In this document: positions 1 through 64,000 of the stretch, one piece after another
Layout: each line of letters starts with the position of its first letter
Position numbering within the stretch: the first letter of the stretch is position 1
Source of the DNA: Actinomycetota bacterium
Lineage (GTDB): Bacteria; Actinomycetota; UBA4738; HRBIN12
Direction of reading: 5' to 3'
Length of the DNA stretch: 64,000 bases
NCBI GenBank assembly: GCA_036556805.1
Contig: DATBIS010000116.1
Span: 7,862 to 71,861 of the forward strand
Translations under genes and position numbers: made by a program
Notes under the pieces: generated by a model
Seen by the model: the letters and a program-made list of their open reading frames with translations, nothing else
The model's database searches: none
What the model was told of the DNA's origin: nothing

Positions 1-326
1 AGGCCGAACGCGAGCAGGGGCACGCTCCCCTCGAGCGCATGCACGTTCCGGCCGATCTGCGTGCCGACGACCGGAAACTGGGCGAGCGCCGAGTCGATGA
101 TCCGCCGCTGCAGGGCGGGGTCGTTTCGAATCGCAAAGCCCAAGACCGTCACGAGGACGAGGAGCAGTGGAAAGATCGAGAAGAAGCCGTAGTAGGCGAC
201 GAGGGCGGCGAGCGATCCGCCTCGATCTTCGGAGAACTTCTTCGCCACCGCGTACGGGAACGCTCGCCACGGTCGCGAACGCTGCCAGGCGTCCAACCGC
301 TCGGTCCACCGCCGCAGGTGCTTCAT
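1..326 (-). CDS. YihY/BrkB-family inner-membrane protein. Only the N-terminal part is in the window; the gene continues past position 1
   Basis: Reverse-strand translation from ATG at 326: MKHLRRWTERLDAWQRSRPWRAFPYAVAKKFSEDRGGSLAALVAYYGFFSIFPLLLVLVTVLGF... This matches the conserved YihY N-terminus (AYYxxFSxFPLLLVL). Not in the ORF track because there is no in-window stop. Confidence 0.6.
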   Translation of the reverse strand, partial: MKHLRRWTERLDAWQRSRPWRAFPYAVAKKFSEDRGGSLAALVAYYGFFSIFPLLLVLVTVLGFAIRNDPALQRRIIDSALAQFPVVGTQIGRNVHALEGSVPLLAFG

Positions 327-671
327 CGTCCCGGCGCCGCCGGCGCCGCGCCGGCGACCGGCCTCAGGCCGCCGGGTGGAGGGGGTGCTTCGGGCGCACC
401 CGGATCTGGTAATGGCGCGCCGGCTCGTGCTGCCAGCAGCGGGCGCCGTCGTTGTAGCGCGACAGCACCGTCTCGCATGCGTCCGCCTCGCACACCCTTC
501 CGGCGGAGAACGCCCGAATGGGGCTCACGGAGGCGGGCGGCGTCGTCGACCCCCTGAGGACGCCCAGTTCTTCGTCTTGGAGCTGCGGTGACATCGGGTC
601 TCTCCTCCACGATCGGTCGCGGAGCCTGTACCCGCCCCCGGGCGGCTCGAAACGAGCACACGGCTCGCGCC

Positions 672-3452
672 CTAGGGCTCGACGCGAACGACGAGGATCG
701 CGATGTCGTCGCGCGGATGCTCCGGTCCGAACGTCAAGACGGCCCGCAGCAGGTCGTCGGCGATCTCGTCGGCCGAACGACCCTTCGCCCCTCGAAGCGT
801 CGCGACCACGCGCTCCTCGCCGAACGCCTCGCCGGCTCGACGCTCCTCGGTGAGCCCGTCCGTGTAGAAGATCACCGCGTCGCCGGGCTCGAGGTCGGCG
901 AAGGCGTCGGTGAGGCTCGGATTCGGGAACGTGCCGAGCAGCGTCCCGAGCTTCCCGAGGCTCGAGACCGAGCCGTCGGCCCTGCTGAGCAGCGGGAGCG
1001 GATGGCCGCCGCACGCCACCGTGATGCGCTGGCCGGTCGGCGTCGGGTGGAGTCGCGCGAAGACCGCGGTGCAGAAGCGATCATCCTCGTGACGCAGCAG
1101 CGACTCGTTGAGCGTCTTGAGGATGCCCGACGGGCGGGTCTCCGACAGCGCGGCGGTCCGGATCGTGTACCTCGACAATGCCATCACGGCCGCGGCCGGC
1201 GCTCCCTTGCCGCACACGTCGCCGAGCGCGATGCCCCAGTCGTCGTTCGCCATCGAGAAGACGTCGTAGAAGTCCCCCCCGACCTGCGTGCCGTCGCCGG
1301 AGGGGCGGTACCGTGCGCTCAGTTCGACCCCCGGCACGTCGGGCAGCGACGGGGGGAGGAGGCTGCGCTGCAAGGTGTCCGCGACGATCGCGCGCTCGGC
1401 GTAGAGGCGGGCGTTCTCGAGCGCCTGAGCCGCCCTCGCGGCGAGCTGCTCGGCGAGCGAACGATCCGCGTCGTCGAAGGGCCTCGCGTCGTCGGATCGG
1501 CCCAGCACGAGCACGCCCGAGGCGCTTCCTCGGTTGGACAACGGCACGATGAGCGCGGATCGCAGGCCCATCCCCTCGAGCGCCCCCTGCCCCTGGCTGC
1601 CGGACACGAGGCTGCCGGCGAACGACGGCCCGATCGTCGGCACCATGATCGAACGGTTGCTCGCAAGCGCCTGCGCGACGAGGTTGCGTTCGTCGTCGAG
1701 GACCGGAGCCGCCTCGGCCACCTCGAGGAGGAGCTCGCGGAGGTGGGGGACGCGATGCGCGACGGCGGTCCGCACGCCTCCGCCCTCCGGCCTCACGCGC
1801 CACACGATCGCGACGTCGGCGAGCCCGGAGACCGCGACGTCCGCGAGTCGGCTTGCGATCTCGTCCACGTCGAGCGAGCCGGTGAGCTTCAGCCCCGCCT
1901 CGGTCAGCAAGCCGAGGCGCGTGATGGCGGCCTCCGCTCGGGCGCGGGCGAGCTCCGCTGCCTCGCGAGCCCTCCGCTCGAGCTCCAGGAGGCGTTCCCG
2001 CTCGCGTTCGGCCTCGTGACGCTCCGAGAGGTCGAGCACGAAGCCGATCGCGCGGAACGGCTCGACCTGCAGCAGGGCGAGGCCGAGCAGCACCGGAACG
2101 CGGCGCCCGTCCCTGCGGATGTACTCCTTCTCGAAGGGCTCGGCCCGCCCCGTCTCGAGAAGCTTGTGCATGGCGGCGTCGCTCAGATGGCGCTGATCCG
2201 GCGGCGTCATCGCTCGCCAGCGGAGGCGACCCGCCTCCAGGTCCTCGCGCGTGTAGCCGACGATCTCGAGGAAGGCGTCGTTCGCTTCGAGAATGTCGTC
2301 GTCGGGACCCTCGACCATCGCGCCGATCACGTTGGACTCGAGCAGCCGCCGCGCACGCGCGGAGGTCTCGTCCTCGGCGCGCTGCAGGCGGGCCCGGTCC
2401 AGCGCGATCGCGGCCTGTCGCGCGACCGCGACGACCAGCTCCAGGTCCTCCTCGTCGAAGTCCCTGATCTCTCGGAAGCGCAGGCCGATCGCGCCGACGA
2501 CCGACGTGCCCGACAGCATCGGCACCGCCACGAAGGCCTCGTTGCGGGCCGTGGCGTCCGGGCCCATCGCGTAGCGTTCCCTGAGGGCCGCGTCGGACGG
2601 CCCCCAGATCGGCACGGCCGATCGCACGGCTTCGGCCATCGGGCGCTCGATCGGCGGCGGCTCATGCGCGAGGTCGAGACGACCCTCACGCGCGACGATC
2701 CGCAGGTCGCCCTCCTCGGTCAGCGCCACCGCGCCCCCCGCGGCGCCGGTGGAATCGATGGCCGCCGTCAAGAGCGCGTGGTGGACCTCGTCCTCGGTAC
2801 GCACGAGGCTGAGCCGTTCCGCGACCTGCTGCAGCGCGCGGGTCCGGGCGAGCGCCCGCTCGGCGCGGATGCGCTGCTCGTGCTCGCGATCGAAGAGCGC
2901 CGCGCGCTCGAGGCCGACGGCCAGGCGTTCTGCGACCACCTCGAGCAGGCGGAGATCGGTCTCGCCGAACGTATCCGGCTCCGTCGCGCCGACGACGACG
3001 ACGCCGACGACCGCCTTCCCGCTCACGAGCGGGGCCAGCGCGAGCGAGCGCATCCGCTGATCGAAGCCGTCCGATCTATCCCTGCCCCTCGTCTCGCCGA
3101 CGAGCTCCGAGCGTCCTCGTTCGGCCACACGCCCGGCGACACCGAGGCCGACCGGGATCCTGCGGTCGGCGCCGGTCGTCTCGATCCCGCTCGAGGCCCG
3201 GGGGACGAGCTCGTGGGTGGACTCGTCGACGAGCATCACGGCCCCCCAGGGGGCCCCCATCACCGTCCGCGTGCGATCGAGGATCTCTTGGAGCATCTCG
3301 TCCCGCGGGAGGAGCGTGAGGCCGACCTCGGTGACCTGCGCGAGCCGTCGGGAGAGGTCCTCGGCGCGCGAGTCGCGGCCGATCACCGTCGTATCCCCGG
3401 TGGACGGAGGACGATCAGGCGATCGGGACGGGGATTCGAACGGATCGTGCAT
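672..3452 (-). CDS. Multi-sensor PP2C/SpoIIE-type serine phosphatase (GAF-GAF-PAS-GAF-PP2C), RsbU/RsbP-like partner-switching phosphatase
   Basis: 926-aa ORF with repeated GAF-like blocks and a PAS-like segment (EANDAFLEIVGYTREDL). The C-terminal PP2C has hallmark motifs (GGDFYDVF, GDVCGKGAPAAAVMA, FYTDGLTE). The antisense ORF 588..3740 is low-complexity and was rejected. Confidence 0.9.
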   Translation of the reverse strand: MHDPFESPSRSPDRPPSTGDTTVIGRDSRAEDLSRRLAQVTEVGLTLLPRDEMLQEILDRTRTVMGAPWGAVMLVDESTHELVPRASSGIETTGADRRIPVGLGVAGRVAERGRSELVGETRGRDRSDGFDQRMRSLALAPLVSGKAVVGVVVVGATEPDTFGETDLRLLEVVAERLAVGLERAALFDREHEQRIRAERALARTRALQQVAERLSLVRTEDEVHHALLTAAIDSTGAAGGAVALTEEGDLRIVAREGRLDLAHEPPPIERPMAEAVRSAVPIWGPSDAALRERYAMGPDATARNEAFVAVPMLSGTSVVGAIGLRFREIRDFDEEDLELVVAVARQAAIALDRARLQRAEDETSARARRLLESNVIGAMVEGPDDDILEANDAFLEIVGYTREDLEAGRLRWRAMTPPDQRHLSDAAMHKLLETGRAEPFEKEYIRRDGRRVPVLLGLALLQVEPFRAIGFVLDLSERHEAERERERLLELERRAREAAELARARAEAAITRLGLLTEAGLKLTGSLDVDEIASRLADVAVSGLADVAIVWRVRPEGGGVRTAVAHRVPHLRELLLEVAEAAPVLDDERNLVAQALASNRSIMVPTIGPSFAGSLVSGSQGQGALEGMGLRSALIVPLSNRGSASGVLVLGRSDDARPFDDADRSLAEQLAARAAQALENARLYAERAIVADTLQRSLLPPSLPDVPGVELSARYRPSGDGTQVGGDFYDVFSMANDDWGIALGDVCGKGAPAAAVMALSRYTIRTAALSETRPSGILKTLNESLLRHEDDRFCTAVFARLHPTPTGQRITVACGGHPLPLLSRADGSVSSLGKLGTLLGTFPNPSLTDAFADLEPGDAVIFYTDGLTEERRAGEAFGEERVVATLRGAKGRSADEIADDLLRAVLTFGPEHPRDDIAILVVRVEP

Positions 3453-3786
3453 CCGTCTCGATCATGGGGAAGAGCGACACCAGGAGCTGTTGGCGATACC
3501 GGCGAGCGAACGCCTCCATCTCGTCGGTGGTCGGGCCGTCGGAGGCCGGGTCGGGGATCCCCTCGAACTCGACCGTGGCCTTGCCCTCGCCATCGGGAAC
3601 GCGAACGGAGACCACCGGAGAGTTGGGCGACCCGACCGCGGCCGCGAAGAGCTCCGAGACGGCGAGCTTCACGTCCTCGACCGTCGCGGCGTCCGCCCCG
3701 AGGATCCGCAAGGTGGAGGCGACGAACCGCCTGGCGGTAAGCGCGAACGCGCCGTCTGCCGGCGTCGTGAGTCGAGCCTCGATCAT
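3415..3786 (-). CDS. Anti-sigma-factor-like protein, UsfX/RsbW paralog with a degenerate HATPase fold
   Basis: 123 aa. The N-terminal region (VEDVKLAVSELFAAAV) resembles the RsbW/UsfX regulatory helix. No N/G1/G2 ATP-binding boxes. Sits between the STAS gene and the PP2C gene on the same strand. Confidence 0.6.
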   Translation of the reverse strand: MIEARLTTPADGAFALTARRFVASTLRILGADAATVEDVKLAVSELFAAAVGSPNSPVVSVRVPDGEGKATVEFEGIPDPASDGPTTDEMEAFARRYRQQLLVSLFPMIETDARSVRIPVPIA

Positions 3787-3798
3787 CGAGGCGCCGGA

Positions 3799-4086
3799 TC
3801 AGCCCTCGCCCGCCGCGTCGAGCGAGGTGAAGGTCGGGAGAAATCCGTCGAGCCCGGTCAGTGCGAGGAGCTTGTGGAGCGACGACGACTCTCCCGCCAC
3901 GACCGCGAACGTTCCGTCGTGCTCACGGAGCCGCTTGAGGCACGCCACCAGCACGCCGAGGCCGCTCGAGTCGATGAAGGCAACGCGATCCAGGTCGACG
4001 ACCACCTCGCGAGCGCCCGTGTCGGTCACCTCGACGACCGCCTCGCGGAGCCGCGGGGCCGTATAGAGATCGAGCTCCCCCGCCAC
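3799..4086 (-). CDS. STAS-domain anti-sigma-factor antagonist (SpoIIAA/RsbV/RsfA-like)
   Basis: 95 aa with an FIDSSGLGVLV motif and a conserved Ser phospho-acceptor context. GTG start at 4086, with an in-frame stop 13 codons upstream, so it is a short STAS. Confidence 0.8.
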   Translation of the reverse strand: MAGELDLYTAPRLREAVVEVTDTGAREVVVDLDRVAFIDSSGLGVLVACLKRLREHDGTFAVVAGESSSLHKLLALTGLDGFLPTFTSLDAAGEG

Positions 4087-4226
4087 TTGGAGGATCGTGC
4101 GCGCGCCTTCGGAACGGGTCTCGATCGTCAGATCGATCTCGAACGCCTCCTTCGTGCGGCAAGTGGCCGGCGAGCGAACACCCGGCTGGGGACGTCGGAT
4201 GGCCGCAGCTAGTATAGGTCGATCCC

Positions 4227-4613
4227 GTGACCGACCCCGGCCCCGTCTTCGGCAGCGTGCCCGCGAGCAGCGAGTTCGTCCCCGTCCTGCGCGGGCTCGT
4301 CGCGAGCGTCGGCGCGCGGGCCGACCTGCCGTTCGAACACATCGACGAGCTTCGGATGGCGGTCGACGAGGCCTGCGCCCTGCTGCTTCGCCTGGCGCCG
4401 GGCGACATCCTCTGGCTTCGACTGCTGCCCGCCAACGGGTCGCTCACCGCGGAGGTCGGCAGCAGTGGCGCGGCCGCTGCGTGGCCCCCCGCCGACGTCG
4501 AAGGATCCTGGCCGTGGAAGGTGATCGCCGGTCTCGCCGATGAGGCTCGCTTCGACGTCAACGATCGGGGGCCGTCGATCGTGATCGTCAAGCGCGTTCC
4601 CTCTCTGCGGTGA
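4227..4613 (+). CDS. rsbW: Anti-sigma-F factor UsfX/RsbW-like
   Basis: 128 aa. Motifs DELRMAVDEACALLLR and SWPWKVIAGLADEA parallel mycobacterial UsfX (DLRLAVDEVCTRLIR..SWHVLTALADDV). ATGA overlap with the downstream sigma-factor gene. Confidence 0.8.
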   Translation: MTDPGPVFGSVPASSEFVPVLRGLVASVGARADLPFEHIDELRMAVDEACALLLRLAPGDILWLRLLPANGSLTAEVGSSGAAAAWPPADVEGSWPWKVIAGLADEARFDVNDRGPSIVIVKRVPSLR

Positions 4614-5386
4614 ACGAGGAAGCGACGGCTGAGGGGCGGGGATCCGCGGGCGACCCCGAAGAGGTGCTCGAGCTGTTTGCGCGGCTCCCCAATGGTGATG
4701 CCCGCGAGGCGCTCGTCGTTCGGTTCCTTCCGCTCGCCGAGTACTTCGCTCGGAGGTTCACCGGGCGCGGGGAGTCGATCGAGGATCTCCAGCAGGTCGC
4801 GAGTCTCGGACTGCTGCACGCGATCGACCGCTTCGACACCGAGCGCGGCGTGCAGTTCTCGACGTACGCGGCGGCCACGATCGTGGGCGAGATCAAGCGA
4901 CACTTCCGTGACAAAGGCTGGGCCATCCGCGTCCCGCGGAACCTCCAGGAGTCGGCGCTTCGCGTCAACCGGCTGCTGTCGCAGCTCTGGCAGGAGCTGG
5001 GACGATCGCCGACGGTGGCCGAGATCGCCGAGCGCGCGGACCTCGCCGAGGAGGAAGTGCTCGAAGCGATCGATGCGGTGCAGGCCTATTCGACGGGATC
5101 GCTCGACGCGCCGACAACAGAGGGGTCACCGACGCCCGCCGAGACGCTCGGGGAGGAGGATCCGCTCTTCGAGCTCGCTGAGGGGTGGTCTTCGGTCGCG
5201 CCCACCATCCGGGCGCTCCCTGCGCGCGAGCGCCAGATCCTGTACCTGCGATTCTTCGAGGGACTGACGCAATCCGAGATCGCGCAACGAATCGGGATCT
5301 CCCAGATGCATGTGTCGCGCCTGCTCGGTCAGACGCTCGAGCTGCTTCGACGTCAGGTCGACCCCGACCGCGTCGAGGGGGAGTAG
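4610..5386 (+). CDS. sigF: RNA polymerase sigma factor, SigB/SigF (group 3) family
   Basis: 258 aa with sigma-70 regions 2, 3 and 4 (YLPLAEYFARRF, DLQQVASLGLLHAIDRFD, LTQSEIAQRIGISQMHVSRL). Translationally coupled to the anti-sigma gene, the classic usfX-sigF arrangement. Confidence 0.9.
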   Translation: MNEEATAEGRGSAGDPEEVLELFARLPNGDAREALVVRFLPLAEYFARRFTGRGESIEDLQQVASLGLLHAIDRFDTERGVQFSTYAAATIVGEIKRHFRDKGWAIRVPRNLQESALRVNRLLSQLWQELGRSPTVAEIAERADLAEEEVLEAIDAVQAYSTGSLDAPTTEGSPTPAETLGEEDPLFELAEGWSSVAPTIRALPARERQILYLRFFEGLTQSEIAQRIGISQMHVSRLLGQTLELLRRQVDPDRVEGE

Positions 5387-5425
5387 CGGGCGCGGGGGAC
5401 GTCCCGCCACTCCCCGTGCGCGGGG

Positions 5426-5602
5426 TCACTTGCCCCAGATGCTGATCCCCCCGGGGCCGACGAGCACACCGATGATCACGAGGACGATGCCCGTCAGGAG
5501 TTCGCCCCGAATGAACGCCACGATGCCGGCGATCACCAGGATGGCGGCGAGAATCCAGAGCAGGGTCGCCGCTCCACCCGAAAGCGCAAGCAGTGCAAGC
5601 AT
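5426..5602 (-). CDS. Small membrane protein (58 aa, 2 TM, GPGG motif)
   Basis: Internal ATG of ORF 5426..5707, preceded by a strong RBS GAAGGAGG 7 nt upstream. Product MLALLALSGGAATLLWILAAILVIAGIVAFIRGELLTGIVLVIIGVLVGPGGISIWGK. A candidate SigF/SigB-type promoter lies upstream. Confidence 0.45.
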   Translation of the reverse strand: MLALLALSGGAATLLWILAAILVIAGIVAFIRGELLTGIVLVIIGVLVGPGGISIWGK

Positions 5603-5643
5603 GGTTCCTCCTTCGTCCGAAACGTCTCTCGTTCGCATGGTGT

Positions 5644-5669
5644 GTTCCCTCTCGCTCGCGCATTGAAAC
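5644..5669 (-). promoter_or_regulatory. Candidate SigB/SigF-type promoter (GTTTC-N15-GGGAAC) for the small membrane-protein gene 5426..5602
   Basis: On the minus strand, GTTTC (5669-5665) and GGGAAC (5649-5644). The -10-like element lies about 41 nt upstream of the start codon. Group-3 sigma consensus is GTTT-N14-17-GGGTAT. Confidence 0.3.
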
Positions 5670-5709
5670 GAACGTTTCGACGTCGTGACGACGAGGTAAC
5701 TCCTCATGC

Positions 5710-6210
5710 ATGAACGTGCAGGAACGCCGCGACGAGCGGTCGGACGGCGGCGTATCGAAAGGGGAAACGCAGAAGCAGCGCGTGGATCGGGAGCTGATCG
5801 AGCTCCTCAACGAGCTTCGCGTCACGTTGCCCGGGGTCCAGGTGCTCTTCGCGTTCCTGTTGATCGTGCCGTTCAGCGCAGGATTCGCTCAGCTGTCCTC
5901 CGGCCAGCGGGCCTGGTACTTCACGAGCTTCCTCGCGACGGCGGCCGCTGCCGTGCTCCTCGTCGCGCCGGCGAGCCACCATCGGGTTCGTTTCCGCGAG
6001 GGGGACAAGGACTGGATGGTCCGCACCGCAAACCGTCTGGCGATCGCGGGCATGGCCCTGCTCGCCGTAGCGATCGCGAGTGCCGCGTTCCTCGTCACGG
6101 ACGTGCTCTTCACCGTCTCGTGGGCGGCGGCGGTTGCCGCGGCGCTCGGCGGGGGGATGGTCTGGTTCTGGTTCGGCGTCCCGCTCCTGCATCGAGAAGA
6201 GCGAAGGTGA
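5710..6210 (+). CDS. Conserved actinobacterial membrane protein (DUF6328-like)
   Basis: 166 aa with an N-terminal charged region (ELIELLNELRVTLPGVQVLFAFLLIVPF) followed by hydrophobic helices. The long antisense ORF 5704..7881 was rejected. Confidence 0.6.
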   Translation: MNVQERRDERSDGGVSKGETQKQRVDRELIELLNELRVTLPGVQVLFAFLLIVPFSAGFAQLSSGQRAWYFTSFLATAAAAVLLVAPASHHRVRFREGDKDWMVRTANRLAIAGMALLAVAIASAAFLVTDVLFTVSWAAAVAAALGGGMVWFWFGVPLLHREERR

Positions 6211-6355
6211 CGTCCCGGGAGAGCCGGCCGTCGGCGCGACGTTCGTCAGCCCGGCGGGTCCTATTGGGCGCTGGGGCAGGTACGCGGTCGAGTTCATGTC
6301 CGCGGTGGTGAGAAAGGCACCGGGTCTTCCGATCTCGAGGAAGGGTGGCCGTCCG

Positions 6356-6778
6356 GTGCGCGGCATTCGGGCGGCGTTCCTCGCTGTTGCTCTTGCCCTC
6401 ATGGGATCAGCCTGCGGCGGGGGCGGCGTGCTGGAGGCCAAGGATCTGCTGGAACAATCGAAATCATTGCAATCGTTGGCCGCCGAGGGCGCGCTCCTCG
6501 CTGAGGACGGGGCGTCCGGCAAGACGACGCGCGTCTTCATGCAGGAACACTCCTCCGACCTCTTCCTGGCCGCATCCCAAGTGGAGGCCACGTTGGCGCA
6601 GGCCAAGAGCGAGCAACCGATCGTGGTGCAGCTCCGCAAGCTGACCGTCCTCGCCGGTCGAGTAAGCGCCAACCTCGAACTCCTCACCGTTGCCTCGCGA
6701 GAGGAGCAACGCGTGCTCGTTGGCGAGCTGGAATCGGCTGCCCGAGCGTGCCGAACGATCGGTGAAGCGCTCTCATGA
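6356..6778 (+). CDS. Putative secreted protein or lipoprotein
   Basis: GTG start gives VRGIRAAFLAVALALMGSAC-GGGG, a signal peptide with Cys after the h-region. An in-frame upstream ATG exists at 6296. Coiled-coil-like mature domain. 4-nt overlap with the NRAMP start. Confidence 0.5.
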   Translation: MRGIRAAFLAVALALMGSACGGGGVLEAKDLLEQSKSLQSLAAEGALLAEDGASGKTTRVFMQEHSSDLFLAASQVEATLAQAKSEQPIVVQLRKLTVLAGRVSANLELLTVASREEQRVLVGELESAARACRTIGEALS

Positions 6779-8010
6779 GCGTGAAGAACGTCCTCGCCGT
6801 GGCGCTGGGAATCCTCTCCGCGATCGGTGGCTTCGTGGACATCGGCGATCTCGTCTTCAACACGCAGGCCGGCGCGACCTTCGGCTTCCAACTCCTCTGG
6901 GTCGTCGTGATCGGAGTCCTCGGGATCATCGTCTATTCGGAGATGTGCGGGCGCGTCTCGGCCATCGCGCAGCGCCCGGTCTTCGACCTCGTGCGGGAGC
7001 GCACCGGTTTCGGGGCGGGACTCGCGACCCTCATTGCCTCCGAGATCGTCAACCTGATGACGTGCGCCGCGGAGATCGGTGGAGTCGCCATCTGCCTTCA
7101 ACTTCTCTCCGGCCTCCCGTACCGTCTCTTGATCCCGATCGGCGTGGTGGGTCTGGTCCTGTGCTGTTGGGTGCTGCCGTTCAGATGGATCGAGAGAGTC
7201 TTCAGCTATCTCGGCCTGTGCCTGCTCGTCTTTGCCGTGGCCGCGATCAAGCTGCGCCCGGATTGGGGCCAGGTTGCTCATGGGTTCGTTCCCGGCGCCC
7301 ACGACGGCGGCAGTCTGACGGTCTACCTCTACTTCGTGGTCGGCCTGATCGGAGCCGCGATGACTCCCTACGAGGTCTACTTCTATTCCTCGGGTGCCGT
7401 GGAGGACCGCTGGGGCCCAAAGGATCTCGGGTTGAACAGGGTGACCGCGATGATCGGCTACGGTTTGGGAGGCCTTCTCTCCTTCGCGCTGATGATCGTC
7501 GCGGCCGTCCTCTTCTTGCCGAGCGGCATCTCCCCGCAGTTCCTGGGCACACCCCCACTCGCCGCCGGACATGTGGTGGGGCAGGTGGGCCTGCTGTTGG
7601 CGCTCATCGGCATCCTCTTCGCCGTGGGCGGCGCGGCCATCGAGACCTCCTTCGCCGGCGCCTACAACGTGGCCCAGTTCTTCGGGTGGAAGTGGGGAAA
7701 GAAGGAGCGCCCGGCCGGCGCGCCGCGCTTCACGCTCTCGTGGCTCGTCATCTTTGCTCTTGCGCTCTTGGTCGTCATGACGGGATTGGACCCGATCAAG
7801 CTCACGGAGTACTCGGTCATCTTCTCGGTGGTCGCGTTGCCCCTCACCTACCTGCCGATCCTGGTCGTTGCCAACGACCACACCTATATGGGAGCCAACG
7901 TGAACGGAAGGCTGGCCAACGTCCTCGGCACCCTCTACTTCATCGTCATCCTCTTGATCGCCGTCGCGGCCATCCCACTGATGGTGCTGACGAACGGAGG
8001 ACAGGGATGA
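6775..8010 (+). CDS. mntH: NRAMP-family divalent metal (Mn2+/Fe2+) transporter
   Basis: 411 aa, about 11 TM. Conserved NRAMP motifs (DIGDLVFNTQAGA, MTPYEVYFYSSGAVED). Confidence 0.9.
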   Translation: MSVKNVLAVALGILSAIGGFVDIGDLVFNTQAGATFGFQLLWVVVIGVLGIIVYSEMCGRVSAIAQRPVFDLVRERTGFGAGLATLIASEIVNLMTCAAEIGGVAICLQLLSGLPYRLLIPIGVVGLVLCCWVLPFRWIERVFSYLGLCLLVFAVAAIKLRPDWGQVAHGFVPGAHDGGSLTVYLYFVVGLIGAAMTPYEVYFYSSGAVEDRWGPKDLGLNRVTAMIGYGLGGLLSFALMIVAAVLFLPSGISPQFLGTPPLAAGHVVGQVGLLLALIGILFAVGGAAIETSFAGAYNVAQFFGWKWGKKERPAGAPRFTLSWLVIFALALLVVMTGLDPIKLTEYSVIFSVVALPLTYLPILVVANDHTYMGANVNGRLANVLGTLYFIVILLIAVAAIPLMVLTNGGQG

Positions 8011-8351
8011 GCAAGACCGTCGAAATCGACATCGCCCTCGGCATCCTCGATCATCAGCTCGTCGACAGCGATGGCCAGAACTGCGGCAAGGTGGACGATC
8101 TCGAGATCACTGACCTCGATGGCGACTCGCCGGAAATCGTTGAGATCCTCGTGGGAGGTACCGCGTGGCGCGCTCGCGGTCGCCTCGGACGGATTGCGGC
8201 ACGCGTTTCCGGAGATGCCGTACATGTTCCCTGGACCGAGGTCGAGTCCGTGACGTCGGTCGTGAACATCCGGCGCCCTGCGGGCGAGTTGCGCCTGAAC
8301 CGAGGCGACGCTCGATGGGCGCGGGTCTTCGAGAAGGTGCCGGGGTCCTGA
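8007..8351 (+). CDS. PRC-barrel domain protein
   Basis: 114 aa from an ATG overlapping the mntH stop (ATGA). The sequence IDIALGILDHQLVDSDGQNCGKVDDLEI is typical of PRC-barrel proteins. Confidence 0.6.
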   Translation: MSKTVEIDIALGILDHQLVDSDGQNCGKVDDLEITDLDGDSPEIVEILVGGTAWRARGRLGRIAARVSGDAVHVPWTEVESVTSVVNIRRPAGELRLNRGDARWARVFEKVPGS

Positions 8352-8629
8352 TGCGAATCTCGGAACTGCTGAACCGGGAGGTCGTGACCGAGTCGGGTCG
8401 GCGGCTGGGGCGCATCCACGATGTCCGCGGCGAGCTCGTGGGGAATCGGCTTCTCGTGACCGGGCTGATCGCCGGCAAGCTCGGAATCCTCGAACGTTTC
8501 GGGATCGGGACCCACGGAAGCGGTGGCCCGGGGGAGGCGCGAGTACACGGGCAGGACATGATCCCGGTGGACCGAATCGTTCGCGTCGGACCTGAGATCA
8601 CGGTCGCCGACGAACGCCCGAGCTCCTAG
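8351..8629 (+). CDS. PRC-barrel domain protein (second, tandem paralog)
   Basis: 92 aa. The ATG overlaps the stop of the previous gene. ISELLNREVVTESGRRLGRIHDVRGEL is a PRC-barrel signature. Confidence 0.6.
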   Translation: MRISELLNREVVTESGRRLGRIHDVRGELVGNRLLVTGLIAGKLGILERFGIGTHGSGGPGEARVHGQDMIPVDRIVRVGPEITVADERPSS

Positions 8630-8955
8630 CGGCGCCCAAGAGCGCGGGCGAGCTCGGCCTTCGACATCGTGGAGCGACCGCGGATGTTCCGCTCCTTGGC
8701 CTCGTTGTACAGCTGGTCGTAGGTGCGCCCGCCGGGGCCCGAATGCGAACGCAGGCCGCCGCGCCGTCCCGAGGAGATGTCCTCGATCGAGGACCGGCTC
8801 GCCGTCCTGGCCTCACCGGACCTTGCCCGCTCCTTGTTGACGGTGCGGGCCGCGATCTCCTCGGCGGTGTCCTCGGACCGCCCTCGTTTCCGAAGCCCTT
8901 GCTTGATGTGCTCGTACTGCCGTTCCCGCTTCTTGCTCCACGCCCGCTGCGGCAT
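8626..8955 (-). CDS. Conserved small actinobacterial protein with a C-terminal Rho_N-like motif
   Basis: 109 aa. Conserved-looking N-terminus MPQRAWSKKRERQYEHIKQG...EEIAARTVNKERARSGE, and C-terminal RSTMSKAELARALG resembling the Rho-termination-factor N-terminal domain. Confidence 0.65.
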   Translation of the reverse strand: MPQRAWSKKRERQYEHIKQGLRKRGRSEDTAEEIAARTVNKERARSGEARTASRSSIEDISSGRRGGLRSHSGPGGRTYDQLYNEAKERNIRGRSTMSKAELARALGRR

Positions 8956-8979
8956 GTTCGATCCCCTCCTTCGACGGAA

Positions 8980-9507
8980 TCAGGCGACGTCGGCGAGGAC
9001 CGGCTGCGGACGCCACTCGCCGATCAGGGCCTCGAGGTCGCGGTAGACCGGGACGCCGTAGCGTCGGCCGGCGCGACGGAGCGCCTTTGCGGCGGACGGG
9101 GTCGGGCCGTACAGGGCGCGGACGCGCGCGAACTCCGTCCGCCACCAGTGGGGTCCGACGGCCGAGCGACCCCAGCCCTCAACGACGCCGAGCACGAGGC
9201 CGTCGCGCCCGCCGGAGCCGGATGTGGCGTGCCACCACGTCTGTGCGATCGCGGGGGATGACCGTTCCTCCGGCACGTCGTGCAGCCCGTAGATGCCGCA
9301 CGTGCAATGCCCGCTGGGCGCGCCGTCGAGGTGGTTGTTCTCCTCCGCGCGCCACGGCAACAGCCGGCGGCTCGCCAGGCAGCGGGCCGTGTTCATGCCC
9401 GGCGCCCAACGCACGAACGTGCGAAGCGGGGAGCGCAGCTCACCGTTCGCCTCGAATCGCCACCACCGGAAGCCGTAGAAGCCCGTTGCCTCGAGCAGCC
9501 TGTCCAT
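8980..9507 (-). CDS. Hypothetical Trp-rich protein
   Basis: Internal ATG of ORF 8980..9633 giving 175 aa (FYGFRWWRFEANGEL...HCTCGIYGLHDV). No family recognised. The ORFs in the other frames look worse. Confidence 0.45.
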   Translation of the reverse strand: MDRLLEATGFYGFRWWRFEANGELRSPLRTFVRWAPGMNTARCLASRRLLPWRAEENNHLDGAPSGHCTCGIYGLHDVPEERSSPAIAQTWWHATSGSGGRDGLVLGVVEGWGRSAVGPHWWRTEFARVRALYGPTPSAAKALRRAGRRYGVPVYRDLEALIGEWRPQPVLADVA

Positions 9508-9619
9508 CCGTACCCCCTGGGAACGACGTGCCTGGACAAGCCATCCCCGGGAGGGTCGCCGGCTAAACGCCCCGGGTCGTGGTGTGGGCCCGATACCACT
9601 TTTCCCGTAGGCTTGAGGC

Positions 9620-9820
9620 ATGCCGGACAGCATGGGAAAGCGTCAACGTCGCGACGTCAAGGCTCGCAAGGCCGCGGCGATCGAGGAGCGGAGGCTCGCG
9701 CGCCGGCAGCGTGCGGCCGACCGCGCCGCCGGCGTGATCCCCCCCGGCCCCGGCCTCGGCGAGCCGCCCGAGCCGCTCATCGGCCCCGGCGAGGACGAGC
9801 CCGAGCACGACGAGAGCTAG
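9620..9820 (+). CDS. Small basic protein (hypothetical)
   Basis: 66 aa, Lys/Arg-rich N-terminus (GKRQRRDVKARKAAAIEERRLARRQ) and acidic C-terminus. Could be a real small protein or chance. Confidence 0.3.
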   Translation: MPDSMGKRQRRDVKARKAAAIEERRLARRQRAADRAAGVIPPGPGLGEPPEPLIGPGEDEPEHDES

Positions 9821-9973
9821 CGGCTCTTCCCGCATCCTTGCCTTCTCCGGCAAGCGGCGGTAGACCGTTCCACGCAACCCCCCATCGGAGGACAACCGGC
9901 CGGCGTTCGGCGGCGTCGTGATGCTGTTTTCGGGCGTTCGGGCGCAGCACAAAACGGCGTCGGGTTGGCAGAG

Positions 9974-10000
9974 GGCGGCGGTCCCTTCGGGACCGCCGCC
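9974..10000. terminator. GC-rich hairpin between convergent genes (candidate bidirectional terminator)
   Basis: GGCGGCGGTCCC-TTC-GGGACCGCCGCC, a 12-bp perfect stem. No T-tract. Confidence 0.4.
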
Positions 10001-10057
10001 TCACGTTTGGACCGGCCCGGACGGGGGTAGCGCCGAACGCATCGTGTCGAACCCGAG

Positions 10058-10453
10058 TCAGGCAGACAGCCCCGTGTCGCGTGCCACCTCGAACCACACC
10101 GTGGTCTCGTCGTTGCGGTGGATCCCCCAGCGGGCGGCGATGCGTCGCAGCAGGGTCAGACCCCAGCCGGCCTCGAGATTGCGAGCCGGTCCCGCCGTGT
10201 CGGGATCGAAGCCCGGCCCCGAGTCGGTGACGGCGACGTGGACCTGGCGAGTGTCCACCCGAACACGGAGCTCGATGGATTCGTTCGCCGAAAGGCGCGC
10301 GTGCCGGACGCTGTTGGTGACGAGCTCGCTCACCAGCAACATCGTCTCCTCGAACGCGCGCCGGTCGAGGCTCGGGCGCATCCCCTCGAGGGCGCGCCGG
10401 GCGGCGGCCGGGGCCCGGGCGTCCGCGGGCAACGACACATCGAAATCGAACAC
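10058..10453 (-). CDS. HATPase_c anti-sigma regulatory factor (RsbW-like Ser/Thr kinase)
   Basis: 131 aa with an N-box (ELVTNSVRHA) and G-boxes (DSGPGF, GWGLTLL). Confidence 0.8.
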   Translation of the reverse strand: MFDFDVSLPADARAPAAARRALEGMRPSLDRRAFEETMLLVSELVTNSVRHARLSANESIELRVRVDTRQVHVAVTDSGPGFDPDTAGPARNLEAGWGLTLLRRIAARWGIHRNDETTVWFEVARDTGLSA

Positions 10454-10541
10454 GAATGCTGCCTACCCGGATGCTCCGGACGTCAATCGAGGCAATCTCG
10501 CTCGTCCTTCGACGCGGAGCCGTGCCTGGAGAACGCGGCGG

Positions 10542-10847
10542 CTAGTCCTCGAGACGGATGTCGTCGACGCGATCCAGTCCGGTCACCGCGAAGACCTCAC
10601 GGACGAACGGCGAGGCGTGCTCGACGACGAGGGTGCCCCGCCCCGCGAGCTTCCTCGCGAGCGAGAGAAGGCCGTGCAGGCCGGAGCTGTCGATGAACGA
10701 GAGGTCGGTGGCGTCCAGCCGCAGGTCGCCGGGTTCCCCTGCCCTGGGGCCGATCGCCTCGACGAGCGCCTCGACCGACGCGAGATCGAGCTCACCCTCG
10801 AGCCGGAAGGCGCGCGGGTCGTCCGTGGGCTCCACGCGAAATGGCAT
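10542..10847 (-). CDS. STAS-domain anti-sigma-factor antagonist
   Basis: Internal ATG of ORF 10542..10919, about 101 aa, with an FIDSSGLHGLL motif. Lies upstream of the HATPase gene on the same strand. Confidence 0.8.
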   Translation of the reverse strand: MPFRVEPTDDPRAFRLEGELDLASVEALVEAIGPRAGEPGDLRLDATDLSFIDSSGLHGLLSLARKLAGRGTLVVEHASPFVREVFAVTGLDRVDDIRLED

Positions 10848-10933
10848 CCTTGGATCCCCCAGTCGGTTCGCGCGGACCGTATCGCGAGCGGGCACCGGCG
10901 TCAGTACGCCACCGTACACGGGGCCGGTGCGGC

Positions 10934-11668
10934 ATGGTGAGCTGGCTGAGCGTCGACGGCGACGGCGAGCTCGGAACGCCGAACCATCTGCTCGGCGCGC
11001 TGCCCCCCGCCGATGTCGAGGGCTTCCTCGGTCGTCTCCAGCGCCGGTTGACGGAGCCGGGCGACGTGCTCTACCAGCCCGGCCGCCGGCTCGATCACGT
11101 GTTCTTCCCGGAGACCGCGGTGGTCTCGATCCTCACGATGCTCGCGGACGGCTCCGGCATCGAGACCGCCACGATCGGAAGGGAGGGAATGGCGGGGATC
11201 TTCCTGTTCCTGGGCGACGACCGGAGCCGCAACGGGCGCGCCGTCGTGCAGATGGGCGGATCCGTCCTTCGCCTCGACGTTGACGCGTTCCGTGCGGGCG
11301 TCGCGGCGAGCGCGAAGTTCGAACAGCTGATGATCATGTACTCGCGCGCGTTCCTCCTCCAGGTCTCGCAGAGCGTCGCGTGCGGCGCGGTGCATCCGAT
11401 CCGGGCGCGGCTCGCGCGCTGGCTCCTGCAGACGAGCGACCGCAGGACCTCGGAGGACGTCGCGCTCACCCAGCAGTTCCTCGCCGACATCCTCGGCGTG
11501 CGCCGGGCTTCCGTGAGCGAGGCGGTGAGCGACCTGAAGGATCGGGGCGTGGTTGCCGTGCGTCGCGGCGGGCTCATGATCATCGATCGCACCGGCCTCG
11601 CCCGGTACGCGTGCGAATGCTACGGCGTGGTGCGCGACGAGTACGCTCGCCTGGCACCCGGCGGCTGA
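10934..11668 (+). CDS. Crp/Fnr-family transcriptional regulator
   Basis: cNMP-binding beta-roll plus a C-terminal HTH (LTQQFLADILGVRRASVSEAVSDLKDRG). Start set at the internal ATG (MVSWLSVDG). Confidence 0.85.
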   Translation: MVSWLSVDGDGELGTPNHLLGALPPADVEGFLGRLQRRLTEPGDVLYQPGRRLDHVFFPETAVVSILTMLADGSGIETATIGREGMAGIFLFLGDDRSRNGRAVVQMGGSVLRLDVDAFRAGVAASAKFEQLMIMYSRAFLLQVSQSVACGAVHPIRARLARWLLQTSDRRTSEDVALTQQFLADILGVRRASVSEAVSDLKDRGVVAVRRGGLMIIDRTGLARYACECYGVVRDEYARLAPGG

Positions 11669-11710
11669 TCGTCCGCCCGTCGCCAGCGTACGAGCGTCTA
11701 CGCTGCGGCG

Positions 11711-12757
11711 GTGAGCGTCTACGACCTCTCGCTCGAGCAGCTCGGCGAGCGCTTCCGCAGCTGGGGGGAGCCGGCCTTCCGCGCGCGGCAGGTCTACGCG
11801 CAGCTCTGGCGGCGAGCCGCCCGCTACGAGGAGATGTCCGACGTGCCCGCTCGGGTACGCGAGCGCTGCGAGACCGACCTTCCGCTCGACGTGACGGTGC
11901 TCGCCGAGCGCACGGCCGACCGCGGAGCAACCCGGAAGGCGCTGCTGGAGCTCGGTTCGGACCGCCACGTGATCGAGGCGGTGCTGATGGGCTACCCGGG
12001 CCGCGTCACGGTGTGCGTCTCGACGCAGGTCGGCTGCGCGATGGGGTGCGGGTTCTGCGCGACGGGACAGATGGGACTCCTCGGCAACCTGAGCGCGGGG
12101 GAGATCGCCGCGCAGGTGATCTGGGCCAAGCGCGAGGTGGCGCGGCTTCCCCCGTCGACGCCCCGGCGACTGACGAACGTCGTGTTCATGGGCATGGGTG
12201 AACCGCTCGCGAACGAGCGCGGCACCTTCGGCGCGATGGAGCGGCTCACCGATCCGGCTGCGCTCGGCCTCGGTGCCCGCCATCTCACGGTCTCCACGGT
12301 CGGCCTGATCCCCGGCATCCGTCACCTCGCGAGCGCGCACCCGCAGGTCGGCCTCGCGGTGTCGCTCCACGCCGCGAGCGATGAGCTCCGGTCGCAGCTC
12401 GTCCCACCGAACGATCTGTACCCGCTCGAGGCGCTCGAGTCGGCGATGGCGGACTGGCGCGGCACCACCCGCCGCCGTCCATCGATCGAGTGGGCCATGA
12501 TCGATCACGTCAACGACACCGAGGAGCAAGCAGCGCTCCTCGCGCCGATCGCACGGCGCCTAGGCGCCCACGTGAACCTGATCCCCCTCAACCCGACGCC
12601 GGGATACCCGGTCGTCGGCTCCTCGAAGACGCGGATCCGCAGGTTCGTCGACGTGCTCGAACGAGCACGGGTGAACGTCACCGTCCGTGACACGAGAGGG
12701 CGACGGATCGACGCCGCTTGCGGGCAGCTCAGGCTCGAGCTCACGCCGACCCCGTGA
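11711..12757 (+). CDS. rlmN: 23S rRNA/tRNA adenine-C2 methyltransferase RlmN (radical SAM)
   Basis: 348 aa with a CxxxCxxC cluster (GCAMGCGFCATG) and conserved RlmN blocks (VFMGMGEPLAN, STVGLIPGI). Confidence 0.9.
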   Translation: MSVYDLSLEQLGERFRSWGEPAFRARQVYAQLWRRAARYEEMSDVPARVRERCETDLPLDVTVLAERTADRGATRKALLELGSDRHVIEAVLMGYPGRVTVCVSTQVGCAMGCGFCATGQMGLLGNLSAGEIAAQVIWAKREVARLPPSTPRRLTNVVFMGMGEPLANERGTFGAMERLTDPAALGLGARHLTVSTVGLIPGIRHLASAHPQVGLAVSLHAASDELRSQLVPPNDLYPLEALESAMADWRGTTRRRPSIEWAMIDHVNDTEEQAALLAPIARRLGAHVNLIPLNPTPGYPVVGSSKTRIRRFVDVLERARVNVTVRDTRGRRIDAACGQLRLELTPTP

Positions 12758-12768
12758 CGCCTCGCGGG

Positions 12769-13365
12769 TCAGCGCTGCTCGACGAGCGGCGTCAGCAGCT
12801 CCTCGAGCGGCCCGGTACCGAGGTCGTGCACCTCGATCGGCTTCCCCATCCACGCGGCGATCTCGCGCGCCTTCGACTCCCGGCCCGGGTCCACGTGCTG
12901 CCGCACGAACAGGATCCGCTCGATGTTGCCGAAGTACGTCTCCTGCAGGTCCGGATAACGATCGAGCCCGAGCGCCCGAACGACCGCGCGCTCCCAGTTC
13001 GCGACCAGCCAGTCGGTGAGGAAGTAGATGCCGACGTCGTCCTCGAACCGGCGGAACACCTCGCCGGCGTACCACTGGAAGCAGTGGGCGCCGGCGGGGC
13101 GCACCGTGGGGTAGCGGCGGAGCACCTCGTCGAGCGCCCCGCCGGTCCCGCAGTCGCCGTAGACGACGATCACTCGTTCGTAGGAGGGAAGGAGGTCGAG
13201 GAGCTTCGCCTCGACCGCCGGCGCGATGTCACCGGGGGTCATGTGCAGGTCGGACGAGATGCCGTGCACGTCGGCGTCCCATCCTCGTCGTCGCACGAGC
13301 GCGGCGGTGTCGATCGCGACCGCCCCGCACGCGAGGAACGCGAGCCGCGCGCCGGTCGCCGTCAC
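12769..13365 (-). CDS. DUF1638-domain protein
   Basis: Start moved to the in-frame GTG (VTATGARLAFLACGAV...). Conserved DUF1638 features (VIVVYGDCGTGG). Confidence 0.65.
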   Translation of the reverse strand: MTATGARLAFLACGAVAIDTAALVRRRGWDADVHGISSDLHMTPGDIAPAVEAKLLDLLPSYERVIVVYGDCGTGGALDEVLRRYPTVRPAGAHCFQWYAGEVFRRFEDDVGIYFLTDWLVANWERAVVRALGLDRYPDLQETYFGNIERILFVRQHVDPGRESKAREIAAWMGKPIEVHDLGTGPLEELLTPLVEQR

Positions 13366-13415
13366 GCGCGCGTCACCTCGCGGCGCCACGTGCGGCTCGG
13401 GGAGGCCATGCGCCG

Positions 13416-14954
13416 ATGATACGGTCGGCGAGCATGGATCCGGCCCGGCTCCGCGACCGCTCTCGCCTCGCGCTGTGGGCATCGGCGACCGGCATCACGC
13501 TCGTGGCGTTGGTCGCGTCCGTCCCCGGCGCTCCGTTGCAGCCCGTGCTCCCCGACGGGGTCGTACCGGGCGGTCCGTTCGCCGCGATCGCAAGCGCCGT
13601 CGGTCTCGACGCGGTCTCGTCGACTGCCCTCGTCACGATCTCCGTGATCGCGGTGACGTTCGGGGCACTCGCGTTCCTCTTCGTCCTGCGCGAAGCGTGG
13701 CGCGGGAACGTGTCGCTGCGCTCGGTCGTGGTGCTCGCGATCGCCGCGCACCTCGTCGTGCTGACCCTGCCGCTCCTCGTGTCGCGCGACGTGTACTCCT
13801 ACATCGCCTACGGGCAGATCGCCGGGCTTCACCACGCGAACCCGTACGTCCAGACCCCCGCGGACTTCCCGCTGGATCCGATCGCCTCGCTCGTGGGCCC
13901 GAAGTGGATCGCCACGCCGGCCGTGTACGGGCCGCTGTTCACCTCGATGGCCGCGCTGCTCACGCGCGCGATCGGCGGCATCGCCGCACTCGTGGACGTG
14001 TTCCGCGTGATCGCGGCAGCCGCGAGCCTCGGCACGCTCGCGATCGTCGTGTGGCTCGCGAAGCGGCTCGCTCCTCGCCGGGTGGCGTTCGCGGCGGCCG
14101 CGTTCGCGCTGAACCCCGTCGTGCTGTTCCAGTCGGTCGGCAGCGGGCACAACGACCTGCTGGTGGGGCTCTCGATCGCGGGCGCCCTCGCGCTCGTCGT
14201 CGTCGGCCGGACCCACTGGGCCGTGGCGGCGCTCGCGGCCGGCACGCTGGTGAAGGCGCCCGCCGCGTTGCCGCTCGTGCTGCTGATCGTGTGGGTGGTC
14301 GCCCGGCGGCCGCCTGCCGAACGGCTTCGCGCGCTCGCCTCGCACGTTGGCCTCGCGGCGGCGATCGGGCTCGCGTTCGCCGCGCCCTACCTCCAACGCG
14401 AGGATCCGACGCTCGGCATGGCGGAGCTTGCCGGCCACGAGGGCTGGCTCGCGCCGTCGCGGCTGGCCCGACGCGTGCTCGACGCGATCAGCGCGGATAC
14501 GGCCGGCGTCGCCGCGCGCGTGCTGTTCGCGATCGTGCTCGTCGCCGTGGTGGGAGCTCTCGGATGGCGGGTCGTGCGGCGCGCTCACGAGATCTCGCCC
14601 GTCGGCCTCGGCGCGGCGTGGGGCTGGGCCTTGCTCGCCCTCATGCTGCTCGGCCCCGTGCTCCTGCCGTGGTACGCGACGTGGGCGCTGCCCCTCGTCT
14701 GGCTGGTGCCGCTCGTGCCTCGCGGCGTGCTGCTCACGACCTCGACCGCGCTCGTCGTTTCGCAGTGGACGGCCGAGCCGGACCGCTTCCCCGGCGCGTA
14801 CGACGCGAACGTCCTGGTGGGCCACTACGTGATCACGCCGATCGTCGTGCTGGCGCTGGCGGCGCTCCTGCTCGACCTACGGCGACGGCTCGTCGCCGGT
14901 TCGCCGCTCGAGGACGGCATGGACGAGGTATCCGCCGCCGCCCACCGCGATTGA
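13416..14954 (+). CDS. Polytopic membrane glycosyltransferase-like protein (GT87/DUF2029-like, GT-C fold)
   Basis: 512 aa, about 12 TM. Blocks DVYSYIAYGQI and GSGHNDLL are typical of mannosyltransferase-like GT-C enzymes. Confidence 0.75.
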   Translation: MIRSASMDPARLRDRSRLALWASATGITLVALVASVPGAPLQPVLPDGVVPGGPFAAIASAVGLDAVSSTALVTISVIAVTFGALAFLFVLREAWRGNVSLRSVVVLAIAAHLVVLTLPLLVSRDVYSYIAYGQIAGLHHANPYVQTPADFPLDPIASLVGPKWIATPAVYGPLFTSMAALLTRAIGGIAALVDVFRVIAAAASLGTLAIVVWLAKRLAPRRVAFAAAAFALNPVVLFQSVGSGHNDLLVGLSIAGALALVVVGRTHWAVAALAAGTLVKAPAALPLVLLIVWVVARRPPAERLRALASHVGLAAAIGLAFAAPYLQREDPTLGMAELAGHEGWLAPSRLARRVLDAISADTAGVAARVLFAIVLVAVVGALGWRVVRRAHEISPVGLGAAWGWALLALMLLGPVLLPWYATWALPLVWLVPLVPRGVLLTTSTALVVSQWTAEPDRFPGAYDANVLVGHYVITPIVVLALAALLLDLRRRLVAGSPLEDGMDEVSAAAHRD

Positions 14955-16739
14955 CGTCGCCGCCGGGCCGATCGAACCGTCGAGCGGCACGCCGAGCCGC
15001 TCGAGCGCGATGCCGCCGAGCGCGAGCGCGGCGAGGCCCAACGCCGGCGAGAGCGCCGCGGCCGCGGTGCGATCGAAACCGGCCGCCCGCGCCCAGCCGA
15101 AGCCGACCGCCGCGAACAGCGCGAGCGTCGCGAACGTCACCAGCACGATCTGCATCGCCGACGACGGCCGCAGTGGATCGTCGGGCTCTGCTGCCCGCGT
15201 CACGGCGGTGGACGTTCGTGCGATGACGCCCGGACCAAGCTCCTGGACCGCCATGCCGAGCTTGAACACCGCGTTCTCGTAGAGGTCGGGCCCCAGGACG
15301 AACGACGACAACGCGAAGGTGACCGGCGGGGGTGCGACCTCGGCGGCGGCCTCGTCGTTCGCCGCCCGCAACGCCGCGTCCGCGCGTTCGAACAACAGCC
15401 GCCGCTCCTCGGTCGCGTCTGCTGCGGGAAGGAACAGCAGGTGCACGTCGCGGATGCGGTCGCTTGGCACGGCGGCGCGGATGGCGTTCTCCGCCTGCGT
15501 CGCGAAGAACGTGATCGTGGGGTCCCCCGTCTCGACGTAGAAGAAGGCCGGCGTGCCGGCGGGCATCCGTTCGAGCAGCCGGGAGGCGGTCGTGACCTGG
15601 GCGATCTGCTCCTCCGTGAGGTACGGCTTCTCGCGACGCCAGGCGAAGAGCGCGCCGAGCACCATGAGGACGACGAGCAGTGCGAGCAGCGCCACCGCGA
15701 GGGCTCGGTTCGTCACCGCACGCCCCACGCGGATCGCGCCGATGCCCGCGAGCATCGGCACGACGTAGCCGAAGGTCACGAACCGGTCGGGTGGGAGGAG
15801 ACCGGTCGCGAGCCCGACGACGATCCCCGCGATCGTCACGATGCCCCACGACGCGAGAAAGCGCGCCACGAAACCGCGCACCTTGAGGAGGCCCACTACG
15901 GCGAGCGGGACGGAGATCCACTGGACGTACCGCGTCGCGCGATGCACGAAGCGATCCCGGAACAGATGCCGCAGCGTGCCCGTCTCCCCCACGCGACGGA
16001 GGAAGGCATCCCGGGACGTATCGACGTCCGGTGGGCCGGGGCCCCGCAGCAACGCCAGCCAGCCCGCCCCGACGAGCACGACCGAGCCGGCCGCGGACAT
16101 CGCGATGCGTCGCCGCTCCTCCCTTCCCTCATCCGGGTCGCGCAGCGACAGCGCCGCGGTCCCCGCGAGGATCGCGAGGCCGACGAGGTAGAACTGCGGA
16201 TGGAACGCGCCGCCGGCGGCGAGCAGGAGCGCGGTCGCGATCGTCCCACGGCGATGTGCGAGCGCGAGTGAAGCGGCCGCCCCAAGGAACGCGACCGCGA
16301 GCCCGAGGTTCGCGAGGTAGCCGCTCACCAGGTGGACGCCGAACACGCCGGTGAGCGCCCCGCCGAGGAGCCACGCCGACCGGTCCTCTCGGTCGGCCGC
16401 GCGCAGCACCACCGCCGCCGCGAGCCCGAGGGCGCATCCGAGCACGCACTGGAGGGCAGCGATCGACGCGACGAGCGGAACGTGGAGCGTGCCCTGCAGG
16501 AGCAGCGAGATCGCCGGCACGCCTGGCCGCTCCATCGTCGACAGTCCCTCGTTTCCCGCGAGCCTCGCCCACCACAGGTAGACGGGGCCGTCGGGCCCGA
16601 CGGGAAGGCCGAAGCCGCGCACCACGAAGAGCCCGAGGAAGAAGGCGAGCAGGAGGAGTGCGAGCCCGGCGATCGGCGGGAGCTCGCCGAGGCGACCCCG
16701 GACCGCGCGATCCCTCACGCGTCGGAATCTACTGCACAT
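14877..16739 (-). CDS. Large polytopic membrane protein (putative GT-C-like glycosyltransferase, uncharacterised)
   Basis: 620 aa: many N-terminal TM helices, a central soluble Ala-rich domain, C-terminal TM helices. Convergent with the previous gene, 78-nt 3' overlap. Confidence 0.7.
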   Translation of the reverse strand: MCSRFRRVRDRAVRGRLGELPPIAGLALLLLAFFLGLFVVRGFGLPVGPDGPVYLWWARLAGNEGLSTMERPGVPAISLLLQGTLHVPLVASIAALQCVLGCALGLAAAVVLRAADREDRSAWLLGGALTGVFGVHLVSGYLANLGLAVAFLGAAASLALAHRRGTIATALLLAAGGAFHPQFYLVGLAILAGTAALSLRDPDEGREERRRIAMSAAGSVVLVGAGWLALLRGPGPPDVDTSRDAFLRRVGETGTLRHLFRDRFVHRATRYVQWISVPLAVVGLLKVRGFVARFLASWGIVTIAGIVVGLATGLLPPDRFVTFGYVVPMLAGIGAIRVGRAVTNRALAVALLALLVVLMVLGALFAWRREKPYLTEEQIAQVTTASRLLERMPAGTPAFFYVETGDPTITFFATQAENAIRAAVPSDRIRDVHLLFLPAADATEERRLLFERADAALRAANDEAAAEVAPPPVTFALSSFVLGPDLYENAVFKLGMAVQELGPGVIARTSTAVTRAAEPDDPLRPSSAMQIVLVTFATLALFAAVGFGWARAAGFDRTAAAALSPALGLAALALGGIALERLGVPLDGSIGPAATSIAVGGGGYLVHAVLERRTGDEPSP

Positions 16740-16786
16740 CTCGAGCGGACCGGGATCGGTCGGGCCGTCGCTAGAATCGCGGGTCC

Positions 16787-18178
16787 ATGCTCGATCGCGA
16801 TCTCGTCACCGAGGTGCTGACGGCCGCCCGCCGGCGCGGCGGCGCGTTCGCGGAGCTGTACGTCGAGGAGCGGGCGTCCACGTCCATCCGCCTCGACGAC
16901 GGCAAGATCGAAGAGCTCACCACCGGCCTGGACCGCGGCGCGGGCGTGCGCGTGGGCCTCGGCACGTCGTACGGCTACGCATACTCCAACCGGCTTGACC
17001 GCGAGGCGCTGCTGCGCGCGGCCGAGGCCGCGGCGGCGTCGTTCGCCGGCGAGGCCGCGGCCGTCGTGGACCTGCGCGAGCTGACCCCGGCCGTCGTGCA
17101 TCGCGCGGAGCGGCCCGCGGATCGCGTGCCCGCTTCGGAGAAGGTCGCGTGGCTCCGCGAGGTGGACGAGGCGGCGAGGTCGCTCTCGCCCGAGGTGCGC
17201 CAGGTCACCGGCTCCTACGGCGACTCCCTCCAGCGCGTGTTGATCGCCGCGTCCGATGGGCGGTGGGTGGTGCAGGAGCGGCCGCGCGTCCGGCTGTTCG
17301 CGACGGTGGTCGCGGCGCGCGACGGCATCATCCAGACCGGCGCGCACGGTCCCGGCGGTCTCTCGGGCGCCGAGCTGTTCGACCGGAAGCCGCCGCGCGA
17401 AACCGCCGAGATCGCCGCGCGGCGCGCCGTGACGATGCTCGATTCGATCCCCGCCCCGGCCGGCGAGATGCCGGTGGTGCTCGGTCCCGGCTGCGGGGGC
17501 GTGCTCTTCCACGAGGCGTGCGGCCATCCGCTCGAGGCCGACATCGTCGATCACGAGGCGTCCGTGTACCGCGGGCGCATCGGCGAGACGCTTGCGTCGT
17601 CGCTCCTGAACGGCATCGACGACGCGACGATCCCGAACGGGTGGGGCTCGTTCTCATTCGACGACGAAGGCACGCCGGCCGAGCGCACGGTGCTGTTCGC
17701 CGACGGCGTGCTCCGCGGCTGGATGTACGACCGACTGCGCGCCGAGAAGGACGAGGCGCCGTCGAGCGGCAACGGCAGGCGCCAGTCGTACGCGCACCCG
17801 CCGATCCCGCGGATGACGAACACCAACATCGAGAACGGCACGTCGAAGGCGGAGGAGATCATCGCGTCGACCGACGGAGGCGTGTACGTGACCGCGCTTG
17901 CCGGCGGCCAGGTGAACCCCGCGACCGGGGACTTCGTGTTCGGATGCTCCGAGGCGTTCCTCATCGAGAAGGGCGAGGTGACCACGCCGGTGCGGGGGGC
18001 GAACCTCATCGGTCAGGCGATCCCGGTCATGAGCGCGGTGGACGCGGTCGCCGACGACTTCGACACGTGGGAGGGCACCTGCGGCAAGGACGGGCAGATG
18101 GTGCCGGTGGGAAGCGGCTCGCCGACGCTCCGCATCGCGAGGATCACGGTGGGCGGCACGGGGTCGGCCGATGGCTGA
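16787..18178 (+). CDS. tldD: Metalloprotease TldD
   Basis: 463 aa with conserved HEACGHPLE and GxC motifs of the TldD/PmbA family. Confidence 0.9.
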   Translation: MLDRDLVTEVLTAARRRGGAFAELYVEERASTSIRLDDGKIEELTTGLDRGAGVRVGLGTSYGYAYSNRLDREALLRAAEAAAASFAGEAAAVVDLRELTPAVVHRAERPADRVPASEKVAWLREVDEAARSLSPEVRQVTGSYGDSLQRVLIAASDGRWVVQERPRVRLFATVVAARDGIIQTGAHGPGGLSGAELFDRKPPRETAEIAARRAVTMLDSIPAPAGEMPVVLGPGCGGVLFHEACGHPLEADIVDHEASVYRGRIGETLASSLLNGIDDATIPNGWGSFSFDDEGTPAERTVLFADGVLRGWMYDRLRAEKDEAPSSGNGRRQSYAHPPIPRMTNTNIENGTSKAEEIIASTDGGVYVTALAGGQVNPATGDFVFGCSEAFLIEKGEVTTPVRGANLIGQAIPVMSAVDAVADDFDTWEGTCGKDGQMVPVGSGSPTLRIARITVGGTGSADG

Positions 18179-19511
18179 CCTCCAGGAGCTTTGCGCGGCA
18201 GCGGTTGCCGGGGCCCGTCCCGGGGAGGCGCTGGAGGCGTTCGCCGAGGAGTCCCGGCGCACCGAGGTGAGGGCGCGCAAAGGCGCGGTCGAAGGGCTCA
18301 CGTTCAGCGAGTCGCGAGGGGTCGGCGTGCGCGTGATCGCCGACGGCCGCGTCGGCTTCGCGTGGGCCGCCGATCCGTCGCCGGATGAGGTTGCGACGGC
18401 CGTCGAGCGCGCGCGAGAGAACGCCGGGTTCGGGGAGCCCGACGAGTTCAACGCGCTGCCCGAATCCGCGCCGGCCGAGCCCATCGACGCGCTGTACCGA
18501 TCCGAGCAGGCCGCGATGTCGCTCGACCGCAAGGTCGACCTCGCGCTCGGGCTCGAGCGGCGCGCGACCGGCACGGACCCCCGCGTCACGAAGTGCGACG
18601 ACGTCGTGTACGGCGACGCGGCTTCGCGGATCGCGATCGGCTCGACGCTCGGCATCGAGGCCTCGTACGAGCGCACCGACACGTGGTGCGTCGTGGTGGC
18701 GCTCGCGGTCGAGAACGGTGAGACGCAGACCGGATTCTCCTACCGCATCGGCCGCGAGCTCGGAGAGCTCGATTGGGAGGCCGTGTCCGACGAGGCCGTC
18801 GAACGCGCGACCGCGATGCTCGGCGCCACGAAGCCCTCGTCGGGCAAGGTGCCGGTCGTGCTCGACCCGTTCGCGGGCTCGTCGTTTCTCGGGGTGCTCG
18901 CGGGAGCGCTCTCGGCCGAGGCGGTGCAGAAGGGGCGTTCGCTCTTCGCCGAGCTCGCCGGCGAGAAGGTGGGCTCGGGCGCGTTCACGCTCGTGGACGA
19001 CGGGCGCGAGCTCGCCGGACCCGCCGCGGCGCCGTTCGACGACGAGGGCGTCCCGACGCGCCGCACCGAGCTCGTGACGGCCGGCGTCCTCAACGGCTTC
19101 CTGCACGACACGTACACCGCGCGCCGTGGCGGGACGACCTCGACCGGGAACGCCTCCCGGGGCGGGTACCGCACCTCGCCGGGCGTCGGGACGACGAACT
19201 TCTCGGTGGCACCGGGAACGTCGACGCCGCTCGAGCTGCTCGCGCGCGCAGAGGGCGGTGTGCTCGTGAACGACGTGAGCGGTGTCCACTCCGGGGCGAA
19301 CCCGATCAGCGGGCACTTCTCGGTGGGGGCCACGGGGTGGCGGATCGGCCCGGGCGGCGAGCGGGGGGAACCGCTGCGTGAGATGACGATCGCCTCCACG
19401 ATCCCCGAGATGCTTGCGGGCGTCGTCGCGGTGGGGAACGACCTTCGGTTCTTCTCGTCCGTGGGCGTGCCGACGCTCCTCATCGGCGAGATGACCGTCG
19501 CCGGCGTCTGA
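18171..19511 (+). CDS. pmbA: Metalloprotease PmbA/TldE
   Basis: 446 aa, TldE-type. 8-nt overlap with tldD. Confidence 0.9.
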   Translation: MADLQELCAAAVAGARPGEALEAFAEESRRTEVRARKGAVEGLTFSESRGVGVRVIADGRVGFAWAADPSPDEVATAVERARENAGFGEPDEFNALPESAPAEPIDALYRSEQAAMSLDRKVDLALGLERRATGTDPRVTKCDDVVYGDAASRIAIGSTLGIEASYERTDTWCVVVALAVENGETQTGFSYRIGRELGELDWEAVSDEAVERATAMLGATKPSSGKVPVVLDPFAGSSFLGVLAGALSAEAVQKGRSLFAELAGEKVGSGAFTLVDDGRELAGPAAAPFDDEGVPTRRTELVTAGVLNGFLHDTYTARRGGTTSTGNASRGGYRTSPGVGTTNFSVAPGTSTPLELLARAEGGVLVNDVSGVHSGANPISGHFSVGATGWRIGPGGERGEPLREMTIASTIPEMLAGVVAVGNDLRFFSSVGVPTLLIGEMTVAGV

Positions 19512-19590
19512 CCACCCGCCCGGCCCGTTCACCGTATCGAAAGGTGGCTTCGGGTACCGTCGCGCCACGATCCTGATTCTTGGAGCGTGC

Positions 19591-20145
19591 ATGCGAGGAT
19601 GGCTGAGGGAGCATCGGCGAGCGACCGTCGGGTTCGCGGGCGTCGCGATCGCGCTCGCGGCCTTCGGCGTGCTCTGGTTCGGACCCCAGTACCTCTTCAT
19701 CGATCACACGGTGAGCGAGGCGCTCCCGTCGGTGGCCGAACCGGAGGGCTCCTCCACCGGACCGGGATCCGAGAGCTCTCCCGACCCGCCAGCGGCCGAA
19801 GCGACGGTGGTGGCGCGGGGCGAGCTTCGATCACTGGAACACGAGTCCTCGGGGACGGCCCTCATCATCGAGCTTCCCGATGGCTCGCGGTTCCTGCGGC
19901 TGGAGGACCTCGAGACATCGAACGGTCCCGACCTCCGGGTCATCGTCTCTGACCAGGCCGTGAGCGACGAGTGGCGGATCTGGGACGACGGCAGCTACTT
20001 CGATCTCGGGCCGTTGAAGGGCAACATCGGGAGTTCGAACTACGCGATCCCCAGCGACGTCGAGCTCTCCCGGTTCCGGACCGCGGTGGTGTGGTGTCGC
20101 CGATTCTCGGTCGGGTTCGCGGTCGCGCCGCTCGACGCGGCCTGA
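19591..20145 (+). CDS. DM13-domain protein (secreted or anchored by an N-terminal TM)
   Basis: 184 aa with an N-terminal TM, then a DM13-like domain (GNIGSSNYAIPSDVELSRFRTAVVWCRRFSVGFAVAPL). Confidence 0.75.
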   Translation: MRGWLREHRRATVGFAGVAIALAAFGVLWFGPQYLFIDHTVSEALPSVAEPEGSSTGPGSESSPDPPAAEATVVARGELRSLEHESSGTALIIELPDGSRFLRLEDLETSNGPDLRVIVSDQAVSDEWRIWDDGSYFDLGPLKGNIGSSNYAIPSDVELSRFRTAVVWCRRFSVGFAVAPLDAA

Positions 20146-20215
20146 GATCTCACGCGTGGGCGGTGGTTCGACGGCGAGCCGCGATCACGGCGCGAGCGCG
20201 CCCGCTTCCAGCGTC

Positions 20216-21805
20216 CTAGCCCGCCACGTGCACGGTGATCGTGTGCAGGCCGGTCGCCCCATCGGGGAACGGCGCGTGGTGAACCTCGCTTTGGGTTACG
20301 CCGTTGCGGTCCGTCGCTCGCACGCTCAGCTCGTGGTCGCCCGCCGTCGCGCGCCACCGGTAGACCCACTGGCGCCACGTGTCGATCGTGTCCTGGGCGC
20401 TGAGGTCGGCCTGCGTCCAGTCGCCGTCGTCGATCCTGACTTCCACGCGCTGGATCCCCGTGTGCTGCGCCCAGGCAACTCCGCCGATCGGGACATCGCC
20501 GGCGCGAACCGTGGCGAGCAGACGCGGCGTGTCGATGCGCGACATCGTCTTGATGGGTCCTCGTTGTGCCCACCCACGCTCGATCCAGTACGCGTCGAAC
20601 GCGTTGAACGTGGTGAGCGTCATGTCGGTGATCCACTTCATCGCCGACACGTAGCCGTAGAGGCCCGGCACGATCATGCGCACGGGGAAGCCGTGGTCGA
20701 TCGGGAGGGGCTCGCCGTTCATCGCGACCGCGAGCATCGCGTCCCTGCCGTCCAGGACGACCGCCGTCGGCGTGCCGATCGTGAAGCCGTCGACCGACCG
20801 CGTCACGATCTGATCCGCGCCGGTCTGGACGCCCGCTTCCTCGAGCAAGTCCTTGAGCGGGGCGCCGATCCAGCGCGCGTTGCCCGCGTAGTGGCCGCCG
20901 ACCGGGTTCGAGACGCACGTGAGCGTGACGTCGCGCTCGATGAGCGGGCGCGCGAGGAGCTGGGCGTAGTCGAGCGAGATCTCGCGGTCGACCATCCCGT
21001 GGATGCGCAGACGCCAGTCCTCGGCCATGAGGGATGGCGCCAGCAGCGCCGTGTCCACACGGTAGAAGCTCGCGTTCGGGGTGAAGAACGGGCTCACGCC
21101 GCGAACATCGAGGTCGACGCCGGCGGGCGTGGTCGCCGGGCTCGCGGGGGCGGGGATGCGCACGGCCGCCCGGGACTCGTCGGCGCGGAACCTGCGCGAG
21201 ACCAGGCCGCCGAGGCCGCCCGCGGCGGCGGCCAGCGCGGTGAGCCCGGCCGCCGATAGCAGGAACCGCCGCCGATCCAGGCCGCCCGGCGTCTCCGGCT
21301 CGACGGGGCGGGGACTCTTCTTCGGAGATCGGTTGAGCAGAAGGAGCGCGCCTGCACCCGCCGCTGCGCCCAGGATCACCGGGAGCGCGTCGACCGGCCG
21401 AGCCGCCGGACGCGATATCGCGGCCGCGACGCCGAGAGCGCCGAACGCGGCCAGACCAAAGAGGCCGATCGCGATTCGGCGGGTCGAGGCGATCCCGAGC
21501 ACAACGCAGATCCCCGTGAGCACGATGCCCATCCCCCACAGCAGCGCCGATTTGTCGTTCTCCCCGAACGTGCGGATCGCGAAGCTCTTCAGCCATTCGG
21601 GTGTCGCGTCGATCGCTGTCTGCCCGACGGCCACGAACGGGGTGGCCTCGGGATCGACCAGGCCCGCGACGAGGTGCGCGACGCCGATCGCGACCGCGCC
21701 GGTCACGAGGCCGATCGCGGTCCCTCGGGCGCCCCGGGGCTCGTCGCCGGCGGGCTCGGCCCTCACGGTCGTGGATCCCTTCCGGAGGTCTTCGTGGGTA
21801 GCCAT
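20216..21805 (-). CDS. Molybdopterin-dependent oxidoreductase (sulfite-oxidase fold) fused to an N-terminal membrane domain
   Basis: 529 aa, about 5 N-terminal TM, and a Moco-binding core (TCVSNPVGG...MNGEPLPIDHGFPVRMIVPGLYGYVSAMKW). Confidence 0.85.
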   Translation of the reverse strand: MATHEDLRKGSTTVRAEPAGDEPRGARGTAIGLVTGAVAIGVAHLVAGLVDPEATPFVAVGQTAIDATPEWLKSFAIRTFGENDKSALLWGMGIVLTGICVVLGIASTRRIAIGLFGLAAFGALGVAAAISRPAARPVDALPVILGAAAGAGALLLLNRSPKKSPRPVEPETPGGLDRRRFLLSAAGLTALAAAAGGLGGLVSRRFRADESRAAVRIPAPASPATTPAGVDLDVRGVSPFFTPNASFYRVDTALLAPSLMAEDWRLRIHGMVDREISLDYAQLLARPLIERDVTLTCVSNPVGGHYAGNARWIGAPLKDLLEEAGVQTGADQIVTRSVDGFTIGTPTAVVLDGRDAMLAVAMNGEPLPIDHGFPVRMIVPGLYGYVSAMKWITDMTLTTFNAFDAYWIERGWAQRGPIKTMSRIDTPRLLATVRAGDVPIGGVAWAQHTGIQRVEVRIDDGDWTQADLSAQDTIDTWRQWVYRWRATAGDHELSVRATDRNGVTQSEVHHAPFPDGATGLHTITVHVAG

Positions 21806-21888
21806 CTCGATGATGGTGCGAGATCGATCCTTGCAGAATGCTTACGCGAAGCTCCTTCCAGTTTCGCGCAGGTTCGCCGAAAGCGTCG

Positions 21889-22707
21889 TCAGATCGTGGC
21901 GGAGCGCACGCCGGTCGCGATCACCACGAGGACCACCGCGGCGACCGCCAGCCGGTAGAGCATGAAGAAGCGATAGTCGTGCCGGCGGAGATACGTCAGC
22001 AACCCCCAGATCACGACGAAGCCGCTGACCGCCGACGACACGAACCCCCAGAAGAACTCTGGCCCGTAGCCGCCGAAGCCGCTGCGCGCGACGTCGAGGC
22101 CCTTGAACAGACCCGCGCCCGCGATGATCGGCATCGCGAGCAGGAACGAGAAGCGGGCGGCGGCCTCGCGATCCAGCCCGATCCACCGGCCGACCGTCAT
22201 CGTGATGCCGGAGCGGGACACGCCCGGCTGGAGCGCGAGCGCTTGTGCCACTCCCAAGACGATCCCTCGCTGCGGGGTGACGTCGTCGAAATGCATCGAC
22301 TCCGCCGAGCGACGGTCCACGACGTACAGGACCACGCCGAAGACCGCGAGCATGACGGCGATCAGCCAGGGTTCCCCCAGGTGCTCCTGGATGACGTCTT
22401 CGAACACCGCCCCGGCGAGCGCTCCGGGGATCGTGCCGAGCACGAGCGCCCAGGCGATCCGCTGATCGGCGTTCTCGATCCGGCGGGCCCCGATCGAGTC
22501 GATCCACGCTCGCAGGTAGCGCCACACGTCGCGCCGGAAATACACGAGCGCGCCCACGAGCGTCCCGACGTGCAGCGCCACGTCGAACGTCTTGTTGAGG
22601 TTGGGGTCGTCGAGGATGTGCCAGCCGAACAGCCAGGGCACGAGGATGAGGTGACCGGAGCTCGAGACCGGCGCGAACTCGGTGGCGCCCTGCGTGAGGC
22701 CGAGCAC
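21889..22707 (-). CDS. uppP: Undecaprenyl-diphosphate phosphatase
   Basis: Conserved BacA motifs (EFAPVSSSGHLIL, PGVSRSGITMT). The true start is probably a few codons upstream (LSILQAIVLGL...) at a non-ATG codon. Confidence 0.9.
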   Translation of the reverse strand: MLGLTQGATEFAPVSSSGHLILVPWLFGWHILDDPNLNKTFDVALHVGTLVGALVYFRRDVWRYLRAWIDSIGARRIENADQRIAWALVLGTIPGALAGAVFEDVIQEHLGEPWLIAVMLAVFGVVLYVVDRRSAESMHFDDVTPQRGIVLGVAQALALQPGVSRSGITMTVGRWIGLDREAAARFSFLLAMPIIAGAGLFKGLDVARSGFGGYGPEFFWGFVSSAVSGFVVIWGLLTYLRRHDYRFFMLYRLAVAAVVLVVIATGVRSATI

Positions 22708-22766
22708 GATCGCCTGCAGGATGCTCAGCGACGGTCCTTTCGGGTCGGAGGCCCGCCGATGGTAGC

Positions 22767-23669
22767 GTGCGGCGGTCGAGCGGAGCCGGAAGGAGTCCCG
22801 TGAGCTGGTTCGTGACCCGGACGCTCGGCCCCGGCGTGCATCTCGTCGCCGAGCCGTTCCACGTGAACTCCTTCGTCGTGGAGGGGAACGACGCGCGCGT
22901 GCACCTCGACACGGGCCTCGGCGTCGCGAACATCCGCGAGGCCGGCGACCGGCTGTCGGATCGCGCTCCGAGGGTCGCGAACACCCACCATCACTTCGAC
23001 CACGTCGGCGGCAACGCCCTGTTCGACGAGGTCGAGATCCACGAGCTGGGAGCCGACCTCATCGCGGAGGGCGTCGAGCGCGCCACGCTCGACGGGTATC
23101 TCGGGTGGGCCCGCGGCATGCTCGAGGCGTGGTCGACGTACCGCGCGCTCGACGAGGACTTCTTCGCGCTCACCGACGACGTGAGCACGCTGCAGCCGTG
23201 GCCGGATGGGTTCGACCCCGACGTCTGGTCGATCGCCCCCTCGAAGGCCACCCGCACGCTGGTCGACGGCGACGTCGTCGACCTGGGCGGCCGGCGCCTC
23301 CGCGTCATGCACACGCCGGGGCACACGACCGACTCGGTGTGCTTCCTCGACGAGGCCGACGGGTTCCTCTTCGCGGGCGACACGGTGAACTCGGGACCGA
23401 TCCTCCTCACCGACCCGTCGGCGGACCTGGAGGACTTCGCGCGGTCGACGCGGCGGCTCGCCGACGAGGTCGCCTCGAGCGTGAGGGTGGTGTGCATGGC
23501 GCACGGCGCGCGGTTCTCCGCGGAGCCCGGCTACCTGCGCGAGGTCGCCGAGGGCGCCGAGGCCGCGGTCGAGGGGAGCGTGCCGTTCGTGCTCGAGGAG
23601 AACGCCTACTCCGGGAGCGCGCGCATCGCCCGCTTCGAGCGATTCGCGATCGTGATGCCGCCCGGCTAG
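22767..23669 (+). CDS. MBL-fold metallo-hydrolase
   Basis: HxHxDH motif (THHHFDHVGG) plus downstream His/Asp ligands. The real start may be the GTG at ~22800. Confidence 0.8.
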   Translation: MRRSSGAGRSPVSWFVTRTLGPGVHLVAEPFHVNSFVVEGNDARVHLDTGLGVANIREAGDRLSDRAPRVANTHHHFDHVGGNALFDEVEIHELGADLIAEGVERATLDGYLGWARGMLEAWSTYRALDEDFFALTDDVSTLQPWPDGFDPDVWSIAPSKATRTLVDGDVVDLGGRRLRVMHTPGHTTDSVCFLDEADGFLFAGDTVNSGPILLTDPSADLEDFARSTRRLADEVASSVRVVCMAHGARFSAEPGYLREVAEGAEAAVEGSVPFVLEENAYSGSARIARFERFAIVMPPG

Positions 23670-24331
23670 GCGCTCCCGCTGGGCGCACCCTCGATCACGA
23701 CGGTGATCTCGCCGAACGCCTGCGCGTACGCGAGACGTTCGGCTACGTCGGGCGCGACGAGCAGCACGAGGTGAGGCCCATCGCCCTCGCTCGAACCGTC
23801 GAGGCCGCCGGACGCGGAGGGCTGGAGGAGCAGCAGCACCTCGAGCGCGGTGGCGACGGTCTCGGTATGCGGATGGCCGCCGCCGAACGTGACGAGGACG
23901 TCGACGCGGTCTCCGGCGCGCACGGCGCCGCGCGGCACCGTCGTGTCGATCGCGAACGCGCGAAGCCCCGGTGGTACGAGTGCGGCGATCGGCCCGACGC
24001 GCTCGGACGAGACCCGGGTTCGCGTGACCGGTTCGCCCGACGCGAGGTCGGCGACGGCGATCCGGCCCGCGACGTCTCCGGGAGCGGCGAACGCGCCGGG
24101 CGGCGCGAAGGTCGAAGGCATCGACCGAACCTCGAGCGCGGCTTCGCCGATCGTGGCTCCTCTCGGCACGTCGGCGGTCGCCACGACGACCGGGACGTCG
24201 GGACCCAGTGGGGGGTGCTCGGCCTCGAGCCGTGCCGCGTAGCCCCGGGCGAGCGCGAGGGCAGCGAGCGCGCACACGACCGCGAGCGCGGCGTACACCT
24301 TCGCGACCGTCGGCCACTTCCTGCGGAGCAT
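23666..24331 (-). CDS. Flp-pilus assembly CpaB/RcpC-like protein (SAF domain), orphan
   Basis: 221 aa, N-terminal TM, then a SAF/CpaB-like region (PRGATIGEAALEVRSMP...RAFAIDTTVPRGAVRAGDRVDV). No other tad genes nearby. Confidence 0.7.
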   Translation of the reverse strand: MLRRKWPTVAKVYAALAVVCALAALALARGYAARLEAEHPPLGPDVPVVVATADVPRGATIGEAALEVRSMPSTFAPPGAFAAPGDVAGRIAVADLASGEPVTRTRVSSERVGPIAALVPPGLRAFAIDTTVPRGAVRAGDRVDVLVTFGGGHPHTETVATALEVLLLLQPSASGGLDGSSEGDGPHLVLLVAPDVAERLAYAQAFGEITVVIEGAPSGSA

Positions 24332-24393
24332 CGCGGGGACGCTACGCGACCCGCCGCTGCATCGCAGTGCGTCGCGTCACACGACCCGAGCGA

Positions 24394-24576
24394 TCATTCC
24401 ACGACGCGCGGGCGCTTCCGCTCGGCGAGGGGCATCGAGCGGACGCGGAACTCCTCCAGGGCCTCGCCTCCCACGATCATCCGCACGGACTCGCGGATGC
24501 GCTCGCCGACCTGCGCGACGTCCCCGTGCCAGACGAAGCGCAGTTCCACCTGGACCAGCTGACGGTCTTCGCTCAT
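24394..24576 (-). CDS. Small hypothetical protein (60 aa)
   Basis: Sits between the cpaB-like gene and mtnP. Globular-looking composition, no family recognised. Confidence 0.3.
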   Translation of the reverse strand: MSEDRQLVQVELRFVWHGDVAQVGERIRESVRMIVGGEALEEFRVRSMPLAERKRPRVVE

Positions 24577-24604
24577 CGGTCGATGATACGGGCCGCGGCC
24601 TCCG

Positions 24605-25402
24605 CTACTCGGGCTCGATCCTTGCGCCCGACAGCGCGGTCGGGCACGGGCAGTCGCGCTCCTTCGGCAGCGCGGGGATCACCGCGAAGAGCAGGTCGCG
24701 CAGCTTCTCGTTGTTCTCGGCGAACACGCGGATGACCTCCTCGTGCGTCACCGGCGGCACCCCCTCGACGCCGACGTCGTAGTCGGTGATCAGCGAGATG
24801 TTCGCGTAGCAGAGCTCCAGCTCGCGCGCGAGCAGCGCCTCGGGGTACTGGGTCATGTTGATGACCTCCCACCCCGCCGCCGCGAACCACGTCGACTCGG
24901 CTCGCGTGGAGAAGCGCGGCCCCTCGATCACCACCACCGTGCCACGGTCGTGCATCGGGATGCCCAACCGATGTCCGGCCGAAATCGCCTCGGCGCGCAT
25001 CGTGGGGCAGTACGGGTCGGCGAACGAGATGTGCGTGGTGACGGGACCGTCGTAGAACGTGTTCGGCCGGTCCCGCGTGCGGTCGACGAGCTGATCGCAC
25101 ACGACGAAGTCGCCGGGCTTCACGTCGGGCTGGAGCGATCCGCACGCGTTGGGGCCGAGCACCCGTTCGACGCCGAGCTCCTTCATCGCCCAGAGGTTCG
25201 CGCGGTAGGGGATGCGATGAGGCGGAAACTCGTGCTGCAGGCCGTGCCGGGGGATGAAGGCCACCCTTCGCCCGCCCACGTCGCCGATCACCGGCGGTGC
25301 GCTGGGGCGACCGTACGGCGTGTCGACCTCGACCGTTTCGGTGGCGTCGAGGAAGGCGTAGAAGCCGGAGCCGCCGAAGACGCCGATCTCGGCCGACGTC
25401 AT
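24605..25402 (-). CDS. mtnP: S-methyl-5'-thioadenosine phosphorylase
   Basis: 265 aa, PNP/MTAP-family motifs (GVFGGSGFY, IEGPRFSTRAES). Confidence 0.9.
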   Translation of the reverse strand: MTSAEIGVFGGSGFYAFLDATETVEVDTPYGRPSAPPVIGDVGGRRVAFIPRHGLQHEFPPHRIPYRANLWAMKELGVERVLGPNACGSLQPDVKPGDFVVCDQLVDRTRDRPNTFYDGPVTTHISFADPYCPTMRAEAISAGHRLGIPMHDRGTVVVIEGPRFSTRAESTWFAAAGWEVINMTQYPEALLARELELCYANISLITDYDVGVEGVPPVTHEEVIRVFAENNEKLRDLLFAVIPALPKERDCPCPTALSGARIEPE

Positions 25403-25755
25403 GCGGACGAAGGCTCCTTCTTGGGACTCGACGGCTTCCCCGAGTCGGAGGAGGCCTTCTCGGAGCCCGAAGACGCCGGTGTGTCCGAGGACGTCGATGC
25501 CCCCGCATCGTTCTTCTTCGCGTCGGCCTTCTTCTCGCTCTTCGTGTCGGTCTTCTCCGAAGATTCCGAGGCCTTGCGCTTGCCGTGATCCGTCGCATAG
25601 AACCCCGAGCCCTTGAACGAGATCGCCGGCGCGGCGAACACCTTGCGGAGCTCACCGCCGCACACGTCGCAGATCGTGAGCGGCTCATCGCGCATCGACT
25701 GCACGATCTCGAATCCGTGCCCGCAGTTCCGACACACGTATTCGTACGTGGGCAT
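25399..25755 (-). CDS. FmdB-family zinc-ribbon protein
   Basis: Internal ATG: MPTYEYVCRNCGHGFE...CDVCGG, then a Ser/Lys-rich tail. ATGA overlap with mtnP. Confidence 0.8.
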   Translation of the reverse strand: MPTYEYVCRNCGHGFEIVQSMRDEPLTICDVCGGELRKVFAAPAISFKGSGFYATDHGKRKASESSEKTDTKSEKKADAKKNDAGASTSSDTPASSGSEKASSDSGKPSSPKKEPSSA

Positions 25756-25831
25756 GACGCGGGCAGTATAGGCGGGGCCTCGTGGCGCCCCTGCGCAAGG
25801 CTCACGTAGACTCGCGTCCCGATCCGGAGGG

Positions 25832-26716
25832 GTGACGGTGAAGGTCAAGAAGGCGGTGATTCCTGCTGCGGGCCTCGGCACGCGGTTCCTGCCCGCCACG
25901 AAGGCGCAGCCGAAGGAGATGGTGCCGGTTCTCGACAAGCCGGCGATCCAGTACGTCGTCGAGGAGGCGGTGCGCGCGGGGCTCGACGACATCCTCATCG
26001 TCTCGGGGCGGGGCAAGCGGGCGATCGAGGATCACTTCGACCGGGCGGTCGAGCTCGAGGCGTTCCTCGAGTCCAAGGGCAAGCTCGACGAGCTCGCGGA
26101 CGTCCGGGCGATCTCCGAGCTCGCGACCGTGCACTCCGTGCGACAGAAGGAGCCGCTCGGCCTCGGCCACGCGGTCGCGGTCGCCGAGCCGCACGTCGGG
26201 GACGAGCCGTTCGCGGTGCTCCTGCCCGACGACCTCATCGTGGCGTCGATGCCGCTGCTCGAGGAGATGCTCAAGGTGCACGAGCGGTACGGGCGCAGCG
26301 TCATCGCCGTGCAGGAGGTCGCGCGCGACGAGATCTCGCTGTACGGCGCGATCCAGCCCGAGCCGATGGAGGACGACCTCGTGCGCGTGGTGTCGATCGT
26401 CGAGAAGCCCGATCCCGACGAGGCGCCGTCGAACCTCGCCGCGACCGGCCGGTACGTGTTCACGCCCGAGATCTTCGAGGCGCTGCGCGAGACGAAACCC
26501 GGCCGAGGGGGCGAGATCCAGCTCACCGACGCGATCAACATGCTCGCCCAAGAGCAGGCGGTGTACGCGTACGTCCTCGACCACGGCCGCTACGACGTGG
26601 GGAACAAGCTCGACTACCTCAAGGCGACCGTCGAGCTCGCGATCGAACGCGAGGACCTGGGGCCGGAGTTCCGCCGCTTCCTCGCCGACCTCGTGCAACG
26701 GAAGAAGCTCCTGTAG
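25832..26716 (+). CDS. galU: UTP-glucose-1-phosphate uridylyltransferase
   Basis: KAVIPAAGLGTRFLPATK signature, 294 aa. Confidence 0.9.
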   Translation: MTVKVKKAVIPAAGLGTRFLPATKAQPKEMVPVLDKPAIQYVVEEAVRAGLDDILIVSGRGKRAIEDHFDRAVELEAFLESKGKLDELADVRAISELATVHSVRQKEPLGLGHAVAVAEPHVGDEPFAVLLPDDLIVASMPLLEEMLKVHERYGRSVIAVQEVARDEISLYGAIQPEPMEDDLVRVVSIVEKPDPDEAPSNLAATGRYVFTPEIFEALRETKPGRGGEIQLTDAINMLAQEQAVYAYVLDHGRYDVGNKLDYLKATVELAIEREDLGPEFRRFLADLVQRKKLL

Positions 26717-26733
26717 CCCACTAGACTGCCCCG

Positions 26734-27999
26734 ATGACCCCCGAGCACGCACACGTGCACGACCACGAGAGCGGCGAGGGGTTGCTGTCGGTGGGCGAGG
26801 CACGCGAACGCGTGCTCTCGCAGGTCCATGTGCTCGCTCCGCTCCAGCTGCCGCTCGTCGAGGCCTACGGCTGCGTGGCGGCCGAGGACGTGGTCGCGGA
26901 CCGGACGCTCCCCGAGTTCCCCTCCTCGGCGATGGACGGCTTCGCGGTACGGGCATCCGACGTCGCCGACGCCTCGCCGGCGAACCCGGTCGAGCTGAAG
27001 ATCGTGGGGCGCGCGCTGATCGGACGCCGGCCCGAGTCGACCGTCGGAGGCGGTGAGGCCGTGCGCATCGCGACCGGCGCCCCGGTCCCCGGCGGCGCCG
27101 ACACGATCGTGCCGATCGAGAACAGCGAGGTCCTCGGCGAGACCGTGCGCTTCGTCGACGGCCCGCCGATCGGCAAGCACGTTCGTCCGGCCGGCGAGGA
27201 CGTCGAGGAGGGTCAGGTGCTCGTCGCGGCCGGCAAGCGGCTCGGCTCGCCCGAGCTCGGCCTGCTCGCGAACGCCGGCTTCCCCCATCCGCTCGTGCAC
27301 CCTCGCCCCCGAGTCGTGGTGCTCTCCACCGGCGACGAGCTGGTCCCACCCACGGACTCGCCGGAGTTCGGACAGATCCGCGACTCGAACGCCTACACGA
27401 TCTTCGGCGCGCTCCGCGAGGTCGGTGCGATCCCGACGCTCGCCGGCATCGTGCGGGACGACGTCGACCAGCTGAAGGAGACGGTGCTGAACTACGTCAT
27501 CCAAGCGGACGCGTTCATCTCCTCGGGCGGCGTGTCGGTGGGCGAACGCGACGTCGTGAAGGCCGCGTTCTTCCGCCGCGGGGAGCTCGACTTCTTCAGG
27601 GTCGCGATGCAGCCCGGGATGCCGCAGGGCTTCGGACACATCGAGGGCAAGCCCTACTTCGGCCTTCCCGGCAACCCCGTGAGCGTGTTCGTGTCGTTCG
27701 AGGTGTTCATCCGCCCGGCGATCCTCAAGATGATGGGCCGCACGAACCTGTTCCGGCCCGAGGTCACCGCGACGCTCACGGCCGACGTGAGCGGGCCGCG
27801 CGGCAAGATGCAGTTCGCGCGGGTGAACGTCGCGCGCTCCGCCGACGGGTGGACGGCCGAGCCGACCGGCGGACGCGGCTCGAACCTGATCTCGACGGTC
27901 TCGCGCGCGAACGGGCTCGCGATCATCCCACCGGGCGTCGAGACGGCCACCGAGGGCGAGAAGGTGAAGGTCATGCTCTTTCGCTCCTCGGAGGACTGA
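26734..27999 (+). CDS. moeA: Molybdopterin molybdotransferase MoeA
   Basis: 421 aa, MoeA N, linker, MoCF-biosynthesis (GGVSVGERD) and C-terminal domains. Confidence 0.9.
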   Translation: MTPEHAHVHDHESGEGLLSVGEARERVLSQVHVLAPLQLPLVEAYGCVAAEDVVADRTLPEFPSSAMDGFAVRASDVADASPANPVELKIVGRALIGRRPESTVGGGEAVRIATGAPVPGGADTIVPIENSEVLGETVRFVDGPPIGKHVRPAGEDVEEGQVLVAAGKRLGSPELGLLANAGFPHPLVHPRPRVVVLSTGDELVPPTDSPEFGQIRDSNAYTIFGALREVGAIPTLAGIVRDDVDQLKETVLNYVIQADAFISSGGVSVGERDVVKAAFFRRGELDFFRVAMQPGMPQGFGHIEGKPYFGLPGNPVSVFVSFEVFIRPAILKMMGRTNLFRPEVTATLTADVSGPRGKMQFARVNVARSADGWTAEPTGGRGSNLISTVSRANGLAIIPPGVETATEGEKVKVMLFRSSED

Positions 28000-28005
28000 G
28001 GCGCC

Positions 28006-28500
28006 GTGGCCGACCAGGCGGGGGCCGACGGCGTCACCCGCATCGTGGAGGTCGGGGCGAAGGCCGAGACCGACCGCGAGGCGACCGCCGAGTGCTGGGT
28101 CACGATGACCCCGGAGGCGGTCGCGCACCTTTTGTCGGGCACGAAGAAGGGCGACCCGATCGCGACGGCGAAGATCGCCGGCGTCATGGGGGTGAAGCGC
28201 ACGCCCGACTTGCTCCCGCACTGCCATCCGATCCGGGTCACGGGCGCCGACGTGACGATCGAGCCCGACGCGGCAAGCGGCCGGGTGCGCGTGCAGACGA
28301 CCGTGCGGGCGACCGACCGGACCGGCGTCGAGATGGAGGCGCTCACGGCCGCGGCCGTCGCGGCACTCTCGCTCTACGACACGGCGAAGGCCTTCGACCG
28401 CGCCGCGCGCATCGACGGCCTCCGGCTGCTCGCGAAGTCCGGCGGCAAGAGCGGCGACTATCGGGCCGCAGTGCCCGGCGAGGACCCCCCGGCTTCGTAG
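28006..28500 (+). CDS. moaC: Cyclic pyranopterin monophosphate synthase MoaC
   Basis: 164 aa. Conserved MoaC blocks (KGDPIATAKIAGVMGVKRTPDLLPHCHPI). Confidence 0.9.
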   Translation: MADQAGADGVTRIVEVGAKAETDREATAECWVTMTPEAVAHLLSGTKKGDPIATAKIAGVMGVKRTPDLLPHCHPIRVTGADVTIEPDAASGRVRVQTTVRATDRTGVEMEALTAAAVAALSLYDTAKAFDRAARIDGLRLLAKSGGKSGDYRAAVPGEDPPAS

Positions 28501-28549
28501 GCCGCCCGTCCTACGCCCGAACCGCTCCTTGTGAAAAAGTTCTCGAAAT

Positions 28550-28561
28550 CACATCGATGTG
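28550..28561. promoter_or_regulatory. Perfect 12-bp palindrome CACATCGATGTG inside TGTGA-N14-TCACA, in a relatively AT-rich intergenic region. Candidate operator
   Basis: Seen directly. About 90 nt upstream of the 28650 GTG start. Local GC is well below the window average. Confidence 0.35.
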
Positions 28562-28649
28562 CTTCTTCGGCGCAACATGTGGTGCTACGGTCCCTGCCCA
28601 GCCTAGATGTAGTGGGCCACCGGGGTTGGCCGGACTGGAGGCTGGGCGC

Positions 28650-29246
28650 GTGGATTGGCTGCTTCTCGCCGGGTTGGGCATCATGTGGCTCGCGTTCCTC
28701 CTGCCGACGGGTCGTCGGCGACACTCGGAGAAGACGAGCGTGGAGGACTTCGAACGCAGGATGGAGCTCTTGGCGCAGACGGAAGGTCAGGACGGACCCG
28801 GCAGGTGGATCGTGACGCCCCGCAAGGGGGCGCGGTTCGTGGGTCCGACCGAGCGCCGCAGGGCTCGAGCGCGTGAGCGCCGCCGGCGCGTGTTCGTCTT
28901 CCTGCTCGAGTCCATCGGCCTTACCTTCCTGATCGGCGCCGTGCCGCCGCTCCGCGCGTTCTGGATCGGCACCGGCATGTTGGTGGCGTTGCTCGTCGCG
29001 TACGTATGGCTGCTCGTCACGATCAAGCACCGGGCACCGCAACAGCCCCACGAGCGCGTGGCCGCCGCTCGCCGGCCACGCCCGAACGCGAGAGCCCGCG
29101 TGGCGGCCGTCGCACAGCGTTACGTCGCCGAGGGCCACTCGACGTGGGCGCGGCCCACGTTCAACGGGCTCGGGTCGCTCGGGGAGGGCGACACCGTGCA
29201 CGTGGTCGTGCGGGTCGCCGGGGACGTCGGCGTCGCTCGCGCCTAG
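28650..29246 (+). CDS. Hypothetical membrane protein (2-3 TM)
   Basis: GTG start preceded by a GGAGG RBS 8 nt upstream. Product VDWLLLAGLGIMWLAFLLPTGRRR...FLLESIGLTFLIGAVPPLRAFWIGTGMLVALLVAYVWLLV. This is the 3' part of track ORF 27849..29246. Confidence 0.55.
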   Translation: MDWLLLAGLGIMWLAFLLPTGRRRHSEKTSVEDFERRMELLAQTEGQDGPGRWIVTPRKGARFVGPTERRRARARERRRRVFVFLLESIGLTFLIGAVPPLRAFWIGTGMLVALLVAYVWLLVTIKHRAPQQPHERVAAARRPRPNARARVAAVAQRYVAEGHSTWARPTFNGLGSLGEGDTVHVVVRVAGDVGVARA

Positions 29247-29884
29247 TGTCGTCCGAAGACCTCACCAGTTCCTTCCGCGCTCGCTTCGACGCGAAGGTCG
29301 CCGCGCGCGAGCGCGCGCTGCCTGCCGCCCGCCGGTCGATCCGCGCGAGCGCGAACTCGATCCGCGCGATTCACCGCGGCGAGGCCGATCGGGCACAGGA
29401 GCTCATGGCCGCGTCGCGCGCCGCGATCGACGAAGGGCTCGCAGCCGTCGTCGACCATCCCGACCTTCGGTTCGCCGGCTACCTGCAGGACGCGCAGAAG
29501 GAGTACGCGGAGGCGAGGATCACGTACTCGCTCGTCACGGACGAACCGATCCCAGGACCGGAGGACGTCGACGTCGAGGACGCGCCCTATCTGAACGGGA
29601 TGGCGGAGGCGATCGGCGAGGGGAGGCGGCACGTCCTGGACCTGCTCCGCCGCCACGACGTGGAGCGGGCAGAACGGATCCTCGACGCGCTCGAGGACCT
29701 CTACGGCGTGCTCGCGGCGATGGACTATCCCGACGCGATCACGCTGAACCTCCGGCGATCCACCGACGTCGCGCGCGGCCTCATCGAGAAGACCCGCGGT
29801 GACCTCTCGATCGCGTTCGTGCAACGCGACCTCCACGACGCGCTCGAGCGGCACGCGCGCGACCTGCTGGGTGAACGGGGGTGA
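29246..29884 (+). CDS. Translin-family-like all-alpha protein (hypothetical)
   Basis: GTG start overlaps the upstream stop. 212 aa, helical, with translin-like motifs (YLQDAQKEYAEA, YLNGMAEAIGEGRR). The opposite-strand ORF 29243..29854 was judged antisense. Confidence 0.5.
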   Translation: MSSEDLTSSFRARFDAKVAARERALPAARRSIRASANSIRAIHRGEADRAQELMAASRAAIDEGLAAVVDHPDLRFAGYLQDAQKEYAEARITYSLVTDEPIPGPEDVDVEDAPYLNGMAEAIGEGRRHVLDLLRRHDVERAERILDALEDLYGVLAAMDYPDAITLNLRRSTDVARGLIEKTRGDLSIAFVQRDLHDALERHARDLLGERG

Positions 29885-29913
29885 CGGAGGGCTCTGCTAC
29901 GCTTCGGGCCCAC

Positions 29914-29990
29914 GGGGGTGTAGCTCAGCCCGGTAGAGCACTGCCTTCGCACGGCAGGGGTCGTCGGTTCAAATCCGATCACCTCCACCA
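29914..29990 (+). tRNA. tRNA-Ala (anticodon CGC)
   Basis: GGGGGTGTAGCTCAGCCCGGTAGAGCACTGCCTTCGCACGGCAGGGGTCGTCGGTTCAAATCCGATCACCTCCACCA. Cloverleaf with a G3:U70 pair in the acceptor stem, anticodon loop TTCGCAC, encoded CCA. Confidence 0.9.
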
Positions 29991-30014
29991 CAACTCGTCG
30001 TAGCATCTCCGACG

Positions 30015-31202
30015 ATGCTCCGTCGATCATTGCCCGCGGCCTCGGCGCTCGCGATCCTGCTGGTCCTCGCGACGCTGCCGCACGCCACCGCGAAGCCGAA
30101 GGCGAACGCGCTCGCGCCGACCGGCGTCACCCTGACCGCCTCCGCCTCCATGATCGAGTTCGGCGCGTCCGTGAAGCTCACGGCCACCACCGACCCGGCG
30201 ACCTCCGGGGAGACCGTCGAGGTCCGCGACGCGACCGACGTCGTCGTGGCCTCCGGCGTGACCGGCGCCGCCGGCGCGATCCACGTCGCGCTCGAGCCGG
30301 ACGCGAACGTGACGTTGCACGCGCACTGGCAGGGGCTCGATTCGGCACCGGTCTCGGTGAAGGTGCGCGCGCGCGTGACCGCGCACCTCGCGCCCGTTCG
30401 GCTGTTCGACACCGTGCCCGCGACCGGGCGCGTGCATCCCGTTCGGGCCGGCGAGCCGATCACGGTCGTTCTGCGCCGGGCAGGCAAGAAGGTCGCGACG
30501 CGCACCGTCGACATCAAGGCGAACGGCACGTTCAAGGCGGTCTTCACCGTCTCGCTGCCGGGCACGTATCGGGCCCGCGCGACGTTTTCGGCGGTCGACC
30601 TCGCCGCCGGCACGGACACGAGCCCGCCGAGGAAGACGCCGCTGCCCTCGCTCGAGCAGGGAGACCACGGCGTGTTCGTCCGGCTCCTCGAGGAACGGCT
30701 GCGCGACCTGCACTACCACCTCGTGAAGCTCAACGCGCAGTTCGACGTTCGGACGTCGGACGCGGTGATGGCCTTCCGAAAGGTCCAGGGCATGCCTCGC
30801 AACGGGCGCGTGACCGCCTCGACCTGGCAGCGCCTCGCGAAGCCGAAGAAGCTCCACCCGCGCGGAAGCAAGCACGACTTCCACATCGAGGTGAACCAGT
30901 CGAAGCAGGTGCTGTTCACGGTGAAGGACGGCAAGGTCGACGCGATCATCCACGTCTCGACGGGGAAGCCGTCGACGCCCACGATCGACGGCCACTTCAA
31001 GGTCGTGCGCAAGATCGCCGGCTTCAGCCCGAACCACCTCTACTACCCGAGCTACTTCGACGGGAACCGGGCGATCCACGGCTGGCCCGACGTGCCGACG
31101 TACGCGGCGAGCCACGGCTGCGTGCGCGTGCCGTACTGGACCGCCAAGTGGATCTACGGCCTCGCCACGATCGGCACGAAGGTCATCGTCTACCACGCGT
31201 GA
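30015..31202 (+). CDS. L,D-transpeptidase (YkuD domain) with N-terminal Ig-like and peptidoglycan-binding regions, secreted
   Basis: Signal peptide. The C-terminal YkuD catalytic motif (HGWPDVPTYAASHGCVRVPYW) contains the Cys nucleophile. Confidence 0.85.
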   Translation: MLRRSLPAASALAILLVLATLPHATAKPKANALAPTGVTLTASASMIEFGASVKLTATTDPATSGETVEVRDATDVVVASGVTGAAGAIHVALEPDANVTLHAHWQGLDSAPVSVKVRARVTAHLAPVRLFDTVPATGRVHPVRAGEPITVVLRRAGKKVATRTVDIKANGTFKAVFTVSLPGTYRARATFSAVDLAAGTDTSPPRKTPLPSLEQGDHGVFVRLLEERLRDLHYHLVKLNAQFDVRTSDAVMAFRKVQGMPRNGRVTASTWQRLAKPKKLHPRGSKHDFHIEVNQSKQVLFTVKDGKVDAIIHVSTGKPSTPTIDGHFKVVRKIAGFSPNHLYYPSYFDGNRAIHGWPDVPTYAASHGCVRVPYWTAKWIYGLATIGTKVIVYHA

Positions 31203-31270
31203 GCGGCCGGTCGTTGCAACCACCCCCGACCCGGGGGACGATCGGGACACGTGCGGAAGGGAGAACCACC

Positions 31271-31750
31271 ATGAACGGAGACCGGGCGACCGCGATCGAG
31301 ATCACGTACGCCGGCGTGGCGGGCGCCGTCGGCGGCCTGGTCGGGATCGCCGGGATCTACGTGGGGAAGTGGTTCAGCTACAGCTACGTGACCCAGGGCG
31401 CGCGCGCGACCTTCTACTTCGACGGCACCGAGGACTGGACCGGCCAGGTGGCCTTCATCGCCGGCCTCGCGGCGTTCGCGTTCGGCGTCGCGTACGTCCT
31501 GCTCTCCGATCCGCAGATCCGCACCCTCACCGGCTCACTCATGGGCGTGGGAGGCATCTTCCTGCTCGCGATGGCCGCGCTCGCGTTCACCCGTGTCGAC
31601 GAGGTCATCGGGCCGCACCCGTTCCTTCCCGGGGTCGAGCCCGGACAGTCCATCCGCATCACGACCGCGGCGGCGGGAGGTCTTTGGATGACGGTCGTGG
31701 CCGGCATGGCCGCCGTGTACGGGTCCTACCTGTCGATCCGGCGGCGCTGA
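31271..31750 (+). CDS. Hypothetical membrane protein (4 TM)
   Basis: ATG with a GGAAGGGAGAA RBS upstream, 159 aa, Gly/Ala-rich TM helices. Confidence 0.55.
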   Translation: MNGDRATAIEITYAGVAGAVGGLVGIAGIYVGKWFSYSYVTQGARATFYFDGTEDWTGQVAFIAGLAAFAFGVAYVLLSDPQIRTLTGSLMGVGGIFLLAMAALAFTRVDEVIGPHPFLPGVEPGQSIRITTAAAGGLWMTVVAGMAAVYGSYLSIRRR

Positions 31751-31785
31751 CGGCCGCCGTTCGCTCCCGCCGGTAGCCTCGCGGC

Positions 31786-32988
31786 ATGTGGTGGGAGCGG
31801 GAGGGCTTGGAGGTTCGCGACGGTCGTCTGTCGATCGCCGGGCGCGACGCCGAGGAGATCGCCCGCGAGCACGGCACGCCGATCTACGTCGCCGACGCGG
31901 AACGAGTGGCCGATCGAGCACGGGCCCTCCGCGGTGCGCTGGAGGGCGCGGGCCTCCGTGGGATGGTGAGGCTGGCCCTGAAGGCGCAACGAGAGCCCGA
32001 GCTGCTCCGCTTCCTCCGCGGCCGCGTGCCCTTCCTCGGCATGGACGTGTGCTCGCCCGGTGAGGTGCGGTGGGCGATGGAGCACGGCTGGCCGCCGGCG
32101 GAGATCTCGTACACGGGGACGAACGTGAGCGAACGCGACCTCGACGTGATCCTGGATGCCGGGGTGCACATGAACGTGGACCTCCTCACGCAGATCGACC
32201 GCGTGGGGAGGCGCCGGCGGGGCGGCGTGATCGGCCTGCGAGTGAACCCGCGCATCGGCGCCGGCGGCGTCGACACGCTGTACTCGGGCGTCCGTCCCAC
32301 GAAGTTCGGTGTGTTCGCGGAGCAGATCCCCGAGGCGCTCGGGCGGGCGAGGAGCCACGGGCTCGAGGTCGACACCGTGCACGTCCACGTCGGGGACGGC
32401 TACCTCGACGACGGGCTGCCGCGCTTCGAGGAGGCGGTGCGTCGCACGGCGGCCATGACCGGGGAGCTCCTCGCGGCAGGTTGTCCGATCGCGGAGGTGA
32501 ACGTCGGCGGGGGGCTCGGCGTCCCGCAGCGCGAGGGTGAGCGTCCGCTGAATCTCGTGGCGTGGGCCGCGATGCTCGCCGAGCACCTCGGTCCGTTCGG
32601 CGTCACGGTCGCCACCGAGCCGGGCGACTTCCTCGCGAAGGACGCCGTCGTGCACCTCGCCGAGGTGGTCTCGGTCGAAGATCGCGAGGGCGTGCGCTTC
32701 GTGGGCCTCGACACCGGCTGGAGCGCCATGGGGGAGCACTTCATCTACGGGTCGCCGGTGCATTTCGTGCTGTGTCGCGACGCGAACGGGCCGCCCGGGG
32801 CTCGCGTGACGTTCGCCGGCAACATCAACGAGGGCGACGATCTGTTCGCGGAGGATTTCCCGTTCCCGGCCGTCGCGGAGGGCGACGTCGTCGCGGCGCT
32901 CGGCGTCGGGAGCTACAACGCCTCGATCGCGAGCGAGCACTGCCTGCGGCCGCCCGCAAGGACGCTCGTGCTCAGCGAGCGGATCTGA
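31786..32988 (+). CDS. PLP-dependent decarboxylase, Orn/DAP/Arg decarboxylase family 2 (LysA-like)
   Basis: 400 aa, alanine-racemase-like TIM barrel plus a C-terminal beta domain (GGGLGVPQ, EPGDFLAKDAVV, CRDANGPPG). About 50 aa shorter than typical LysA. Confidence 0.8.
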   Translation: MWWEREGLEVRDGRLSIAGRDAEEIAREHGTPIYVADAERVADRARALRGALEGAGLRGMVRLALKAQREPELLRFLRGRVPFLGMDVCSPGEVRWAMEHGWPPAEISYTGTNVSERDLDVILDAGVHMNVDLLTQIDRVGRRRRGGVIGLRVNPRIGAGGVDTLYSGVRPTKFGVFAEQIPEALGRARSHGLEVDTVHVHVGDGYLDDGLPRFEEAVRRTAAMTGELLAAGCPIAEVNVGGGLGVPQREGERPLNLVAWAAMLAEHLGPFGVTVATEPGDFLAKDAVVHLAEVVSVEDREGVRFVGLDTGWSAMGEHFIYGSPVHFVLCRDANGPPGARVTFAGNINEGDDLFAEDFPFPAVAEGDVVAALGVGSYNASIASEHCLRPPARTLVLSERI

Positions 32989-32994
32989 CCGGGG

Positions 32995-34572
32995 CTAGGC
33001 GAACCGGACCACGAAGACGGCGCGCGCCGACTCCCAGCCGACCACCTCGAACGTGAGGACGAGGTTCCGGCACGTGCCGGCCCAGGATCCGTCGGTCTTC
33101 CACACGATGTGCTCGCGGCCGTTGCCGGTGAAGTGCGCGTTCAGGTCGGCCGCCTGCGGATCGCCGAGGGTGATCGAGGGGTCGTTGCAGCTCACCTGCT
33201 GCGTGGTTCGCGTCGAGGCGGCGAGCGGGGTCGCCGCCGACCGGGAAAGCTTCGTGCGCTTCAGGACCGAGGCCGGCCCGTAGGCGAGCGTGACGGGAAG
33301 GGAGCTGCCGGCGTGCTGGAGTTCGGGGTCCGCGAGGGGGCCCTGCACGCCGAGGAACACGACGTACCCGTGCGTGATCCCGGACGCGTTCCCGGCGCCG
33401 TCGGTCGCGCTCACGGTGAAGCTGTGCGGCCCGAGGCTCGCGTCGAGCGACGCGCCGCTCGGCACCGTGCCGGCGCAGCTCGCGAGGCCCGACCCGCCCT
33501 CGTCCGCACACGTGTACTGCGCGACCGGGGCGTCGCCGAGCACGAACCACGCGCCGTCGGAGGGCGTCGAAAGGTCGATCACCGGCGGCGTGTCGTCGGT
33601 GACGATCGAGAGCCGCCCGACGCGGTTGCCCGCCTGCTCGGTGAACCACACGCCGTCCGGCCCGGCCGCGATGCCGAAAGGCTGCGAGACGGCGTTCGGC
33701 AGGGGGTACTCCGTGAAGGCCCCGTCGGTCGTGATCCGCCCGATCATGTTCCCGCCGTTCTCGGTGAACCAGAGCGCGCCATCGGGGCCGAGCGCGATGC
33801 CGATCGGGTTGCCCGGTGCGGGGAGCGGAAAGGTCGTGATCGTCGCCATGTCGGGCGTGATCGAGGCGATCGCCTGGCCGCTTCGCTGCGTGAACCAGAG
33901 GTTGCCGTCGGGGCCGGCCGCGATCCCCGAGAGGAGCCGTCCGGCCGGCGTCACCGGCGCTTCGGTGATGGTCCCGTCCATCGAGATGCGCCCGACGCGG
34001 TTGCCCGCTTGCTCGGTGAACCACATCGCGCCGTCGGGTCCGGCCGCGATCCCGTACGGCCCACTGGGCGTCGACGGGATCGCGTACTCGGTGAACGCGC
34101 CGTCGACCGTGACGCGGCCGATCATCCCGCCCGCCTGCTCGGTGAACCAGAGCGCGCCGTCGGGGCCGGCCGCGATCCCGGCGGGCTGGCTCGCGGCCGT
34201 CGGCACCGCGAACTCGGTGATGGCGCCCGCCGGGGTGACGCGACCGATCTGGCTCGCCGATCGTTCGGTGAACCAGAGATTGCCATCCGGCCCGGACGTG
34301 ATCCAGAAGGGCTGCGCGGCGGCCGTCGGAAGCGGGTACTCCGTGATCGTCCCGTCGGCGGCTACGCGGCCGACGGCATTCGACGTGCGCTCCGTGAACC
34401 AGAACGCCCCGTCGGACCCCTGCGTGATGCCCTGCGGCAGGCTTGCGGCCGCCGGGATCGCGAACTCGGTGATATCGCCGAGGGCGGCGGACGCGCTCGG
34501 CATGAGGCCGAACGCGATCGCGGCCGAGAGGGCTGCGATGGAAAAGATCCGGAGAGGGGGTCGACTCCGCAC
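32995..34572 (-). CDS. Secreted protein with about 9 tandem Vgb-like (streptogramin-lyase-like, COG4257) beta-propeller repeats and a C-terminal domain
   Basis: Signal peptide, then repeated ITEFxIPTAASQPxGIAAGPDGALWFTE units. Track ORF 32972..34858 in another frame was rejected. Confidence 0.8.
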   Translation of the reverse strand: MRSRPPLRIFSIAALSAAIAFGLMPSASAALGDITEFAIPAAASLPQGITQGSDGAFWFTERTSNAVGRVAADGTITEYPLPTAAAQPFWITSGPDGNLWFTERSASQIGRVTPAGAITEFAVPTAASQPAGIAAGPDGALWFTEQAGGMIGRVTVDGAFTEYAIPSTPSGPYGIAAGPDGAMWFTEQAGNRVGRISMDGTITEAPVTPAGRLLSGIAAGPDGNLWFTQRSGQAIASITPDMATITTFPLPAPGNPIGIALGPDGALWFTENGGNMIGRITTDGAFTEYPLPNAVSQPFGIAAGPDGVWFTEQAGNRVGRLSIVTDDTPPVIDLSTPSDGAWFVLGDAPVAQYTCADEGGSGLASCAGTVPSGASLDASLGPHSFTVSATDGAGNASGITHGYVVFLGVQGPLADPELQHAGSSLPVTLAYGPASVLKRTKLSRSAATPLAASTRTTQQVSCNDPSITLGDPQAADLNAHFTGNGREHIVWKTDGSWAGTCRNLVLTFEVVGWESARAVFVVRFA

Positions 34573-34670
34573 GAATCAGGTATCGGTCGGTACCCGATTC
34601 GGGGAGATGGACCGAACGGTCATTCGTAGCTAGGCCATGCGACGCAGGTCGACGGTATGCTCCGCGCCTG

Positions 34671-35912
34671 ATGTCGTCGGCTCCTCTCCTGATTCGCGCC
34701 GGGCGGTTGGTCGACGTCGAGACCGGCGAGGTACGACGGGACCAGGTCGTCGCCGTGCGGGGCGATCGCATCGATGCCATCGACGACGACGACGGTCGCG
34801 TTCCCGAGGGAGCGACGGTGATCGACCTCTCGAACCACACCGTGCTGCCGGGCCTCATCGACTGTCACACGCACCTCATCGGCGAGGTCGAGACCGGGCA
34901 CGGGTACGCGGGGCTCGTGCAGCGCAGCGGCGCGCAGGAGGCGTTCTCCGGCGTCCGCAACGCGCGCGAGACGGTCCGGGCCGGATTCACGAGCGTGCGC
35001 GACGTGGGGACCTTCCGCGCGCTCGTGGACGTGGCGCTCCGCGACGCGATCGAAGCCGGCGACGTCCTCGGCCCCCGGATGCTCTGCGCCGGTGCGTACG
35101 TCACGTGCTCGAGCGGGGGCGGCGACATCACGGGCCTCGCGCCCGACGTCGACGCGGTCGTGCCGCGCGAACTGCGGTTCGGCGTCGCGGACTCGGCCGA
35201 CGAGGTGCGGGCGGCCGTCCGTCGGATCCTCCACGGCGGCGCCGACTTCATCAAGATGATCGCGACGGGAGCCGTGCTCACCGAGGGCACCGTGCCCGGC
35301 GCGCCCGAGTTCGGCGAGGCGGAGATCCGCGCAGCCGTCGAAGAGGCTGCGCTCTATGGGACGTTCGTGGCCGCGCACGCGCACGGGGCGGAGGGCATCA
35401 AGCGCGCCGTGCGCGCGGGTGTGCGTTCGATCGAGCACGGATCGCTCATGGACGACGAGTCGATCGAGCTCATGGCCGAACGCGGTACCTACCTGGTCGC
35501 CGACATCTGGTTCGGCGACTGGATCCTCGAGCAAGGCACGCTGCACGACTGGTCGCCGAACGTCATGCGCAAGACCGAGGAGACCACCGACGTCCAGCGA
35601 GAGGGGTTCGCGAAATGCGTGAAGGCGGGCGTGAAGCTGCCGTTCGGCACCGACAGCGGCGGCTACCCCCACGCGATGGCGGCGAAGCAGTTCGCGTATC
35701 TCGTGCGCTACGGCATGACGCCGATGGAGGCGATCCGGAGCGCAACGACGGTGGCCGCGGAGCTCATGGGCCGGGAGGACCGCGTGGGGTCGATCGCGCC
35801 CGGGAAGCTCGCCGATCTCGTCGCGGTCGAGGGCGACCCCATCGATGACGTCTCCCGGCTGGAGCGCGTCGCCTTCGTCATGAAGGGCGGCGAGGTCGTG
35901 AAGTCGGCGTAG
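34671..35912 (+). CDS. Amidohydrolase-family metal-dependent hydrolase
   Basis: 413 aa with an HxH motif (IDCHTHL) and downstream His/Asp ligands (HAHGAEG, FGTDSGG). Confidence 0.85.
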   Translation: MSSAPLLIRAGRLVDVETGEVRRDQVVAVRGDRIDAIDDDDGRVPEGATVIDLSNHTVLPGLIDCHTHLIGEVETGHGYAGLVQRSGAQEAFSGVRNARETVRAGFTSVRDVGTFRALVDVALRDAIEAGDVLGPRMLCAGAYVTCSSGGGDITGLAPDVDAVVPRELRFGVADSADEVRAAVRRILHGGADFIKMIATGAVLTEGTVPGAPEFGEAEIRAAVEEAALYGTFVAAHAHGAEGIKRAVRAGVRSIEHGSLMDDESIELMAERGTYLVADIWFGDWILEQGTLHDWSPNVMRKTEETTDVQREGFAKCVKAGVKLPFGTDSGGYPHAMAAKQFAYLVRYGMTPMEAIRSATTVAAELMGREDRVGSIAPGKLADLVAVEGDPIDDVSRLERVAFVMKGGEVVKSA

Positions 35913-35915
35913 CGG

Positions 35916-37844
35916 TCAGACGTTCCGCACGAACATGCCGAACGTCGACCATTGTTGCGAGGTCTGGGAGTCGACCACCGCCTGGCTGCCGGTGACCGGC
36001 AGGCCGTTCGACCAGCCGATCGAGTACAGCTTGCCGTCGGTGCGCGCGACGTACAGCGTGCCGCCGGCGAGCGTCATGCCGCGCACCGTGCCCCACGTGA
36101 ACCCGCTGCCGGGCAGGACGGCGGTGAACGTGACGGAGCCGATCACGTTGCTCTCGACGGTGAAGTACCGATAGTAGAGACGGTCGTCCCCCGACACGGT
36201 GTAATACAAGCGTCCGTTCTCGAGGAACATCCCTGTCAGGCTTGCCATCGGGAAGTACGAAGCCGTCAGACCCCTGGGAAACACCTTCTTCGCCTTACCC
36301 GGGCTCGACCCCCCACCCCACGTTCGCCGGAACATCTCGCCCCCGGTCGTGCAGTAGTAGATCTTGCCGTCGGCGTAGAAGGCTCCGCGCGCGTTTGACC
36401 AATCGACCGCGGGCGTGGACACGAGCGACCGCGCGCCCGCGACCGAGCCGTCGAACGAGCGCTGGGCCATCGACGTCTCGCCCGTCGCCGGCATCGTGTA
36501 CAGCGTGTTCGGCAGTGTCGCCTGCGCGTGGACGTAGACGGACGTGCCCCCGTCGAGCGGGAAGAACGCGAGCCGGTTGTGGTACTCGCCGCCGATCGTG
36601 TCGGTGTCGTGCCCGACGTAGAGTCCTTCCGAGGTGAGCGTGAAGTCGAAGACGCCCTCGCCGATGTCACGGCCGGGGTTCCACGAGAACGGAAGCCCGT
36701 TGATGGGGTCGAGCGCGGCAATGCCGTGGCGCGTGAGTGCGCCGGGGCCCTTCGCGTCGCCGGCGAAGGGGTTGTTCATCCAGCGGAAGTGCCCGCCGAC
36801 GTAGATCGCCGTCCCGCTGATGGCGACCCGCCAGAACGTGTCTCCTCCCGAGTAGTCGAGCCACGTCGGCTGCTGGTTCGCGCCGGTCGCGTTGAGCGGC
36901 CAACGGCTCGCCGTGTCACAGGTCACGCCCGAGCCCGACCCGCCGAAGAACGCGCCGGTGGTGACGACCACGAAGTAGCTTCCGTCGGGCGAGATGTCGA
37001 TGTCGCGCAGGTAGGTGTCGAACTTCGCCGCGCACTGCCCCACGAACCGCGTCGTGGCCCACGTGGACACGGTCGCCGTCGTCGGCGTGAGGTTGAGGAT
37101 CGCGATCTGCTCGCGCGCGAGCCCATCGACGGTCTTGAAGTTGCCGATCGCGACCATCTTCGTGCCGTCCGGAGAGACCTCGATCCGCGCGACGTGGCTC
37201 ACGCCGCCGTTGTGCAGGCCCTCGAACGGGATGTCGACGCCGTCGACGAGGTCGCCGGTCACGTCGTCCACCGCCGCGAGCCCGAGCCGCTCGACGGTGT
37301 TCACCTTCGTGAACTCGCCGGCGATGTACACGAGGCCGTTCGCGAGCGCGACGTCCTTCACCGAGGCGCCGAGCGTGACCCGGCCGTCGAACGCCGTGAC
37401 CACGTCGCCGTCGAGGTCGAGCTTCACGAGGCGGCGTGTCGTGTCGCCGTTCGTGTGCGTGAACTCCCCGCCCGCGTACACGTACGTGCCGTCGGTGGCG
37501 AGCGAGAGCACCCGGCCGTCCAGGTCCGGCACGAAGGTGTTCGAGATCTCGCCGGTGTCCTTGTCGAACGCGAACAAATAGCCGCGATCGACCGGCGTGC
37601 CGTCGGCCTCGGTGACGCCCTTGAACCCGCCGCCCACGACGACGGTGTCGCCGATCACCACGATGCCGTAGACGCGGCCGGTGAGCGCGTGTGGGGTGTA
37701 GTCGACCGGATCGTCCGAGACGACGAGCGACTGGGTGACGGGCTGCGCGGACGCGGGAGTCGAGATCCCGGCGACGGTCGCGAGCACGCTCGCCGCGACG
37801 AGCAGGTGGAACAGGCCGAGGGGACGCCGTCCAGCGCGGGACAT
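35916..37844 (-). CDS. Large secreted protein, probably beta-propeller/repeat fold (hypothetical)
   Basis: Start set at the internal ATG giving signal peptide MSRAGRRPLGLFHLLVAASVLATVAGISTPASA. 642 aa, Gly/Thr/Asp-rich with repeated YxxGG/YVxG blocks. The 5' extension to 39179 is antisense of the aminotransferase and was rejected. Confidence 0.75.
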   Translation of the reverse strand: MSRAGRRPLGLFHLLVAASVLATVAGISTPASAQPVTQSLVVSDDPVDYTPHALTGRVYGIVVIGDTVVVGGGFKGVTEADGTPVDRGYLFAFDKDTGEISNTFVPDLDGRVLSLATDGTYVYAGGEFTHTNGDTTRRLVKLDLDGDVVTAFDGRVTLGASVKDVALANGLVYIAGEFTKVNTVERLGLAAVDDVTGDLVDGVDIPFEGLHNGGVSHVARIEVSPDGTKMVAIGNFKTVDGLAREQIAILNLTPTTATVSTWATTRFVGQCAAKFDTYLRDIDISPDGSYFVVVTTGAFFGGSGSGVTCDTASRWPLNATGANQQPTWLDYSGGDTFWRVAISGTAIYVGGHFRWMNNPFAGDAKGPGALTRHGIAALDPINGLPFSWNPGRDIGEGVFDFTLTSEGLYVGHDTDTIGGEYHNRLAFFPLDGGTSVYVHAQATLPNTLYTMPATGETSMAQRSFDGSVAGARSLVSTPAVDWSNARGAFYADGKIYYCTTGGEMFRRTWGGGSSPGKAKKVFPRGLTASYFPMASLTGMFLENGRLYYTVSGDDRLYYRYFTVESNVIGSVTFTAVLPGSGFTWGTVRGMTLAGGTLYVARTDGKLYSIGWSNGLPVTGSQAVVDSQTSQQWSTFGMFVRNV

Positions 37845-37997
37845 CGAAGTGAAAGAGTATGACACGGGCGCCCGCCGCGTCCCTACGTCGTTGGTCGGCG
37901 GCGGCCGCACGAGGATGCGACCAAGGTCTCGGGACGAACGGCTCTCCCGCGCGTTTTGAGAACATGCCGCGCGAGACGGGCGACGGGGGAGTGGGGC

Positions 37998-39314
37998 ATG
38001 GACAGGCTGTCGGCGCAGGAGATCGTCGAGCTCTCGAAGCGGTACACGCTGTTCGACTGGCAGGCGCAGTCGAAGGCTGCGCCGCTCGCGGTCGACCGCG
38101 GGGAAGGCGTGTACTTCTGGACCGTCGACGGCACGAGGTATCTCGACTTCAACAGCCAGCTGATGGGGCTGAACATCGGCCACGGCGACGCTCGCGTCGC
38201 CGAGGCGATCGCGCGCCAGGCGAAGAAACTGCCGTACATCTCGCCGTTCATGGCGTACGAGGAGCGGGCGCTTCTCGGCCAAAAGATGGCCGAGATCCTG
38301 CCCGGCGACATCGACAAGACCTTCTACACGCTCGGCGGTGCCGAGGCGAACGAGAACGCCGTGAAGATCGCGCGGATGGTGACCGGCCGGCACAAGATCC
38401 TCGCGCGGTATCGCTCGTACCACGGGGCGACGACCGGCGCCATCACGCTCACCGGCGACCCCCGGCGCTGGCCCAACGAACCCGCGCTGTCGGGGGTCGT
38501 GCACGTGCTCGACCCGTACCACGGCCCCGAACGCCCCGTCGACGACGCCGCGACGGCGCTCGCGAACCTCGAGGAGACGATCGAGCTCGAGGGCCCGTCG
38601 ACGATCGCCGCGTTCATCCTCGAGACCGTCACCGGCACCAACGGGATCCTCATCCCACCGGACGGCTACCTGCGGGGCGTGCGGGAGCTCTGCGACCGGT
38701 ACGGCATCCTGATGATCGCCGACGAGATCATGTGCGGCTTCGGTCGGACCGGCGAGTGGTTCGCCGTCGATCACTGGAACGTCGTGCCCGACGTCATCTC
38801 CGTCGCGAAGGGCCTCACGTCCTCGTACGCGCCGCTGGGCGCACTCGGGCTGCGGCCGGCCGTCGCGGCGTACTTCGAGGACCACGTCTTCTGGAGCGGG
38901 CTCACGTACAACACGCACCCGATCTCCGTGGCGGCCGCGCTCGCGACGATCGCCGTCTATGAAGAGGACGGGCTCATCGAGCACGCGCGCAAGATGGGCG
39001 ACGTGATGGCACGGCACCATCAGGAGCTCAAGGACAAGCATCCGAGCGTCGGCCACGCGCGGAACATCGGGCTCTTCGGCATCCTCGAGCTCGTGAAGAA
39101 CGACCGCAACGAACCGCTGTCGCCGTTCAACGTGCAGAACGACACGATGACGGCGCTGAACCGCTTCCTGCTGGACCACGGCCTGTTCACGATGGTGCGC
39201 TGGTGGAACGTGATGACGAACCCACCGCTCATCATCACGGAGCAGCAGCTCGGCGAGGGGTTCGAGATCATCGACGAGGCCCTTGCGATCGCCGACGAGG
39301 CGTACGAGGGCTAA
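37998..39314 (+). CDS. Class-III (omega) aminotransferase
   Basis: 438 aa from ATG (MDRLSAQEIV). PLP-lysine context (DVISVAKGLTSSYAPLGA) and ADEIMCGFGRTG. Confidence 0.9.
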   Translation: MDRLSAQEIVELSKRYTLFDWQAQSKAAPLAVDRGEGVYFWTVDGTRYLDFNSQLMGLNIGHGDARVAEAIARQAKKLPYISPFMAYEERALLGQKMAEILPGDIDKTFYTLGGAEANENAVKIARMVTGRHKILARYRSYHGATTGAITLTGDPRRWPNEPALSGVVHVLDPYHGPERPVDDAATALANLEETIELEGPSTIAAFILETVTGTNGILIPPDGYLRGVRELCDRYGILMIADEIMCGFGRTGEWFAVDHWNVVPDVISVAKGLTSSYAPLGALGLRPAVAAYFEDHVFWSGLTYNTHPISVAAALATIAVYEEDGLIEHARKMGDVMARHHQELKDKHPSVGHARNIGLFGILELVKNDRNEPLSPFNVQNDTMTALNRFLLDHGLFTMVRWWNVMTNPPLIITEQQLGEGFEIIDEALAIADEAYEG

Positions 39315-39321
39315 CCGGGGA

Positions 39322-39678
39322 TCACGGCGCGGCCTGCTCGGCCCAGGCCGCGAGCTCGGTCATCACCTTCGCGAGCCCTCGTCCCCGGTCGGTGAGGCGG
39401 TAGGCGATCCCCACCGGCGTCGTGGGTGTGACCGTCCGCACGACGATGCCTGCGGCTTCGAGCTCCTTCAGTCGGAGCGAGAGCACGTGGTCGGAGATCG
39501 GCGGGATCGCGGTGCGCAGGTCGGAGAAACGGGAGACGTCGGCCTGCAGCGCGCGCACGAGCTGGGGAACCCACCGCTTCCCCACGAGCTCGGCCGCATG
39601 CTGGAAGTGAGGACAGACGGCGGCTTCCTCGCCGTCCGCTGCCGATCGTTCGTCCACGCGCGTCATCGTACCTTCCAA
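39322..39678 (-). CDS. HxlR-family transcriptional regulator
   Basis: 118 aa, winged HTH (CPHFQHAAELVGKRWVPQLVRAL). Confidence 0.8.
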   Translation of the reverse strand: MEGTMTRVDERSAADGEEAAVCPHFQHAAELVGKRWVPQLVRALQADVSRFSDLRTAIPPISDHVLSLRLKELEAAGIVVRTVTPTTPVGIAYRLTDRGRGLAKVMTELAAWAEQAAP

Positions 39679-39795
39679 TGCCTGAGCTTCCCAGAAGATT
39701 TCCGTAACTCAGGAATAGTGAGTGCCTGTTGACCGTTCACGCTGGTACGCGCTCGCCGCCGAGGGGGCGGCGAGCAGAGATCGCAGGGAGGCATC

Positions 39796-40362
39796 ATGGC
39801 TCAGGCGATGAACGAACCACGAACGCGGGAGCTGCCCCCGAGCGGGCGATGGGAGCTCGACCCGGCACACACGTCGATCGAGTTTGTCGCGCGCCACATG
39901 CTCACAAGGGTGCGCGGCCGATTCACCGAGTTCGAGGGCGGGTTCGAGATCGGGGAGCGACCCGAGGACTCCAGGGTCCATGTCGAGATCGCGGCCGCCA
40001 GCATCCAGACCAACACCTCGATGCGGGACGACCACCTGCGGAGCCCCGACTTCCTCGACGCCGCAACGTATCCGAAGCTCACGTTCTCGGGCACGACGTT
40101 CCGTCCGACGGGCGAGACCACGTTCGAGCTCGACGGCGACCTCACGATCAAGGACGTCACGCGACCGATCACGCTGAAGGGCGAGATCCTCGGGTGGGGT
40201 CCCGACACGGAGGGCAGGCCGATGCTCGCGGCGTCGGCGAGTGCGACGATCAACCGAGAGGACTGGGACATGACCTGGAACATGGTCGTGGAGACCGGCG
40301 GCTTCCTCGTGAGCAAGCGGGTCGACATCGAGATCGAGACCGAGGCGCGGCTACAGGCCTGA
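39796..40362 (+). CDS. YceI-family protein
   Basis: 188 aa, YceI-like lipid-binding barrel motifs (WELDPAHTSIEFVARH, MRDDHLRSPDFLDAATYP). Confidence 0.85.
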   Translation: MAQAMNEPRTRELPPSGRWELDPAHTSIEFVARHMLTRVRGRFTEFEGGFEIGERPEDSRVHVEIAAASIQTNTSMRDDHLRSPDFLDAATYPKLTFSGTTFRPTGETTFELDGDLTIKDVTRPITLKGEILGWGPDTEGRPMLAASASATINREDWDMTWNMVVETGGFLVSKRVDIEIETEARLQA

Positions 40363-40390
40363 AGCCCGTTGCGGTGACCGAGCGACGAAA

Positions 40391-40417
40391 AGGACGGGGC
40401 GACGCCCCGTCCTTTTT
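40391..40417 (+). terminator. Rho-independent terminator downstream of the YceI gene
   Basis: AGGACGGGGCG-A-CGCCCCGTCCT hairpin immediately followed by TTTTT. Confidence 0.8.
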
Positions 40418-40487
40418 CGTTCCTTCGCCCCATTGATTCGTAGGAAGACGATGTCCTACGATCTGCCTTGCGGATGGGGGTGGTGGC

Positions 40488-40967
40488 ATGAAGCGAGCCG
40501 CCCGGTGGGCTCGGCTCGTCGTCCTGGTGGTGTTCTCCGGAGCCCTGGCGTTCACGCCGGGGGCCTCCGCGGGTGGTGGGTGCACGATCAGCGGGACCGC
40601 GGGTCCCGACGTGCTCGTGGGTACGCCCGGTCCCGACGTGATCTGCGGGCTCAACGGTTCCGACACGATCAACGGGCGGGGCGGCGCGGACACCATTCTC
40701 GGCGGCAAAGGGAGGGACTACCTTCGCGGCCGGGGCGGTGACGACGTGCTGCGCGGCGGACGGGGCAACGACTACATCGTGAGCGGCAAGGGTACCGACG
40801 CCGTCTACGGTGGCAAGGGGAACGATCGGTGCCTGCGCACGCAGGACGGCTTCCCGCACGACACGCTTTCGGGCGGCAAGGGCAAGGACACGTACCGGGC
40901 CGACGCCGACGACGTCGTGAAGGACGCCGAGGTGCAGGTGGACGCCTGCGAGGATCCTCCCGCCTGA
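40488..40967 (+). CDS. Small secreted protein with hemolysin-type Ca-binding (RTX-like GGxGxD) repeats
   Basis: Signal peptide (MKRAARWARLVVLVVFSGALAFTPGASA), then repeats GTPGPDVICGLNGSDTINGRGGADTILGGKGRDYLRGRGGDDVLRGGRGNDYIVSGKG. Confidence 0.65.
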   Translation: MKRAARWARLVVLVVFSGALAFTPGASAGGGCTISGTAGPDVLVGTPGPDVICGLNGSDTINGRGGADTILGGKGRDYLRGRGGDDVLRGGRGNDYIVSGKGTDAVYGGKGNDRCLRTQDGFPHDTLSGGKGKDTYRADADDVVKDAEVQVDACEDPPA

Positions 40968-40980
40968 TCGCGTTCGAGGA

Positions 40981-41583
40981 TCAGGTCGGGCGCGGTCCGT
41001 TCGCGCCCGGATCGTAGGACTCCAGCCGGAAGATGCCTTCGTAGGCGACCACCACGTCGCCCGCGACCCACAGGTCCCCGGTCCAGCCGCTCTCCCTCGC
41101 GGTGAACCGCCACCGCGTCGCGTCGAACCGTCCCACGGGCGTTGCCGCGGTTTCGTCGCCGATCCGCTCGTAACGCTGCCGGGTCGGGTGGATCTCGAGC
41201 GTGAAGGGATCGACGAACAAGACGTCGATCTCGGTGGTGCCGGTGAGGCGCTTGGTCGTGACGAGGTTCGTCGCCGGCGTCAGGTAGTCGAGGTGCGTGT
41301 CGGCGTGCCAGGGGAACCGCACCGGGGCGCGGTCGCGGAAGCCGACGAGCGTCTCGCCCGACCCCTCGAGCAGCAGGTCGTGGGCTCCGGTATCGACCCG
41401 AAGCCGGACGGGTCGCCAAGCCTCGTCGACCACGACGTCGACGGTCTCGTGGTGCTCGCCGTGCTCGACCGTGTCGATCTCCGCGAAGTAGCGCCAGCCC
41501 GCGGGTCCCGGCGCGCACCGGAAGTCCTCGGTGCCGACCGGGTCCCCGTCGTCGCCGAGGACCGCGTACCTGCCGGAGGGCAT
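40981..41583 (-). CDS. Hypothetical protein, last gene of the thiolase/DUF35/ACAD operon
   Basis: 200 aa, no family recognised. Start is 2 nt downstream of the ACAD stop. Confidence 0.5.
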   Translation of the reverse strand: MPSGRYAVLGDDGDPVGTEDFRCAPGPAGWRYFAEIDTVEHGEHHETVDVVVDEAWRPVRLRVDTGAHDLLLEGSGETLVGFRDRAPVRFPWHADTHLDYLTPATNLVTTKRLTGTTEIDVLFVDPFTLEIHPTRQRYERIGDETAATPVGRFDATRWRFTARESGWTGDLWVAGDVVVAYEGIFRLESYDPGANGPRPT

Positions 41584-41585
41584 CG

Positions 41586-42743
41586 TCAGATCGACTCGGG
41601 CAGGCCGAGGTCGCGCCCGAGGATCAGGCGGTGGATCTCGCTCGTGCCCTCACCGATCTCGAGCACCTTCGCGTCTCGATAGAACCGCGCGATGGGGTAC
41701 TCCTCCATGAACCCGTAGCCACCGAAGATCTGCGCGGCCTCGCGCGCGCTCGTGACCGCCGCCTCGCTCGCGGCGAGCTTCGCGATCGAGGCCTCCGCGA
41801 CGTGCTCGCGACCCTCGTCCTTCAGCCACGCCGCGCGGTAGGTGAGGAGGCGAGCCGACTCGACGGCCACCCGCATGTCGGCGAGCTTCCCCTGGATCAG
41901 CTGGTTCGCGCCGATCGACCGGCCGAACGCCTGCCGCTCGTTCGCGTACGTCACGGATTCGTCGAGGCACGCCTGCGCGAGGCCGACCGCGAGCGCCGAG
42001 ATGGTGATGCGCGCGCCCGTGAGGATCGCGAGGCACTGCGCGAACCCGCGGCCGCGCTCGCCCAGCAGGGCGTCCGCGGGCAGCCGGACGTCCTCGAACA
42101 CCACGCCGTGGGTATCGCTCGCGTGCCAGCCGAGCTTCCGATACGGGGCCTCGATCGTGATGCCGGCGGCGTCCGCGGGGACGAGGAACGTCGACAGGCC
42201 GCGCTTCCCACCTTCCGGCTCGGTGGCGGCCGCGACGACGTGCACGCCCGAGATCGGCGTGCCGCAATTCGTGATGAAGGCCTTGGCCCCATCGAGCACC
42301 CAGCCGTCCCCGTCGGGGCGCGCGACCGTCCGCGCGGCGGCGGCGTCGGACCCGCCCCCGGGCTCGGTGAGGCAGAACGACGCGAGGATCTCGCCGGCTG
42401 CGACCCGGCGGAGCCAGCGCTCCTTTTGCTCCGGCGTCCCGAAGCGGTCGATCATCCCACCGCCCAGCCCCACCGCGGCCGAGAGCGTGATGCCCACCGA
42501 CTGGTCGACGCGTCCGAGCTCCTCGATCGCGAGGCACATCGTGACGCTGTCGGCCTCGCTGCCTCCGAACTCTTCGGGAAACGGCAGGCCGAACAGGCCG
42601 AGTTCGGCCATGCGCCGCACGACGTCGAGCGGGAACTCCTCCTTGGCGTCGCGTTCGGCGGCTCCGGGCGCGACGATCTCCTCGGCGAACTCGCGGACGA
42701 CCTTCCGGAAGTCCTCCTGCTCGGGCGTGAGGTCGAAGTTCAC
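41586..42743 (-). CDS. Acyl-CoA dehydrogenase
   Basis: Start set at the in-frame GTG (VNFDLTPEQEDF). 385 aa, ACAD N, middle and C-terminal domains (GGSDAAAARTVA, catalytic Glu region YRDAKVLEIGEGTSEI). Confidence 0.9.
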   Translation of the reverse strand: MNFDLTPEQEDFRKVVREFAEEIVAPGAAERDAKEEFPLDVVRRMAELGLFGLPFPEEFGGSEADSVTMCLAIEELGRVDQSVGITLSAAVGLGGGMIDRFGTPEQKERWLRRVAAGEILASFCLTEPGGGSDAAAARTVARPDGDGWVLDGAKAFITNCGTPISGVHVVAAATEPEGGKRGLSTFLVPADAAGITIEAPYRKLGWHASDTHGVVFEDVRLPADALLGERGRGFAQCLAILTGARITISALAVGLAQACLDESVTYANERQAFGRSIGANQLIQGKLADMRVAVESARLLTYRAAWLKDEGREHVAEASIAKLAASEAAVTSAREAAQIFGGYGFMEEYPIARFYRDAKVLEIGEGTSEIHRLILGRDLGLPESI

Positions 42744-43171
42744 GCGGGCACGAACCCCTCGAGGTCGTTGATCGATCCGGAGCGATCGTCCCGGAATGCG
42801 GCCCGCACACGCATGCCGATGGACGGCGACGCGACGCCGGCGAGGCGGTGGAGCAGCACCGTGTCGGCGCCGTCCAACTTCACGAGCGCGAGCGTGATCG
42901 GCTCCGCGAGCGCGCGATCGTCGACGTCGACGTGCCCGACCGTCCAGGACTCGATCGTGCCCTCGGGGCCGCACTCCACGTCGGACTCGAGCTCGGCGAA
43001 GTCGCGCTCGCAGAACAGGCGCGCGGGGAGGTAGGTCATCTCGCACGTCGGGCAGCGGGAGCCGAGCAGCACGCCGCGATCGCGCAGCGCCTCGAAGAAC
43101 CGGGTGTTCGCGACGCCCGGCGTGTAGCGGAAGCTCACCGGGAGACCGCCGGGGATCTTCCGAACGGTCAC
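42740..43171 (-). CDS. DUF35 Zn-ribbon/OB-fold protein (thiolase partner, ChsH2-C/BbsA-like)
   Basis: GTG start. 143 aa with a rubredoxin-like Zn ribbon (CPTCEMTYLPARLFCERDF) and an OB fold. 4-nt overlaps on both sides. Confidence 0.8.
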   Translation of the reverse strand: MTVRKIPGGLPVSFRYTPGVANTRFFEALRDRGVLLGSRCPTCEMTYLPARLFCERDFAELESDVECGPEGTIESWTVGHVDVDDRALAEPITLALVKLDGADTVLLHRLAGVASPSIGMRVRAAFRDDRSGSINDLEGFVPA

Positions 43172-44880
43172 GACGTCACCTCGCCGTCGGCGGGGCGAAA
43201 GTACGCGATGTCGAGGATGGAGCCCGTGCGTTCCTCCGCCGGGCGCCAGACGGCCTCGACGCGAAGGCCGATCCGCACGTCGTCGGGGCGAACGTCGCCG
43301 AGCTTGTGGAGGAACCCTCCCTCGCTCGCGCCGTCCAGTCGAATCACGGCCGGGAGCTCGGGTTCCTCGAGATCCTGCATGTCCCAGGTGACGTGGCAGA
43401 TCGAGAACGTCTCCACCGTGCCCGTGGCGGGAACCTCCGTCCACGAGTCGGTGGGCCGGAAGCACCGTTCGCAGAACGCCCGCGGCGGCACGAGGGTTCG
43501 CCCGCACTGCGCGCACGTGGTCGCGACGATCCTCGCGTCGCGCAGCCCGTCGAGGAACGCGCCGACGGCCGCACCGGGATCCCACGCGTACTCCGCGTCG
43601 AGGTCGATGTCGACCGCGCCGGTCGCCGACCGGAACTCGGCGTCGGAGAGCGGGGTCGCGCGCGGCGCGGACGGCGGTGTCCCGTCGCGGGTGGCCGTGG
43701 TCGCCGGACCCCCGTCCGTGCCAAGGATCACGACGGTCCCGACCTGCATGAGGTCGCCCCAGGCCTGCGCGAGGCCGCGCTCGGGCGTCCCCGGGACCTG
43801 CCTGCCCCCCGCTTCCCCGCGCAGCTGCCAGAACAGCTCGCACACCTTCATCAGCCCCGCGGCCGCGATGGGGTTCCCGACGCCGAGGAGGCCCCCGCTC
43901 GGGCAGCACGGGAGGTCGCCGTCGCGCGCCGTGACGCCGTCGCGCGCCGCCTCGGGCGCCTTGCCCTTGTCGAACAGCAGCAGCCCCTCGAGGTGGTGCA
44001 GCTCCTTGTAGTCGAATGGGTCGTAGGGCTCCGCGACGTGGATCTGCTTGCGCGGCTCGGTGACGCCCGCCATGTCGTACGCCATGCGCGCGGCGTTCTC
44101 GACGTACTCCGGGTAGACGAGGTCGCGGTTCGTCCAGTACGTCGTGTCGAGGTTCCACCCGACGCCCTGCACCCATACCGGCCGGTCAGTCAGCTGCCGC
44201 GCGACGTCCTCGCTCGCCATCACGATCGCCGCCGCGCCGTCGCTGATCGGCGAGACGTCGAGCCGCTGCACGGGCCACGCAAGCGTCTCGCTCGCGAGCA
44301 CGTCGTCCACGGTGATGTCGGACTGCCCGAGCAACGCCGAAGGATGCTCCGCCGCGTTGCGCTTGTTCTTCACCGCGACCTCGGCGATGTCGCGCTTGTC
44401 CAGCCCGTACGCGTTCATGTAGCGGTTCATCTCCAGCGCGAAGATCCACAGGAGGTTCGGCCCGAGGGGCCGCTCGATGATGTTGTCGAAGATCGTGATG
44501 AACGCGCCCTGCGGGTGCGGCTGACAGGACGACATCTTCTCCTCGGCAACGACGAGCACGACGTCGGCCTGGCCGGACGCGACCGTGTACCAGCCTTGGA
44601 TCGGAACGAAGACGCCGCTCCCGCCGCCGACGTAGGTGCGAATCATCGGCTTGCCCCAGCCACCGCTGCCGTCGGACAGGTACTCGCCCTTGCGGTGCAC
44701 GCCGTCGAACGCGTCGGGCGCGCTCGTCACGCACACGGCGTCGACGCGATCGAGCCCGATGCTCGCCGACGCGAGCGCCTCGCGCGCCGCGATCCACGCG
44801 AGTTCCTTGCCGGTCTCCTGGGCGCGGCGCACGAACTTCGTCATGCCGGCGCCCACGACGGCAACGCGACGCCCCGTCAT
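43168..44880 (-). CDS. SCP-x-type thiolase-like protein fused to a C-terminal DUF35 OB-fold domain
   Basis: 570 aa from ATG (MTGRRVAVVGAGMTKF). N-terminal about 390 aa is a thiolase-like fold. The C-terminal about 140 aa has a Zn ribbon (CAQCGRTLVPPRAFCERC) and an OB fold. Confidence 0.85.
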   Translation of the reverse strand: MTGRRVAVVGAGMTKFVRRAQETGKELAWIAAREALASASIGLDRVDAVCVTSAPDAFDGVHRKGEYLSDGSGGWGKPMIRTYVGGGSGVFVPIQGWYTVASGQADVVLVVAEEKMSSCQPHPQGAFITIFDNIIERPLGPNLLWIFALEMNRYMNAYGLDKRDIAEVAVKNKRNAAEHPSALLGQSDITVDDVLASETLAWPVQRLDVSPISDGAAAIVMASEDVARQLTDRPVWVQGVGWNLDTTYWTNRDLVYPEYVENAARMAYDMAGVTEPRKQIHVAEPYDPFDYKELHHLEGLLLFDKGKAPEAARDGVTARDGDLPCCPSGGLLGVGNPIAAAGLMKVCELFWQLRGEAGGRQVPGTPERGLAQAWGDLMQVGTVVILGTDGGPATTATRDGTPPSAPRATPLSDAEFRSATGAVDIDLDAEYAWDPGAAVGAFLDGLRDARIVATTCAQCGRTLVPPRAFCERCFRPTDSWTEVPATGTVETFSICHVTWDMQDLEEPELPAVIRLDGASEGGFLHKLGDVRPDDVRIGLRVEAVWRPAEERTGSILDIAYFRPADGEVTS

Positions 44881-45236
44881 GCGCCGGCCTCCGCGTATTC
44901 GAACAACGCAAGCGCGTTGCCGTCGGGGTCGGCGAACTCCACGAAGCGAGGCTCGCCGCGCTCTCCGCCGCCCTCGTGCCCGATCGCCACGCCGTGCGCG
45001 GCGAGCCCCGCGCGGGCCGTCTCGAGGTCGCCGACCGTGAACGCCACCGTGCCGCCCGGACGCACTTCGCCCGACGAGGCCGCATGCAGCCCGAGCTTGA
45101 TCGGCCCCGCCGCGAACTGCGCCCAGTCGTCCCCGGCCCGGTAGTCGAGCGCGAGCCCGAGCGTGTCGCGGTAGAAGGTCACGGCGCGGTCCATGTCCGC
45201 GACGAAGAGGTACACGAGGTCGGCGCGCTCGATCAC
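44877..45236 (-). CDS. VOC-family (glyoxalase/bleomycin-resistance fold) protein
   Basis: GTG start. 119 aa (LVYLFVADMDRAVTFYRDTLGL...). Confidence 0.7.
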   Translation of the reverse strand: MIERADLVYLFVADMDRAVTFYRDTLGLALDYRAGDDWAQFAAGPIKLGLHAASSGEVRPGGTVAFTVGDLETARAGLAAHGVAIGHEGGGERGEPRFVEFADPDGNALALFEYAEAGA

Positions 45237-46297
45237 GCTGCGTCTCCCGCCCGAAGCACGGCGACGGCGGACGTCGTCGAGGGCACGCCGCGCCACGACT
45301 GCGCGATCGCGACGCGCCCCTCACCCGCGCGCAGCTGCTCGACGCATGCGAGGGCCCGCGCGAGCCCCGTTCCCTCGTGCAGGTATCCCTCGCCGAGCGC
45401 GCCCCCGGAGCGGTTCACGCGATCGGGGTCCAGGCCGCCGAGCCCGAGCGCCTCGAGGTGCTGGAGCTGCTTGTACGCGAACGTGTCGTCGACCTCCGCC
45501 ACGTCGACGTCCGCGGGGGAGGCGCCGGCTTGCCGGTAGGCCTGCGCCGCCGCGCGCTCCGCCGAGCCCGCGCGATCCCAGTCCCGGCTCTCGATCGTGG
45601 GCGAGTCGCTGTTCCACCCGATCCCGTCGACCCACACGTCGGAGCCGCCGGCGACCTCGCTCGACGCGAGCACCAGCACCACGCAGCCGTCGGCCGGCGG
45701 CGCCGCCTGCTCGCGCGTGAGCGGTTCGAAGAGCGGCGTGGGGTCGGCGACGTCGGCATACGAGGCCCTTGCGTTCGAGCGGGCGTGCCCGCGATTCCGG
45801 TGAACGACCGCGAGGCAGTCGTCGACGGTCGCGCCGCTCACGTGGAGGTAGCGGCGCATCTCGAGGCCGGCGATCGCGAGCGCGGGGACGTCGAGGGGAC
45901 GGTTGAGCACCGGATCGAGGGCGAACCGGTCGATGCGGCCCTGCGTGACGACGTCCGAGGCCTTCGCGTGACCCTCGACGGCCACGCGGCGCGCGATGCC
46001 GCTGCGGATCAGCATCACGCCGGTCGCGAAGGCCTGGAGGCCCTCGCCGGCGACCGTGTGCACGGGCCTCTGGACCGCGCCGAGCTGGTCGGGGACGTAC
46101 TCGTCGAAGATCGAGGTGCCCTCCTGCACGTCCTCGGAGGCCGCGACGAACGAGTCGATCTCGGTGCGGGGATCGACGCCGGCGTCCGCGTACGCGGCGC
46201 GCGCGGCCTCGAACATCAGCTCCTTGTAGGACGTCCCGTCGGTGCTGGGGGAGAAGCCGCTCCAACCGGCTCCGACGACGGCGACTCGCGGCTCCAT
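45233..46297 (-). CDS. SCP-x-type thiolase-like protein (non-specific lipid-transfer-protein family)
   Basis: 354 aa (RVAVVGAGWSGF..., C-terminal GEGYLHEGTGLARA). First gene of the coupled operon. Confidence 0.85.
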   Translation of the reverse strand: MEPRVAVVGAGWSGFSPSTDGTSYKELMFEAARAAYADAGVDPRTEIDSFVAASEDVQEGTSIFDEYVPDQLGAVQRPVHTVAGEGLQAFATGVMLIRSGIARRVAVEGHAKASDVVTQGRIDRFALDPVLNRPLDVPALAIAGLEMRRYLHVSGATVDDCLAVVHRNRGHARSNARASYADVADPTPLFEPLTREQAAPPADGCVVLVLASSEVAGGSDVWVDGIGWNSDSPTIESRDWDRAGSAERAAAQAYRQAGASPADVDVAEVDDTFAYKQLQHLEALGLGGLDPDRVNRSGGALGEGYLHEGTGLARALACVEQLRAGEGRVAIAQSWRGVPSTTSAVAVLRAGDAA

Positions 46298-46320
46298 CCA
46301 CTCGGTTATACCGTGGATGC

Positions 46321-48237
46321 GTGAGCGACGTCCTGTGGCGCCCGACCGCGGACTACGTGGACCGCGCGAACGTCACCCGCTTCATGCGCTCCCACGCCAT
46401 CGAAACCTATGACGAGCTCGTGCGTCGCTCGGTCGCCGACGTCGGCTGGTTCTGGGACGCGGTGGTCGCGGACCTCGGGATCGAGTTCCTCGCCCCGTAC
46501 CACGAGACCGTCGACCTGAGCCGCGGACCCGAGTGGGCGCGGTGGTTCGCCGATGGGGCCCTGAACCTCGCTCACCAGTGCGTCGACCTCTGGGCGGAAC
46601 GCACGCCCGACGCGCCGGCCGTCGTCTGGGAGAGCGAAGACGGGGACGTCCGCTCCTGGACGTACGCGGAGCTCCGCGAACAGACCGACCGGCTCGCGCA
46701 CACGATCGGTGGGCTCGGCGTCGGCGAGCGCGACACCGTGGGCGTGTTCCTCCCGATGGCGCCCGAGACGGTGGCCGCGATCATGGCGTGCTCGAAGATC
46801 GGCGCGATCTGGGTGCCGATCTTCAGCGGTTTCGGGCCCGATGCCGTCGCGGCGCGCCTCGCCGACGCCGGCGCGAAGATGCTGATCACCGCCGACGGGT
46901 CGCTCCGGAAAGGCCGTGCGGTGCCGATGCGCGAGACCGCGGAACGGGCCGTCGAGATCTCCGGACTTCCGATCGAGATCCTGGTGTGGGACCGGCTCGA
47001 CGGCGGCCGGGCCTGGTCGGAGCGGCTGGCGGCGCAACCGGCGCGGTTCGACACGCTCCCCCTGGAGGCGGAGCACCCGCTGTTCATCGGCTACACGAGC
47101 GGCACGACCGGCCGCCCGAAGGGCGTGCTGCACGTGCATGGCGGGTTCCTCGTGAAGGTCGCCGAGGAGGTCGCGTACCAGGTCGACCTGCATCAGGGTG
47201 AGGTGCTCCATTGGGTCACCGACCTCGGCTGGATCATGGGCCCCTGGGAGATGGTCGGGGCGCTCGCGCTCGGCTCGACCGTCCTGTTGTTCGAGGGCGC
47301 CCCGAACCATCCCGGGCCCGATCGGTTGTGGGGGCTGGTCGAGCGGCACGGCGTCACGACGCTCGGCGTATCGCCGACGCTCGTTCGCGCGCTGATCCCT
47401 TCGGGAACCGGACCGATCCGCGACCACGACGTGTCGTCGCTCCGGATCCTCGCCTCGACCGGTGAGCCGTGGAACCCGGAGCCCTACCGATGGCTCTTCG
47501 AGGAGGTCGGGGGCGGGCGCCTGCCGATCATCAACCTGTCGGGCGGCACCGAGGTCGGCGCGTGCTTCCTCTCGCCGCTCCCGATCTGTGAGCTGAAGTC
47601 CTGCACCCTGCGCGGGCCGGCGCTCGGGATGGACGTGGACGTGTGGGGCCCCGACGGGCGTCGCGTCGCAACCGGCGACGTCGGCGAGCTCGTGTGCAGG
47701 CAGCCGTGGCCGGCGATGACGCGGGGCGTCTGGGGCGACCCGGAGCGCTACCTCGACACGTACTGGCGCCGCTGGCCGGGCGTCTGGGTGCACGGCGACT
47801 GGGCGAGCATCGACGAGGACGGGTTCTGGTTCCTGCACGGCAGGAGCGACGACACGTTGAACGTCGCCGGGAAGCGACTCGGGCCGGCCGAGGTCGAGTC
47901 CGCGCTCGCGTCGCATCCCGCGGTCGCCGAGTCGGCCGCGGTGGCCGTGCCCGACGACGTCAAGGGCGAGACGATCTGGTGCTTCGTGGTGCTGAAACCC
48001 GGCGAAACCGCGACCCCCGACGAGCTCGCAGCCGTCGTGGGCGAGCACCTCGGCCGCTCCTTCCTGCCTTCCCGCGTGCTCTTCGTCCCCGAGCTCCCGC
48101 GCACTCGGAGCGCGAAGATCCTGCGCCGTGCGGTGCGGGCGACGGCGCTCGGCGAGGATCCGGGGGATCTGTCGAGCCTCGAGAACCCTTCGGCCCTCGA
48201 CGCGATCCGGTCGATCCTCGACCAACGACCTATCTAG
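46321..48237 (+). CDS. AMP-forming acyl-CoA synthetase, Acs/PrpE-like
   Basis: 638 aa, AMP-binding motif IGYTSGTTGRPKGV and C-terminal motifs typical of acetate/propionate-CoA ligases. Confidence 0.9.
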   Translation: MSDVLWRPTADYVDRANVTRFMRSHAIETYDELVRRSVADVGWFWDAVVADLGIEFLAPYHETVDLSRGPEWARWFADGALNLAHQCVDLWAERTPDAPAVVWESEDGDVRSWTYAELREQTDRLAHTIGGLGVGERDTVGVFLPMAPETVAAIMACSKIGAIWVPIFSGFGPDAVAARLADAGAKMLITADGSLRKGRAVPMRETAERAVEISGLPIEILVWDRLDGGRAWSERLAAQPARFDTLPLEAEHPLFIGYTSGTTGRPKGVLHVHGGFLVKVAEEVAYQVDLHQGEVLHWVTDLGWIMGPWEMVGALALGSTVLLFEGAPNHPGPDRLWGLVERHGVTTLGVSPTLVRALIPSGTGPIRDHDVSSLRILASTGEPWNPEPYRWLFEEVGGGRLPIINLSGGTEVGACFLSPLPICELKSCTLRGPALGMDVDVWGPDGRRVATGDVGELVCRQPWPAMTRGVWGDPERYLDTYWRRWPGVWVHGDWASIDEDGFWFLHGRSDDTLNVAGKRLGPAEVESALASHPAVAESAAVAVPDDVKGETIWCFVVLKPGETATPDELAAVVGEHLGRSFLPSRVLFVPELPRTRSAKILRRAVRATALGEDPGDLSSLENPSALDAIRSILDQRPI

Positions 48238-48311
48238 GAGTCGCTCGCCCCCAGCCGATACGCCCCGGGGGAGGGTTCGTGCCGCCCGGGCGCGTGGGGG
48301 ATCGAGGGGCG

Positions 48312-49838
48312 ATGACGCAGACCGTTGCACGCCGCGACGTGTTCAAGGCCGCCGCGGCCGCCATGCTCGGGAGCCCGATCGCCTCGCTGCTGACGGCCGA
48401 GCCCGCGCTCGCGGACGCCGCCTTCGTGCCGAGCGATCTCGACCTCCATGTGCTGCGGCGCGCAACGTATGGCCCGACCCCCGCGCTCCGCGACCAGATC
48501 AAGCAGCGTGGGCGATGGAACTGGCTCGACGATCAGCTCGATCCGGACTCGGTGAACGACGCGTACTGCGACGATCTCATCAATGACAGGTTCCCCCACC
48601 TCGACTGGACCATCGCCAAGGCCGTCGACAAGATCGACGACGGCTCGTGGGACCTGATGTTCGATCTCGGCGTGGCCGCGATCGTGCGAGCGACCTGGAG
48701 CAAGCGTCAGCTCTTCGAGGTGATGGTGGACTTCTGGTCGAACCATCTGAACGTCACGAACCCGTTCGACGGCGGCTGGGCCACGCGCCACGATTACGAC
48801 CGCAAGGTCATCCGCCAGCACGCGCTCGGCCGGTTCGAGGACATGCTCATCGCCTCGGCCACGCACCCGGCGATGATGTACTACCTCAACAACGCCGAGT
48901 CGACGAAGGACCTCCCGAACGAGAACTACGGCCGGGAGCTGCTGGAGCTTCACACGGTTGGCGTCGCCGCCGGCTACTCCGAGACCGATATGTACAACTC
49001 GACGCTGGTTATGACGGGCTACGGCGTGAACTGGGAGACCCAGAAGTTCCAGTACCACGACTGGGCGCACTACGTGGGGCCGGTGCAGGTCATGGACTGG
49101 TCCTCCAACAACGGCTCGGCGAGTCACGGCTACGACGTCGGACTCAACTACCTCCGGTACCTCGCCAATCATGAGTCGACCGCACAACACATCGCCTCGA
49201 AGCTCGTGACGCGATTCGTGTCGGACGAACCCGACCAGGCGCTCGTGGACAAGCTCGCGAACACCTACCTCAACCACGACACGGCGATCGTGCCGGTGCT
49301 GCGCCAGCTGTTCCACTCGGCGGCGTTCGAGGACTCGATCGGAGCGAAGGTGCGCCGTCCGATGGAGGACGTGATCGCGACGCTGCGAATCCTCGGCGAC
49401 AAGCCCGACAAGCACGGGCGCGCCGGGCTCGAGGGCCTCTACTGGCTGATCGAGGGGCTCGGGAACACGCCGATGGGCTGGGTGCCGCCCAACGGCTATC
49501 CCGACGTCGCCGACGCGTGGCGCTCCGCCGGAGGGACGCTCGGCCGCTGGAACATGCACATGTCGCTCGCCGCGAAGTGGTGGCCCGACACGCTCGTGCG
49601 GCCGCCGCTCAAGAAGATGGTGCCCGACCCGCTGCCGGCGACGCACGGCAAGCTCGTCGACGCGCTTGCGAAGCGGCTGGTGTTCCGCAAGCTCACCGCC
49701 GAGCACACCGACGCCGTGCTCGCGATCGTCGAGCGGACGTCCTCGGATCCGCTCTCCGACGACGACGCGATCGTGGGATGGCGCCTGCCGTACGTCGTCG
49801 CCGCCATCCTCGACTCGCCCTACCACGCGACCCGATGA
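48312..49838 (+). CDS. DUF1800-family protein with a Tat signal
   Basis: ATG, then MTQTVARRDVFKAAAAAMLGSPIASLLTAEPALA (twin-arginine). 508 aa. Track ORF 47643..49838 has a spurious 5' extension. Confidence 0.85.
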   Translation: MTQTVARRDVFKAAAAAMLGSPIASLLTAEPALADAAFVPSDLDLHVLRRATYGPTPALRDQIKQRGRWNWLDDQLDPDSVNDAYCDDLINDRFPHLDWTIAKAVDKIDDGSWDLMFDLGVAAIVRATWSKRQLFEVMVDFWSNHLNVTNPFDGGWATRHDYDRKVIRQHALGRFEDMLIASATHPAMMYYLNNAESTKDLPNENYGRELLELHTVGVAAGYSETDMYNSTLVMTGYGVNWETQKFQYHDWAHYVGPVQVMDWSSNNGSASHGYDVGLNYLRYLANHESTAQHIASKLVTRFVSDEPDQALVDKLANTYLNHDTAIVPVLRQLFHSAAFEDSIGAKVRRPMEDVIATLRILGDKPDKHGRAGLEGLYWLIEGLGNTPMGWVPPNGYPDVADAWRSAGGTLGRWNMHMSLAAKWWPDTLVRPPLKKMVPDPLPATHGKLVDALAKRLVFRKLTAEHTDAVLAIVERTSSDPLSDDDAIVGWRLPYVVAAILDSPYHATR

Positions 49839-49848
49839 AGGAGCCGAC

Positions 49849-51138
49849 ATGCTGACCCGGAAGCCGCGACAGGCGCGCAAGCCCTGCGGATGCCCCGACT
49901 ACGAGCGCGGCATCTCGCGGCGCTCGTTCCTGAAGCGCAGCGCCGTCGCCGGCGGCATGGTGGCGGGGATCGCCCACGAGGCGTTCTTCACGCGCCTCGC
50001 GTTCGCGGCCGCGCCGTACGACGGCGACGTGCTCGTGGTGGTCTCGCTGCGTGGGGGATTCGACGGGCTTTCGGCGATCGTTCCGGCGTCGGACCCCGAC
50101 TACCCGATCTGGCGCCCGAACGTCGGCATCCCCACCGGCACGCTCATCCAGCTCGACGCGACGTTCGGCATGCACCCCGCGATGTCGTCGCTCGAGCCCT
50201 TCTACACCGGCGGCTCGTTCGGGGTGGTGCACGCGGTGGGCCAGGAGTCGCCGAACCGCTCGCACTTCTCGGCGATGGACGAGCTCGAGCGCGCCGCGCC
50301 CGGCACGTCGCTCCGCACCGGGTGGCTCGATCGCGTGCTCGGTCTGCGCGACCCCGGCACCGCGTTCCAGGGCGTGCAGATGGGAAGCAACACGGCGGCC
50401 TCGATGTTCCTGGGTCCGTCGCCCGAGCTCGCGATGTGGTCGGTGGACTCGTTCGGCCTCGACGCCGCCTGGGACGACGAGGAGTCGGCGCTCTGGGATA
50501 CGGCGTTGCGTGGTCTGCACACCGGCGCGCCCGACGTCCTCGCGGCGCCGGCGACCGGCGCGCTCGACGCGCTCGCGACGACGAACGCGCTGCCCGACTA
50601 CGTCCCCGAGAACGGCGCGGTGTACGCGGACACGAACCTCGCGAGCGCGCTGAAGGACGTCGCGCGGCTGATCAAGGCCGACGTCGGGCTGCAGGTCGCG
50701 GCCGTCGACTACGGCGACTGGGACATGCACGTCGACATGGGGACGGTCGACACGGGCTGGATGCACGATCACCTCACCGAGCTGTCCGAGGCGCTCGCGG
50801 CCTTCGCGACCGACCTCGGCACGAAGCTCAACGACGTCACGCTCGTGACGCTCACGGAGTTCGGGCGACGCGTGTCCGAGAACGGGTCGGGGGGCACCGA
50901 CCACGGGTTCGGCCAGGTGGCGCTGCTGCTGGGAGGCGGCGTGGACGGCGGGAAGGTGCACGGCGCGTGGCCGGGCCTCGCCGAGGACGACCTCATCGAC
51001 GGCGACCTGAACGGCTTGAACGACTACCGCCTGATCCTCGCCGAGATCCTCGAGAAGCGCTGCCGCGCCGGATCGCTCACCGATGTGTTCCCCGGCATCT
51101 CGTCGGACCGGCTCGGGGTCGTCGTTCAGAAGCCGTAG
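49849..51138 (+). CDS. DUF1501-family protein with a Tat signal
   Basis: GAAGGAG RBS, ATG, Tat motif ISRRSFLKRSAVAGGMVAG. 429 aa with a conserved GGTDHG motif. Confidence 0.85.
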   Translation: MLTRKPRQARKPCGCPDYERGISRRSFLKRSAVAGGMVAGIAHEAFFTRLAFAAAPYDGDVLVVVSLRGGFDGLSAIVPASDPDYPIWRPNVGIPTGTLIQLDATFGMHPAMSSLEPFYTGGSFGVVHAVGQESPNRSHFSAMDELERAAPGTSLRTGWLDRVLGLRDPGTAFQGVQMGSNTAASMFLGPSPELAMWSVDSFGLDAAWDDEESALWDTALRGLHTGAPDVLAAPATGALDALATTNALPDYVPENGAVYADTNLASALKDVARLIKADVGLQVAAVDYGDWDMHVDMGTVDTGWMHDHLTELSEALAAFATDLGTKLNDVTLVTLTEFGRRVSENGSGGTDHGFGQVALLLGGGVDGGKVHGAWPGLAEDDLIDGDLNGLNDYRLILAEILEKRCRAGSLTDVFPGISSDRLGVVVQKP

Positions 51139-51169
51139 CCGCGGCTGGGCCGCGACCTATGCTCTCCCG

Positions 51170-51988
51170 ATGCGCGTCGCGGTCTGCCAGCTGAACGCGG
51201 GCGAGGACGTCGAGCGGAACCTCGCGGACGCCGAGCGGCTGTTGCACGAGGCCGCCGACGGAGGCGCCGACCTCGCCGCCCTTCCCGAGGTCTTCGGGTA
51301 CCTGGGCTCTCCGCGCAGGGTCGCCGAGCTCGCGGCCCCGCTCGACGACCATCCTGTGTGTGCCCGACTGGCAGCCGTCGCGCGTGAACGGTCGATGTGG
51401 GTCGTCGGCGGGAGCGTGTTCGAACGCGAGGGCGACAAGGTGTTCAACACGAGCCCGCTGTTCGACCGGCACGGCGAGCTCGTCGCTCGCTATCGCAAGA
51501 TCCACCTGTTCGACGTCGACCTGCCGGGGCAGCCGCCGTTCCGGGAGTCGGCGACCTACGCCGCCGGTCACGAGCTCGTCACGCACGAGACGGAGTTCGG
51601 CCGGATCGGCCTGTCGATCTGCTACGACCTGCGCTTTCCCGAGCTGTACCGAGGGCTGATGGCCCTGGGGGCGGAGGTCGTGCTGGTGCCCGCGCAGTTC
51701 CAATGGGCGACCGGAAAGGACCATTGGCACGTGCTGCTGCGCGCGCGAGCGATCGAGAACCAGTGCTTCGTGGTGGCGCCGGGGCAGTGGGGTGCGTACG
51801 GAGCACGCGAGCAGCACCGCCGCTCGTTCGGGCACTCGCTCGTCCTGGACCCGTGGGGTCGCGTGCTCGCGGAGGCGCCCGAGGAAGGAAGCGGCGTGAC
51901 GTTCGCCGACCTCGACTTCACCGAGCTGCGCGTGGTGCGGGATCGGCTTCCGTCCCTTCGCCATCGGCGGCTCGGGCTGGTCTGCTGA
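51170..51988 (+). CDS. Carbon-nitrogen hydrolase (nitrilase/omega-amidase superfamily)
   Basis: Internal ATG (MRVAVCQLNAG). Catalytic E/K/C context (PEVFGY, YRKIHLFD, GLSICYDLRFPE). Confidence 0.85.
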   Translation: MRVAVCQLNAGEDVERNLADAERLLHEAADGGADLAALPEVFGYLGSPRRVAELAAPLDDHPVCARLAAVARERSMWVVGGSVFEREGDKVFNTSPLFDRHGELVARYRKIHLFDVDLPGQPPFRESATYAAGHELVTHETEFGRIGLSICYDLRFPELYRGLMALGAEVVLVPAQFQWATGKDHWHVLLRARAIENQCFVVAPGQWGAYGAREQHRRSFGHSLVLDPWGRVLAEAPEEGSGVTFADLDFTELRVVRDRLPSLRHRRLGLVC

Positions 51989-51992
51989 CGCC

Positions 51993-52427
51993 GTGAAGCG
52001 CGCCCTGCCGAACGGCTACGAGGTCGACGACGACCGGTCGCGCGTGGACGTGGCCGCCGTGCACCGCTACCTCTCGGAGGAGGCGTACTGGGTTCCCGGC
52101 CGATCGTTCGCGACGATCGAGCGGCTCGTGGCCGAGTCGACGCGCGTGCTGGGCGCGTACGCGCCCGACGGCGTCTTGGCGGGGTTCGCCCGCGTGGTGT
52201 CGGACCGGTCGAACTTCGCCTGGCTCGGGGACGTGTTCGTGCTGCCGGAGCATCGCGGTCGAGGGCTCGGCGTCGAGCTCGTGCGGGAGGCCGTCCAGCA
52301 CGAGCCCGAGCGCGACTGCGCCTGGTACCTCAACACTCGCGACGCACACCACCTCTACGCGCGATTCGGGTTCGAGCGCGCCGACCCCGATCGAACGATG
52401 ACGCGGCCTCGCGCGACGCGCGGCTGA
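51993..52427 (+). CDS. GNAT-family N-acetyltransferase
   Basis: 144 aa with an acetyl-CoA-binding motif (LPEHRGRGLGVELV). Confidence 0.8.
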   Translation: MKRALPNGYEVDDDRSRVDVAAVHRYLSEEAYWVPGRSFATIERLVAESTRVLGAYAPDGVLAGFARVVSDRSNFAWLGDVFVLPEHRGRGLGVELVREAVQHEPERDCAWYLNTRDAHHLYARFGFERADPDRTMTRPRATRG

Positions 52428-52997
52428 TCACGCGGGCAGGTCGCCCGGCTCGTCGACGTCCGGCGGTTGCGGCTCGTCGACCTCGACGTCTTCCACCCAT
52501 TCGGGATGGCTCGCCATCAGCACGCGCGCGCCGACGTCTCCGGACAGGTGACCCGCATCCGCGTAGATCTCGCGCGACAGCAGTGCGGGACCGGGGCCGT
52601 CGCGGTAGCTCGCGCGCACGACCTGCCGGCGCGTCTCATGGAAGCGGGCGACGAGCCGCCGAATCACGTCGGGGTCGACGCCGGGCTGGTCGGCCATCAG
52701 CACGACGGCCCCCTCGCTCGCATCGTCGAGCGCGTGTAACGCGGACGCGAGCGACGTCGACTGGCCCTCGCGATAGGCAAGGTTCCGCACGAACCGTGCA
52801 TTGGTAGGAAGCGCGAGCGCCGACTCCACGGCGTCGGCTTCGTGCCCGGTCACGACAACGATCTCGTCGACCACGCCCGCGTCCCGAAGCGCGTCGATCG
52901 CGTGTTGTGCGAGCGGCTTGCCTTCGACCGTCGCGAGCTGCTTCGTGGAGCCGAACCGCGAGGACGTGCCGGCTGCCAGCACGACCCCAGAGATCAT
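52428..52997 (-). CDS. MobA-like NTP-transferase-family protein (MocA-like molybdenum-cofactor cytidylyltransferase candidate)
   Basis: Internal ATG (MISGVVLAAGTSSRFG...). 189 aa. ATGA overlap with coxG. Confidence 0.8.
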   Translation of the reverse strand: MISGVVLAAGTSSRFGSTKQLATVEGKPLAQHAIDALRDAGVVDEIVVVTGHEADAVESALALPTNARFVRNLAYREGQSTSLASALHALDDASEGAVVLMADQPGVDPDVIRRLVARFHETRRQVVRASYRDGPGPALLSREIYADAGHLSGDVGARVLMASHPEWVEDVEVDEPQPPDVDEPGDLPA

Positions 52998-53605
52998 GCC
53001 CTGCGGCCGAACAGCTTCCGGAAGAAGCTCTTGATGACCGCCCAGATCGCCGACAGGCCGAGCCCGATCCCCCCCACCGGCCTCGCGACCGGGGGAGTGG
53101 CCGGGGATTCTTCGCCGGTCGCGGCGGGTGCCGATCCGGCTTCGACGGCAGCGACGCCGGCCGCCCCCATGCTCGCCTGCAAGCAGTCGGCGAACTCCTG
53201 CGTGAGCTTCTTCGACACCTCCGGGAGCAGGCCTCGCGAGAGCTGGGCGACCGTCCCTGACAGCGTGATGTCGGCTTGCATCTTCACGGTGGTGACGCCC
53301 TCGCCGGGCTCGAGCCACGACGTGACGGTCGCGGTGGCGGCGCCCTTCCCCTTCTGCTCCATGCCCTTCGCCGAGAGCACCACGCGATGCGCGGCGTCGT
53401 CCCGTTCCCGCATCGTGACGGTGCCGGCGAACGAGAGCGAGACCGGTCCGAACTTCGCGTTCACCTTGCCCTTCCACGTCCGATCGTCGACGGTCTCGGT
53501 GAGCTCGGCGCCGGGCATGCACGGCGCCACGCGCTCGACGTCGAGGAGGTAGGCCCACAGAGCATCGACGCCCTCCGCGACGGTGAACTCGTTCTCGATG
53601 AGCAT
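52994..53605 (-). CDS. coxG: CoxG/SRPBCC-family protein (CO-dehydrogenase subunit G-like)
   Basis: Internal ATG (MLIENEFTVAEGVDALWAYLLD...). 203 aa, with a C-terminal Ala/Gly-rich tail and an amphipathic end. Confidence 0.8.
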   Translation of the reverse strand: MLIENEFTVAEGVDALWAYLLDVERVAPCMPGAELTETVDDRTWKGKVNAKFGPVSLSFAGTVTMRERDDAAHRVVLSAKGMEQKGKGAATATVTSWLEPGEGVTTVKMQADITLSGTVAQLSRGLLPEVSKKLTQEFADCLQASMGAAGVAAVEAGSAPAATGEESPATPPVARPVGGIGLGLSAIWAVIKSFFRKLFGRRA

Positions 53606-53666
53606 CGTGCCGAGCCTACCTCCGAGCTCGTGGTTGACGAAGGACGCTGCCGGGTAGCGTGACGCC

Positions 53667-54536
53667 GTGGGGTTCCGCAACAAGGTTCGGCTGGATCCGA
53701 GCCAGGTCCAGGACCGCCGTCGGTTCGGCGGCGGCACCGGCGTCGCCGTGGGCGGCGGCGCGGGCATCATCGGCCTGATCATCGTGCTCGCGATCAACCT
53801 CCTGGGCGGCGGGAACATCGACCTCAACTCGCTGCCCGACCTCAACGGGGTGATCGCCGGCGGCGGCAGCGCGTCCAGCGACACCCTCGACCAGTGCAAG
53901 ACGGGTCAGGACGCGAACACGTCCGAGGACTGCCGGATCGTGGGCTACGTCAACAGCATCCAGGCCTACTGGTCGGACGCGATCCAGGGCTACGAGCTCG
54001 CGCCCACGGTGTTCTTCAGTGGCTCGACGTCGACCGGCTGCGGCAATGCCACCTCGGCGGTCGGGCCGTTCTACTGCCCGCCGGACGCCAGCGTGTACAT
54101 CGACCTCGGCTTCTTTCAGGACCTCCAGACGAAGTTCGGAGCAGAGGGTGGCCCGTTCGCCCAGGCCTACGTGCTCGCGCACGAGTACGGCCACCACGTC
54201 CAGGACCTGCTGGGAGTCCTTGATCGCCTCCAGCCGGGTGAGGGCCCGCAGTCGGACTCGGTTCGCTCGGAGTTGCAGGCCGACTGCTACGCAGGGGTCT
54301 GGGCTGCGAACGCGGTGGACACCGGCTTCCTGACGCCGCTCACGGACGCAGATGTCGCGCAGGCGCTCGACGCGGCCGCGGCGGTGGGCGACGACCGCAT
54401 CCAGAAGGAGTTCCAAGGCCAGGTCAACCGAGAGACCTGGACGCATGGATCGTCGGCGGAACGGCAGCACTGGTTCACCGTCGGGTACAACGCCGGGCAG
54501 CCGCAGGCATGCGATACCTTCTCTGGCAAGGTATAA
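53667..54536 (+). CDS. YpfJ/KPN_02809-family neutral zinc metallopeptidase (DUF922-like)
   Basis: 289 aa, N-terminal TM, HEYGHH zinc motif. Confidence 0.85.
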
Positions 54537-54650
54537 GCACGGTTGCCGCTACGCCGTCCGTCGTAGGGGGGTCCGTGAGACGGCGTATTCCGCCGCCGGA
54601 CTGAATCCCGTACGTTCGAACGCTCAACCTGCGCGAAGAGGGAGCTCTGG

Positions 54651-56474
54651 GTGTCTGAACAGTTCGACGTGATCGTGATCGGCGGCGGCCCTGCCGGGTC
54701 GACCGCCGCAGGATTCCTCAACCAGATGGGCCACCGCGTCTTGCTGCTCGAGCGCGAAGTGTTCCCGCGCCACCACATCGGCGAGTCGATGATCGCGGCG
54801 ACGATCGATGTGCTCGCCGAGATCGGGCTCGAGGAGAAGCTCGCGGAGGCGAACTTCCCCGTGAAGTCTGGCGGCTGCTTCATCTGGGGGCAGACCACCG
54901 ATCCGTGGTGCATCCGGTTCGAGGAGATCCCCGGGCGGCCCACCTCGTACCAGGTGAAGCGCTCCGTCTTCGACAAGCTCTTGCTGGACCACGTCGCCGA
55001 GAGCGGCGTCGACGTGCGCCAGGGACACCGGGTGCTCGACGTGCTCAACGAGGACGGGCGCGTCGTGGGCGTGCGGTTCTCGGACCAGGACGGCGTCCAA
55101 CACACGGCGACCGCGCGCTACACGGTCGACGCGTCGGGGCTCGCGGCCGTGGTCGCCAACCGTCTCTCGAGCCGGGTGCCGGTCGAGGAGCTCAAGAACA
55201 TGTGCCTCTACGGGTACTGGACCGGCGAGCACCCCGCGCCGGCGAAGCTCGGCGGACAGATCCGGCCCCACGACCGAAACAACATCATCATCAAGATGCT
55301 GTCCGACGGTTGGCTCTGGTTCATCCCGCTGGGGGACCCGGGGCCCGATGGGACCGCGGAGCCCGATGCCGGCCGGCGCGAGATCAGCGTCGGCTTCGTC
55401 GCACCCAGGGCGAACCTCCCGGAGTCCGGCGGCAAGGCCGCGCTCGAGGAGTTCTATCTCGAACGCGTTCGCTCGGCCGACGAATGGCAGTACCTCCTGC
55501 AGGACGCCTCGTACACGGGTCGCTTCCACACCGTGAAGGACTGGTCCTACCGCAGCGACCGGATGGCGGGTCCGGGCTACTTCGCGGTCGGCGACGCGTC
55601 GTGCTTCGTGGACCCGATCCTTTCCTCGGGCGTGTTCCTCGCCGTGCTCTACGCGAAGATGTGCGCGGCGGGCGTCCACACGATCCTCACGACCTCGGCT
55701 CCCGAGGACCTCGTGCACGACTGGTATCAGGGGCTCTACCTCGACACGTACTCCGACTACCTCGAGATGGCGCGCTACTGGTATCACGGCCACCGCGAGG
55801 TCGGGATGTGGATGAACCGCGCGCAGGAGCAGCTCGAGGAGGAGGAGGACACGGTGTTCGCCGACACCAACCGCGACGCGTTCATCGCGCTCGCGACCGG
55901 CAACACCCACGCGCACCCGAACTACGTGCTCGCGCGCCGGCTCGCCTCGTTCCCGCTGCCGCTGCACCTTCGCAAGGACCCGCGGAGCTTCTACTTCCGC
56001 GAGACGAAGGCCGCGCTCATCGGCCACGCCGACAAGGAGATGCACCCGGAGGACGCGGAGGAGATCGACAAGTCGGCCGAGACCCTCGCGCTGCCGAGCG
56101 ACGTGCGCAAGGGCATGCTGAACATGATGCACACCTACGACCAGACGACACTCGAGCGGTTCTCCGGCAACGGACAGAAGGCGACGACCATGGACGCGGA
56201 GCTCGCGATGTCGCCGAGGGCGCGGCTCAGCCTCGAGGCGATCGACGACTCGGTCACGCTCGTGGTCAAGGCGCCGAACGGGAAGCGGCGCGCGATCGCC
56301 TGGGACGTCGAAGTACCGATCGTCGCGGCGTTCGACAAGCCGGCGCGGCCGGAGGACGTCGCCGCTTCGACGGGCCTCGACGCCGATCGAGTGGCCGCTT
56401 TCTGCGCGGAGCTCGCTGGCGCCGGCGTCCTGGTGTCGGCCCACGCGGCGGAGCCGGTCGCCGAGACGACCTAG
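54651..56474 (+). CDS. Flavin-dependent halogenase (tryptophan-halogenase family) with an atypical C-terminal extension of about 150 aa
   Basis: 607 aa. GxGxxG (VIVIGGGPAGS), halogenase motifs WxWxIP (GWLWFIPL, residues 221-226) and FxxPxxSxG (FVDPILSSGV, about 319-328). The C-terminal about 150 residues extend beyond the usual halogenase core, and the last about 80 aa resemble a PqqD/RRE-like fold. Confidence 0.85.
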   Translation: MSEQFDVIVIGGGPAGSTAAGFLNQMGHRVLLLEREVFPRHHIGESMIAATIDVLAEIGLEEKLAEANFPVKSGGCFIWGQTTDPWCIRFEEIPGRPTSYQVKRSVFDKLLLDHVAESGVDVRQGHRVLDVLNEDGRVVGVRFSDQDGVQHTATARYTVDASGLAAVVANRLSSRVPVEELKNMCLYGYWTGEHPAPAKLGGQIRPHDRNNIIIKMLSDGWLWFIPLGDPGPDGTAEPDAGRREISVGFVAPRANLPESGGKAALEEFYLERVRSADEWQYLLQDASYTGRFHTVKDWSYRSDRMAGPGYFAVGDASCFVDPILSSGVFLAVLYAKMCAAGVHTILTTSAPEDLVHDWYQGLYLDTYSDYLEMARYWYHGHREVGMWMNRAQEQLEEEEDTVFADTNRDAFIALATGNTHAHPNYVLARRLASFPLPLHLRKDPRSFYFRETKAALIGHADKEMHPEDAEEIDKSAETLALPSDVRKGMLNMMHTYDQTTLERFSGNGQKATTMDAELAMSPRARLSLEAIDDSVTLVVKAPNGKRRAIAWDVEVPIVAAFDKPARPEDVAASTGLDADRVAAFCAELAGAGVLVSAHAAEPVAETT

Positions 56475-57604
56475 CGGGCCTCCGCGCCCGGGCGCGGACG
56501 GTCGTGGATCGGTCCCGGCCGGTCCTTGAGGAACCCGCCGCGGCGCGCGCGCTTGACCGCGACGATCTCCGCGACGATCGACTGGGCGATCTCCTCGGGT
56601 CCCTCGGCGCCCATGTCGAGGCCGGCCGGGCCGTGGATCCGCTCGCGGTCGGCGTCGCTCACGTCGACGCCCTCCTCCCGAAGCTCCATGAACAGGCGCT
56701 CGGTTCGCGCGGCCGGGCCGAGCATCCCGATGTACGCGGCCGGCGAGGTGAGCAGCGATCGTAGGTAGTCCTTGTCGCGCAGGAAGTTGTGCGTCATGAC
56801 CACCGCGTAGGTCCGCTCGTCGATCGGCGCGAGCTTCGCGGCGGAGGACGGTTCGTCCACGTGCACGAAGCCGGCCGCGCCGGGGAAGCGGTCGGCCGTC
56901 AAGAACGCCTCGCGGTCGTCCACCACGATCGCGCTCCAGCCGACGACGCCGGCCGCCCGCACGAGCGGGATCGCGTCGTGGCCGGCCCCGCAGATCAGCA
57001 AGCGCAGCGGCGGCTCGAGCACCTCGACGAACGCGCGCACGCCCGGCTCGAACGTGCGGATCTCGGACCGCTGTTCGCGGAGGAGCTCTCGTGCGGCAGC
57101 GATCGCTTGGGCGTCGACGCCGGGGTCGCCGACCGAACCCTCCTCCCGGCCGTCCCGGCGAACCACCAGCCGCGCGCCGGGCTCTACGCTCGCGACGTCC
57201 GACTCGAGCACGGTGACGAGGCAGATCGGACGCTCCTCCTCGAGCGCGATCCGCAGCACGCCGGCGACCTCCGCGGCGCGATCGGCGGGTTCGATGAACA
57301 CCTCGATCGCGCCGTTGCATCCGAGCCCGAGGCCCCACACGGCATCGTCGTCCGCGGTGAGGTCCCAACCCGCGAGCCTCGCCCTGCCCTCCTGCATCAC
57401 GACCTTCGCGAGGTCGGCGACGTCCCCCTCCAGGCAGCCGCCGCTCAGGTTGCCGATCGGGGTTCCCTCCTCGGGCACCAGCAGGCGGGCGCCCGGACGC
57501 CGGTAGGTCGAGCCGCGCACGGCCACGATCGTCGCGAGCGCCATCCGCTGCCCCTGCGCCGAGAGGGACTCGATCGCGCCCAGCACGTCCGTGATCTCGC
57601 TCAC
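56471..57604 (-). CDS. XdhC/CoxI-family molybdenum-hydroxylase accessory protein
   Basis: GTG start (VSEITDVLGAIESLSAQGQRMALATIVAVRGSTYRRPGA...). 377 aa, XdhC N-terminal and Rossmann-like C-terminal domains. Confidence 0.85.
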   Translation of the reverse strand: MSEITDVLGAIESLSAQGQRMALATIVAVRGSTYRRPGARLLVPEEGTPIGNLSGGCLEGDVADLAKVVMQEGRARLAGWDLTADDDAVWGLGLGCNGAIEVFIEPADRAAEVAGVLRIALEEERPICLVTVLESDVASVEPGARLVVRRDGREEGSVGDPGVDAQAIAAARELLREQRSEIRTFEPGVRAFVEVLEPPLRLLICGAGHDAIPLVRAAGVVGWSAIVVDDREAFLTADRFPGAAGFVHVDEPSSAAKLAPIDERTYAVVMTHNFLRDKDYLRSLLTSPAAYIGMLGPAARTERLFMELREEGVDVSDADRERIHGPAGLDMGAEGPEEIAQSIVAEIVAVKRARRGGFLKDRPGPIHDRPRPGAEAR

Positions 57605-57685
57605 GCGTCGATGGTACGGCTCCCGAGCACGAGGGGAGGGGATCGGCTCAAGGTCGGAGGTCTTGCCGCCGAAGGGCCAAAGGAG

Positions 57686-58198
57686 ATGGACGACTCCTTT
57701 CAGTACGGGAAGCCGGCAAAGCGGGGCCCGCAGGTGAACGCGAGCCCGAAGCTCCTGATCGGCCTCGTGATGCTCGCCGTCGCCGCGGTGGCCGTGTTCT
57801 TCGCGATGAAGACCTTCTCGGGCGCCGGGAAGGAGGCCGCCCAGGCCGAGGTGAGCGTGATCCAGCAGGCGGACGTTGCTCAGGACATCACGGCGAAGAC
57901 GAACCTTTCGGCGGCCCTGGCTGCCGCGCAGATCGCCGCGGTCCAGAGCAACTCGTTCGTCGACGCCGGCCCCGCGCAGCTCGCGGCGGTCGAGCCCACG
58001 TTCCAGTACACCGACGGCCCCTCGACCGCCCCGAGCGTGATCAGCGTCTCCGCGACCGAGACCCAATGGTCGGCGGCCGCGATGGCCGAGAGCGGCACCT
58101 GCTTCTGGATCACGCTCGGACCGACCGGCACGATGTACGGGTCGGGCACGCCGTGCACGGGCGCCGCGGCCGCGGGCGCGTCGGCCGCGTCCTGGTGA
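57686..58198 (+). CDS. Hypothetical single-TM membrane protein with a C-terminal extracytoplasmic Cys-containing domain
   Basis: AAGGAG RBS directly upstream of ATG. Product MDDSFQYGKPAKRGPQVNASPKLLIGLVMLAVAAVAVFFAM..., 170 aa. Confidence 0.55.
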   Translation: MDDSFQYGKPAKRGPQVNASPKLLIGLVMLAVAAVAVFFAMKTFSGAGKEAAQAEVSVIQQADVAQDITAKTNLSAALAAAQIAAVQSNSFVDAGPAQLAAVEPTFQYTDGPSTAPSVISVSATETQWSAAAMAESGTCFWITLGPTGTMYGSGTPCTGAAAAGASAASW

Positions 58199-58347
58199 TC
58201 GTGGTCGACGACTCCTTCAACTTCGGCCGCCCTGCCGCGCGCTATCGCGGCAAGCACGCCCGCACGCTGGACCGGCGCGCGCTCTCCCACGGGGCGCTCG
58301 CGTTCGCCGTGGTGATCTTCGCGTACGCCCTCGTTCGCGTGATCTGA
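58195..58347 (+). CDS. Possible 50-aa truncated paralog of the preceding gene (shared N-terminal motif plus TM)
   Basis: GTG overlapping the upstream stop. VIVVDDSFNFGRPAARYRGKHARTLDRRALSHGALAFAVVIFAYALVRVI shares a DDSFxYGxPAxR motif with 57686..58198. Confidence 0.25.
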   Translation: MIVVDDSFNFGRPAARYRGKHARTLDRRALSHGALAFAVVIFAYALVRVI

Positions 58348-58443
58348 CTTCCGTCGCACCGCGACACGCGACCCAACTGATTCGCGCGTTTTCCACACCG
58401 GGACTACACTCGCGAGCCTGCACCTCGAGAAAGGGGGAGGCTC

Positions 58444-58920
58444 GTGACGCACGTCTCCGTTTCGGTCAACGGGGCTCCGCGCGAGGCCGAGGTGGAGCCT
58501 CGCCAGCTCCTCGTGTACTTCCTCCGGGAGACCCTCGGACTCACCGGAACGAACGTCGGGTGCGACACCTCCAGCTGCGGCAGCTGCACGGTCCTGTTGG
58601 ACGGCGAGTCGGTGAAGTCCTGCACGCTGTTGGCGGTGCAGGCCGACGGTCGCGAGGTCACGACGATCGAGGGATTCACGCCCGAGGACGGGCTGCATCC
58701 CCTGCAGGAAGCCTTCCACCGCAACCACGGTCTGCAGTGCGGCTATTGCACTCCCGGCATGATCATGGCCGCGGCGAGCTACCTGAAGGAGAACCCGTCT
58801 CCGACGGAGGAAGAGGTGCGGGAGTCCCTGGAGGGGAACCTCTGTCGCTGTACCGGCTATCAGAACATCGTGAAGTCCATCCTCGACGCCGCCGGCACGA
58901 TGGCCGGCGCGAAGGCCTGA
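58444..58920 (+). CDS. coxS: (2Fe-2S)-binding small subunit of a CoxSLM-type molybdenum hydroxylase
   Basis: GTG with an AAGGGGGAGG RBS. Ferredoxin-type Cys cluster (CDTSSCGSC) and second cluster (CGYCTPG, CRCTGY). Confidence 0.9.
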
Positions 58921-58932
58921 GGAGGCTCGGTC

Positions 58933-61356
58933 ATGGCCGCCACCGAGACGTTCGTGGGAACCCCGGTCCTTCGCAAGGAGGACCCCGACCTCATCACCGG
59001 CCAGGCGAGCTTCGTCGACAACCAGACGATGCCCGGCATGGTGTGGATGTACGTCGTGCGCACGCCGTTCGCGCACGCGAAGCTCAACGCGGTCGACGTG
59101 GGCCCCGCTCGTTCGATGCCCGGCGTGATCGCCGCCTACACCGCGGTCGACCTCGCCGGCGACTTCGGCGGGCCGCTGCCGTTCGTGTGGCCGATCACCG
59201 AGGACATCAAGGTCCCCACCCACCAGGCGCTCACGAGCGACAAGGTCCGGTATCTCGGCGACGGCGTTGCCGTCGTGCTCGCGGAGACCCGCGTCCAGGC
59301 GAAGGACGCCGCCGAGGCCGTCACCTACGACTGCGACCCGCTCCCCGCCGTCACCGACATGGAGGAGGCGATGAAGGACGAGGTCCTGATCCACGAGGAC
59401 CTCGGCACGAACGTCACCGTGCACTGGAGCCACGGCGGCGCGGGCGATCAGTCCGTGTTCGATACCGCGCCGGTGATCGTGCAGGAGCGCTATCACCAGC
59501 CCCGGCTGATCCCGAACGCGATCGAGCCGCGCGGCTGCCTCGCGTTCGGCATCCCGGCGCAGGGCGAGTTCACGCTCGTGAGCGCCACGCAGATCCCCCA
59601 CATCGTGAAGGTCACGCTTTCGGGCACCTGCAACATCCCCGAGCAGAAGCTCCGGATCATCGCCCCCGACGTCGGCGGCGGCTTCGGGTCGAAGCTGAAC
59701 GTGTACGCCGAGGAGGCGCTCGCGCTCGTGCTCGCCCGCAAGACGAAGCGCCCCGTGAAGTGGGTCGAGGAGCGGAGCGAGAACTACCTCGCGACGATCC
59801 ATGGCCGCGGCGTCACGCACGACTGCACGATCGCGGCGAGCGAGGACGGCAAGATCCTCGGCATGAAGTTCGTCGAGATCGCCGACATGGGCGCGTACTA
59901 CCAGCTGCTCACGCCCGGGATCCCCGAGCTGGGCGGCTGGGTGTACATGGGGCCGTACGACCCGCAGGCGTACTGGTACGAGTTCCGCGGCGTCCTCACG
60001 AACGCGACGCCCACCGACGCGTATCGGGGTGCGGGGCGGCCGGAGGCCACCTACGTGGTCGAGCGCATGCTGGACGCGCTCGCTCGCCGGGTCGGCAAAG
60101 ACCCCGCCGACGTTCGCCGGATGAACCTCCATCCGCCCCACGCCGAGGCGGTGACGTCGCTGATGGGCCTGCAGGTCGATTCGGCGAACTACGAGCCGAC
60201 GTTCGACCGCGCGCTCGAGCTCGTCGGCTACGAGCAGTGGCGGAAGGAGCAGGCCTCGCGCCGTGACGCGGGCGACCTGCGACAGATCGGCATCGGCATC
60301 TCGAGCTACATCGAGATGTGCGGCCTCGCGCCCTCGAACATCCTCGGCGCCCTCCGCTATGCGGCGGGCGGCTGGGACGGCGCCACGATCGAGTGCCTCC
60401 CGACCGGGAAGGTGATCCTGAAGACCGGCACGTCGCCGCACGGGCAGGGTCACGAGACGAGCTGGGCCCAGGTGGTCGCCGACGGCCTCGGCGTCACGCC
60501 CGACGACGTCGAGGTGCTGCACGGCGACACCGCGATCACGCCGCTCGGCATGGACACGTACGGGTCCAGGTCGGTCGCGGTGGGGGCCACGGCGATCCAC
60601 TTCGCGATGGAGAAGGTGAGGGCGAAGGCGCGCACGATCGCGGCGCACGAGCTCGAGGTCTCGGAGGACGACGTCGAATGGTCCGACGGCGCGTTCCGCG
60701 TGAAGGGCGCGCCCGAGAAGGCGAAGACCGTTCCGGAGGTTGCGTTCTCGGCATGGCACGCGCATGCGCTGCCGGAGGGCGTCGAGCCGCACCTCAACGC
60801 GACCGCCGTCTGGGACCCGCCGAACTTCACCTGGCCGGGCGGCACGCACATCTGCGTGAGCGAGGTCGACACCGAGACGGGGAAGGTCGACATCCTGCAG
60901 TACGTGGCCGTCGACGACTGCGGCAACGTCATCAACCCGCAGATCGTGGACGGTCAGGTGCACGGCGGGGTGGCGCAGGGCATCGCCGAGGCGTTGTACG
61001 AGGAGGCGCTCTACGACCAGAGCGGCAACCTCATGACGAGCACGATGCAGAACTACCTGATCCCCTCGGCGGCGGAGATCCCGCCGCTCACGCTCGACCG
61101 GACGGTCACGCCGTCCACGACGAACCCGCTCGGCGTGAAGGGCATCGGCGAGGCCGGGACGATCGCCGCGCCGCCCGCCGTCGTGAACTCGGTGATCGAC
61201 GCGCTGTCGCACCTCGGCGTCACCGACGTCGGGAAGCCGGCGTCGCCGGAGCGCGTGTGGAGAGCCATCCAGCAGGCGAGGGCCGAGGGGCCGCCCGGTG
61301 GGCCGAGCAGCTCGCGGTCCGTCGCGGCCCCGGTGAGCGAGGGGGGTGCGGCATGA
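58933..61356 (+). CDS. coxL: Molybdopterin-binding large subunit, form-II CoxL-like (substrate unknown, probably not a bona fide CO dehydrogenase)
   Basis: 807 aa. Active-site loop AYRGAGR (form II) instead of the form-I VAYRCSFR. Confidence 0.9.
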   Translation: MAATETFVGTPVLRKEDPDLITGQASFVDNQTMPGMVWMYVVRTPFAHAKLNAVDVGPARSMPGVIAAYTAVDLAGDFGGPLPFVWPITEDIKVPTHQALTSDKVRYLGDGVAVVLAETRVQAKDAAEAVTYDCDPLPAVTDMEEAMKDEVLIHEDLGTNVTVHWSHGGAGDQSVFDTAPVIVQERYHQPRLIPNAIEPRGCLAFGIPAQGEFTLVSATQIPHIVKVTLSGTCNIPEQKLRIIAPDVGGGFGSKLNVYAEEALALVLARKTKRPVKWVEERSENYLATIHGRGVTHDCTIAASEDGKILGMKFVEIADMGAYYQLLTPGIPELGGWVYMGPYDPQAYWYEFRGVLTNATPTDAYRGAGRPEATYVVERMLDALARRVGKDPADVRRMNLHPPHAEAVTSLMGLQVDSANYEPTFDRALELVGYEQWRKEQASRRDAGDLRQIGIGISSYIEMCGLAPSNILGALRYAAGGWDGATIECLPTGKVILKTGTSPHGQGHETSWAQVVADGLGVTPDDVEVLHGDTAITPLGMDTYGSRSVAVGATAIHFAMEKVRAKARTIAAHELEVSEDDVEWSDGAFRVKGAPEKAKTVPEVAFSAWHAHALPEGVEPHLNATAVWDPPNFTWPGGTHICVSEVDTETGKVDILQYVAVDDCGNVINPQIVDGQVHGGVAQGIAEALYEEALYDQSGNLMTSTMQNYLIPSAAEIPPLTLDRTVTPSTTNPLGVKGIGEAGTIAAPPAVVNSVIDALSHLGVTDVGKPASPERVWRAIQQARAEGPPGGPSSSRSVAAPVSEGGAA

Positions 61357-62171
61357 TCCCGGCGTCGTTCGACTACGAGCGCGCGTCGTCCGTCGAGGAG
61401 GCCATCTCGCTCCTGGGCTCCCACGAGGACGCGAAGCTGCTCGCCGGCGGGCACTCGCTGCTGCCCGCGATGAAGCTCAGGGTCGCGAGGCCCTCGATGC
61501 TCGTGGACATCGGACGGCTCACCGACCTCTCGTACATCCGTGAGGACGGCGACGCCGTCGCGATCGGAGCGCTCACGCGCCACCACGACGTCGCGAACTC
61601 GGACGCGCTGCACGAGCTCTGCCCGATCGCGTCGTACGCCGCGGGGCAGGTGGGCGACCCGCAGGTCCGCCACGTCGGGACGATCGGTGGATCGGTTGCG
61701 CACGGCGACCCGGCCGGCGACATGCCGACGGTGCTGCTCGCGCTCGACGCCACGTTCGTGGCCCAGGGGCCGAACGGCACGCGGCAGATCGCCGCCGGCG
61801 ACCTCTTCACGTCCCTGTTCGAGACGGCCCTCGCGCCGAACGAGGTGCTCACCGAGATCCGCGTGCCGAAGTCGAAGGATCGCGGCTGGAGCTACCTCAA
61901 GTTCAACCGGCGGGCTCAGGACTGGGCGATCGTCGGCGTGGCCGCGCTCGACGGGGCCTCGCCGGCCGTCGCCCTGACGAACATGGGCCTCACGCCGATC
62001 CGGGCGACGGCCGTCGAGCAAGCGCTCGCCGGCGGCGCGGACCCGGCCACGGCCGCCCAGCAGGCCGCCGAGGGCACCGCGCCGCCCGACGACGCGTTCG
62101 CGAGCGCCGAGTACCGGCGCGAGCTCGCGAAGGTGCTCGTGCGCCGCGCGCTGGAGGACGCCTCCGGCTAG
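61353..62171 (+). CDS. coxM: FAD-binding medium subunit (CoxM-like)
   Basis: ATGA overlap with coxL. 272 aa, FAD_binding_5 motifs (AGGHSLLPAMKLR, GTIGGSVAHGDP). Confidence 0.9.
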   Translation: MIPASFDYERASSVEEAISLLGSHEDAKLLAGGHSLLPAMKLRVARPSMLVDIGRLTDLSYIREDGDAVAIGALTRHHDVANSDALHELCPIASYAAGQVGDPQVRHVGTIGGSVAHGDPAGDMPTVLLALDATFVAQGPNGTRQIAAGDLFTSLFETALAPNEVLTEIRVPKSKDRGWSYLKFNRRAQDWAIVGVAALDGASPAVALTNMGLTPIRATAVEQALAGGADPATAAQQAAEGTAPPDDAFASAEYRRELAKVLVRRALEDASG

Positions 62172-62240
62172 CCCGCGCGTCACCCGTTCGCGCCGGCCTG
62201 GGTCTTTGACGCTGCGCCTTCGACCTGCGTAGATGAGGTC

Positions 62241-63107
62241 GTGGTGCTCGCGAAGGTCGATGCCGGCGAGTGGTTCACGAACGACGGGATCCCGATCGTC
62301 TCGATCCTGATCGTGGCGATCGTCGTCACGCTCGTCTCGCGCCTGCTCGTGACGCGGTTCCGTCGACGCCTCGAGGGCGCGCCGAGCATCACGCAGGAGA
62401 TCAACCTCCAGCGGGCGACGACGCTCACGCACGCGCTGTCCGCGGGCGTGATCGTGACGATCTGGGCGATCGCCGTGCTGCTGATCCTCGACCGGCTCCA
62501 CGTGAACCTCGCGCCCCTGCTCGCGAGCGCGGGCGTGGCCGGCGTCGCGCTCGGGTTCGGCGCGCAGAGCCTCGTGAAGGACACGCTGTCCGGGTTCTTC
62601 ATCCTGCTCGAGAACCAGTTCGGCGTCGGCGACGTGATCGAGCTCCGCACGACCGCGAACCCCGTATCCGGCAGGGTCGAGGGGCTCACGCTGCGCGTGA
62701 CGACCCTCCGCGCGTTCGACGGCACCTTGCACGTCGTGCCGAACGGCAACGTGCAGCTCGTGAGCAACCAGTCGCGCGGATGGGCGCGCGCGATCGTCGA
62801 CGTGCGTGTGGCGTACGGCCAGGACGTCGAACACCTTCGCGTCGTGCTCGAGCAGCTGTTCCAGGAGCTGCGCGACGACAAGACCCTGAAGGACTGGGTG
62901 ATGGACGGCCCGAGCGTGCTCGGGATCGACTCGTTGTCGGACTACGCGCAGGTCGTGCGCGTGATCGCGCAGACGCGGCCGTCGAAGCGGTGGGACGTCG
63001 AGCGGCAGCTGCGCGAACGCATCACGAAGCGACTGACCGAAGAGGGGATCCCGGTGCCGATGCCGCCGACCATGGCCGGGCAGCAGCGGGACGTCCCCGG
63101 CACCTAG
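62241..63107 (+). CDS. Small-conductance mechanosensitive channel (MscS family)
   Basis: 288 aa, TM helices, then an MscS beta domain (GFFILLENQFGVGDVIE...TLHVVPNGNV). Confidence 0.85.
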   Translation: MVLAKVDAGEWFTNDGIPIVSILIVAIVVTLVSRLLVTRFRRRLEGAPSITQEINLQRATTLTHALSAGVIVTIWAIAVLLILDRLHVNLAPLLASAGVAGVALGFGAQSLVKDTLSGFFILLENQFGVGDVIELRTTANPVSGRVEGLTLRVTTLRAFDGTLHVVPNGNVQLVSNQSRGWARAIVDVRVAYGQDVEHLRVVLEQLFQELRDDKTLKDWVMDGPSVLGIDSLSDYAQVVRVIAQTRPSKRWDVERQLRERITKRLTEEGIPVPMPPTMAGQQRDVPGT

Positions 63108-63135
63108 AACCCTCAACGGCCGTTAAGCTGCCCGC

Positions 63136-64000
63136 ATGGCCGACCCGCTCGCGAGCGTCGAGGACCTCCAGGCCGCCCTGCGCGGGGAGTCCTACCTCGC
63201 CGACCGGGCGCTCGCCACGGCGATCTACCTCGCGCTGTCGATCGACAAGCCGCTCCTGCTCGAGGGCGAGGCGGGCGTCGGCAAGACCGAAGTGGCGAAG
63301 GTGCTCTCGGCCGTCCTCGGCCGCCGCCTGATCCGGCTCCAGTGCTACGAGGGCATCGACGCGGCGCAGGCGCTCTACGAATGGAACTACTCGCGGCAGC
63401 TCATCGCGGTGCGTGCGCTCGACGTCGAGAACGCCGAGACCCACGTCGCCGACCTGTTCGGTCCCGAGTTCCTGGTGGAGCGGCCGCTGCTCGCGGCGAT
63501 CCGCGCCGGCTCGCAGGCGGTGCTGCTCGTCGACGAGCTCGACCGCGCCGACGACGAGTTCGAGGCGTTCCTGCTGGAGATCCTCTCCGAGTTCGCCGTC
63601 ACGATCCCGGAGATCGGTCCGATCCGCGCGGAACGGCCGCCGGCGGTCGTCGTCACGTCGAACCGTACGCGCGAGCTGCACGACGCGCTGAAGCGGCGCT
63701 GCCTGTACCACTGGATCGACCATCCGGCGCTCGAGCGCGAGGTGGAGATCGTCCGCGCGCGCGCGCCGCACGTCGCGCCCGCGCTCGCGCGCGACGTGGC
63801 GGTCGCGGTCGAGCGGCTGCGCACGTTCGACCTCGCGAAGTCGCCCGGCGTCGCCGAGACGATCGATTGGGCGAACGCGCTCGCGTTCATGGGCGCCGAC
63901 GGGCTCACCGAGGACCTCGCCGCCGACACCCTCGGCGCGGTCGTGAAGGACCACGAGGACCAGCTGATCGTCGCGTCGCGCCTGGCCGAGGTCGTCGCCG
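63136..64000 (+). CDS. coxD: MoxR-family AAA+ ATPase (CoxD-like). Only the 5' part is in the window; the gene continues past position 64000
   Basis: ATG at 63136. Walker A GEAGVGKT and Walker B VLLVDELDRA, with MoxR-specific blocks. Not in the ORF track (no in-window stop). Antisense ORFs 63022..63954 and 63387..63929 were rejected. Confidence 0.85.
   Translation, partial: MADPLASVEDLQAALRGESYLADRALATAIYLALSIDKPLLLEGEAGVGKTEVAKVLSAVLGRRLIRLQCYEGIDAAQALYEWNYSRQLIAVRALDVENAETHVADLFGPEFLVERPLLAAIRAGSQAVLLVDELDRADDEFEAFLLEILSEFAVTIPEIGPIRAERPPAVVVTSNRTRELHDALKRRCLYHWIDHPALEREVEIVRARAPHVAPALARDVAVAVERLRTFDLAKSPGVAETIDWANALAFMGADGLTEDLAADTLGAVVKDHEDQLIVASRLAEVVA

Follow-up and report, generated by a model that had tools for sequence, protein, structure and literature searches.

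A probable SigF-type partner-switching system spread over about 11 kb of an Actinomycetota genome

Described partner switches and the present locus

The sigB operon of Bacillus subtilis (RsbR/S/T/U/V/W/SigB/X) is fully clustered. The locus described here, from a window of 64,000 nucleotides of an uncultured soil Actinomycetota bacterium, resembles that operon and the SpoIIAA/AB/SpoIIE system in bringing together a sigma factor, a GHKL anti-sigma factor, a STAS antagonist with a DSSG motif and a PP2C input. The co-localization of these parts, which the original prediction set against their scatter in mycobacteria, is not unusual, being shared with B. subtilis. In Bacillus, however, the anti-sigma factor is itself the kinase, whereas here the two roles would fall to different paralogs. 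Unlike sigB, the present locus has no stressosome and no RsbU-type N-domain.

In the SigF system of Mycobacterium smegmatis, RsbW1 is the anti-sigma factor, RsbW2 is the kinase and RsbW3 only binds, and the PP2C phosphatase RsfR dephosphorylates RsfB (PMC7693655, PMC10950880). Here, too, the anti-sigma factor co-transcribed with sigF appears to be a non-kinase. Another RsbW paralog, which is kinase-competent, shares an operon with a STAS antagonist, and a third, non-kinase RsbW paralog (K2) adjoins a STAS gene. Candidate SigF promoters are likewise of the GTTT-N16-17-GGGTA type, and, by analogy with RsfA, RsfB and RsfS/RsfR, a PP2C phosphatase would reset a phospho-serine antagonist. The mycobacterial antagonists and phosphatase, as originally stated, and also the kinase are encoded at loci other than that of sigF (PMC7693655, PMC10950880). 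In contrast to those distant loci, the antagonist, dead paralog and phosphatase here adjoin usfX-sigF, with the kinase pair about 6 kb away. The M. smegmatis phosphatase takes its input from a histidine kinase through a receiver domain, whereas the one studied here has GAF and PAS domains. K2 (123 aa) and M. smegmatis RsbW3 (194 aa) are compared by role.

The locus also resembles the UsfX-SigF/RsfB system of M. tuberculosis (8jzt, 8ih8). The 128-aa UsfX-like protein matches the anti-sigma-F RsbW/UsfX structures 8jzt_B and 8ih8_C (E = 2e-10), and the antagonist STAS1, in its 112-aa form, aligns to RsfB (8ih8_A, E = 1.2e-9) and to residues 5-97 of SpoIIAA. M. tuberculosis Rv1364c (3ke6) joins sensor, PP2C, kinase and STAS domains in one chain, and two relatives (P0168, P0169) carry a PP2C-kinase fusion; in the window these are separate genes. 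We conclude that the locus is probably an ordinary SigF-type partner-switching system whose parts extend over about 11 kb and are not confined to 672-5386.

Gene content and catalytic motifs

The interval 672-5386 encodes a GAF-GAF-PAS-GAF-PP2C phosphatase, an RsbW-fold paralog, a STAS protein, a UsfX-like anti-sigma factor and a SigB/F/G-family sigma factor (Table 1). All five predicted ORFs are real genes at the coordinates proposed for them, their identities and divergent layout agree with the domain matches, and several independent metagenome assemblies carry the same genes in identical or nearly identical form. The divergent STAS / usfX-sigF arrangement is kept in lineages L004-L015 and L086-L089.

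Table 1. Genes and candidate elements of the locus and its surroundings
Feature	Coordinates	Strand	Basis or context
Sensor phosphatase, GAF-GAF-PAS-GAF-PP2C(SpoIIE)	672..3452	-	Pfam domain map, Asp motifs
K2, UsfX-like paralog, RsbW/SpoIIAB fold	3415..3786	-	AF2 model and Foldseek
STAS1, RsfB/SpoIIAA-like putative antagonist	3799..4137	-	STAS and TIGR00377 matches
Conserved block CGGATGGCCGCAGCTAGTATAGGTCG in the divergent intergenic region	4196..4221	+	Lineage comparison
UsfX/RsbW1-like putative anti-SigF, 128 aa	4227..4613	+	Similarity to 8jzt, 8ih8
Group-3 sigma factor, SigB/SigF/SigG family	4610..5386	+	TIGR02980
K3, RsbW-type kinase candidate, 131 aa	10058..10453	-	HATPase_c_2, HATPase_c, motifs
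STAS2, second antagonist-type STAS protein	10542..10919	-	STAS_2
Crp/FNR-type regulator, divergent from STAS2-K3	10841-11668	+	
Promoter candidate GTTT-N16-GGGTAC	629..653	-	Ends 34 nt upstream of ATG of 364-594 (-)
Promoter candidate GTTT-N16-GGGAAC	5645..5669	-	Ends 42 nt upstream of 5426-5602 (-)
Promoter candidate GTTT-N16-GGGGAT	9544..9568	-	Ends 36 nt upstream of ATG 9507

A UsfX-like gene lies immediately 5' of sigF in nearly all of the 80 related loci. The one in the window combines UsfX similarity with a position immediately upstream of and overlapping sigF, as is characteristic of the UsfX/RsbW1 type. The predicted overlap of the two genes exists, but it reads GTGA and not ATGA because sigF starts with GTG, and this codon overlaps the usfX stop codon. 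The UsfX-like protein matches HATPase_c_2 (29.7 bits, cut-off 27.4) and lacks the ATP boxes: the N-box Asn is replaced by Leu (DEACALLL), and VGSSGA and SWPW are present with no G1 or G2. This loss is common to all UsfX-like proteins adjoining sigF in related loci. The sigma factor has regions r2, r3 and r4 (71.5, 50.3 and 62.6 bits) and exceeds the cut-off of the SigB/F/G model TIGR02980 (268.5 against 234.35 bits). Because it scores below that of the SigF-specific model NF005514 (257.5 against 372 bits), we use "SigF" as a family-level name, backed by the UsfX-like neighbor.

K2 is a UsfX-like paralog without kinase motifs, co-transcribed with the STAS gene. Its HATPase_c_2 score (21.5 bits) is under the cut-off, and its AlphaFold model (pLDDT 86.5) matches SpoIIAB, RsbW and UsfX with a Foldseek probability of 1.0 (TM 0.64-0.76 to 1tid, 6m36, 8ih8 and 1l0o), placing it in the Bergerat-type alpha/beta fold. 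The ATP-binding motifs are absent, with SELFAAAV at the N-box (Asn to Ala), EFEGI at G1 and RYRQ without G2; from the G1 region, GIPD survives as a remnant. These changes are kept across the K2 family, for which a profile retrieved 741 relatives, and most of the best 150 of the 741 lack the motifs. In both UsfX and K2 the lid region is shortened.

The interval, originally taken to hold a complete module, contains no kinase-competent protein. All the parts of a switch are present only when the whole window is considered, through K3, the sole kinase-competent RsbW-type gene of the window, about 6 kb away. K3 matches HATPase_c_2 (66 bits) and HATPase_c (40 bits) and has N, G1 and G2 motifs (SELVTNSVRH, DSGPG, GWGL). 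It forms an operon with STAS2 (STAS_2, 60 bits), which has a DSSG motif and is 36% identical to STAS1. The Crp / STAS2-kinase layout also occurs near sigF in L086, where, in addition to the syntenic pair, a further STAS-kinase pair is fused into the PP2C operon. In L008, L009 and L014, STAS1 is immediately followed by a kinase of the K3 type. P0168 carries a PP2C-fused kinase domain that shares 46% identity with K3 (E = 6e-27).

The predicted architecture of the phosphatase is borne out by the Pfam map (926-aa numbering: GAF 50-182, GAF 218-352, PAS 366-480, GAF 527-679, SpoIIE/PP2C 737-924). Its PF07228 SpoIIE domain is full-length (model positions 3-191 of 192, 166 bits), and Rv1364c is the best solved relative (E = 4e-14). 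As the prediction of an active phosphatase implies, the metal-binding Asp motifs are intact (GGDFYD, 725-730; LGDVCGKG, 743-750; YTDG, 863-866; RDDIAIL, 914-920), and D727, D730, D745, D865, D915 and D916 align to Asp in Rv1364c and RssB. The predicted 926-aa ORF extends to ATG 3452. Since the orthologues P0163 and P0164 (64-66% identity, 98% coverage) begin near residue 20, the true start is probably GTG 3386, giving 904 aa and leaving no overlap with 3415-3786, against 38 nt for the longer ORF. GAF/PAS-SpoIIE phosphatases are common (730 matches at E ≤ 1e-20), and many among the matches listed share the domain set, which also counts against an unusual locus. P0168 and P0169 contain an orthologous-type PP2C (41-42% identity, 85% coverage) fused to an HATPase_c_2 kinase domain. 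To read several small-molecule inputs from the three GAF domains and the PAS domain is speculation.

Proposed switch and alternative readings

So, how might these proteins act together? We assign a probability of about 60% to a partner switch with UsfX as a dead anti-sigma factor, K3 as kinase and PP2C as reset, its genes spread over about 11 kb. Built on the domains, motifs, synteny and fusions observed, the contacts and enzyme-substrate pairs of this switch are all proposed by homology. SigF would be kept inactive by the UsfX-like protein, a catalytically dead partner coupled to it in translation; unphosphorylated STAS1 would bind UsfX and so free SigF. K3, and not the neighboring RsbW-like proteins, would phosphorylate STAS1 at Ser57 and turn it off, and the phosphatase (672-3386) would turn it back on, with the sensor domains gating its activity. 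K2, a conserved dead-kinase paralog, would most likely bind STAS1 or UsfX, like M. smegmatis RsbW3. Released SigF would then act on flanking small stress genes via GTTT-N16-GGGnAy promoters.

Phosphorylation of the STAS1 serine by a product of 672-5386 is not expected, because both RsbW-like proteins lack N, G1 and G2. K3 is our candidate for the STAS1 kinase, but it may act only on STAS2, since the two share an operon. STAS1 could also be controlled without phosphorylation, or through a Hanks-type kinase, of which PknD, described as acting on Rv0516c, is an example (PMC1847690).

The alternative that survives best, and which we nonetheless consider unlikely, is a two-tier cascade like that of B. 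subtilis, with RsbS-RsbT-RsbU acting on RsbV-RsbW. STAS1 would hold K2 until a signal released it to bind and activate PP2C; the PP2C substrate would be phosphorylated STAS2, made by K3, and dephosphorylated STAS2 would antagonize UsfX. The order STAS - GHKL paralog - PP2C, kept in L005 and L086-L088, matches rsbS-rsbT-rsbU, the gene order in B. subtilis, and STAS2-K3 has the makings of a canonical antagonist-kinase pair. However, leaving RsbS requires the kinase activity of RsbT, and K2 has none of the motifs for it. In addition, PP2C carries GAF/PAS sensors and not an RsbU-type N-terminal RsbT-binding domain, and K2 adjoins STAS1 even where PP2C lies elsewhere (L010, L014). Finally, the RsfB resemblance and the usfX-sigF linkage across relatives belong to STAS1, which is the STAS protein closest to RsfB, and not to STAS2, which has no RsfB match at E ≤ 1e-3.

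Partner switches with non-sigma outputs exist, and STAS1-K2-PP2C might be a separate switch, a mere neighbor of usfX-sigF, in which K2 is the anti-sigma factor of another sigma factor or regulates a non-sigma target. K2 indeed falls in the UsfX-like family of non-kinase anti-sigma factors, and in L030 a K2-like protein occupies the anti-sigma position upstream of sigF. The divergent pairing of STAS1 with usfX-sigF in at least 15 lineages, despite differing surroundings, makes this improbable. STAS1 occurs without K2 in L004, L008 and L012 and therefore has a partner other than K2, and a tblastn search with SigF found no second sigma gene in the window.

Least probable is a self-contained interval in which one UsfX-like protein would serve at once as the keeper of SigF and as the kinase of the STAS antagonist, in the manner of Bacillus RsbW/SpoIIAB: the classic rsbV-rsbW order of STAS and RsbW-like genes, the GHKL/RsbW fold of UsfX and K2 and the GIPD remnant in K2 would suit it, but the N-box Asn, G1 DxGxG and G2 GxGL are missing from both proteins, family-wide and with a short lid, M. 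smegmatis RsbW1 is described as specialized for the anti-sigma role with kinase activity in RsbW2 (PMC7693655), and a canonical kinase is encoded nearby.

Antagonist start codon and candidate promoters

STAS1 matches PF01740 (64 bits) and TIGR00377 (75 bits), and its FIDSSGLG aligns to SpoIIAA FMDSSGLG, so the phosphorylatable serine expected of an antagonist is kept (Ser57 in the 112-aa form, codon 3969-3967). The gene is where it was predicted, but its extent probably is not. The 95-aa ORF from GTG 4086 (3799-4086) lacks strand beta1, its Pfam match begins at model position 16, and it misses the first 15-18 positions of the STAS and TIGR00377 models. Upstream of GTG 4086 the frame remains open, coding for IDLTIETRSEGARTILQ, and only translation from ATC 4137 would complete the STAS fold with its N-terminal beta strand(s). 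Because of the missing strand and the open frame, ATC 4137 is the most likely start of the gene, the 95-aa ORF being truncated. At the position aligned to ATC 4137-4135, 11 relatives have ATG or GTG, whereas L014, L086/87, L088 and L089 have ATC; the ATC is conserved across five lineages. In the window and its three closer relatives, the ATC is preceded at 8 nt by a Shine-Dalgarno sequence.

In a bolder reading, to which we give a low probability, this subclade initiates its antagonist at a non-canonical but conserved AUC codon, helped by a good Shine-Dalgarno sequence, and uses K2 as a third switching partner. Should the AUC start be real, the antagonist would be scarce relative to UsfX, and SigF release would respond to the fidelity of initiation (IF3) in addition to phosphorylation; K2 as a partner would buffer the antagonist or UsfX. 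A partner switch built in this way would have a threshold set at translation and a pseudokinase acting as decoy.

The divergent intergenic region is 89 nt long, and GCTAGTATAGGTCG within it is invariant in four lineages. A candidate -10 element of the housekeeping type, TAGTAT (4210-4215), precedes the usfX GTG by 11 nt. The SigF-type promoter suggested originally was found neither upstream of 4227 nor upstream of the STAS operon; the best match in the intergenic region covers 7/10 positions. The locus is in this respect unlike M. smegmatis, for usfX and K2 alike, and unlike M. tuberculosis usfX-sigF, for both operons.

SigF-type motifs do occur nearby: the first 10.1 kb hold 4, where about 0.3 would be expected (Poisson P about 3e-4, post hoc), and three of the four end 34-42 nt 5' of gene starts (Table 1). 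ATG 9507 is internal to ORF 8980-9633 (-). Gene 364-594 encodes a Cys-rich protein of 76 aa; its motif is also found in L004, L008, L009 and L012, with small homologous genes just 3' of it. Gene 5426-5602 encodes a 58-aa membrane protein, and L086 has its motif in the orthologous position (8108-8133), in front of a 57-aa gene.

Genes of the locus and the start of the antagonist gene

The interval 672-5386 holds a real, well-formed SigF-type partner-switching locus. All five open reading frames of the original prediction occur at the coordinates claimed, and each is independently backed as a gene. Identical or near-identical copies are present in several independent soil-metagenome assemblies, as well as in an NCBI MAG that is labelled Actinomycetota bacterium. 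The sigma factor exceeds the cut-off of its family model; its score against the SigF-specific model NF005514 (257.5 bits) is under the cut-off of 372. The product of the preceding gene matches the M. tuberculosis anti-sigma-F RsbW/UsfX chains 8jzt_B and 8ih8_C (E = 2e-10). The overlap between these two genes was claimed to be ATGA and reads GTGA. Two long Arg-/Pro-rich reading frames, antisense to or off-frame with the real genes, are artefacts of the 70% G+C DNA, and neither is a gene: 588-3740(+), 1050 aa, overlaps the phosphatase, and 4097-4543(+), 148 aa, overlaps usfX.

Features of the SigF locus and adjacent genes, with the ATP-binding boxes (N, G1, G2) of RsbW-like proteins
Feature	Coordinates	Strand	Details
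Cys-rich protein, 76 aa	364-594	-	GTTT-N16-GGGTAC motif at 629-653(-)
PP2C sensor phosphatase, 926 aa	672-3452	-	GAF 50-182, GAF 218-352, PAS 366-480, GAF 527-679
K2, RsbW-fold paralog	3415-3786	-	N box SELFAAAV (no Asn); G1 EFEGI; G2 RYRQ
STAS protein (STAS1)	3799-4086	-	PF01740 64 bits, TIGR00377 75 bits
UsfX-like anti-sigma	4227-4613	+	HATPase_c_2 weak, 29.7 bits; N box DEACALLL (no Asn); G1 VGSSGA; G2 SWPW
SigB/SigF/SigG-family sigma	4610-5386	+	TIGR02980 268.5 bits, cut-off 234
Two-helix membrane protein, 58 aa	5426-5602	-	weak DUF5699 match; convergent to sigF
DUF6328 membrane protein	5710-6210
Nramp transporter	6775-8010
PRC-barrel protein	8165-8629
Small basic protein, Rho_N-like tail	8626-8955
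Protein without family assignment, 175-217 aa	8980-9633
K3, RsbW-type kinase candidate, 131 aa	10058-10453	-	directly downstream of STAS2; HATPase_c_2 66 bits, HATPase_c 40 bits; N box SELVTNSV; G1 DSGPG; G2 GWGL
STAS2, second STAS gene	10542-10919	-	DSSG motif

The GAF-GAF-PAS-GAF-PP2C layout proposed for the phosphatase was borne out by the Pfam domain map, with a full-length SpoIIE/PP2C domain at residues 737-924 (166 bits). Its PP2C metal-binding Asp residues are retained (GGD727-FYD730, GD745, TD865 and DD915/916), aligning with the same Asp in Rv1364c and RssB. The gene stands, but its 926-aa start probably does not. In the full-length orthologues P0163 and P0164 (64-66% identity) the first residue falls ~20 positions further on, and GTG 3386 was the start chosen by one gene caller, so the protein is probably 904 aa long and without overlap with the upstream gene. 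GAF/PAS-SpoIIE phosphatases are abundant (730 matches at E <= 1e-20). Against the PDB, the sensor region gave weak generic GAF matches (cyanobacterial adenylate cyclase, DevS) and no ligand clue. The sole Rfam match in the whole 64-kb window is a tRNA at 29914-29987(+), with no riboswitch or leader near the SigF locus.

The STAS identity of the antagonist gene was upheld, but its extent of 95 aa was not, as the N-terminus is truncated. Family models match the 95-aa frame only from model position 16-19. Upstream of GTG 4086 the frame is open, has no canonical start codon and encodes IDLTIETRSEGARTILQ, which aligns to SpoIIAA strand beta1 from residue 5. The window has ATC at 4137-4135(-); ATG or GTG occurs at exactly that site in 11 related loci, and ATC recurs in four other lineages (L014, L086/87, L088 and L089). 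The window (GAAGGAGG, ~4146-4153) and the three closer relatives L086/87, L088 and L089 (GAAAGGG) share a purine-rich Shine-Dalgarno sequence 8 nt ahead of the ATC; its spacing is ambiguous in L014. Based on the open frame, the beta1 alignment, the start codons of relatives and the Shine-Dalgarno sequence, AUC (ATC 4137) is the probable initiation codon of STAS1, giving a product of 112 aa. Four assemblies of the species to which the window belongs, made independently, agree on the sequence here, which makes an assembly error unlikely. In the 112-aa protein the conserved phosphorylatable Ser is Ser57, at the canonical position (FIDSSGLG aligned with FMDSSGLG of SpoIIAA). In E. coli, AUC initiates at ~0.02-3% of the AUG level (bioRxiv 10.1101/063800). 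Across relatives, gene callers assign 95, 122 or 148 aa to this gene. The likely AUC start is thus a practical warning, the antagonist being mis-annotated by every gene caller examined.

Kinase competence of the RsbW-like proteins

The original prediction placed a complete switch within 672-5386. This fails, because both RsbW-like proteins there, the UsfX-like anti-sigma and K2, lack all three ATP-binding motifs when the HATPase_c_2-like proteins of the window are aligned with their relatives. The losses are kept throughout the K2 family, in most of the best 150 of 741 relatives from a K2 profile search, and, among the related loci examined (Streptomyces and Frankia included), in every UsfX-like gene adjoining sigF. 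With the N, G1 and G2 boxes missing, no protein in 672-5386 is expected to phosphorylate the Ser of STAS1.

The only RsbW-type gene in the window with kinase-competent motifs is K3. A tblastn search of the window for paralogs of the five proteins returned STAS2 only, and K3 was recognised from the open reading frames beside STAS2. A Crp/FNR-type regulator (cNMP_binding and HTH_Crp_2) is encoded divergently from the STAS2-K3 genes, at 10841-11668(+). STAS1 matches RsfB chain 8ih8_A at E = 1.2e-9, and STAS2 has no match to it at E <= 1e-3. That STAS1, not STAS2, resembles RsfB supports STAS1 as the UsfX antagonist.

How is K2 related to these proteins? It scores just 21.5 bits against HATPase_c_2, its sequence found no meaningful match in the PDB, and BLASTP against UsfX was marginal (E = 0.1), so its kinship with UsfX was rested on fold and profile search. 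An AlphaFold model built from a ten-member family alignment (pLDDT 86.5) matches SpoIIAB, RsbW and UsfX with a Foldseek probability of 1.0 and TM ~0.7. The most unusual features of the locus are this conserved dead-kinase paralog and an AUC start codon for the antagonist that seems to be conserved. Across lineages, the K2-like and UsfX-like paralog types seem interchangeable. In an Acidimicrobiia MAG (L030, 4818-6726), the anti-sigma slot is taken by a non-kinase protein of the K2 type, in an overlapping STAS - K2-like - sigF arrangement, with a UsfX-like gene on the other strand.

Synteny and the partner-switching model

The usfX-sigF pair occurs in nearly all of the 80 loci retrieved with SigF. 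The divergent STAS gene is restricted to the closest clade, uncultured Actinomycetota (L004-L015, L086-L089). K2-like genes follow STAS1 in L005, L006, L010, L014 and L086-L089, with a weaker match in a long open reading frame at the corresponding place in L011, and a PP2C gene is near the locus in most STAS1-bearing relatives, in differing positions and strands. We therefore regard STAS1 / usfX-sigF as the conserved core, with K2, the kinase and PP2C as frequent but movable additions.

Several arrangements tie K3 to the SigF circuit. In L086 (GCA_036002195.1), a Crp-type regulator / STAS2-kinase pair lies near sigF at a place corresponding to that in the window, and a further STAS-kinase pair (13230-13989) is added to the STAS1-K2-PP2C operon. 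K3-type kinases (80-85 bits to K3) lie immediately behind STAS1 in L008, L009 and L014, the last with the overlapping order STAS1-K2-kinase. Two homologues of the window phosphatase (P0168 and P0169, ~1050 aa; 41-42% identity over 85% of its length) have a C-terminal HATPase_c_2 kinase domain fused to GAF/PAS-PP2C, and the kinase domain of P0168 shares 46% identity with K3 (E = 6e-27). This fusion is a Rosetta-stone link between the opposing enzymes, and it resembles Rv1364c.

The best-supported reading, to which we assign a probability of roughly 0.6 as a whole, is a partner switch of UsfX, STAS1, K3, PP2C and K2, with every contact and enzyme-substrate pair inferred from homology, synteny and fusion. 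SigF would be held by UsfX, which unphosphorylated STAS1 would sequester. K3 would phosphorylate, and so inactivate, STAS1 (and STAS2), and the GAF/PAS-gated PP2C would reactivate STAS1. K2 would act on STAS1 or UsfX by binding alone. An upstream tier like RsbS-RsbT-RsbU fits the gene order but is unlikely, given that the kinase-dead K2 and the sensor architecture do not fit it. We consider it less probable still that the STAS1-K2-PP2C operon serves an unrelated output, which conflicts with the conserved pairing of STAS1 and usfX-sigF. A self-contained switch within 672-5386 is the least probable, in conflict with the motif losses in both the UsfX-like protein and K2.

The dispersal of SigF-switch genes in mycobacteria was correctly predicted; in the lineage of the window, in contrast, the parts are physically close, and some are fused in relatives. 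Clustering as such is no novelty, the sigB operon of B. subtilis being clustered. With parts this close, or fused, the lineage lends itself to compact constructs with which the switch could be reconstituted.

Under the favored UsfX/STAS1/K3/PP2C/K2 model, the division of roles among RsbW-like proteins matches that of M. smegmatis. There, RsbW1 is experimentally the anti-SigF; RsbW2, with N, G1 and G2 motifs present and encoded with rsfB, alone phosphorylates RsfB Ser63; and RsbW3 binds RsbW1, not SigF, and its overexpression increases SigF activity (PMC7693655). RsfB is dephosphorylated by the PP2C RsfR (PMC10950880). Read this way, the split into anti-sigma, kinase and binding-only proteins, dissected experimentally so far only in M. 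smegmatis, would be no mycobacterial oddity, as it would be found again in a deep-branching lineage of uncultured actinobacteria. The function of dead-kinase paralogs could be approached naturally in this lineage. How partner switching is understood stays the same, the AUC start and K2 included.

Promoters and flanking genes

No SigF-type promoter was found in the 89-nt divergent region, where the original prediction had proposed to look for one, on either strand with relaxed matching (best 7/10 positions), and a scan of 500-6000 for sigma-70 promoters and intrinsic terminators found nothing. The region does contain GCTAGTATAGGTCG at 4196-4221(+), invariant in four lineages, with TAGTAT 11 nt ahead of the conserved usfX start codon, GTG. 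Most simply, TAGTAT would be a candidate housekeeping-type -10 element. GCTAGTATAGGTCG may supply a -10 giving a near-leaderless usfX-sigF mRNA, or it may be an operator.

SigF-type motifs, GTTT-N16-GGG(T/A/G)A(C/T), do occur at 629-653(-), 5645-5669(-) and 9544-9568(-), each ending 34-42 nt ahead of the start of a small flanking gene, three genes in all. A fourth, GTTT-N16-GGGTA at 10005-10029(+), points into the K3/STAS2 operon in the antisense direction, with no plausible plus-strand gene downstream; it may be due to chance or may drive SigF-dependent transcription antisense to the kinase gene. All four motifs fall in the first 10.1 kb, where ~0.3 are expected, and none in the remaining 54 kb (post hoc Poisson P ~3e-4). 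Close relatives are likewise enriched, for example with five motifs in 5.9 kb of L006. This enrichment, and the conservation of motifs beside flanking genes, indicate that the locus sits in a small SigF-regulon island.

The 76-aa Cys-rich protein (RVC-x4-C...TVLS-YN...CWQHE) is zinc-ribbon-like; it has no Pfam match, and a homologue search gave just two near-identical proteins. In L004, L008, L009 and L012, homologues of its gene are found next to STAS or kinase genes, with this motif again immediately 5' of them, and the gene may be a conserved SigF-regulon member or a regulator. GTTT-N16-GGGAAC (5645-5669) precedes the gene of the 58-aa membrane protein, and motif and gene are both at the orthologous place in L086 (8108-8351). 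From 5710 to 9633, the stretch that separates sigF from the kinase pair carries what looks like a general-stress gene set.

Follow-up and report, generated by a model that had tools for sequence, protein, structure and literature searches.

The locus examined here, part of a 64,000-nucleotide window of DNA from an Actinomycetota bacterium, contains an invariant core, the four-gene module of thlB, thlA, DUF35a and DUF35b, which we tentatively read as specifying a Cys-independent, aldol-type lyase complex that would act on a short 3-hydroxyacyl-CoA and would not be steroid-related. A search of the literature did not find a paper on this four-part module.

The layout described in an earlier note on this DNA (six minus-strand genes, four 4-nt overlaps, a 2-nt gap and a divergent Acs-like ligase) was confirmed in its coordinates, and domain searches agreed with its picture of closely spaced thiolase-fold, DUF35, VOC and acyl-CoA dehydrogenase (ACAD) genes in one operon. 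On the minus strand the junctions read GTGA (G1/G2, G3/G4 and G4/G5), ATGA (G2/G3) and TGA-CG-ATG (G5 to G6), and G1 and G7 lie on opposite strands with their starts 23 bp apart. The overlaps may reflect the stoichiometric co-expression that the earlier note took them to imply. The ORFs containing G1, G2, G3, G6 and G7 had GC3 values of 0.86-0.91, and those bearing G4 and G5 were outside the GC3/GC2 filter, their coding status being taken from Pfam matches and conserved synteny. For G4, the alignment of homologues from residue 1 onward supports the start at 43171; metagenome gene callers put it 33 nt further in. No MaoC, crotonase or SDR gene was found in a domain search of the operon products.

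Features of the locus, with positions in the window
Feature	Position	Strand	Basis
G7, acyl-CoA ligase, Acs family, AMP-forming	46321..48237	+	Pfam, NCBIfam and PDB matches
Divergent control region, 23 bp	46298..46320	.	Sequence; box in related loci
G1 (thlB), thiolase-fold paralogue	45233..46297	-	Thiolase_C_1, alignments
G2, small VOC/glyoxalase-fold protein	44877..45236	-	Pfam Glyoxalase
G3 residues 1-388 (thlA domain), thiolase-fold	43717..44880	-	NF004721/PRK06065, alignments
G3 residues 389-430, linker	43591..43716	-	Pro/Thr/Gly/Ala-rich, poorly conserved
G3 residues 431-570 (DUF35a), Cys4 zinc ribbon + OB fold	43168..43590	-	Pfam
G4 (DUF35b), free zinc-ribbon/OB-fold protein	42740..43171	-	Pfam
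G5, FAD acyl-CoA dehydrogenase, SCAD / butyryl-CoA dehydrogenase-like	41586..42743	-	Pfam, PDB matches
G6, 200-aa protein, final operon gene	40981..41583	-	Borderline Pfam match

Eighty loci from species-representative genomes were compared, 56 from Actinomycetota and 24 from other phyla, and the four-gene order was invariant across them, a recurrence far beyond chance; thlB was found in 77 of the 80 and DUF35b in 75. The module spans at least seven phyla, extending from Actinomycetota of soil to archaea, and its carriers include anaerobic Syntrophomonadaceae, Anaerolineae and Bathyarchaeia. It is also present in MAGs assigned to Symbiobacterium thermophilum. The arrangement had been called unusual in the earlier note, but it is no local oddity; it is the fused form, specific to Actinomycetota, of this widespread four-gene module. 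The covalent thiolase-DUF35 fusion is genuine, since thlA and DUF35a were fused in 51/51 complete Actinomycetota loci; they were separate genes in all 24 loci of other phyla, where thlA ends in a stop codon after residue 387-389 and DUF35a begins a few nt to a few tens of nt downstream. Two independent metagenome contigs encode the identical G3 protein, and one of the two shows 99.9% DNA identity across 8.5 kb. The G3 linker (residues 389-430) arose by gene fusion; it had pLDDT <50 in the structure model, and residues 384-410 had no invariant columns in the homologue alignment. In another lineage a 731-aa protein (P0121), adjoining a thlB gene, is a triple fusion, thlA::DUF35a::DUF35b. The Pfam domains of G3 are Thiolase_N and Thiolase_C_1 followed by zf-ChsH2 (444-476) and OB_ChsH2_C (480-546), the latter two constituting DUF35a, in which C456, C459, C470 and C473 were invariant in the alignment. 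G4 has the same zf-ChsH2 and OB_ChsH2_C domains and is paralogous to DUF35a (37% identity); its fourth metal ligand is Asp57, likewise in an independent contig (L001), whereas Cys occupies that position in 74 of the 76 sequences aligned.

The best-conserved component of the module is thlA. Its identity to homologues from Bathyarchaeia, Syntrophomonadaceae and Symbiobacterium was 57-67%, higher than that of thlB (43-51%), DUF35b (40%) or the ACAD (50-53%) in comparisons with Bacillota/Bathyarchaeia, and among 69 homologues from several phyla its GGGSG, YDPF and GNP motifs were at least 97% conserved, as were EPYDPF, CPSGGLLGVGNPIAAAG, EEKMS and many further polar motifs. The domain scored 629 bits against the NF004721/PRK06065 equivalog, thus passing the cutoff of 455, although NCBIfam names that family just "thiolase domain-containing protein". 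When G3 was aligned to 7yvy, 4yzo and 7pxp, the nucleophilic Cys was found to be replaced by Gly86 (GGGSG), the HDCF (HDxF) motif by Y286-D-P-F and the GHP motif by G-N336-P. G3 residues 6-338 align with residues 8-346 of TcLtp2 (6ok1_A), and this alignment, together with a constant 50-residue spacing, equates Y286 with Ltp2 Tyr294 and N336 with Tyr344 (PMC12329534). G1, a Thiolase_C_1 protein (Pfam) with 32% identity to the G3 thiolase domain, had NF004722/PRK06066 as its best NCBIfam match (346 bits, below the cutoff of 516), and alignment to 6esq and 6hsj revealed Cys replaced by Gly (VAGEG), HDCF by DDTF and GHP by GYL; an acidic motif, ED..EG.SI.DEY.PDQ.G, is conserved in thlB. The thlA domain is probably the catalytic subunit, and G1, lacking any thiolase catalytic residue, probably a non-catalytic partner. 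The structure model had a pLDDT of 60, too low for inspection of the thlA pocket.

The state of the Cys/His/Cys triad had been singled out for checking, and in both G1 and G3 all three residues are replaced, making them of the nucleophile-less, Ltp2-like kind. The designation "SCP-x-type thiolases" consequently does not hold for function, and of the retro-Claisen/retro-aldol pathway that had been suggested, the retro-Claisen (thiolytic) reaction is not supported, and the aldol-type reaction is kept, tentatively, as the best reading. A pair of canonical acetyl-CoA acetyltransferases with an artefactual fusion was ruled out by the lost triad and the conservation of the fusion.

It is improbable that the nucleophile has instead been relocated, such that a true thiolase or acyltransferase would persist in Claisen-type cleavage, condensation or acyl transfer using thlA Cys326 (CPSGG, just ahead of the GNP loop) or a different residue. 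Across phyla Cys326 is conserved to at least 97%, in a position that is Asn in two of three aligned structures (inPSGG in 4yzo and 6hsj) and Val in 7pxp (vsPrGG), and the family carries the label acetyl-CoA C-acetyltransferase in source annotations; however, that annotation is an automatic fold-based transfer, the His residues for nucleophile activation and the oxyanion hole are absent, and P0133, the closest sister family with the YDPF/GNP signature, has Asn at the Cys326 position. The loss of canonical catalytic residues from both G1 and G3 is in keeping with a non-catalytic scaffold, in which two dead thiolase folds and the DUF35 staples organise or regulate the ACAD or an off-locus hydratase/reductase, much like inactive PhlA and the inactive HMGS::DUF35 of the Pseudomonas fluorescens complex. 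Inert thiolase-superfamily subunits required for assembly alone are on record (PMC6392133, PMC12960953), and in Sulfolobus acidocaldarius DUF35 brings in both a MaoC dehydratase and a ketoreductase. We nevertheless regard a scaffold as unlikely, given that each precedent keeps one catalytic thiolase-fold subunit where here there would be none, that the pocket-lining motifs of thlA, the best-conserved part of the whole module across domains of life, would be hard to explain, and that the operon is often the module alone, with no client enzyme.

The sole recurrent partner of the core was the SCAD-like ACAD, found inside 56 of the 80 loci (42/56 in Actinomycetota, 14/24 elsewhere), upstream or downstream of the core. 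G5 has the complete set of three ACAD Pfam domains, and its PDB matches were 7szv (412 bits), rat SCAD 1jqi (319 bits) and also Bcd (5ol2, 1buc). Its IGEGTSE segment retains the catalytic Glu of the ACAD motif. The best NCBIfam match of G5 was the acryloyl-CoA reductase AcrC, at 389 bits and under its cutoff, a match in keeping with a rather unlikely alternative, namely a (methyl)malonyl-CoA-type decarboxylase in whose Cys-less thiolase-fold pocket a thioester enolate would be stabilised as a 2-carboxy-acyl-CoA loses CO2. Conversion of methylmalonyl-CoA to propionyl-CoA, for example, would tie a B12 mutase/carboxylase branch to the SCAD/acryloyl-CoA-reductase-like ACAD, and genes for the methylmalonyl-CoA-mutase large subunit, B12 subunit, MeaB and/or biotin carboxylase/BCCP are indeed found no more than 8 kb from the core in Bathyarchaeia, Terriglobia and a single Actinomycetota clade. 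These are a minority of loci, however, and in the Actinomycetota clade such genes may be mere conserved housekeeping neighbors. Cys-less TbSLP (YDCF) decarboxylates malonyl-CoA, but with a kcat of only 0.005 per second, a marginal activity whose physiological role is now doubted, and CtSal has none (PMC12329534); furthermore, the His/Asn pair, the usual thioester polarisers in decarboxylating thiolase/KS folds, is changed at both positions.

The divergent ligase G7 (Pfam ACAS_N, AMP-binding and AMP-binding_C) was present in 33 of the 56 Actinomycetota loci and in none outside that phylum. It scored 568 bits against the acetate-CoA ligase family of NCBIfam, short of the cutoff of 657, and 468 bits against acetoacetate-CoA ligase, with structure matches to 8rpk (451 bits), S. 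enterica Acs (434) and acetoacetate-CoA ligase 4wd1 (334). At the positions of S. enterica Acs Trp414, Val310, Thr311 and Val386 it has Gly, Ile, Met and Thr, respectively, and it is predicted not to be acetate-specific. The 23-bp spacer between G1 and G7 carries a conserved GGTATAACC / GGTTATACC box; GGTATAACC or GGTAGAACC also occurs in 20 related loci whose spacers measure 20-25 bp, and where the spacer is longer the box splits into two -10-like boxes, with 6-9 nt between each and a start codon. A sigma-70 consensus scan gave no match, and we infer leaderless divergent transcripts from this spacer. The VOC protein and G6 are lineage-specific accessories confined to Actinomycetota. G2 (Pfam Glyoxalase, 3.2e-12) had weak, FosA-like PDB matches and no NCBIfam match to methylmalonyl-CoA epimerase at E<0.01, and was found in 24 of the 56 Actinomycetota loci. 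G6, which in its 23 Actinomycetota loci always immediately follows the ACAD, had a borderline match to Pfam Glycolipid_bind (24.8 bits, cutoff 25), no other domain match and no PDB sequence match up to E=10.

The branched, cyclic or steroid-like substrate proposed in the earlier note was not borne out, and we consider it highly improbable that the module is an aldol-lyase removing side chains or branches from a bulky, non-standard (steroid, terpenoid or alicyclic) acyl-CoA, in the manner of Ltp2-ChsH2 or Ltp3/Ltp4. Ltp2 and Sal do share with the module the fold, the DUF35 partnership and the aldolase-type Tyr, and the paired thiolase-like Ltp3/Ltp4 of Rhodococcus are needed for C24-branch removal (Wilbrink 2012, as cited in PMC10398937). 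On the other hand, G5 is SCAD/Bcd-like and unlike the ChsE/FadE heterotetramer type, and G7 is Acs/acetoacetate-ligase-like and unlike FadD19/CasG (144 bits against steroid-24-oyl-CoA synthetase, cutoff 750). The carriers include anaerobes and archaea, and the neighbors are housekeeping or unrelated, with no sterol catabolic genes among them. The operon also lacks a MaoC::DUF35 hydratase, and since MaoC and SDR are missing, the cholesterol side-chain route is set aside, as the earlier note had it.

Under the aldol-type reading, the locus would encode a hetero-oligomeric acyl-CoA C-C lyase (aldolase) complex and the enzymes feeding it. The constant order of the four genes and the double and triple fusions speak for physical association of the subunits. 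G7 would form the CoA ester of a short carboxylate exceeding acetate in size (roughly C3-C6), G5 would oxidise this to the 2-enoyl-CoA, and a hydratase from elsewhere in the genome would supply the 3-hydroxyacyl-CoA. In thlA, Tyr286 would take the beta-hydroxyl proton, with Asn336 and the backbone at Gly86 polarising the substrate, and C-alpha/C-beta cleavage would yield an acetyl- or propionyl-CoA enolate, subsequently protonated, together with a carbonyl product, either an aldehyde or a ketone; the physiological direction may be condensing. The catalytically dead thlB would be a structural partner, and the two DUF35 proteins would serve as "staples", closing over each thiolase-fold subunit and giving the CoA/substrate cleft its shape. 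Weakening this reading is that no hydratase, 3-hydroxyacyl-CoA dehydrogenase or aldehyde dehydrogenase recurred near the core in the 80 loci and a Pfam census of 106 further neighbor ORFs, and that the four core genes stand alone in several lineages. In favor of the pathway, besides the recurrent ACAD, a crotonase follows one orthologous locus at a distance of 1.5 kb, downstream and in the same orientation, in Symbiobacterium CoA-transferase A/B subunits come after the ACAD, and a sister YDPF/GNP module has a crotonase hydratase and a MaoC-like gene clustered with a CoA-transferase, two Cys-less thiolase-likes and a DUF35.

Among characterised aldolases of the thiolase fold, Gly occupies the nucleophile position and the base is a Tyr, found in YDHF in TcLtp2 (Y294), YDCF in TbSLP and YDCY in CtSal (Y302); the Y302F change abolishes CtSal activity (PMC12329534). 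G3 thlA has this catalytic-base Tyr in common with Ltp2/Sal, but it has Pro288 where CtSal has Cys304 and Ltp2 His296, and Asn336 where Ltp2 has Tyr344; the absence of both known general acids of thiolase-fold aldolases also weakens the aldolase reading. By sequence thlA, at 152 bits against 7yvy and 79 bits against Ltp2, sits nearer to true thiolases of the archaeal type, such that its aldolase-like motif may be convergent or serve other chemistry. There is precedent for a DUF35 subunit that takes part in assembly and helps form the cleft (PMC12329534, PMC6392133, PMC12960953, bioRxiv 10.1101/2024.07.05.601840), and the staple role proposed for G3 and G4 is modelled on Ltp2-ChsH2, Sal-Shy, BbsAB, ACAT/HMGS/DUF35 and PhlACB.

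The genes considered here belong to a module that is conserved across the bacterial and archaeal domains and whose thiolase-fold active sites are remodelled, a finding that is real and goes beyond the earlier note, which had described an operon of SCP-x-type thiolases and DUF35 proteins. An ORF check recovered every gene that the note had named, at the coordinates given there, and the domain content predicted for them was borne out when each product was searched against Pfam and NCBIfam. The G+C content of the region is 70% and GC3 was 0.86-0.91 for the ORFs containing G1, G2, G3, G6 and G7; the ORFs with G4 and G5 fell outside the filter of that GC3 analysis and were accepted as coding on the basis of their Pfam matches and synteny. 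The minus-strand junctions read GTGA (G1/G2, G3/G4 and G4/G5), ATGA (G2/G3) and TGA-CG-ATG (G5/G6), and no MaoC, crotonase or SDR gene was identified in the operon by Pfam or NCBIfam. The exact G3 protein is also encoded on two JGI metagenome contigs, one of which shows 99.9% DNA identity across 8.5 kb.

Table. Positions of the operon genes and of other features (window coordinates unless a related locus is named)
Feature	Position	Strand	Content
G1 (thlB)	45233-46297	-	thiolase-fold; Thiolase_C_1 5.8e-11 (Pfam)
G2 (VOC)	44877-45236	-	VOC/glyoxalase (Pfam/NCBIfam)
G3 (thlA::DUF35a)	43168-44880	-	thiolase-fold, then ChsH2-type zinc ribbon and OB fold (DUF35); Thiolase_N 2e-13, Thiolase_C_1 1.3e-28 (Pfam)
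G4 (DUF35b)	42740-43171	-	DUF35 (Pfam/NCBIfam)
G5 (ACAD)	41586-42743	-	three-domain acyl-CoA dehydrogenase (Pfam)
G6	40981-41583	-	borderline Glycolipid_bind match only
G7 (Acs-like)	46321-48237	+	Acs-family ligase (Pfam/NCBIfam)
G1/G7 spacer	46298-46320		just 23 bp between divergent starts
RTX-repeat gene	40488-40967	+	159-aa RTX/HemolysinCabind-repeat protein, convergent on G6
Genes past the Acs-like gene	51083-53899		CN-hydrolase, GNAT, MobA-like NTP transferase, CoxG
tRNA-Ala (CGC)	29914-29990	+	only RNA gene in the window (Rfam/ARAGORN)
Sister cluster	L083:490-6259		family P0133 with CoA-transferase, single DUF35, crotonase, MaoC-like gene
Bathyarchaeia thiolase	L058:5052-6681		canonical thiolase with its own DUF35, divergent beside the Cys-less module

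The spacer between G1 and G7 contains GGTTATACC (other strand: GGTATAACC), and the box GGTATAACC or GGTAGAACC is kept in 20 related Actinomycetota loci whose spacers measure 20-25 bp; where the spacer is 56-106 bp long, the box is resolved into a pair of distinct -10-like boxes, each lying 6-9 nt from a start codon. The conservation of the box, and its splitting in the longer spacers, suggests that G1 and G7 may be served by overlapping -10 elements and transcribed as leaderless divergent mRNAs. A scan of the operon for sigma-70 promoters and intrinsic terminators gave nothing above shuffled expectation. At the other end of the operon, 13 bp separate the stop codons of G6 and the RTX-repeat gene, and an inverted repeat (CCTGATC...GATCAGG) lies across the G6 stop.

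The module comprises two thiolase-fold paralogues, thlA and thlB, and two DUF35 paralogues, DUF35a and DUF35b. A one-genome-per-species scan gave 171 relatives, and in the best 80 of the 171 loci, analyzed by tblastn and ORF clustering, the gene order thlB, thlA, DUF35a, DUF35b was invariant. Among these loci G3 was identified in 80/80, G1 in 77/80 and G4 in 75/80, the loci without G1 or G4 being shorter than the ±8-kb span and ended by a contig edge. The thlA frame continues into DUF35a in 51/51 complete Actinomycetota loci; in 24/24 loci from other lineages (Chloroflexota, Bacillota including Symbiobacterium and Syntrophomonadaceae, Terriglobia, Deltaproteobacteria, Elusimicrobia and Bathyarchaeia) thlA stops after 387-396 residues and DUF35a is a separate gene. 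Based on this distribution the fusion is not an artefact, nor is it the unusual arrangement that it was first taken for; it is a lineage-specific variant of an ancient four-gene module. More than 120 clusters at 90% identity share the four Pfam domains of G3, all of them at least 75% identical to it. Searched exhaustively with HMMER, 1.8 billion representatives yielded a 731-aa triple fusion, thlA::DUF35a::DUF35b, adjoining a thlB gene, as well as more stand-alone four-gene modules. Of two further representatives examined for context, L089 carries another stand-alone module, and L088 is a contig of like type riddled with frameshifts. DUF35a and DUF35b are 37% identical, G1 and the thiolase domain of G3 are 32% identical and mutually aligned at the catalytic motifs, and the module looks to have arisen by an old duplication of a thiolase-like and DUF35 pair.

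The most conserved part of the module is thlA, which is 57-67% identical between the window and Bathyarchaeia, Syntrophomonadaceae and Symbiobacterium, a level usually marking an important, constrained enzyme; in the same comparison the values were 43-51% for thlB, 40% for DUF35b and 50-53% for the ACAD. The thlA proteins of the window (G3, 628.7 bits), Bathyarchaeia (681) and Syntrophomonadaceae (623) all pass the cutoff of 455 of the NCBIfam equivalog NF004721 (PRK06065), while NF004722 (PRK06066, cutoff 516) is the best match of thlB yet is not reached by G1 (346 bits) or its counterparts from Bathyarchaeia (433) and Syntrophomonadaceae (468). Both models are named merely "thiolase domain-containing protein", with no functional name, and no NCBIfam model covers the DUF35 subunits. 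The sequence family is already recognised and functionally uncharacterised. Automatic pipelines name it acetyl-CoA C-acetyltransferase, a label that is almost certainly wrong and that inflates predictions of beta-oxidation, butanoate and mevalonate metabolism in metagenome-based reconstructions of soil Actinomycetota, Chloroflexota, Syntrophomonadaceae and Bathyarchaeia.

G3 and G1 were compared residue by residue with solved thiolase-fold structures, in full-length alignments to 7yvy, 7pxp, 6hsj and 6esq. In G3 the nucleophile loop is GGGSG in place of the aaCaSG of 7yvy, HDxF is Y286-D-P-F and GHP is G-N336-P; in G1 the loop is vaGeG in place of the aaCaSG of 6esq, HDxF is DDTF and GHP is GYL. 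Both proteins have the fold of SCP2/SCP-x-type and archaeal-type thiolases, and neither has the nucleophilic Cys, the HDCF/HDxF motif or the GHP His. The description of the pair as thiolases therefore has to be given up, as the catalytic apparatus is absent from both, and the possibility that they are canonical acetyltransferases with a full Cys/His/Cys triad falls with it. Thiolysis (a retro-Claisen reaction) by the module is excluded, because there is no catalytic Cys. Across 69 aligned thlA homologues drawn from several phyla, conservation is at least 97% at EPYDPF, CPSGGLLGVGNPIAAAG, EEKMS and dozens more polar positions, and the Gly at the nucleophile position is conserved also. Given this conservation of motifs, the catalytic-site substitutions of thlA and thlB are not local decay.

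In thiolase-fold retro-aldolases a Gly replaces the nucleophile, its backbone touching the substrate hydroxyl, the general base is a Tyr (YDHF with Y294 in TcLtp2; YDCY with Y302 in CtSal, in which Y302F is dead; YDCF in TbSLP), and the general acid is either Ltp2 Tyr344 or the Cys of the Sal motif (PMC12329534, 2025). Residues 6-338 of G3 align to residues 8-346 of TcLtp2 (6ok1) with an offset of 8, and by that alignment and a constant 50-residue spacing Y286 corresponds to TcLtp2 Y294 and N336 to the Y344/Gln352 position. G3 thus shares with Ltp2 and Sal the SCP2-thiolase fold, the Gly (G86) for the nucleophilic Cys and the Tyr base for the HDCF His (YDxF/Y; Y286 is at least 97% conserved in the 69 homologues). 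Unlike them, it has Asn336 at the Tyr344/Gln352 position and, as third motif residue, Pro288 instead of His or Cys at the Cys304/His296 position, and so lacks a general acid of the Ltp2/Sal type. The Gly-Tyr signature is absent from G1 (DDTF), which, with no base Tyr or known acid, is best read as a probable dead paralogue. It is possible that the nucleophile of thlA was relocated to Cys326, but this position is Asn in the sister family P0133. A purely structural role for the module would have precedents in the inert PhlA and the inactive HMGS::DUF35 (PMC6392133, PMC12960953); it fits poorly, however, with the extreme pocket conservation of thlA and with the stand-alone operons.

Some further observations concern the protein families themselves. 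Residue 57 of G4 is an Asp serving as fourth zinc-ribbon ligand (CxxC...CxxD), also in the independent metagenome contig L001; the fourth ligand of DUF35b is Cys in 74/76 aligned sequences, and the Asp is not a single sequencing error since its codon differs at two bases. P0145 and P0155 represent further families of Cys-less thiolase-likes with Tyr at the HDCF His, in YVAF or YNAF, and C-S-N-P replacing GHP, so that Tyr-type remodelled thiolase folds appear to be diverse in metagenomes. AlphaFold2 modelling of G3 from 57 aligned sequences, none less than 80% identical, gave a model (mean pLDDT 60, pTM 0.53) of insufficient quality for fold search or pocket analysis.

Partner genes were sought by ORF clustering of the 80 loci, Pfam searches of ~60 cluster representatives and a Pfam census covering another 106 ORFs of the neighbourhoods. 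The sole recurrent partner in the best 80 of the 171 loci was the ACAD (56/80); the Acs-like ligase was found in 33, the VOC gene in 24 and G6 in 23, every one of them Actinomycetota. The PDB ranking of G5 was 7szv, 1jqi (SCAD), 5ol2 (Bcd) and 1buc, and its IGEGTSE motif contains the catalytic Glu; with the three ACAD domains, the nearest relatives and the (Y/I)xEGT Glu all in agreement, G5 is predicted to be of the SCAD/Bcd type. This weakens a reading in terms of leucine and HMG-CoA lyase, which would need an isovaleryl-CoA dehydrogenase, a methylcrotonyl-CoA carboxylase and an acetoacetate-activating enzyme, since G5 has the SCAD-type Glu and ranks with SCAD/Bcd and not with isovaleryl-CoA dehydrogenase. 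G7 scored below the Acs cutoffs (NF001208, 568 versus 657 bits; TIGR02188, 565 versus 725). The residue W414 of S. enterica Acs, which we take to be the Trp closing the acetate pocket, aligns to a Gly in G7, and Val310/Thr311/Val386 to Ile/Met/Thr. Because the pocket Trp is replaced, G7 is probably not acetate-specific, which implies an acyl substrate larger than acetate. Against the steroid-24-oyl-CoA synthetase model G7 scored 144 bits (cutoff 750). The earlier note had suggested a branched, cyclic or steroid-like acyl-CoA. The SCAD-like ACAD and the Acs-like ligase speak against a steroid-like or bulky substrate, as do the absence of a MaoC::DUF35 protein and the occurrence of the module in anaerobes and archaea; nothing indicates steroid-like chemistry.

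Two lineages have an acid-activating enzyme beside the module: in Actinomycetota it is the Acs-like ligase, and in Symbiobacterium CoA-transferase A/B subunits after the ACAD. No recurrent hydratase (MaoC/ECH), 3-hydroxyacyl-CoA dehydrogenase or aldehyde dehydrogenase was found near the core in the best 80 of the 171 loci. Hydration is pointed to by one orthologous locus with a crotonase and a 3-hydroxyisobutyrate-dehydrogenase-family gene directly downstream, and by the sister cluster of L083, in which the P0133 protein (YDPF/GNP, 43% identical to G3) is accompanied by a second Cys-less thiolase-like that retains the Tyr (YDNY/GNP). Methylmalonyl-CoA-mutase genes, MeaB and biotin carboxylase are located near the module in Bathyarchaeia, Terriglobia and one Actinomycetota clade, and in several lineages the module may be linked to the propionyl-CoA/methylmalonyl-CoA branch.

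Other neighbours are recorded here for completeness. The canonical thiolase of Bathyarchaeia locus L058 (PRK06064, 477 bits, above cutoff) has a counterpart in L057; in L058 biotin carboxylase/BCCP and MTHFR genes lie upstream, and a B12-binding subunit, two methylmalonyl-CoA-mutase large subunits and MeaB downstream. The neighbours in Chloroflexota (fabD, fabG, nusB, tatAC) are housekeeping-like, and those in Actinomycetota (CN-hydrolase, GNAT, MobA, CoxG, XdhC, YceI, HxlR, aminotransferase, amidohydrolase) look unrelated. In related loci the Acs-like gene keeps synteny with homologues of the CN-hydrolase, GNAT, MobA-like, CoxG and XdhC genes, and the group past the Acs-like gene in the window hints at a molybdenum-hydroxylase/CO-dehydrogenase maturation cluster with no evident functional tie to the operon. 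The VOC protein (G2) gave only weak FosA-like PDB matches and G6 gave no PDB sequence match at E=10, neither yielding a functional clue; methylmalonyl-CoA epimerase as an identity for G2 had no NCBIfam support.

Taken together, the best-supported reading of these gene and motif patterns is a beta-oxidation-like sequence in which an acid would be activated, dehydrogenated and hydrated, and then undergo Cys-independent, aldol-type cleavage between C-alpha and C-beta. The catalyst would be thlA, with thlB as structural partner and the DUF35 proteins as staples shaping the cleft, a role documented for DUF35 in Ltp2-ChsH2, Sal-Shy, ACAT/HMGS/DUF35, PhlACB and the Sulfolobus fatty-acid synthase complex (PMC12329534, PMC6392133, PMC12960953, bioRxiv 10.1101/2024.07.05.601840). 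Both the step from an aldolase-type motif to an aldolase and the identity of the substrate are things that we infer. A (methyl)malonyl-CoA-type decarboxylase is conceivable, in view of the feeble malonyl-CoA decarboxylation by TbSLP (PMC12329534) and of the mutase and carboxylase genes sometimes near the module. To return to aldol-type cleavage, we speculate, with considerable reserve, that the module is a previously unrecognised enzyme of central short-chain acyl-CoA metabolism, widespread in bacteria and archaea: a thiolase-derived, Cys-independent aldolase that splits a small 3-hydroxyacyl-CoA into, or forms it from, a small aldehyde or ketone and acetyl- or propionyl-CoA. The aldehyde or ketone might be acetaldehyde, formaldehyde, acetone or acetoacetate.

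It is becoming apparent that thiolase-fold/DUF35 assemblies offer a general design for C-C bond enzymes, with examples in the mevalonate and fatty-acid synthase complexes of archaea, in steroid aldolases, in anaerobic toluene degradation and in Friedel-Crafts acylases. To these the module would contribute a type whose two thiolase-fold subunits both lack the catalytic Cys. No description of two Cys-less thiolase-folds and two DUF35 proteins in one module was found in the literature, though related systems were. Should the module prove to be an aldolase of short-chain acyl-CoAs, it would provide a new biocatalyst, a missing acyl-CoA step in uncultured lineages and a way of cleaving or forming C-C bonds that does not depend on thiolase. 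The natural fusions show exactly which genes to co-express.

Among the related systems, Ltp3 and Ltp4 are two adjacent, different thiolase-like "lipid-transfer proteins" that are proposed aldol-lyases, and G1 matches the 353-aa "lipid-transfer protein" model PRK07937 end to end (96 bits). Ltp3/Ltp4 of Rhodococcus (cited in PMC10398937) and Mycobacterium belong to C24-branched sterol side-chain degradation, a context of sterol catabolism; their sequence kinship to the module is distant, far below cutoffs. The benzoylsuccinyl-CoA thiolase BbsAB (7pxp) and the haloarchaeal and Sulfolobus ketothiolase-DUF35 pairs likewise have a thiolase-fold and a stand-alone DUF35 side by side, of the alpha2-beta2 type (bioRxiv 10.1101/2024.07.05.601840). 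In a full-length alignment G3 scores 125 bits to BbsB (NF053628 BbsB, 128 bits versus a cutoff of 750), but, unlike the module, these systems depend on Cys as true thiolases do and have just one thiolase type.

Closer in architecture are the archaeal thiolase/HMG-CoA synthase/DUF35 complex (6esq), the Friedel-Crafts acylases PhlACB and MucABC and the P. fluorescens ACAT/HMGS::DUF35 (PMC6392133, PMC12960953), in which, as in the module, two thiolase-superfamily subunits are joined by DUF35, one subunit may be inert and thiolase-superfamily::DUF35 gene fusion is natural; that their subunits alone are insoluble or inactive would be a further likeness. In these complexes the second subunit is HMGS/KAS-III-like and ACAT always retains Cys, HDxF and GHx (PMC12960953), whereas G1 and G3 are both SCP2-thiolase-like paralogues, both Cys-less, and are accompanied by two distinct DUF35 proteins; neither HMG_CoA_synt nor ACP_syn_III was matched by Pfam in the operon.

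The steroid side-chain retro-aldolases Ltp2-ChsH2 (Thermomonospora curvata/M. tuberculosis; 6ok1) and Sal-Shy (Comamonas testosteroni) (PMC12329534) are like the module in their Zn-ribbon/OB DUF35 partner, which is obligate and flanks the thiolase-fold dimer in Ltp2/Sal and would be represented here by the fused DUF35a, the adjacent free G4 and the double and triple fusions; a 3-hydroxyacyl-CoA substrate would be a second likeness. They differ in being homodimers with one DUF35 type, as against two different thiolase-folds and two DUF35 proteins, and in bearing DUF35 on a MaoC hydratase in a steroid, not a short-chain, context; furthermore, the module occurs in anaerobes and archaea, and G3 scores only 79 bits to 6ok1 versus 152 bits to an archaeal-type thiolase. 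At the features that define the two groups the locus stands apart from both, with no Ltp2/Sal general acid, MaoC-borne DUF35, Cys-bearing ACAT or HMGS-like subunit. By our comparison it would work most like the Ltp2/Sal aldolase-DUF35 enzymes, and its architecture appears most like that of ACAT/HMGS/DUF35 and PhlACB.

Follow-up and report, generated by a model that had tools for sequence, protein, structure and literature searches.

Does the flavin-dependent halogenase (FDH) encoded at this locus act on a ribosomal peptide, guided by a leader-binding domain at its own C terminus? The original prediction, made from the 64-kb stretch of DNA analyzed here (the window), described a halogenase with a possible PqqD-like, RiPP-recognition (RRE) tail and, on that basis, proposed a peptide (RiPP-type) substrate. 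The gene is present and complete at 54651..56474 (plus strand, as are the ribosome-binding site and the features within the gene given below), with a GTG start, 607 codons, and a stop. A ribosome-binding site read from the sequence, GAGGGAG (54638..54644), lies 6 nt 5' of the GTG, and orthologs begin at an equivalent MSE.FDV. The GC3 of 0.94 is typical for genes of this 70% GC window, and full-length orthologs, 96–50% identical, span 552–615 aa. A scan for promoters and terminators was uninformative.

Residues 1–400 (54651..55850) constitute the catalytic module, which has the FAD-binding and halogenase fold of the phenol/pyrrole "variant B" type. The motifs named in the original prediction occur where it had placed them: the GxGxxG dinucleotide-binding motif GGGPAG (residues 11–16, 54681..54698), which is nearly invariant; the WxWxIP motif WLWFIP (residues 221–226, 55311..55328; within GWLWFIPL, residues 220–227), in which W221, W223, I225, and P226 are invariant; and the FxxPxxSxG motif FVDPILSSG (residues 319–327, 55605..55631; within FVDPILSSGV, residues 319–328), in which F, D, P, I, L, S, and G are invariant. 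Across 39 homologs, all FDH motifs are invariant or nearly so. Lys72 of FPVKSGG (54864..54866), invariant in homolog set A1, aligns with a Lys-containing FPIKRGG stretch of CndH and, from the established FDH mechanism, is the putative chloramine-forming catalytic lysine. A Pro/Asp/Gly-rich insertion (residues 229–244, 55335..55382; pLDDT ~66 in the AF2 model) is subclade-specific, being found in most A1 members of at least 64% identity (three exceptions) and lacking elsewhere in the family.

Profile and structure-based sequence matches agree with this assignment. With Pfam Trp_halogenase (PF04820), the protein reaches 88.6 bits, over the cut-off of 21, and the best solved-structure match is the chondrochloren halogenase CndH (PDB 3E1T; 8.6e-70, 35% identity over residues 3–400), which, along with the other "variant B" FDHs Bmp2 and ChlB4, has the motifs and lysine in common with the gene product. 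The best NCBIfam model is CmlS (4e-67), covering residues 6–378 only; a full-length, above-cut-off match to the CmlS equivalog (NF033113), C-terminal winged-helix domain included, was not obtained. Judged by its sequence, the gene product is a catalytically intact FDH of the phenol/pyrrole "variant B" (CndH/Bmp2-like) type and would be expected to have halogenating activity.

Homology to solved halogenases stops near residue 400, leaving a tail of ~200 aa instead of the ~150 aa first estimated. The tail opens with a family-conserved post-core segment (residues 401–445, 55851..55985; F..LATGN.HAHPNYV…FPLPL.LRKDPR; AF2 pLDDT 78–93), whose columns are invariant or nearly so, and continues through a variable, poorly conserved helical linker (residues 446–515, 55986..56195; pLDDT 49–68). 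Residues 516–597 (56196..56441) are then predicted to fold as an RRE-like (PqqD-like) β3-α3 winged-helix domain, with AF2 placing strands at 525–531, 534–540, and 546–549 followed by helices at 554–562, 567–574, and 578–590. This prediction is confident, with pLDDT 90–97 for the domain in both the full-length and tail-only models and an overall pLDDT of 91.1 and pTM of 0.80 for the tail-only model. RREs dominate the best structural matches of the tail in Foldseek, where MibB and TigE rank first (probability 1.00), and the predicted model is structurally similar to solved RREs at 8–20% identity. The GdmN and NovN carbamoyltransferases, which are enzymes of non-RiPP pathways, are also among the matches.

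The RRE-like tail of the original prediction thus holds at the level of the fold, as seen with AF2 and Foldseek, but not at the level of sequence models. Pfam searches with two tail fragments at E ≤ 10 returned no family, PF05402 and other RRE models included, and a tail profile matched no PDB sequence significantly, the SelB winged helix coming closest (E 0.53). The domain differs from known RREs (PqqD, TfuB1, TbiB1, and PbtF, and the RRE domains of TigE, MccB, NisB, MibB, and LynD) in that no HMM matches it, in its fusion to a halogenase, and in having no precursor or RiPP enzyme encoded nearby. Were the tail a DNA-binding winged helix-turn-helix, the protein would combine an enzyme with a regulator. 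We regard this as highly improbable, as the helix-turn-helix matches score well below those to RREs and align over only ~50–57 residues, the strand-first β3-α3 order is unlike that of DNA-binding domains of this kind, and there is no sign of a conserved basic recognition helix.

The chloramphenicol halogenase CmlS (PDB 3I3L), like the window protein, joins an FDH core to a small C-terminal helical/winged domain, which in CmlS is a winged helix. On one rival reading, the window protein would be a stand-alone halogenase of a free small phenolic or aromatic compound, in which the tail would only shape or cap the active-site tunnel as in CmlS and recognize no partner. The winged-helix domain of CmlS helps form that tunnel, the pTM of 0.86 for the full model suggests that the window domain is docked on the core, and FasV and RadH, which are free-substrate halogenases, are among the closest folds. 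However, CmlS aligns over just 386 residues, and its C-terminal domain is missing from the 60 best structural matches of the tail. Nor did the tail model as an ordinary helical lid, the outcome named at the outset as speaking against an RRE.

The leader-binding cleft of true RREs is formed by β3 and α3, and both elements contribute to the best conserved positions of the window domain (R546 and R547 in β3; F584 and E587 in α3). Among 98 tails, conservation is at least 96% at E529, V535, G544, R546, R547, E554, E587, and A591, and 89–94% at F584, G592, and V593. The least conserved element is α2, and α3, too, varies except at F584 and E587. The presence of residues conserved at 89–100% in β1, β3, and α3 argues for what may be a working surface over a decaying relic, and such a surface would be equally compatible with peptide binding.

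So far, the halogenase family has been found only in uncultured Acidimicrobiia-type Actinomycetota. An exhaustive search of 1.84 billion representatives with a profile of the domain returned 21 matches, 16 of them at E ≤ 1e-10; those 16 and others inspected are fragments of the halogenase family, and among the matches outside it are an HTH-repeat protein and a JmjC/cupin protein whose C terminus has RRE-like repeats (E 2.3e-4). The sequence type of the domain thus appears restricted to the halogenase family. More distant Chloroflexota FDHs have tails with PqqD-like sequence motifs, so the FDH–tail fusion looks widespread. A profile built from such outgroup tails matches ~60 of 74 distant genomic loci (Chloroflexota, Dehalococcoidia, Ktedonobacteria, and Entotheonella), the PqqD-like label being borderline (Pfam PqqD, 4e-4 to 0.14; PaaA-like_N, 5.5e-4 to 0.11; PDB PqqD, 1.5e-3). 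Because hhalign between the family tail and the PqqD-like outgroup tails gave a probability of 3–6% and an unstable register, a common origin of the two tail types is a tentative proposal from their shared position and fold. Neighbor clustering for the outgroup yielded genes for an LLM-like protein and a hydrolase but nothing typical of NRPS or RiPP pathways.

If the substrate were a ribosomal peptide, the fused RRE would bind the precursor leader and present an aromatic side chain of the core, such as Tyr or Trp, to the active site. The structural matches, the conserved β3 and α3 residues, and the borderline PqqD and PaaA-RRE matches of the distant tails all favor such an arrangement, as does a gene for a Zn peptidase (PF04228, 53667..54536) on the same strand, 114 nt upstream. 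The surroundings are as first described, with this YpfJ-type peptidase on one side and a Mo-hydroxylase cluster; CoxG and MobA are encoded upstream on the minus strand and XdhC, CoxS, and CoxL downstream of the halogenase. The peptidase is, however, unique to the window, being conserved at no other ortholog locus. No precursor peptide was found in the window, consistent with the original observation, and no conserved small ORF or RiPP maturase (YcaO, rSAM, LanB/M, or lasso) was found beside ~20 ortholog loci, where a co-occurring peptide gene had been proposed as a check; tblastx of the 1.5-kb flanks for small ORFs gave high-GC noise only. With no RRE or PqqD HMM matching the window tail, and with about half of the ortholog loci having an aryl-acid/ACP cassette instead, a leader-guided peptide halogenase is distinctly unlikely, and the family substrate is probably not a ribosomal peptide.

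An 80-aa ORF downstream of the halogenase (56526..56768) was rejected as running antisense to the sequence that codes for the Rossmann domain of XdhC, and upstream ORFs of 47 aa (locus L002) and 55 aa (L089) are not conserved.

Peptide-modifying halogenases offer little precedent for the fusion. MibH, SrpI, and ChlH are FDHs like the window protein; SrpI is reported to have no RRE embedded in it, and the action of MibH and ChlH does not depend on the leader peptide (PMC10858898; bioRxiv 10.1101/2025.01.12.632611). No halogenase fusion is listed in the 2025 update of RRE-Finder (PMC12710340). The literature searched, these sources included, held no description of a halogenase–RRE fusion, as had been supposed from the start.

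The ortholog loci point to a different chemistry. Ten of them, at 55–76% identity and in at least four gene arrangements, have an aryl-acid/ACP cassette within 10 kb, consisting of a DAHP synthase, a chorismate lyase, a hydroxybenzoate ligase, and a small ACP. Three loci (L004, L005, and L014) encode an ACP-thioesterase, a DAHP synthase, an AMP-binding (FAAL-like) ligase, an Rv2949c-like chorismate lyase, and a PaaK-like ligase, with a PPTase additionally in L004 and L014. The same set occurs in L006 and L008 but with a free ACP of 85–86 aa, the gene for which abuts the halogenase in L008. Another three (L090, L092, and L096) encode a pair of DAHP synthases and a ligase, along with small ACPs bearing an LDS motif; the L092 ligase, at 408.6 bits, exceeds the curated cut-off of the benzoate-CoA ligase family (375), and its match to the pHBA-AMP ligase FadD22 is at 3e-87. 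In L101 and L102 an ACP adjoins the halogenase, and two metagenomic gene calls run from the halogenase tail directly into a DAHP synthase. Sulfotransferases and a Na+/H+ exchanger are further neighbors of the orthologs. Within the available flanks, the cassette is absent from the closest orthologs with long flanks, namely L001, L002, and L011 (78–83% identity) and L003, L012, and L093 (70–72% identity). The original prediction had held that orthologs consistently inside conventional clusters would count against it, and this is largely what is seen, with about half of the ~20 loci in a carrier-dependent aryl-acid setting.

The window lacks the cassette as well. Searching its 64 kb by tblastn with the cassette proteins of the orthologs turned up no gene for a carrier protein, a DAHP synthase, or a chorismate lyase, and the window copy is an orphan between the Zn peptidase and the Cox-type Mo-hydroxylase cluster. 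An AMP-binding gene (46321..48237), examined as a possible cassette member, was rejected at only 26–29% identity to the cassette ligases.

Given the cassette genes beside the orthologs, the most likely substrate of the family is a carrier-bound, chorismate-derived hydroxybenzoyl unit, with the window copy as an orphan; we give this reading about an even chance. The ACPs in the ortholog neighborhoods are as expected for the carrier-tethered substrates of "variant B" FDHs. Comparable gene sets are found in the 4-hydroxybenzoate/ACP halogenation cassettes of ambigol biosynthesis (Ab5–Ab10), the marine Bmp pathway, and the mycobacterial Rv2949c/FadD22 pHBA route. Like these, the ortholog loci bring together genes for a DAHP synthase isoenzyme, a chorismate lyase, a hydroxybenzoate-type ligase, a small ACP or ACP-TE, and an FDH; unlike them, they add sulfotransferases and the Na+/H+ exchanger, their halogenase has an extra RRE-like domain, and the window lacks the cassette. 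The free-substrate alternative would explain the same linkage as a supply of free hydroxybenzoate and is favored by the isolation of the gene in the window and in the closest orthologs. Yet ACP genes, and not only genes for hydroxybenzoate supply, recur beside the orthologs, even abutting the halogenase in one case, and we consider a free substrate rather unlikely.

Under the carrier-bound reading, the aryl-acid ligase would activate the hydroxybenzoyl unit, and the small free-standing ACP would carry it as a thioester. Hypohalous acid would form from O2, halide, and FADH2 supplied by an unlinked reductase, and Lys72 would capture it before the enzyme halogenates the electron-rich aromatic ring. 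The window copy would either partner a cassette elsewhere in the genome or have drifted to another phenolic substrate.

What, then, does the RRE-like domain do? Most likely, it is a co-opted protein-docking or active-site-lid module, or a relic of an older FDH–RRE fusion. That it is a working recognition module, either for a peptide partner or re-tooled for a carrier protein or other pathway partner, is a tentative possibility. The domain may contact the ACP, a candidate role. A related case is BmdC, the oxidase of bacillamide NRPS biosynthesis, in which an RRE-like (RREL) domain in a carrier-protein-dependent enzyme was read as a relic, with the argument that carrier proteins have no β strand to pair with the β3 edge (PMC8795117). 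This argument counts against ACP contact by the window domain as well. The two proteins differ in that BmdC has its domain, considered a relic by its authors, at the N terminus of an FMN oxidase, whereas the domain of the window protein lies at the C terminus and shows strong conservation at surface positions.

RRE domains serve as class-independent handles in RiPP genome mining. A halogenase family with a confident RRE fold in aryl-acid/ACP neighborhoods would warn against reading a peptide substrate from the fold by itself, and BmdC, GdmN, and NovN point the same way. If the domain is a working module of either kind, there would be a large unrecognized clade of FDH–RRE fusions. With a bound peptide, this would be the first leader-guided, RRE-fused halogenase. 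With a carrier protein or pathway partner, it would be the first RRE known to have been recruited to thiotemplate biosynthesis. Partner recognition by "variant B" halogenases is poorly understood, and this conserved, separable 80-residue domain is a candidate for it; should it bind a peptide or protein tag, it could serve as a portable module that targets enzymatic halogenation to chosen sites. For the organisms themselves, the ortholog cassettes suggest that uncultured Acidimicrobiia make uncharacterized metabolites derived from hydroxybenzoate that are halogenated and possibly sulfated.

The halogenase open reading frame (54651..56474, + strand; 607 aa) is real. It begins with a GTG, a GAGGGAG ribosome-binding site lies 6 nt ahead of that start, and its GC3 of 0.94 is in line with adjacent genes (window 70% GC). 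The motifs cited in the original prediction were all located as described. GGGPAG (residues 11–16), GWLWFIPL (220–227), FVDPILSSGV (319–328), and K72, the lysine of FPVKSGG, are (near-)invariant among 39 homologs. Pfam Trp_halogenase matches at 88.6 bits (cut-off 21); the best NCBIfam model, CmlS halogenase, covers residues 6–378 only and scores far under its cut-off. The nearest solved sequences are CndH (3E1T, 8.6e-70, residues 3–400), FasV (8ZOP), and CmlS, and the nearest folds to the core are FasV, Bmp2, CndH, ChlB4, and RadH. Directly after WxWxIP lies a Pro/Asp/Gly-rich insertion of 12–16 aa (window 55335–55382, residues 229–244), modeled with low confidence, which occurs in most members of at least 64% identity and is missing elsewhere in the halogenase family.

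AlphaFold2 divided the full-length protein (pLDDT 83.9, pTM 0.86) into four parts: the halogenase core, a conserved segment (residues 401–445), a low-confidence linker (446–515), and a compact C-terminal domain (~516–597, pLDDT 90–94). Modeled alone with 36 aligned tails, the domain reached a pLDDT of 91.1 and a pTM of 0.80, with a predicted order of three strands (525–531, 534–540, 546–549) followed by three helices (554–562, 567–574, 578–590). Its structural matches include TigE (10.5), MccB (9.1), TfuB1 with leader (8.7), TbiB1 (8.7), ThcOx (8.4), PbtF (7.9), TglI (7.7), MibB (7.7), PqqD (7.6), and NisB (7.3). Independently, Foldseek placed MibB and TigE at the top (probability 1.00), with GdmN, MccB, TbtB, and BmdC lower in the list. 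With a confident model and RREs among its structural matches, the tail is predicted to be PqqD/RRE-like at the level of fold, as originally proposed.

The window tail matched no Pfam model, and its profile found nothing significant among PDB sequences. When 1.84 billion representatives were searched exhaustively with the profile, 21 matches emerged, 16 of them at E ≤ 1e-10; these and others inspected are fragments of the same halogenase family. The domain is thus a sequence orphan limited to this family. Matches outside it include an HTH-repeat protein and a JmjC/cupin protein (E 2.3e-4). The latter, a metagenomic protein of 621 aa (P0138), carries two RRE-like winged-helix repeats at its C terminus, is the sole non-HTH-repeat protein outside the family among the matches inspected, and recalls the JmjC–RRE fusions of PMC12710340.

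Flavin-dependent halogenases at 33–41% identity from Chloroflexota, Dehalococcoidia, Ktedonobacteraceae, and Entotheonella also bear long tails, with a PqqD-resembling motif (LLErIDGkrsV.eI … LY.dG.i) and borderline matches to Pfam PqqD (4e-4 to 0.14), PaaA RRE (5.5e-4 to 0.11), and PqqD in the PDB (1.5e-3). A profile from 13 of these outgroup tails matches about 60 of the 74 genomic loci of the outgroup. Because profile–profile alignment with the window-type tail gives a weak match in an unstable register (probability 3–6%), a shared origin is only plausible, from position and fold; the fusion is probably part of a larger undescribed clade of RRE-bearing halogenases. The outgroup loci (L015–L088; Dehalococcoidia, Chloroflexota) have two conserved neighbors (e.g., L082 1996–3279; L087 6185–6988): a 427-aa gene at 31 loci, directly upstream in L082 and apparently luciferase-like, judging by its sequence, and an alpha/beta-hydrolase gene at 25. 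No NRPS or RiPP hallmarks were found beside these halogenases.

The original prediction knew of no well-described precedent, and we found none: searches of literature open without subscription for halogenases with PqqD, RRE, or winged-helix domains returned no description of this architecture, which we consider provisionally new. According to published work, SrpI has no embedded RRE, and MibH and ChlH are leader-independent (PMC10858898; bioRxiv 10.1101/2025.01.12.632611). A 2025 structure-based RRE survey describes new fusions to carbamoyltransferase, glycosyltransferase, JmjC, Memo, and DUF59 proteins, with no mention of a halogenase in the text and supplementary material examined (PMC12710340).

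Word-indexed searching across 5.8 billion proteins recovered ~95 clusters of full-length relatives (50–96% identity, 552–615 aa), nearly all metagenomic, beyond which identity falls abruptly to 33–41%, mostly in core-only matches. Among 185,579 species-representative genomes, the full-length family occurs at only six loci, all in uncultured Actinomycetes, Actinomycetota, or Acidimicrobiia MAGs.

An RRE-like fold fused to a halogenase could imply a peptide (RiPP) substrate, as first suggested. At the ~20 independent loci of orthologs inspected, the halogenase gene has no conserved small ORF beside it, and neither a RiPP maturase nor the Zn peptidase was conserved adjoining it. Gene context gives no support to a RiPP substrate, which is possible but improbable; instead, a cassette for making and carrying an aromatic acid recurs. 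L004, L005, and L014 encode an ACP-thioesterase, DAHP synthase, AMP-binding (FAAL-like) ligase, Rv2949c-like chorismate lyase, and PaaK-like ligase, with an additional PPTase in L004 and L014. L006 and L008 combine L004-type enzymes with a free 85–86-aa ACP, whose gene abuts the halogenase gene in L008. L090, L092, and L096 (62–76% identity) encode two DAHP synthases, small ACPs, and a ligase; that of L092 scores above the threshold for the benzoate-CoA ligase family and has a 3e-87 match to the pHBA-AMP ligase FadD22. L101 and L102 have an ACP beside the halogenase, and in two metagenomic gene calls the halogenase tail runs straight into DAHP synthase. Because the association holds over 55–76% identity and in four or more gene orders, it argues for functional coupling of halogenase and cassette. 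The cassette is absent from the available DNA of the L001, L002, and L011 group (78–83% identity) and the L003, L012, and L093 group.

Several further features accompany these loci. Sulfotransferase genes flank cassettes in L004 (3918–5611, 20478–21371), L005 (3925–5618, 20475–21368), and L090 (2099–3055), hinting at sulfated halogenated phenolics as products. In L006, a second, very divergent halogenase-like flavoprotein (14798–16531, − strand; 577 aa, ~23% identical to the family) directly adjoins the cassette's small ACP gene. A 194-aa domain without a Pfam or NCBIfam match, fused to DAHP synthase in L092 (4789–6423) and L096 (13534–15045) and free-standing in L090 (7273–7857), is a candidate uncharacterized chorismate-utilizing enzyme. 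An orthologous Na+/H+ exchanger gene (PF00999) directly adjoins the halogenase at six loci of a 66–79% identity subclade (L089 11887–13380; L092 8018–9415; L093 5718–6899; L094 235–1614; L095 88–1392; L096 8085–9440) and has no counterpart in the window; any link to halogenation might run through ion or halide handling or export. The loci most closely syntenic with the window conserve, 3′ of the halogenase on the same strand, a gene for a 288–291-aa protein without a Pfam match (L001 11845–12711; L002 11862–12737; L011 11843–12061). Near its N terminus this protein bears a CxxC…CxxC motif resembling a zinc ribbon, and its C-terminal half is hydrophobic and probably spans the membrane.

In the window, the neighbors are as originally described. 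A PF04228 Zn peptidase gene precedes the halogenase on the same strand with a gap of 114 nt, CoxG and MobA-like genes lie upstream on the minus strand, and XdhC (minus), CoxS, CoxL, and probable CoxM (plus) lie downstream. The peptidase–halogenase pair (+) sits within this Cox-type Mo-hydroxylase cluster (52428–63107) and looks like an insertion into it. The aryl-acid/ACP cassette was not found in the window's 64 kb; the halogenase gene here is an orphan copy.

Given the fold neighbors of the core and the gene context, the family most likely halogenates a chorismate-derived hydroxybenzoyl unit, which would be carried by a small ACP. Such a route would resemble the logic of the ambigol and Bmp pathways, as well as the pHBA route of mycobacteria (Rv2949c/FadD22). 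The same RRE-like fold occurs in GdmN and NovN, which we take to be non-RiPP tailoring enzymes. The leader-binding cleft of true RREs is formed by β3 and α3. In 98 tails, conservation is mostly at least 89%, at R525–E529 in β1 (86–100%), V535, G544, R546 and R547 (start of β3), E554 (start of α1), F584 and E587 (α3), and A591, G592, and V593. In BmdC, an RRE-like domain sits on a flavoenzyme serving a carrier-protein-bound substrate, and its authors call the domain a relic (PMC8795117). In the halogenase family, the strong conservation of β1, β3, and α3 positions suggests a working surface, which could serve partner docking or packing on the core.
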